Of a stretch of 64,000 nt of DNA, positions 1 through 64,000 are shown piece after piece. Below the pieces are notes generated by a model, which saw only the letters and a list, made by a program, of their open reading frames with translations, did no database searches and was not told the origin of the DNA. Numbering within the stretch: the first letter of the stretch is position 1; every line of letters begins with the position of its first letter. Origin of the DNA: Chrysomallon squamiferum (taxonomy: Eukaryota; Animalia; Mollusca); assembly GCA_012295275.1 (NCBI GenBank), contig CM022675.1:6882001-6946000 (forward strand). Direction: 5' to 3'. A program made the translations under genes and the position numbers.

Positions 1-216
1 ATTTTATATTTAAAAAAAAAAAAGGGAATAAAATTTTAATTAAAATATATATATACACACACACATAATTAATACTTTGTAGAATCCAAATATTTTAGAT
101 TGTTTATGATAATTATTTTATTTCATGAATCTGCTATGATTAATTTAAAAAGTAAAGATACATAAGCATTTCATATTTATAAAAGAAAAAATTAAAATTC
201 TTTCTCTGTCTTTTAG

Positions 217-855
217 GTTGTCAGAAAGGTAAGCCCTGAAATTTTAAAACTGAAATTAAACAAATATCAATATTATGAATCTTGTTTTCTAAAAACAATA
301 ATAATAATAATAAATAAGTTCAGAGTTTATCTTGTAATCTTCTGGAAAACAAATAAAAAATAAAATATTTTGTAACAATTAAAAAAAAAAGAAGTTATAT
401 TAAAAGCAATTCTTAAATTGATCCAGTCACAGTAGACTTTTTCGTTTACTGATAAATATTTAATTTTTATCTCTGTTTTAGCCTCCTGTCAGAAAGGTAA
501 GAAGTGTAATTTACAAGATTAAAAGCAAAAAACATAAAATCTGCTGAAAAAAAAAGAAAAAAAAGAAGTAAATAAATAAATAAATATATATATATAAATC
601 ATTCAATCAATCAATGAAATAAATAAATGATTTACATTTTTAAATTAGGAAATTAAAAATAAAAAAGCAAATAAAAGTTAAGTTTGCTAATTAAAAAAAA
701 AAAATATATATATATATATATAATTAAAAGCAATTCTTAAATTGATTTAGTTTACTGATAAATATTTTATTTTTATCTGTGTTTTAGACTCCTGTCAGAA
801 AGGTGAGCAGTGATATTTTACATTAAAAGCAAAAAAATATAAAATTTGCTGAAAA

Positions 856-902
<47 letters not shown>

Positions 903-2155
903 AAATATTAATCAATAAATAAATAATATTTGAAAATAAATAAAGAAGATAAGGCATGATGAAAAAAAAAAAAAAACTGTATATATAAATATAAAATTTA
1001 AAAAAAAAAAAACTTAATACAAAATGAAATATATCATTTGAAATCTCTCTTTATTTTATAAAAATACTATTCAATCACAATAAACTTTTTACTGATGAAT
1101 ATTTTATTTTTATCTCCGTTTTAGCCTCCTGTTAGAAAGGTGAGCTGTAATATTTTACAACATTAAGAGCAAAATTATAAAATTTGCTAAATAAAAAAAT
1201 AAATATTTCAAAATAAATAAATAAAATAATGCAGAATGAAATATAAATTTGTATATATATATCAATATAAAAAAAATAATAATAATAATAAATTAATACA
1301 AAATATATTATAAATTGTTGCATTCGTCTTTTATTTTAAAAAAAAAATGCTAATCAAAATTTAAAAAACAAAGATCTTTTTATAATTTCTTTTCTTAATT
1401 CCTCTTTCTTTTAGTTTTCTGGAAAAATGGTAAGTTTCTAAGTTTTATAAAGAAAATAAAGAGCATTTTTGTTTTTCAAAAACTGTTAAAAGGTAGTAAA
1501 TAAAAAGGCATAATAAAATTTACAAAAATGAATGATAATAATAATAATAATAATAACAATAATAACAGAGTGGCTGAAATTCATTAGCTAAATGTTCTTG
1601 TTAAAATTATTAATTACTTAGTTAATTATCTAATTAATTACTGTTGAACTGAGTATTTATCAACTAAACATTTTATTCAGAATATATTATTTTTATTTTT
1701 ATTTTTTATGCTTTAGACTTCTGGCAAAATGGTAAGCATTTATATTTTTAAAACTGTAGGAATAATTTGATGTAAATTTCTTTAAAAGAAAACGTTAAAC
1801 ATTTAAAGCAATAAATTCTTTAGAAATATAATTAGAATTTAAAAATTAAAATAAATAAATAAATAAATAAATTTTCAAATATTAAACAATAAATTCCTTA
1901 GAAAGCATCAACTTACTATATAAAAAGAAGTTTATTAGTTGTTTTTTTTCTTTCTCCCATAAATTTGTTTATAAACAAAATTTTTATAAATATTGTTATC
2001 TTTGTTTTAGCCTTTTGGTGGACTGGTAAGCTGGAAAATTTCTTTTTCTAAAAATTTAATAACAAAATTATTGGTTAAATTATGATTTTTTTTTTTCTTC
2101 TGAAATTTAACAAAAATAAAAATAAATTATTTCATAAATATTAATAATAATAAAA

Positions 2156-2198
<43 letters not shown>

Positions 2199-3150
2199 TT
2201 AATAATAATAAATTTTGAATAATAACAAACAATATATAACTAAAAAATTTAAATTATATATATAATTTTTCCTTTTAGAAGTTTGAAACTAAGGTAAGCT
2301 TAATTTTTTTTTACTGATTTAAAAGAAAATAAATTTAATAATTAAAATGCTTAAAAAAACATAATTAAGATATGATGTACTATCAAGAAATTGCTTTATT
2401 AAAAATACAAAGTAAAGTTAATTGAAAGATTTGTGTTTCAATATACTTTTTATTCATTTATTTTATTTTTATTTTTATTATTTTTTTTCCTTTATGTAAA
2501 ATCTTCTAAAATTAAATACATAGTAAAATTAGTTTTTATGTTTATTTATTTATTTATTTTTTTTTTTGACACACTGAATTAAGCTTCCACCATTACTGAA
2601 AATAATAATACTAAAATATAATAAGATAAATATCAATTAAAATAATAACAAAACTAAAACAAAATAACAAGTTTAAAAAGCAAAATAGTCTTATAATGTG
2701 TTAGTAATAGTTAAAGGAAATATTCTTTAAAAAGTTGCATATTAACTTTTTACTTCTACTTTTCTCCTTTTTTAGACTGGAGGAGGGGTAAGCTTTATAA
2801 ACTTTCACTCAAGCTATTATATAATGTCTAAAAAGAAAATTATAATAATAATAATAAATAAATAAACAACATATATTGCAATAAATAAATAAGTTACAAG
2901 AGCAAAAACAGGTATTAACAGTAATGTGTTTTGTTAATAAACATAAAAAATTATATTTAAAGAAAAAAAACACATTCCTGGTTGAATAATAATTTTTTTC
3001 TGAGTTTTTATCAAATAATGATTTTAATAATAATAGTCATTAAAATTCTTCTAGTTACCAAAATGCATGTCTTTTTTTTTTTTTTTTTTCTTTTAGTCTG
3101 GAGGATTGGTAAGTTGGAAATATTTTAATTTAATATAATTTCCTAAATCT

Positions 3151-3214
<64 letters not shown>

Positions 3215-3715
3215 AAACAAATTAATCAAATACAAGTTTGAATTACAATTATTTAATAAACTTTCAAACCAGTAAATGAAATCTTTAAGCTTATGAAAAC
3301 TAATGAAACAAAAAGAAAAAAATTAAAAAATAAAATAAAAATACTAGTAATAATAATAAGTAAACCTGAATAATTATTACATTTCATTTATATCTGTTAT
3401 TGTTTGTCTTTTTATTTTTTATTTTATTTTTTATTTAAAAAAAAAAGAATATTTTTAAAATTATTTTTTGTTACATACTCAGTAGTCAGTAGGCATTGTC
3501 AATTTAGGCAATTTTTTTCTCTCTTTTTTATATGATTATGTGATAATTTAGGGAAAAATTACAAAAAAAAAAAAAAAAAATAATAATAACCACAATAACA
3601 ATAACAGAAACAATAATAATTGTATAAATAAATAAATAAATAAAAGCAAAATATAGATGAGAAAACCATCAAAACACTTACCAAAAATATATATATAATA
3701 ATAATACTTAAAGTT

Positions 3716-3759
<44 letters not shown>

Positions 3760-3963
3760 ATTTTGCAATAATATCAATTTAAAAGAAAAATACAAAAATA
3801 GGTTTATATAACAAAAATTAGGTTTTTAAAATCTTCTTAGCAACTATATATATATTATTATATATTTTTATTTTAGCCTTCTGGAGGATTGGTAAGTTCT
3901 TCAAGTTATTAAAAATTTAAAGGATATCACAAATTTAATGTTTTCATCTTATAATAAACCAAA

Positions 3964-3996
<33 letters not shown>

Positions 3997-6900
3997 TTTT
4001 TTTGAAGACTGTGAAATTATAAAAAAGATAATAATTTAAATACATATTTTACAAAAAATATTGAAAGATGGTATGATAAAATTATTTTTTATATATATTT
4101 TTTTATTTTAGTCTTTTGGCAGTCGGGTAAGCTCTTTAGTTTTATACCAAAAACAGAACCAAAAATTAGAAAGAAATTTAAAAAACCCAAAGCATAAGTG
4201 AACATAATGAAATAGAATTTGATAGCAATCAAACTTTAGTTAAAGAGTAAAGATTCTTTACTTATTTACCATAAATAAATTTTAAAATGTGTTCTTATTT
4301 TATTAAAATAATATTATAATAAATTTTACAAATAATAATGACAGAAAATATTATTATGAAAGAATATTCATAAACTGTATTTATATTTTGAATCCATCTT
4401 TAAAAAATAAATTATCCTTTTTCTAAATGATTGCAAATTATATTTAAAACTGTAATTTTATTTTAAACTGATTACAAAAACACTTTATAATAATTGTAAG
4501 GAAAATACTCTAGATAGTTGGAACTTTAAAACTTTATTTTAATTTTAGTCTGGTGGTGGTGGTACTGGTGGAGGAATGGTAAGATAATATATATTTTATG
4601 AAATAAAATTCAAATAAATAAATTGTATTATATTCAAAATCTGTAGTAATAATCTGAAGTAAATTAATTTAAAAAAGCATCAGTAATAATAATAATAACA
4701 ATAAATAAAAAACAAATAATAATAACAATAATAAAAACTAAATATTGTTGATAGTTTGGACTTTTAAACTTTATTTTCATTTTAGTCTGCTGCTGGTGGT
4801 AGTGGTGGTGGATTGGTAAGATGATAAATATTTTATAAAATGAAATTCAAATATATAAATATATATTAGTAACAGTCTGAAATAAATAAAATAAAATAAG
4901 CATCAGTAAATAAATAAATAAATAAATAAATATAATAGTAATAAAAAGAATTTCCTATATTTAATATCTTCTTCCTGCATTAAAATTATTTAAAAAAAAA
5001 TTAAGAAATATATACTGATCAAAGTTTATATTTAAGACTATTTTTTTTTTCTCTTTGTTTTAATCTTCTGGTGGACTGCTAAGCTTATATTTTTGTTTAG
5101 AATTAAATTTCGTGCAATTAATAATAATCAAATGAAAGTAAATAAACAAATAAATAAAACAAAATTCAAAGTTAAATTATTAAAAATGTTTTTTCTGTTT
5201 CTTATTTCTTTTCTTTTTTAAGTTGGAAATTAATTAAGAGAAAATTAATGTAAATTTAATTTATAATTTTAATTTTTTAATTTTTTAATATTTTTAATTT
5301 TAATTTTTTTTATTTAGTCATTTGGCAGTAGGGTAAGCAGTTTTTATGTATACAAATTATGCAGCTTTTTAACAACAATTCAACCAGAATCAAAATAAAT
5401 ACATAAATAACAATATTAATAATGATAATAATTAAATTAAATATATCAATAAAAATCAATGAAAGAATATGCTTTAATATCTAACATATTTTATTTTATA
5501 TTTATTACAAAAACATTATATAATAATTATAAATACATACTCTAGATAGCTTGAACTTACAAACTTTATTTTAATTTTAGTCTGGTGCTGGTGGTAGTGG
5601 TGGTGGACTGGTAAGAAAACATATATTTTATGAGATAAAATTCAAATAAATAAATATAAATATAAACTGTAGTAATAATCTGAAATAAATTATTTAAAAA
5701 AGGCATCAGTTATAATAACAACAGCAACCACTTATAAATTTATTACAAAAGTAAATAAACAAACACATTTTATAATACTTATCATAAGGCAAATACTGTA
5801 GACATTTGAGCTTATACATTTTATTTTAATTTTAGTCTACTGGTGGTGGTGCTGGTGGAATGGTAAGATGACATATATTTTATGAAATAAAATTTAAAAA
5901 ATATATATACATATATCAAAAACTGTAGTTGTAATGTGAAATAAGTTAAATAAAAAAGCATCAGTAATAATAACAATAATAATAATAATAAAAACAACAA
6001 TAACAACAACTATGTAGAAGAGAAAATAAACTGCTTCACAAAAACATAAAAAATTAAATAGATAAATAAATATATAAATAAAGATATTAATAATAATTAA
6101 ATTAAATATATGAAGAAAAATCAATGAAAGAATATTTTTAATTAACTAAGATAACTATTCTCTGCTGTGTTTATTATAAACACATTTCATTTTTATAAAA
6201 CATATACTCTTGATATTTTAAATCTGTAAACTTTATTTTAATTTTAGTCCACTGGAGGTGGTGCTGGAGGAATGGTAATATGATAATGTGTTACAAAATA
6301 AAATTCAGATATATAATATGTACTTATTAAAAACTATATATAATAATAATCTAAACTAAATAAAAAAACATTCATAATAATAATAATAATAATAAAAACA
6401 ATAAATGAGCTAACAAAGAAATTAAGATTTCATAAAAAAAAAACAATTCAAATAACTTGCAGTTACTTTTTCTTTTGATTTTTTTAAAAAAATGTTTAAA
6501 AAAAGAAGAAAATAATAACATAATTATTCTCTGCTGTATTTATTACAAACTATTTCATAATAATTCTTATACAACATAGACTCTAGATATTTTAACTTTA
6601 TTTTAATTTTAGTCTACTGGTGGTGGTGCTGGTGGAATGGTAAGATGATAACATTTAACAAAATAAAATTCAAACTATATATAATCTAAACTAAATAAAA
6701 AAAACATGCATAATAATAATGATAATAAAAACAATAAATGAGCTAACAAAGAAATTAAGATTTCATTAAAAAAAAAAAACACAATTCAAATAACTTGCAG
6801 TTACTATTTCTTTTGATTTTTTAAATTTAATTAAAAAAAAAAAAGAAATAATAACATAATTATTCTCTGCTGTATTTATTACAAACTATTTCATAATAAT

Positions 6901-7494
6901 TCTTATACAACATATACTCTAGATATTTTAACTTTATTTTAATTTTAGTCTACTGGTGGTGGTGCTGGTGGAATGGTAAGATGATAACATTTTACAAAAT
7001 AAAATTCAAACTATATATAATCTAAACTAAATAAAAAAGCATACATAATAATAATAATAATAAAAAGAATAAATGAGCTAACAGAAATTAAGATTTCATA
7101 AAAAAAAACACAATTCAAATAACTTGCAGTAACTTTTTCTTTTAATTTTTAAAAAGAAAATATAAAAAAAAGAAAGTAATAACATAATAATTCTCTGCTG
7201 TATTTATTACAAACTATTTCATAATAATTCTTATACAACATAGACTCTAGATATTTTAACTTTATTTTAATTTTAGTCTACTGGTGGTGGAATGGTAAGA
7301 TCACAGATTTCATGAAATAAAGTTGAATAAATAAATGTTAATAATAATGATAATGATAATAATAATAATCTAAATTAAATAAAAAGCATCAGTATTTAAT
7401 AATAATAAAACAACCTAGATAACAAAGAAATTAAGATTTCATTAAAAAAATTCAAATAAATTGAAGTCACTTTTTCTTTACATTGTTTTAATTA

Positions 7495-7550
<56 letters not shown>

Positions 7551-7664
7551 GATGAAATAAATAAGAATTAACATTTATTTACATACAAATGTATTATTTT
7601 ATTTTAGACTGGAGGAATGAGGGTAAGCTCAACATTTTATAATTTAGGGCACAGAGTAACATAA

Positions 7665-7709
<45 letters not shown>

Positions 7710-7959
7710 CTTTTTGATGTAAATTAAAATAAAAACAACAGTATAAAAAAAAAGGACAACCAAATTTTACTACAAAAAATCCCATTATAATTAAAATATA
7801 AGTATAAATTTAAAAAAAATATAATCTTAAACTGCTAAAAGAAAATTAAAGAACAAAGTAAAATAAATTAAAATATTTTTAGTACTCAAAATATATATAT
7901 TTAACAACTAATGTTTTTATATATTTTTTTTTTAAAATTAAACACATGAATAATAATAA

Positions 7960-7994
<35 letters not shown>

Positions 7995-10530
7995 AAACTT
8001 TAATGATGATAATCATTAAATTATTTATCTCAAGAAAAATCAGTGAAAGAATTATTCTCTGCTATATTTATTAAAAGCTATTTCATAATAATTCTTAAAC
8101 AGCTATAATAGATATTTTAAATCTGTATTTTAATTTTAGTCTGGTGGTGGTGGTGGTGGAATGGTAAGATGATAAATATTTTATGAAATATAATTCAAAT
8201 AAATATATGCATTTATTAAAAAATAAAATAATAATAATCTAAAATAAATAAATAAACATCAGTAATAATAATAACAACAAATGAGCTAACAAAGAAATTA
8301 AGATTTCATTAAAAAAACAATTCAAATAAATTGCAGTTACTTTCTCTTGATTTTTAAAATAAATCATTAAAAAATTAATTATTATTATAAATAAATAAGT
8401 AAATAAATAAATAAATAAATAAATAAATACAAATATTAATAATGATAATAATTAAATTAAATAGATCAAAATAAATCAGTGAAAGAATATTCTTTATTAA
8501 TTAACATAATTATTCTCTGCTATATTTACAAAAAACTATTTCATAATCATTCTTATACAACATAGCCTCTAGATATTTTAACTTTATTTTAATTTTAGTC
8601 TACTGGTGGTGCTGGTGGAATGGTAAGATGACAAATATTTTATAAAATTCAAATAAATATATTTATTAAAAACTATAATAATAATAATCTAAAATAAATA
8701 AATAAACATCAGTAATAATAATAACAACAAATGAGCTAACAAAGAAATTAAGATTTCATTAAAAAAAAATTCAAATAAATTGCAGTTACTTTTTATTTTT
8801 ATTTTTAAAATAAATCATTAAAAAATTAATAAGTAAATAAATAAATAAATTAATACAAATATTAATAATGATAATAATTAAATTAAATAGATAAAAATAA
8901 ATCAGTGAAAGAATATTCTTTATTAATTAGCAATTATTATCCTCTATATTTACAAAAAAACTATTTCATAATAATTCTTATACAACATAGACTCTAGATA
9001 TTTTAACTTTATTTTAATTTTAGTCTACTGGTGGTGGTGCTGGTGGAATGGTAAGATGATATATATTTTATAAAATAAAATTCAAATAAATATATGCATT
9101 TATTAAAAACTGTAATAATTACAATCTGAAATGAATAAACAGCAGTAATAATAATAATAACAACAACAAATGAGCTAACAAACAATTAAGATTTCAGCAA
9201 TAAAACAATTCAAATTAATTGTCACTTTTTCTTTTGATTTTTTAAAATAAAAGTTTAAAAAAATAATAATAAAAAAAAATATATTTATTTTAATTTTAGT
9301 CTACTGGTGGTGGTGGTAGTGGAATGGTAAGAAGATAAATATTTAATGAAATAAATTGAAATAAATATATGCATTTATTAAAAACTAAAATAATAATAAT
9401 ATAAAATAAATAAAGAAACATCAGTAATAATAACAGCAACAAATGAGCTAAAAAAGAAATTAAGATGTCGTTAAAAAAAAAACTTCAAATAAATTTTACA
9501 GTTACTTTTTCTCTTGATTTTTAAAATAAATGTTATTTTAATTTTAGTCTACTGGTGGTGGTGCTGGTGGAATGGTAAGATGATAAATATTTTATGAAAT
9601 ATAATTCAAATAAATATATGCATTTATTAAAAACTAAGAAAATAATCTAAAATAAATAAATAAATATCAGTAATAATAACAACAACAAAAAATGAGCTAA
9701 AAAGAAACTAAGATTTCATAAAAAAAAAACAATTCAAATAAATTGCAGTTACTTTTTCTTTTCATTTTTAAAATAAATCATTAAAAAAATAATAATAAAA
9801 AATAAATAAATTTAAATTTTACAAATATTAATAATGATAATAATTAAATTTTAATGAAATAAATTGAAAAAATAAATGCATTTATTGAAAAAAACTAAAA
9901 TATTCTTTATTAAATTAAAGAAACATAATTATTCTCTACTATATTTGAGCAAAAAGAAATTATTTCATAAAAAAAAAAAAAACTCAAATAATTTTATACA
10001 ACATAGACTTTTTCTAGATTTTTTAAAATTTATTTTAATTTTAGTCTACTGGTGGTGGTGCTGGTGGAATGGTAAGATGATAAATATTTTATGAAATATA
10101 ATTCAAATAAATATATGCATTTATTAAAAACTAAAATAATAATCTAAAATGAATAAATAAACATAAATAACAACAACATATAAGCTAACAAAGAAATTAA
10201 GATTTCATTAAAAACAATTGAAATAAATTGCAGTTATTTTTTCTTTTGATTTTTAAAATAAATCATTAAAAAAATAATAATAATAAATAAATAAATAAAA
10301 TATTAATAATGATATTAATTAAATTAAATAGATAAAAATAAATCAATGAAAGAATATTCTTTATTGATTAACATAACTATATTTACAAAAAACTATATCA
10401 TAATAATTCTTATACAACATAGACTCTAGATATTTTAATTTTATTTTAATTTTAGTCTACTGGTGGTGGTGCTGGTGGAATGGTAAGATGACAAATATTT
10501 AAAATTCAAATAAATATATTTATTAAAAAC

Positions 10531-10570
<40 letters not shown>

Positions 10571-11692
10571 CAAAACGGGACTGAACCTTATTTTAGCAAC
10601 TTAATAATTTTATTTTTAAATTAAAAACTAAATACATGAAGAAATAATAATAATAATAAATATAAAATACAATTAAAATTAAAACTTAAAATCATTTTTT
10701 GAGTTGTGTACTTTAGTCTACTGAAAGTAAAATTATAGAAGTGTTAGATGTTTTTTTGACAAAATGATAATAAAAAATATTTCTCATAAATAGATAAAAA
10801 ATCTAAACTTCTTTTTTTTTTTTTCTTATAGACCTCTAGAGGAATGGTAAGCTTTTAATTTTTAAAGTAATGAGTAGAATATATTAAAATTTTCAAATCA
10901 ATTCATAATAACAATAATAATAATAATAATAATAATGATGATGATGGTAATTGTCATAGTAATGATGATAATAATGATGATAATAAATGATGATGATGAC
11001 AAAGAAATAAAAGAATTTATTTATTAGTGTAACTAGTAATTAAATAAAGAAAAGTTTTTAATGTACATCTTTCAAAATCACAATTTTTTTTTTTTCATTT
11101 TTTTTTTTAGACTTCTGGTGGAGCGGTAAGATTAAAAAATTTTTACAATTGAATCAAAAAATTTTAAATTAAAAGAAAAATTGTTAAAAAAAAAGAAGTA
11201 AATAAATAAATATATAAAATAATAATAATAATATCTAAGTTTGAAATACAGAGAAATGTATAAACTGAAAATGGGGTTTTGTTTTTTAAGTCTTTTTATC
11301 TGTTAAAATAAAAAATAATAAATATGTTAAAACTGAACAAATATTTAAATAGTAAAAGTTTTTATTTTTATTTTATTTCTATAGGCTTTTAGGAGTGAGG
11401 TAAGCTCAAAAATTCTATTCTATAATAAATATATTACTCAAAATATTATTATTATTTTTTAAAATTAAAAATAATTTGAAATAAAATTTACAAATTAAAA
11501 AATAAAAAATTCATTAAACAACAAACTTTAATTGTTTAAATTCCTCCATTTATATTCCATATTATCTAGTAAATTATAGGGAAATTAAAATTATGTAATG
11601 CATTTTATTTCCAATATTTTTTTTCAATTCTTTTCAGTCCTCTACTGGAAGGGTAAATATTACTGGGTTTTTAGAAAATAATTCTAGTAGTA

Positions 11693-11743
<51 letters not shown>

Positions 11744-12340
11744 GTAATTATAATAATAAAGCTACTCAAATAAATTAAAGAACTTTTTGATAAGTATCAA
11801 AGTAAAAAAATCTAATAAATTTGTTCAAAAATAAAAGATAAAATATAATTTCAAAATTAAAAATAATTATTTATTTTACACTGACTTTTATTTTTTTTTT
11901 TTTATTTTATTTTTTTTAAATTAATTAATTTATTTTTTATTTATTTATTTACTATTCTCTTTTTTATTTTATTCTGTTTTAGTCTTCTGGTGGATTGGTA
12001 AGAGTACATTTTATAAGACATTCATACAAAAAAATATATATATATATAATACAGAATTAATAATAATAATAATAATAATAATAACAACAACAACAGTAAC
12101 AGCAACAGCAATAATAATAAAAACAATGAATGAAATAAGACATTTTTTGTAAAAAGTAAAATTCTACTTAATTAAATTATTAAAATCATTTGTATTATTG
12201 TTTTATCTGGCAAATATTAAAAATAAAATAATTATATATATAAAAAAAAATCATTTTTATTTTATTTTTTTTTATTTTTAGTCTTCTGGCAGTGGGGTAA
12301 GCTCTTAATATAATTAAATTTAAAATAAAAGTAATAAAAA

Positions 12341-12376
<36 letters not shown>

Positions 12377-13332
12377 AATTATTAACTTGCAAAATTAAAT
12401 ACAAAAAAAATAATGATAACAATTTCAAAATTAGCAGCTCTGGTTTATAATATTTTTTAAATATTTGTTTTCTTCTTCTAGTTAATAATAATAATAATAA
12501 TAATAATTAAAACTATAAGATTATTTTAAACTTTTGTTATTATTCTTTTTTCTTTAGTCTTCTGGCAGACAGGTAATTCAATTTTTATTATAATTAAGGA
12601 AAGTAAAAATAAATAAATAAATAAATAATACCAATGACAGTTATATGAAAAGAATATTAAGAAGAAAAAACTGAACAATATTTTCAAAATAATTTTTGGA
12701 ATTATTTTAATTTTTACATTATTAATACAGAGACACAACACAACATAACATAGACATATTAAATTATAAAATATTTCAAAACAAATGAAATAACTCAATT
12801 AAAAATAGTTAATATTTATATATTTAGATATATATATTTTTTTATTATTATTTTTTATTTTAGACTTCTTCTAGTCGAGTAAGCTCTGAATTTCTATCTT
12901 GAAATAACTATTTAAATATATTTTTTTAAAAAAAACCCAAAAAACCAATTACCTAATAATAAACTGCCTACTACTATTTAATAAAAAATAAATAAAAACT
13001 TGAATTAAAACAAAATAAAATGTATTTTATTTTAAAATAAACCAAAAAATAGAAGACATATACACCAGAGCATATAAACAAAAAAACAAAGCTTTATTAA
13101 TTAGATAAACCTATTAATTGTAAATAAAATGGTAAATTAATGGTGTATAAAAATAATTTGTATATTTAAATAACATTCTTTTTCCCTTCTTCTTTCCTTT
13201 TCAATAAAGTCATCTGGCACTCGGGTAAGAAATGGCTTTTTTAATTTATTTATTTTTTTTTTTTATGAAAAACTTTTTGAAATTTGAATTTATTCATTAT
13301 TATTAATAATAAGTGTAATAATAATAATAATG

Positions 13333-13368
<36 letters not shown>

Positions 13369-13853
13369 TAATAATAATAATAATCAAAGTACATGTCAAT
13401 CACCAACAAAAAAATGAAAACAAAATAAATAAATAAAATTTTCCTAATCAAAATGTTATATTTTCAGTAATGCTTATTTTTCCATTATTATTTGTACATA
13501 AAACAAGAAAAACAATACAGATATTTTTAATTATAAATTATTATTATTATATATATTTTTTTTAGTCATCAAGTAGAACAGGCTCAAGGGTAAGTTATCT
13601 GTTTAAAATAAATCAATAAATCAATAAATCAATAAATCATGACAATAAAATTTATATATCTAAGTATTATTTTTATTTTCAAAGAAATATGACATGTAAT
13701 TTTATTTTAATACTGCTACTCTTCAAACTTAAACAAGAAATAATTATTATAAATTAAAGTGTAACAATTTTGAAAATTTAGTTTTATCTTGTCTTTTTTT
13801 AAATTATTTCAGTCTTCATCTTCTCTGAAAGAGGTAAGCTAGGGTTTTTGTCA

Positions 13854-13900
<47 letters not shown>

Positions 13901-14257
13901 TAATAATAATAATATAATATAATATAATAAAATAAATAAATAAATACACTTCAGCAATGAATAATAAAAAATGAGAACAGAAATATTAGATCAATAGTTT
14001 TAAGAAAAAGACATCAACAAAAACATTAATCATCATGAACATCAACATCAATAACCACAGCAAGAAAATAATAATTTTGGATAAGAATCAAAATAATGAT
14101 GATGATGATGATGATGATGTCAGCTATAAAATATTAACTAAAACAACAAAAACAGCAACAATAAAAACAATTAAAAATTTATAATATTTAATATAAAACA
14201 GTTCAATATTTTGTAAATATTACTGTTTATACTTTATAGGCTGATGCACCAAAAGAG
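217..14257 (+). CDS. Array of 41 phase-0 microexons (12-30 nt, 798 nt, about 266 aa) encoding a Gly/Ser/Thr/Met-rich low-complexity region; most likely the N-propeptide region of collagen A (5' end lies outside the window)
   Basis: Each exon is flanked by a polypyrimidine tract+AG and a GT donor (36/41 GTAAG), has a length divisible by 3 and is stop-free in phase 0. Exons: 217-228 VVRK; 482-496 PPVRK; 788-802 TPVRK; 1125-1139 PPVRK; 1415-1429 FSGKM; 1717-1731 TSGKM; 2011-2025 PFGGL; 2279-2293 KFETK; 2776-2787 TGGG; 3097-3108 SGGL; 3877-3891 PSGGL; 4112-4126 SFGSR; 4549-4578 SGGGGTGGGM; 4786-4815 SAAGGSGGGL; 5318-5332 SFGSR; 5581-5610 SGAGGSGGGL; 5836-5862, 6248-6274, 6613-6639, 6949-6975 STGGGAGGM; 7277-7294 STGGGM; 7608-7622 TGGMR; 8140-8163 SGGGGGGM; 8599-8622 STGGAGGM; 9024-9050 STGGGAGGM; 9300-9326 STGGGGSGM; 9548-9574, 10045-10071, 10456-10482 STGGGAGGM; 10832-10846 TSRGM; 11111-11125 TSGGA; 11385-11399 AFRSE; 11638-11652 SSTGR; 11983-11997 SSGGL; 12282-12296 SSGSG; 12558-12572 SSGRQ; 12864-12878 TSSSR; 13210-13224 SSGTR; 13566-13589 SSSRTGSR; 13813-13833 SSSSLKE; 14240-14257 ADAPKE. 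Phase 0 is supported by synonymous differences between copies (GTC/GTT, TCT/TCC, GGT/GGA, CGG/AGG); phase 1 hits TAG in exon 1125. Confidence 0.88.
400..1200 (+). repeat. Tandem exon+intron duplication units (about 300-340 bp) carrying the xPVRK microexon
   Basis: Shared intron motifs (aaaagcaattcttaaattgat; tttactgat...ttttatct..gttttag; attaa.agcaaaa...ataaaat.tgct) around exons 482, 788 and 1125. Confidence 0.8.
5064..5078 (+). pseudogene. Dead microexon (SSGGL) with both splice sites mutated
   Basis: ttttAA-TCTTCTGGTGGACTG-CTaagc: the exon body is nearly identical to 11983-11997, but the acceptor AG is AA and the donor GT is CT. Confidence 0.75.
5780..10520 (+). repeat. Tandem exon+intron duplication units (about 250-500 bp) carrying the STGGGAGGM microexon
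   Basis: Intron blocks recur around each exon (aaatgagctaacaaagaaattaagatttcat; ttcataataattcttatacaacatagactctagatattttaactttattttaattttag). The units before 6613, 6949 and 7277 are nearly identical (exon spacing 365, 336, 328 bp). Confidence 0.9.
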
Positions 14258-15405
14258 GTAAGCCTGATGGAAATGTAAAACAGACATGATTAAATACTTC
14301 CATTTCTGAAAGTGTTTTTTCTTTCCTACACTTTCAAAAATACCACAAAAACAAATACCAGAAAAACAGTTACATTAATAAAACTGAAACAAAACTAATA
14401 TGAAACATTCATTTTTTTTAATTTACTGATGTCATGTATAATTTTTTTTATATAAAACTAACATACAAAATTAAAAAATTAAAATAAAAAAGATGGAAAA
14501 AGATCCAGTTAAACATATTAAAAAAGAAATAATATCGGAAATTAAAAAATATTATAATAATTATAAATAAAAATAATAAACAAGATAATATAAGCAATAA
14601 AGTAGTAAAAAAAATAAATATTCCTCAGCAAATAAAAAATAATGAAAAAAACCCCCCAAAAAACAACAATAAAAATACTATAATTAATTCATTAGGACAT
14701 TTTGGGAGACTAAATATGGGGAAAAAGAATAATAATAAAAAATAAATTAAATAACAAATAGGTGATATCAAAAATTGAAAGAATTCTTTTCTCAGAGTAT
14801 TTTAAATAAAAATGTAGAAAATTACTAATTCAACATATTATTCATTATTCATTATTTTTTTACGAATCTGAAATGGGATAGTGCATGTGATGCAAATATA
14901 AATAATGCCTTATAGATATTAGTAGAAAGAGAGTTAAATTTAATTCCCAAACCAACCTCCTTTTTTTCTTTAAAATAAACCTTTGAAAGCATGTGGGTAG
15001 TATATGATGGCTTCTGCTTAACTAAGTGCATTTTCCACTTTGAAACTGATCAGTTTAACTGTACAGATAATAGTTATTTCATTAATTAAAAGCATCATTT
15101 TAAAATAATTTAAATCTAGTTTAATATTTTAATAATCACTTCTTGTTATAAATAAGGTGCAATTAGATTTAAAACAATATTTCTACCAGGAAAAGGATTT
15201 TAGTTTTTCTTTTTTTCTTTCTTGCTTTCTTTATTTTTATTTAGAGATAAATGCTGGCTTCTAGAATAGTATTTGATTAATTTCAATAACCAAAGAAAAA
15301 ATATTTATTTTACACTTTAGAGAAACCATTAAAAATCTGCTTACAATTTTCATTTCCCTTCAACTAATTTGTACCAATCTTGGATATTAAAAAGAGAAAA
15401 AGCTC

Positions 15406-15572
15406 AAAATCTTTATTAAAATATATTTTTTTTATTTATATTAATGAACTCACCAATATTAAAAAAAAAAGAGAGAGAGAGAGTTTTTATATATATATAT
15501 ATATATATTTTTTTTTTTGATATTGGTGAGATCATTAATATAATAAATAATATTTATTTTAATGAAGTTTTT
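15406..15572. repeat. Imperfect inverted repeat (about 65-bp arms) around a (GA)n/(TA)n loop
   Basis: tatattaatgaactcaccaatattaaaaaaaaaa on the left pairs with ttttttttttgatattggtgagatcattaatata on the right; pairing extends outward with mismatches. Confidence 0.8.
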
Positions 15573-15994
15573 ATATGTATGTGTATATTGTACAAATTAT
15601 ATAATTAAGTAAATTATTTCCTAAAATAAATCTCCATCTGAAAACAGCAGAAACAATGGAAAAATAAATCGGTTAATGTTTTTCAAATAATTAACAACGA
15701 CAACACAAAATACTGACTGGAAATAAAAATATACAGCTAAACATAAAATAAAATCTTAACACTGGGCAAAAAAACAATATTGGTTATTTATGTCCATTTT
15801 CAAAAATATGATGTCAGATAATCTCCCTTGTATGAAATCTTTTTTTGTAAAATCAAGGCCTAGCCTATTAATGTATTATACTTCAGTTTTGGAACAGTAC
15901 TTGAATATTAACAAATATGTGGCCACATGTTTTACTGATTTGATTATAAGTACATAAATTATGTACATACTTCTCATCTTTCATCTATATACCT

Positions 15995-16013
15995 TGACGT
16001 CATAACCAATCAG
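15995..16013 (+). promoter_or_regulatory. Adjacent CRE palindrome (TGACGTCA) and CCAAT box (AACCAATCAG)
   Basis: ttgacgtcataaccaatcag; motif match only, lying in the 2.5-kb gap between the array and the telopeptide exon. Confidence 0.35.
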
Positions 16014-16494
16014 AATACAAAAAATTTAGCACTATTCATTTCTGGGATATATTGCAGGTGGATTATTTTAGTTAATTAACGTAATCTTCCATTACTATTC
16101 TTACCTACTAATTTCCTTCAAAAATGCTTTAAAACTGATCCTGCTCTGACAAAGCATGTCAGAAAAAGCTTCTGCAAAATTAAATTTCAGTTGACCAAAT
16201 GATAATGGAGGTGATAGCAATTTACTGATGTCATGTATGGTTTATTATATTTTATATTGACCTCCATTCATTCTGGTTACTAACAAAAGATGGATGCACA
16301 CTGACCATTGGATCTGCCACTGAAATCCAATGCTTAATGTCATTTCTATATTATGTCTCATTAAATTTAAATATTCCCACTGTTTATATCTTTCTTTATT
16401 AAATGTTTATTAATTGTTATTAAAATTCAATTTTGTTTACTTTAAATATGTAAAAATTCTGAGTATAGCTTTTCATTGTAGATAAACACATGTC

Positions 16495-16775
16495 TTAACT
16501 TCATTATTTTAGGATTTGTCACTGCATTAATTTATGTTTATGTTTGAAATATGATACTTACTTTTCTTTATTTTTTAACTTAATTAATTTGTATTTATAT
16601 TGAAAATAGTACCTACATTTCATTATTTTAGTATTTTAAACTTAATAAATTTGTATTTTGATAAAATATGGTAGCTACTTTTCATTATTTTAGTATTTTA
16701 ATCTTAATAAATTTTGTAATTTGATAAAATACAGTACCCATATTTTGTTATTTTAGGATTTATTGCTTAATTATT
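16495..16775. repeat. Degenerate minisatellite of about 60 bp
   Basis: Recurrent ttcattattttagtattttaa.cttaataaatt.tgta.tttgataaaata units. Confidence 0.65.
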
Positions 16776-16819
16776 ATTTTTTTAAGACATTAATTATTTG
16801 ATTTGTTTGATCACTGTAG

Positions 16820-37922
<21,103 letters not shown>

Positions 37923-38044
37923 ACATTTTTCAGACATTTAGATTTTTGTGTTCATATATGTATTCTTACTAGAGCTAAGGTACAGTGGGGCCAATAAAAA
38001 TAAAAATTGTAGTTATTTGCCTTCATATTATGTAATAATGTTAT

Positions 38045-38400
38045 TTTAGTTACTTAAGCCCATGTTGATGTTAAGCCCATTTAATTTTATTTGGTTACTT
38101 AAGTCCATATAATATTACATAAACCCATTTAATATTCCTTGATTACTTAAGCCCACAAATTTATATTGTTTCATAAGCCCATCCAATATTTCCTGGTTAC
38201 TTAAGCCCATCAAATATTTCCTGGCTACTAAAGACCATATAATATAACCTGGTTCCTTAAGACCATTTGTTTTTAAATCCCTGGTTTCTTAATATTATAT
38301 GGTTACTTTAGCATTATTTAATATTACATGGTTACTTAATATTATGTGGTTTCTTAAGACCACTTAACATACATCTGATTACAAATATATGTAAGCCCAT
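38045..38400. repeat. Degenerate tandem repeat of 20-30 bp in the putative collagen A 3'UTR
   Basis: Many ggttacttaagcccat-like units. Confidence 0.75.
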
Positions 38401-38616
38401 TCGAAATCCGTCCATTAGTTTATCAGTGTATTTGTTTTCTTTGCAGTTATTAGTGCTTCATTTTCTTTTTAATGTAATAGATTTTAATATTTTCTTCTCC
38501 TTCTTTTTTATCTTCTGTGATGCAAAACTCACTTCATACTTTTCTGTGATACCCAAAAAAACAAACCTTCACTGCCAAATGTTTTGTGAGTGTATGCATT
38601 AAAAGGGGGTAAAAAA

Positions 38617-38641
38617 AAATGTCCACATCTTCTTAAAATAC
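38617..38641 (+). other. 25-nt element AAATGTCCACATCTTCTTAAAATAC, identical to 43844-43868
   Basis: Exact direct repeat on the + strand, so it is sense in the putative collagen A 3'UTR and antisense in the putative collagen B 3'UTR. AATAAA motifs follow from about 38672. Confidence 0.85.
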
Positions 38642-40298
38642 TATTGTACAATTATGATGATCATTGTGAAAAATAAAAATAAAAAATAAAATTTTTGAAA
38701 GTTTTCATTTTGATTAACGGTTGATCATGTTGCAATGAAAAACCCGTTAATTATTAATAAAAAAAAAATGTAAAAAAAAAATTTGATGAGTTTTTTTTAT
38801 TATACATTTGTATTATTGTTAATATGTTAAATGGTTAGCTAAATAACATTGAAAGGGTGTACACAATTTGAAGAAGAGGAACCAACATTCGATCCTTGTA
38901 CTTAAGAGTTGTCAGGATCATGGCTTAACCATTTGTTGCATCAAGTTTTTCTGCAACAGTTACAATAATTTTCAATTTATTTCAAATTTAAATTTCAAAA
39001 ATACAAAAATCAACAAAATAAATAAATTAATTAATAGTTTCAAATTTCAAATGAGGATCAGTTGTATTTTGACTGTAATAAAAATGACTGTAGCACATTT
39101 CTAAAAAAATAATTATTCAAATATGAGTGACTGTATTTTTAAAATTACTTAAAAGTGAGAGAATATATTTTCAAACTATTACCCTTAGTTGCAAATGCAT
39201 TTCAGTATTGTTATTAGCATATGATTTAACACATATTTAAACATAATTTATAAAAAAAGAAAACCCATTTTGAGACTGTTTCTCCTGTTTATGGGAATAC
39301 TTATTGAAGTATTAAAAATTATATTTCAAACCTAGCTAATAAATAAAGTTAATTTTATAACTGAAAATGAAATAACAATATTAAAATTATTATTGAAAAA
39401 TGTAAAAGAAACTACTTGAAATAATAATAATGATGATGATGGTAATGTAAACAACAATGGCAACAATATGGGTAATAATTATAATTATAACAAAAATATT
39501 AATACTGCCAATAACTACTTTGGTAAATGAGGCAAATGACTGATACCGCAATTGACGATTTTTTGGATTTTTTATTTTATTGTTTTGTTTTGTTTGTTTT
39601 TGTTTTTTGTTTTTGTTGTTTTTGTTTTATTTTTTTATACAAAGATTTTATTTTAAAAACATAAAATATAAATGGTTAGAATGAGGATTTTGCATCTTTC
39701 AAGTCGGAGCTTCTGAAGACCTTAGCCGGCCCCAAACCCGTCGCCCAAATTATTTGGCTATTATTATTAAGTGTTTTTTCCGCATTTCAAAAAGAGTCTA
39801 GTTACGGCCTTGATAATAATAACAACAACAACAATTATATCAAAACAGAATGATAAATAAATATATAACACTAATAATGATAATATTAAATAATTTACTC
39901 ACTGATTAAAAGTGATGGATCTTAATCATGCATCTTCACATCAGTAATCAAGAACATTCCATGCACTTTGATATGCGAATCCAAAAATAGCCTAACAAGT
40001 ACTCTAAGAAGTTTTGATTCTGTAGTCTTATCATTCCTTGGGTGGCCTAATTGTTCTACCACAGAGCTACATCTTGATAACATTCTGAGTAAGTTCATAA
40101 TATCGTTTTGTTTATAATCTACGAACAAGAAATTGAAGAAGACCAGTTAAAGAAAATTGTAACACGTCTGCTTACATAGATGGCGTCATCGTTTCGTAAA
40201 AAGAGTTACATTTGAGATCGATGTTCTCAGTGTAATTTTTAAAGATGAAATAAGTTTCAAAAAATAATTTTAAATTTAAAAAAAAAAAAAATTATAAT

Positions 40299-40336
<38 letters not shown>

Positions 40337-40899
40337 TCAGTGTTTTGTTGCGACGTCCACAAAAGAAGCACGCGCATACAGACACACGATATTTAATTTA
40401 AACCGAAAAAATATTCTTCAAAGTCGTAAAATAATATATTCTTCCTGACTGCAAAAGGAAATGCGATCGTGCATAGCACATTAACACCATGTTACTAGCA
40501 TGTCAGAATATAAATATAAATGTAGGTAAATGCTAAAATATTATAATAGCAGGTTTCACTTCATAAACAAAATACAGAATAAGTCGGAATATATGGTTTC
40601 CGCTTGTTCAGCACACCAAAAGAAGTATGTCAAATAAAATAGGCTACAAACGTAGTATGGATTGCATTAACCCATATTCCACGGCCGTTAGTTTTCTTTC
40701 TTTTACGTCTGTGTGTTTCATTTCACGATAAGAAAAATAAAAATAAAAATTAATAAAAATGCGTCTGACATATATTAATACCGGAATGTAAATGAGATAA
40801 TATCTGTAACTAAAACTGTGTTCTAGATACAACTAATGAATGTCGTTAGACAAAGAAAGAATGACGAGGTCATGTGTTGCCATTAATACCAAAAGATAA

Positions 40900-41215
40900 A
40901 CAGTATATTGTAGTGTGTAGTGCAGTTTAGTATGTTTTAATAGTATGATTTAGTATAGTATAGTATATTATAGTTTAGTGTAGCATAGTATAGCATAATA
41001 CAGTATATTATTATATAGTTCAGTATAATACATTATAATATAATATCGTATAGTATAGAACAGAATAGTTCAGTTTAACAGCATAATATAGTGAAGTGTA
41101 GAATATTGCAGTATGGTATAGCATTTTATAATGCAGTGTAGTATAGTAACATGTAGAGTGGTGTACTTTAGTATGGTACAGTATAGCATAAAATAGTTCA
41201 GTACAGTACAGCAAA
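40900..41215. repeat. Degenerate pentanucleotide (TAGTA/CAGTA)n simple repeat
   Basis: Run of tagta/cagta/tagca variants. Confidence 0.8.
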
Positions 41216-42191
41216 TGATACAGTTATTATCGGCTTTATCTAAAAAATAAATATTATAGAGATATGTATAAATAAATAAATAAATAATATTTATTTATTT
41301 ATTTATTTACACATATCTCTACGTATCTGACCCTTCACATGCAAAGTTAACACAATTACTGATAACGAGATTCTCGTATCAAAATATAATTTTCTTCACA
41401 GCTGTACATTAGCTTCAGCTGTGCTAAAAATCCCAGTTAACTAAAATATGCATGTGAAACTCAGTCAGAGATCTAGACGGCTCTTAAAGGTCTTTCAGTC
41501 CCATGGTGTGACCGGGAATATTTATCTTAGACTGTCTTGAATTTGACAGATATTACACAGATGATAAATGAAATACGACTTTTTGATGTTTTGCTAATTA
41601 AGCACATCTTGACCGTAACGAGTTGTGTGTTTACTAAAAACTGTTCCTAATTCCATTTTTCTCTCTTTTCGTCTTCAATAACATTTCATTTTATTTTTCT
41701 TCTTCTTCTTCCCCCCCCCCCGCCTCTCTCCTTCTCTTTACTCCCTCTTTCTTTAGATACTGTTTCTTTCTTTTTCTTCTGTCAGTTTTTCTGTCTATCC
41801 TCTTTTTTCTCTCTCTCTTTCTTTTTTAAATTACTCTCTCTCTCTCATTTGTTATTTAAGAAATAATAAAGTAGAACACATCAGTGGAAGTTATTTGAAA
41901 TTCTATATGTTTCTATTTCGTAACAAAACCTCGCTTATTATTAACAAGTTTTGCTACTTGATGCGGAAATAATGTTGTGTCAACATAATTAAAATAAGTG
42001 AAATATTCACTGAGTGTGTGGTAGCATTTTTCTGAATTTTTAAATTTTTTTTTTTTTTATTATTATTATTATTTTTTTTTTTTTTTTTATTTTTGCTGTT
42101 GCAGCTAATTAGGTATGAATGCCAAATAACAATGTTAACTTGAAATGAACTATATTAGTATTTAATTACAAAATGAATAAGCCAAACTTCT

Positions 42192-42292
<101 letters not shown>

Positions 42293-42543
42293 CTACCTTT
42301 ATTCCTACTAATATTACTACTATTACTACAAGTACAATTATTACTAGTACTATCTTTATTCCTACTACTACTACGACTACAACTGCTAGAACTGCTACTT
42401 CTGCTACCATTACTACTATTATTATCACTACTACTTTTGCTATAGCAACTACTACTACATTAAATAAACAGAAGGAAAAAAAACGATGAGCATTCATGTT
42501 GAGAAAGTCATGGTTATAATTAATCTCTTCTTTTTTTTAGTCA

Positions 42544-42583
<40 letters not shown>

Positions 42584-43843
42584 TAAAAGAAGAAGAAGAT
42601 GCAATTATCTAAACGGATGCCTTTAATCACGTCCATTAAGATAACTAACGTTATCTCGCTATTTTTGAAAGAGTCGACAGTTAAAGTTTAATGATAAAAT
42701 AAAAGATAAATGTTAAGGATCTTGTAAACTGAGAGGCATAAAATTAACAATTATATCTGTGTGTGGCTTTAGAATTATCGCAAACATTGAAGATCCTATC
42801 AGCAAATGAGTTGATGTTAAATTCAGTAGCTGCGGTGGGTTGTAATTTTGTTCCTTGCGATGTTTTTTTTTTTTTTTTTTTTTTTTTTATTATTATTTTT
42901 TTTTTATCTAAACTATTTTTGTCTTAATTTGTAGATAAGATTCTGTTTTGCGGAATCTGCAAAATCAGAAGTGTGCAAAAATATTATGTTTTTAGATACT
43001 ATTTGTTAGCAATAAAATGCATTAAAAAATAATAATAATAATAATAAACTATTTCAAAGTCTAAAGCCCCGAAAAAAAAAAAAAAATAAATAATTAAACA
43101 GATTTATTCGCTTGTTCTTTGGGTTTTTTTGGGGGGTGGGGGGCTCGTTTATTATTATTATTAATCAATAGAAAAGCTGCAAGGGCAAATTATATATGTA
43201 AAAATTAAGGCAGTTTTAAGAAAGTTTTTAGAATTTTCTTTCAAATATTACACTCAACAGCAATGGATTACGTGAACGATGTTACTTAAAAATATGCGTG
43301 GTTGTTGTACGTTCATTTCTAGTCACAGAAAACATATCAAACCTTTCTAAATTAAGAAATTAAGCATGTACTGATCCATTCATTCATTCAGTATTAATAA
43401 ACTAAATATAATCAACAGTATATAATGATATTTCAAAACAAAACAAATAAAGGTTTATTTAGTTATTTTATTTTCAGTTTGTTACTGTAAACGAACCTGA
43501 AAAGAGCAGAAATATGATGAACATGAAAAAATGAACAAAACAGCGCCATCTGAAATCCGCCATTTTGTTTTCTTCAACACAAATTACAACTAATACATTT
43601 TCACTATAATTAAAATCATTATTGCTAATTTGTTTTTATTCTTTAAAAAAATGAAGTCCATGGCAGTGGTGTAGCAGCTACATAGTAAATCACAAATGCT
43701 TCTCAATTAAAAAAATAATAATAATAAAAGAAGAAACAAAACAAAAAACCAAATTTGAAAAAAAAAAAAAAAAATCTTCACTGAAGAGTTCTGATGTTAG
43801 AGTTACGGGCCTTGATCGAAGCAGAAACAAAGGGGAGGGGGAT

Positions 43844-43868
43844 AAATGTCCACATCTTCTTAAAATAC
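43844..43868 (-). other. 25-nt element GTATTTTAAGAAGATGTGGACATTT, 160 nt after the collagen B stop
   Basis: Reverse complement of the collagen A element at 38617-38641. Confidence 0.85.
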
Positions 43869-44027
43869 ATTGGTCCATAAAGTGAAAAATGAAAAAGACA
43901 CTTCACAGAACAAGGACTATAACTCAAACAATATGAATTTTATTACCATTAAATGTTTTTTTTTTTTTTTTGTTTGTTTAAAAAAATAAAAAGAGAGATA
44001 AGTAATTTAAAATAAACGTGTATTTGC

Positions 44028-63636
<19,609 letters not shown>

Positions 63637-64000
63637 CTAATATACAAAGAAAAAAATGTAAAGTATCAAAACAATCATTAAAAAATTTCAAAATTTTTTA
63701 AATGCTGTGTTATGAATTTATAAAAATGTTGAGTTATGGATAAATTCTGAAACAATTTGTATTCATTAATGACGAGAAATTCTGAAATAATTTGTTTTCA
63801 TTAAATGATGGAAATTCAGAAACAATTTTGAGTTAATTAAACAAAAGGAAATTACGAAACAATTTTAATCTGTTAAATGAAAGAAATTCAGAAACAGTTT
63901 ATATTATCTCGTAAGAGATTTTTGTTTCTTTATTCTAAAACTTATTATTCTAAAAAGAAATGTTTAAAAAAAAAAGAACACAATATTTAAGAATTGTACT

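Follow-up and report, generated by a model that had tools for sequence, protein, structure and literature searches.

Structure of the array and its host gene

The window, 64,000 nucleotides of DNA from Chrysomallon squamiferum (contig CM022675.1), contains on its plus strand a fibril-forming collagen gene of the A-clade type with 41 exon-like units inside one long intron. The units are bounded by AG and GT, range in size from 12 to 30 nt, always in multiples of three, and make up an array of symmetric units whose reading frame agrees with that of the telopeptide exon (phase 0). Their splice sites are conserved, and the junction observed in RNA skips all of them. The array probably sits in the intron after a VWC-type exon, with the main mRNA omitting all 41 units. 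The units are likely cassette exons that are off by default, a reading to which we give about an even chance; turned on in some tissue or stage, they would add up to 266 flexible residues. The host gene has the following features downstream of the array:

14258..16819, + strand, intron segment from unit 41 to the telopeptide exon, 2562 nt
16820..16921, + strand, N-telopeptide exon, 102 nt, both ends phase 0, spliced downstream in RNA to 17209
17209..34230, + strand, 38 triple-helix exons, 1014 residues
34663..37922, + strand, C-telopeptide and COLFI C-propeptide exons, 250 aa, 6 Cys, stop codon 37920-37922

The major triple helix of 1014 residues, with one unknown base placed in exon 34187-34230, where the assembly is short by one base, is that of a fibrillar collagen. 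Its single imperfection is a Gly-to-Ala replacement at helix position 598. A COLFI domain is present, with PF01410 above cut-off in two of the three C-propeptide exons scanned, and the last C-propeptide exon matches the human alpha1(III) and alpha1(I) C-propeptides in the PDB. Collagens are secreted proteins. The assembly carries a 150-nt duplication at 31041-31340. The intron segment 14258..16819 holds the sole occurrences in the window of TGACGTCA (15995) and CCAATCAG (16006).

Detection of the units

Splice-site matrices were trained on 68 triple-helix exons from both collagen genes of the window, which are paralogs arranged tail to tail, the array being kept out of the training set. Scanning positions 1-14400 of the plus strand yielded 53 acceptor-donor pairs that enclose 6-45 nt; in 47 the length is a multiple of three. 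All but one of the 41 units are in this set, together with alternatives that overlap and some weak additional pairs. The scan missed the remaining unit, 6248-6274, whose donor is GTAATA; it was identified by eye. On the minus strand of this region there were 11 pairs, 4 of them symmetric, and 100 block-wise dinucleotide shuffles averaged 6.3 pairs (maximum 13) and 2.3 symmetric pairs (maximum 7). The 41 tiny symmetric units reported in the sequence-only reading are thus confirmed, well above both controls.

The lengths are 12 nt (3 units), 15 (20), 18 (2), 21 (1), 24 (3), 27 (9) and 30 (3), giving 798 nt or 266 codons, and the units are spaced 207-768 nt apart (median 305). When joined they are free of stops in frame 0, while frames 1 and 2 contain 7 and 13 stops, respectively; the earlier claim that they share the frame of the telopeptide exon is borne out. 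Their G+C content is 52%, compared with 15% in the sequence between them. The units are also nearer to the splice consensus than the helix exons, with GTRAG donors in 38/41 versus 41/68 and G as the last exon base in 40/41 versus 24/68. The units fall along the array as follows:

217-228, 482-496, 788-802, 1125-1139, + strand, block 1, units 1-4, basic Pro/Val motif, e.g. PPVRK
1415-1429, 1717-1731, 2011-2025, 2279-2293, + strand, block 2, units 5-8
2776-2787, 3097-3108, 3877-3891, 4112-4126, + strand, block 2, units 9-12
4549-4578, 4786-4815, 5318-5332, 5581-5610, 5836-5862, 6248-6274, + strand, block 3, units 13-18
5064-5078, + strand, dead 15-nt copy (SSGGL if translated), AA in place of AG at the acceptor, CT in place of GT at the donor
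6613-6639, 6949-6975, 7277-7294, 7608-7622, 8140-8163, 8599-8622, + strand, block 3, units 19-24
9024-9050, 9300-9326, 9548-9574, 10045-10071, 10456-10482, + strand, block 3, units 25-29
10832-10846, 11111-11125, 11385-11399, 11638-11652, 11983-11997, 12282-12296, + strand, block 4, units 30-35
12558-12572, 12864-12878, 13210-13224, 13566-13589, 13813-13833, 14240-14257, + strand, block 4, units 36-41

Taken together the units are rich in Gly, Ser, Thr, Met and Arg. The four blocks are chemically distinct: basic and Pro-rich, Phe/Gly, Gly/Met rubber-like, and Ser/Arg. In block 1, units 2-4 have flank homology in common, and the array may continue upstream beyond the window. Block 2 (1415..4126) consists of units of 12-15 nt coding for Gly, Ser, Phe and Lys; flank homology was looked for in units 7-12 and none was detectable. 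Block 3 (4549..10482) is 55% Gly and 10% Met and almost free of Pro (e.g. STGGGAGGM); its members are young tandem duplicates in which exon and intron were copied together. Block 4 (10832..14257) is 38% Ser and 12% Arg, with 11 of its 12 units being singletons in flank homology. A cryptic minor triple helix within the units was considered and rejected, the longest Gly-X-Y run being three triplets.

The telopeptide exon in RNA

Two runs of the same species, both from one study, cover the telopeptide exon as assembled contigs, a form in which rare isoforms are dropped. In both, exon 16820-16921 is joined upstream to the tail of a Cys-rich exon (CCPKCP..), which is absent from the window. Neither contig branches at 16820, and a junction from a microexon to the telopeptide exon occurs in neither of the two runs. 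The sequence-only reading had proposed that the array replaces the VWC module and feeds the normal N-terminus, with position 14257 joined to 16820. This proposal is not supported: both runs show the Cys-rich exon as the partner, with none of the 41 units included. The junction with this partner is in phase 0, and it is in that frame that the units lack stops. X5 and X6, runs of other organisms with a small share, contributed nothing on the telopeptide exon, an outcome that carries no weight. One contig (X1, 4951 nt) fits a full short mRNA, with 336 nt upstream, 3897 nt coding and 718 nt of UTR.

The upstream exon is glimpsed as its last 10 codons (30 loose letters), with two successive Cys near the C-terminus. 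These are compatible with a VWC or related WASP module (PMC2852846). Because RNA joins the telopeptide exon to this VWC-like tail, a VWC-type module is probably encoded upstream of the array, outside the window. The earlier statement that the 16.8 kb upstream lacks a VWC module holds within the window, but RNA places a VWC-like exon farther upstream. In the same contigs no minor triple helix precedes the telopeptide, since the Cys-rich tail is joined to it directly; this element is also missing from some fibrillar chains (PMC2852846).

Signs of selection on the units and their possible origin

On the basis of flank homology the 41 units form 21 clusters with unrelated flanking introns, and all of them are symmetric and bounded by AG and GT. 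Since splice sites and frame have been kept across the 21 clusters despite the unrelated introns, the sequence points to selection on the units as exons. The 13 singleton 15-mers have a mean exon identity of 55%, with flanks that score at background. Among the nine 27-nt copies there are 0.041 substitutions per site in the exons versus 0.16-0.23 in the flanks, and some young copies are 95% alike across 222 nt. Evidence for constraint at the amino-acid level is weak. Single-base codon differences among the 20 15-mers are 11 synonymous and 30 non-synonymous, a synonymous share of 27% against 28% at random, and the 27-nt family has only 3 synonymous to 2 non-synonymous differences. Several units, 9, 30, 31 and 35 among them, show an in-frame match of 67-75% to the stretch of the telopeptide exon that encodes TSGGG, a weak hint of a common origin.

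Possible function and alternative readings

The array may have grown by tandem copying of an exon-plus-intron unit of about 300 nt, in old and young rounds. If the units are default-off cassettes, exons as short as these would be skipped unless a cell-specific factor promoted their inclusion, which strong donors would help. The insert would separate the telopeptide from the likely VWC module, lengthening the collagen N-propeptide, so that the long chain would bear a disordered, net-basic spacer there. By analogy, the attached spacer could limit lateral fibril growth or alter fibril spacing and elasticity. The retained N-propeptides of vertebrate minor collagens offer a precedent for effects on fibril growth and spacing (PMC2852846).

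Regulation of the eMIC type was considered and rejected: the UGC mark near the acceptor is found in 1/41 units versus 2/37 helix exons, and the AG-free zone is shorter, with a median of 36 nt versus 54 nt. Inverted repeats were looked for in 13500-17000, but no long-range pairing able to loop out the array was convincing, and the only enriched intronic 5-mers were A/T-rich words. The array would be a test case for the switching on of dozens of 12-30-nt exons without neural eMIC marks, and for a possible tuning of collagen fibril mechanics in an invertebrate through a splice-encoded Gly-rich spacer. Because the main mRNA skips it, such an array would be invisible to gene predictors and standard transcriptomes.

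It seems unlikely that the cells using the array include freely varying subsets of units in the manner of schistosome MEGs, with a continuum of N-propeptide lengths and compositions. Any subset would keep the frame, the 41 units comprise 35 distinct sequences and 32 distinct peptides, non-synonymous divergence between units is as free as synonymous, and MEGs share mostly 15-nt symmetric exons (10.1101/2023.06.21.545858). However, the sole form observed in the contigs of the two runs contains no unit, and symmetry is no proof of combinatorial use because the duplication of a phase-0 unit yields it by itself. Of the MEG-like module proposed earlier, the exon architecture stands, while the transcripts observed show only the form that skips everything. 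A bolder version, rather improbable in our estimate, is a MEG-like splicing dial evolved independently inside a structural collagen. Here one cell type would switch on at least 41 microexons, governed by an as yet undescribed regulator that is not neural, and draw subsets from the four blocks. The outcome would be a family of block-copolymer procollagens whose elastomeric N-termini could be tuned.

The array might also belong to another transcript on the same strand. This could be a collagen isoform from an alternative promoter in which the units take the place of VWC, a short secreted product of VWC and microexons that stops ahead of the telopeptide, or a MEG-like nested gene. The observed collagen mRNA leaves the units unused, the window does not reach the 5' end of the array, and the 2562-nt gap after unit 41 differs in composition and is more than three times any other gap in the array. 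This reading is nevertheless doubtful. Only three acceptors in the gap reach 7.5 bits; all three run into a stop within 3-21 codons, and none stands out as the start of a last exon. In addition, the phase of the units fits both collagen neighbours, and the in-frame match to the telopeptide exon hints weakly at a common origin. Finally, a disused by-product of tandem duplication in the intron, or an array inflated or misplaced by assembly error, would agree with the lack of inclusion in the contigs of the two covering runs, the dead copy at 5064-5078, the closeness of some young copies (95% over 222 nt) and the assembly errors nearby (the 1-nt gap in 34187-34230 and the duplication at 31041-31340). 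We consider this highly unlikely, as 41 of the 42 copies retain both splice sites and frame, most old units have no flank homology left, and neutral decay that erased the introns would also have erased the AG, the GT and the 52% G+C of the units. Even if inclusion were never found, this retention in 41/42 copies would remain puzzling.

Relatives

Protein searches (22, 3 and 753 candidates, none usable) retrieved no relative with such an insert. A representative search gave 19 matches at E up to 0.001, all fragments with identities of 35-59%. One is an unrelated protein of bacterial appearance, and none of the 19 reaches the N-propeptide. A metagenome scan gave two loci, both 3' fragments. In the ESM Atlas the COLFI exon of the window had no match, and a relative led to generic COLFI clusters.

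Comparison with known systems

An alternatively spliced sea urchin fibrillar collagen chain with a SURF array was reportedly described by Exposito in 1992. The nearest parallel is found in the S. purpuratus 1-alpha collagen (COLP1alpha), which skips an array of VWC/SURF exons: a 22.8-kb intron holds one VWC and 16 SURF exons; these are missing from all embryonic cDNAs, and four larval ESTs cover part of them (PMC2852846). In both systems tandem exons that preserve the frame form an array in a 5' intron of great length, in the N-propeptide beside VWC, and in both the main cDNA skips the array; a rare long isoform exists there, and one is predicted here. Each SURF unit is a folded module with four cysteines, and 1-alpha has 16 of them, whereas the present array has 41 low-complexity units of 4-10 residues with no Cys in 266 codons. 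The skipped set of 1-alpha takes in the VWC; here the VWC-like exon is retained, and no minor triple helix is seen. Among the matches listed, no published microexon array was found in a fibrillar, mollusc, annelid or lophotrochozoan collagen, most subscription literature being outside the search.

Schistosome MEGs consist for most of their coding region of microexons, 10-20 per gene, encode small products and are described as restricted to flatworms (PMC4350168; 10.1101/2023.06.21.545858). They resemble the array in their long series of very short symmetric exons, mostly of 15 nt, their introns of hundreds of bases and their secreted, probably disordered products. The likeness is one of exon architecture only: MEGs are mostly microexon-coded, whereas here the optional units, at least 41, would form about 16% of the coding sequence if all were included. 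If the cassette reading is true, the set is far above the 10-20 exons reported per MEG, and in a free-standing structural gene.

Vertebrate COL2A1 exon 2 and the variable-region exons of COL11A1/COL11A2 are alternatively spliced in a tissue-specific manner (PMC9320522). There too splicing alters a fibrillar collagen N-propeptide, through one to a few normal-sized exons rather than a microexon array; here the splicing-in would be analogous. The neural eMIC/SRRM3-4 programme also handles very short exons that are skipped by default (PMC8797185), but its marks are missing here. Abductin, the Gly/Met-rich rubber protein of the bivalve hinge ligament with its GGFGGMGGGX domain (PMC13052691), is similar to block 3 in being Gly/Met-rich and nearly Pro-free. 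The likeness is compositional only, and the array units contain neither Cys nor Tyr cross-link residues; by analogy, it suggests that block 3 could have random-coil elasticity.

The microexon array

Between 217 and 14257 on the plus strand, upstream of the telopeptide exon of a fibrillar collagen gene, lie 41 microexon-like units of 12-30 nt bounded by AG and GT. The sequence-only reading had proposed that they form a combinatorial module, like a Schistosoma micro-exon gene (MEG), feeding the collagen N-propeptide. The principal features are as follows.

217-14257, plus strand: array, units 1-41
16820-16921, plus strand: telopeptide exon of the first gene
17209-34230, plus strand: 38 helix exons of the first gene
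27436-27651, plus strand: 216-nt helix exon, a fusion of four 54-nt units and the site of the Gly-to-Ala change at helix position 598
ending at 37922, plus strand: C-propeptide exons of the first gene
43900-63636, minus strand: second fibrillar collagen gene, helix exon sizes nearly those of the first, 5' end beyond the window

A scan with splice-site matrices derived from 68 helix exons gave 53 candidate acceptor-donor pairs, 47 of them symmetric, and 40 of the 41 units were among these pairs; the one missed (6248-6274) has a weaker donor. The opposite strand gave 11 pairs and 100 shuffles a mean of 6.3 (2.3 symmetric, maximum 7). The units are thus a real feature, recovered by independent matrices far above both controls. 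All 41 are multiples of three, at spacings of 207-768 nt, and together comprise 798 nt, or 266 codons, with no stop in frame 0 and 7 and 13 stops in the other two frames. At 5064-5078 there is a 42nd copy, in which neither splice site survives. The array may continue further upstream, since 217 bases, less than one spacing, separate its first unit from the window edge.

The array contains tandem copies of whole exon-plus-intron units, with flanks common to units 2-4 and most of units 13-29. When simple repeats are masked, the units fall into 21 clusters, including 19 singletons with flanks that do not outscore unrelated introns. Every one of the 21 cluster representatives is symmetric and has AG and GT. 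The 13 singleton 15-mers still show a mean identity of 55%, and all of them have T at exon positions 4 and 6. In nine 27-nt copies (36 non-independent pairs), the per-site difference is 0.041 in exons versus 0.16-0.23 in flanks. GTRAG donors occur in 38 of 41 units and 41 of 68 helix exons, and the last exon base is G in 40 of 41 and 24 of 68, respectively; on the helix-trained matrix the unit donors score slightly lower (median 8.3 versus 10.0). Single-base codon differences among the 15-mers (11 synonymous, 30 non-synonymous) equal the expectation for random change, which counts against strong protein constraint. Selection thus appears to favour splice signals, frame and composition over the precise residues encoded.

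Transcripts across the telopeptide exon

A run search with 35800-39000 as the query gave eight runs; four were RNA, from one organism and one study, with 35-40% of words. Four runs (X1, X4, X5, X6) were compared with 16800-16935, where X5 and X6, from other organisms, matched nothing. In X1 and X4, both from the same species, coverage is exactly 16820-16922 with no other letters, and both runs continue downstream into helix exon 17209. Upstream, the two share an identical stretch of 30 loose letters; its in-frame translation is a Cys-rich tail starting CCPKCP. The reading of unit 41 (ADAPKE) is absent upstream of the exon in both sets of contigs, and no site in the window matches a 15-base piece of the tail when 2 mismatches are allowed. 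Since the telopeptide exon is joined to a tail from outside the window, the array sits inside an intron of more than 16.8 kb, and the main transcript of both samples, which come from one study, skips all 41 units; rare forms drop out of contigs. The proposal that the array feeds the usual N-terminus is not supported.

The upstream sequence in the contigs (336 and 375 nt) would leave space for a UTR, a signal peptide and one VWC-sized module, and the length of the X1 contig is consistent with an entire short mRNA. VWC and WASP modules are marked by two successive cysteines near the end (PMC2852846). Judging from the tail, a VWC-type module of the standard kind is probably encoded by the gene upstream of the window. 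The earlier statement that VWC is absent from the 16.8 kb upstream holds for the window; the module itself probably lies further upstream.

In X4, one of the two covering runs, a 77-nt contig (depth 83) branches off at 16890, within the telopeptide exon, and runs on for 47 letters; a 15-base segment of these does not occur in the window. The branch may be an allele with an insertion, a paralog or a library chimera.

The intron before the telopeptide exon has other features. TGACGTCA and CCAATCAG, which we take to be a CRE and a CCAAT-box, are 3 bases apart at 15995-16013, each single-copy in the window, a possible intronic enhancer or internal promoter. The 42-nt inverted repeat at 15429-15550, whose arms are 88% complementary and separated by 38 nt, may represent a small non-autonomous transposon. 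At 16500-16790, just before the telopeptide acceptor, a 62-nt unit is repeated in tandem, in three to four copies.

Possible function of the array

We give an even chance to the array being a default-off cassette block that adds an N-propeptide spacer when included. The position, frame and conservation of the units and the skip-all junction are the demonstrated part of this model. Exons of 12-30 nt would be skipped by default and would need an activator for inclusion. The neural eMIC/SRRM system is probably not the activator, since its marks, UGC and a long AG-free zone (PMC8797185), are lacking at the units. Full inclusion gives up to 266 residues in four blocks (units 1-4, 5-12, 13-29 and 30-41), 72% Gly/Ser/Thr/Ala, with 25 Lys/Arg versus 5 Asp/Glu and no Cys, Tyr or His. 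This composition predicts a disordered basic spacer. It would stand N-terminal to the telopeptide, where other chains have a minor helix or SURF modules, and would for this reason act in procollagen or in fibrils keeping the propeptide; a retained propeptide is known to limit fibril diameter (PMC2852846).

It is unlikely that the units are used in free combinations where the array is active. That the array belongs to a separate or alternative-promoter transcript is equally unlikely. Disuse or artefact is less probable still. It is surprising to find 41 conserved microexons without use seen in the covering RNA.

Comparison with known systems

The nearest known case, a conceptual precedent for a skipped cassette block, is the sea urchin 1-alpha collagen, with a 22.8-kb intron holding one VWC and 16 SURF exons; these are missing from embryonic cDNAs, partly present in four larval ESTs and perhaps in an 11-kb mRNA (PMC2852846). 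Tissue-dependent splicing of N-propeptide exons is also known in the vertebrate COL2A1 and COL11 genes (PMC9320522). MEGs share the architecture of 15-nt symmetric exons; however, they are small, mostly microexon and described as flatworm-restricted (PMC4350168; 10.1101/2023.06.21.545858). The array is not a MEG, and at best acts like the centre of one. The Gly/Met coil of abductin resembles the Gly/Met-rich units 13-29 in composition only (PMC13052691). A literature search that covered few subscription journals listed no report of an array of microexons within the propeptide of a fibrillar collagen.

The host collagen genes

The window is very AT-rich animal DNA (G+C 16-31% per 2 kb), and its two fibrillar collagen genes are arranged tail to tail. 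With one unknown base inserted in a 44-nt helix exon, where the assembly is one base short, the reading frame of the plus-strand gene runs uninterrupted as far as the stop and encodes a helix of 1014 residues and a C-terminal part of 250 residues; the gene matches COLFI (PF01410). The helix has a single imperfection, Gly to Ala at position 598; this and the short C-propeptide are reminiscent of abalone chains and would suit a mollusc or other lophotrochozoan. The base missing at 34187-34230, within a C run, and a 150-nt direct duplication at 31041-31340, which takes in the start of helix exon 31323, are probably assembly errors. The C-telopeptide region also has a microexon, outside the array: a phase-0 exon of 21 nt at 35179-35199.
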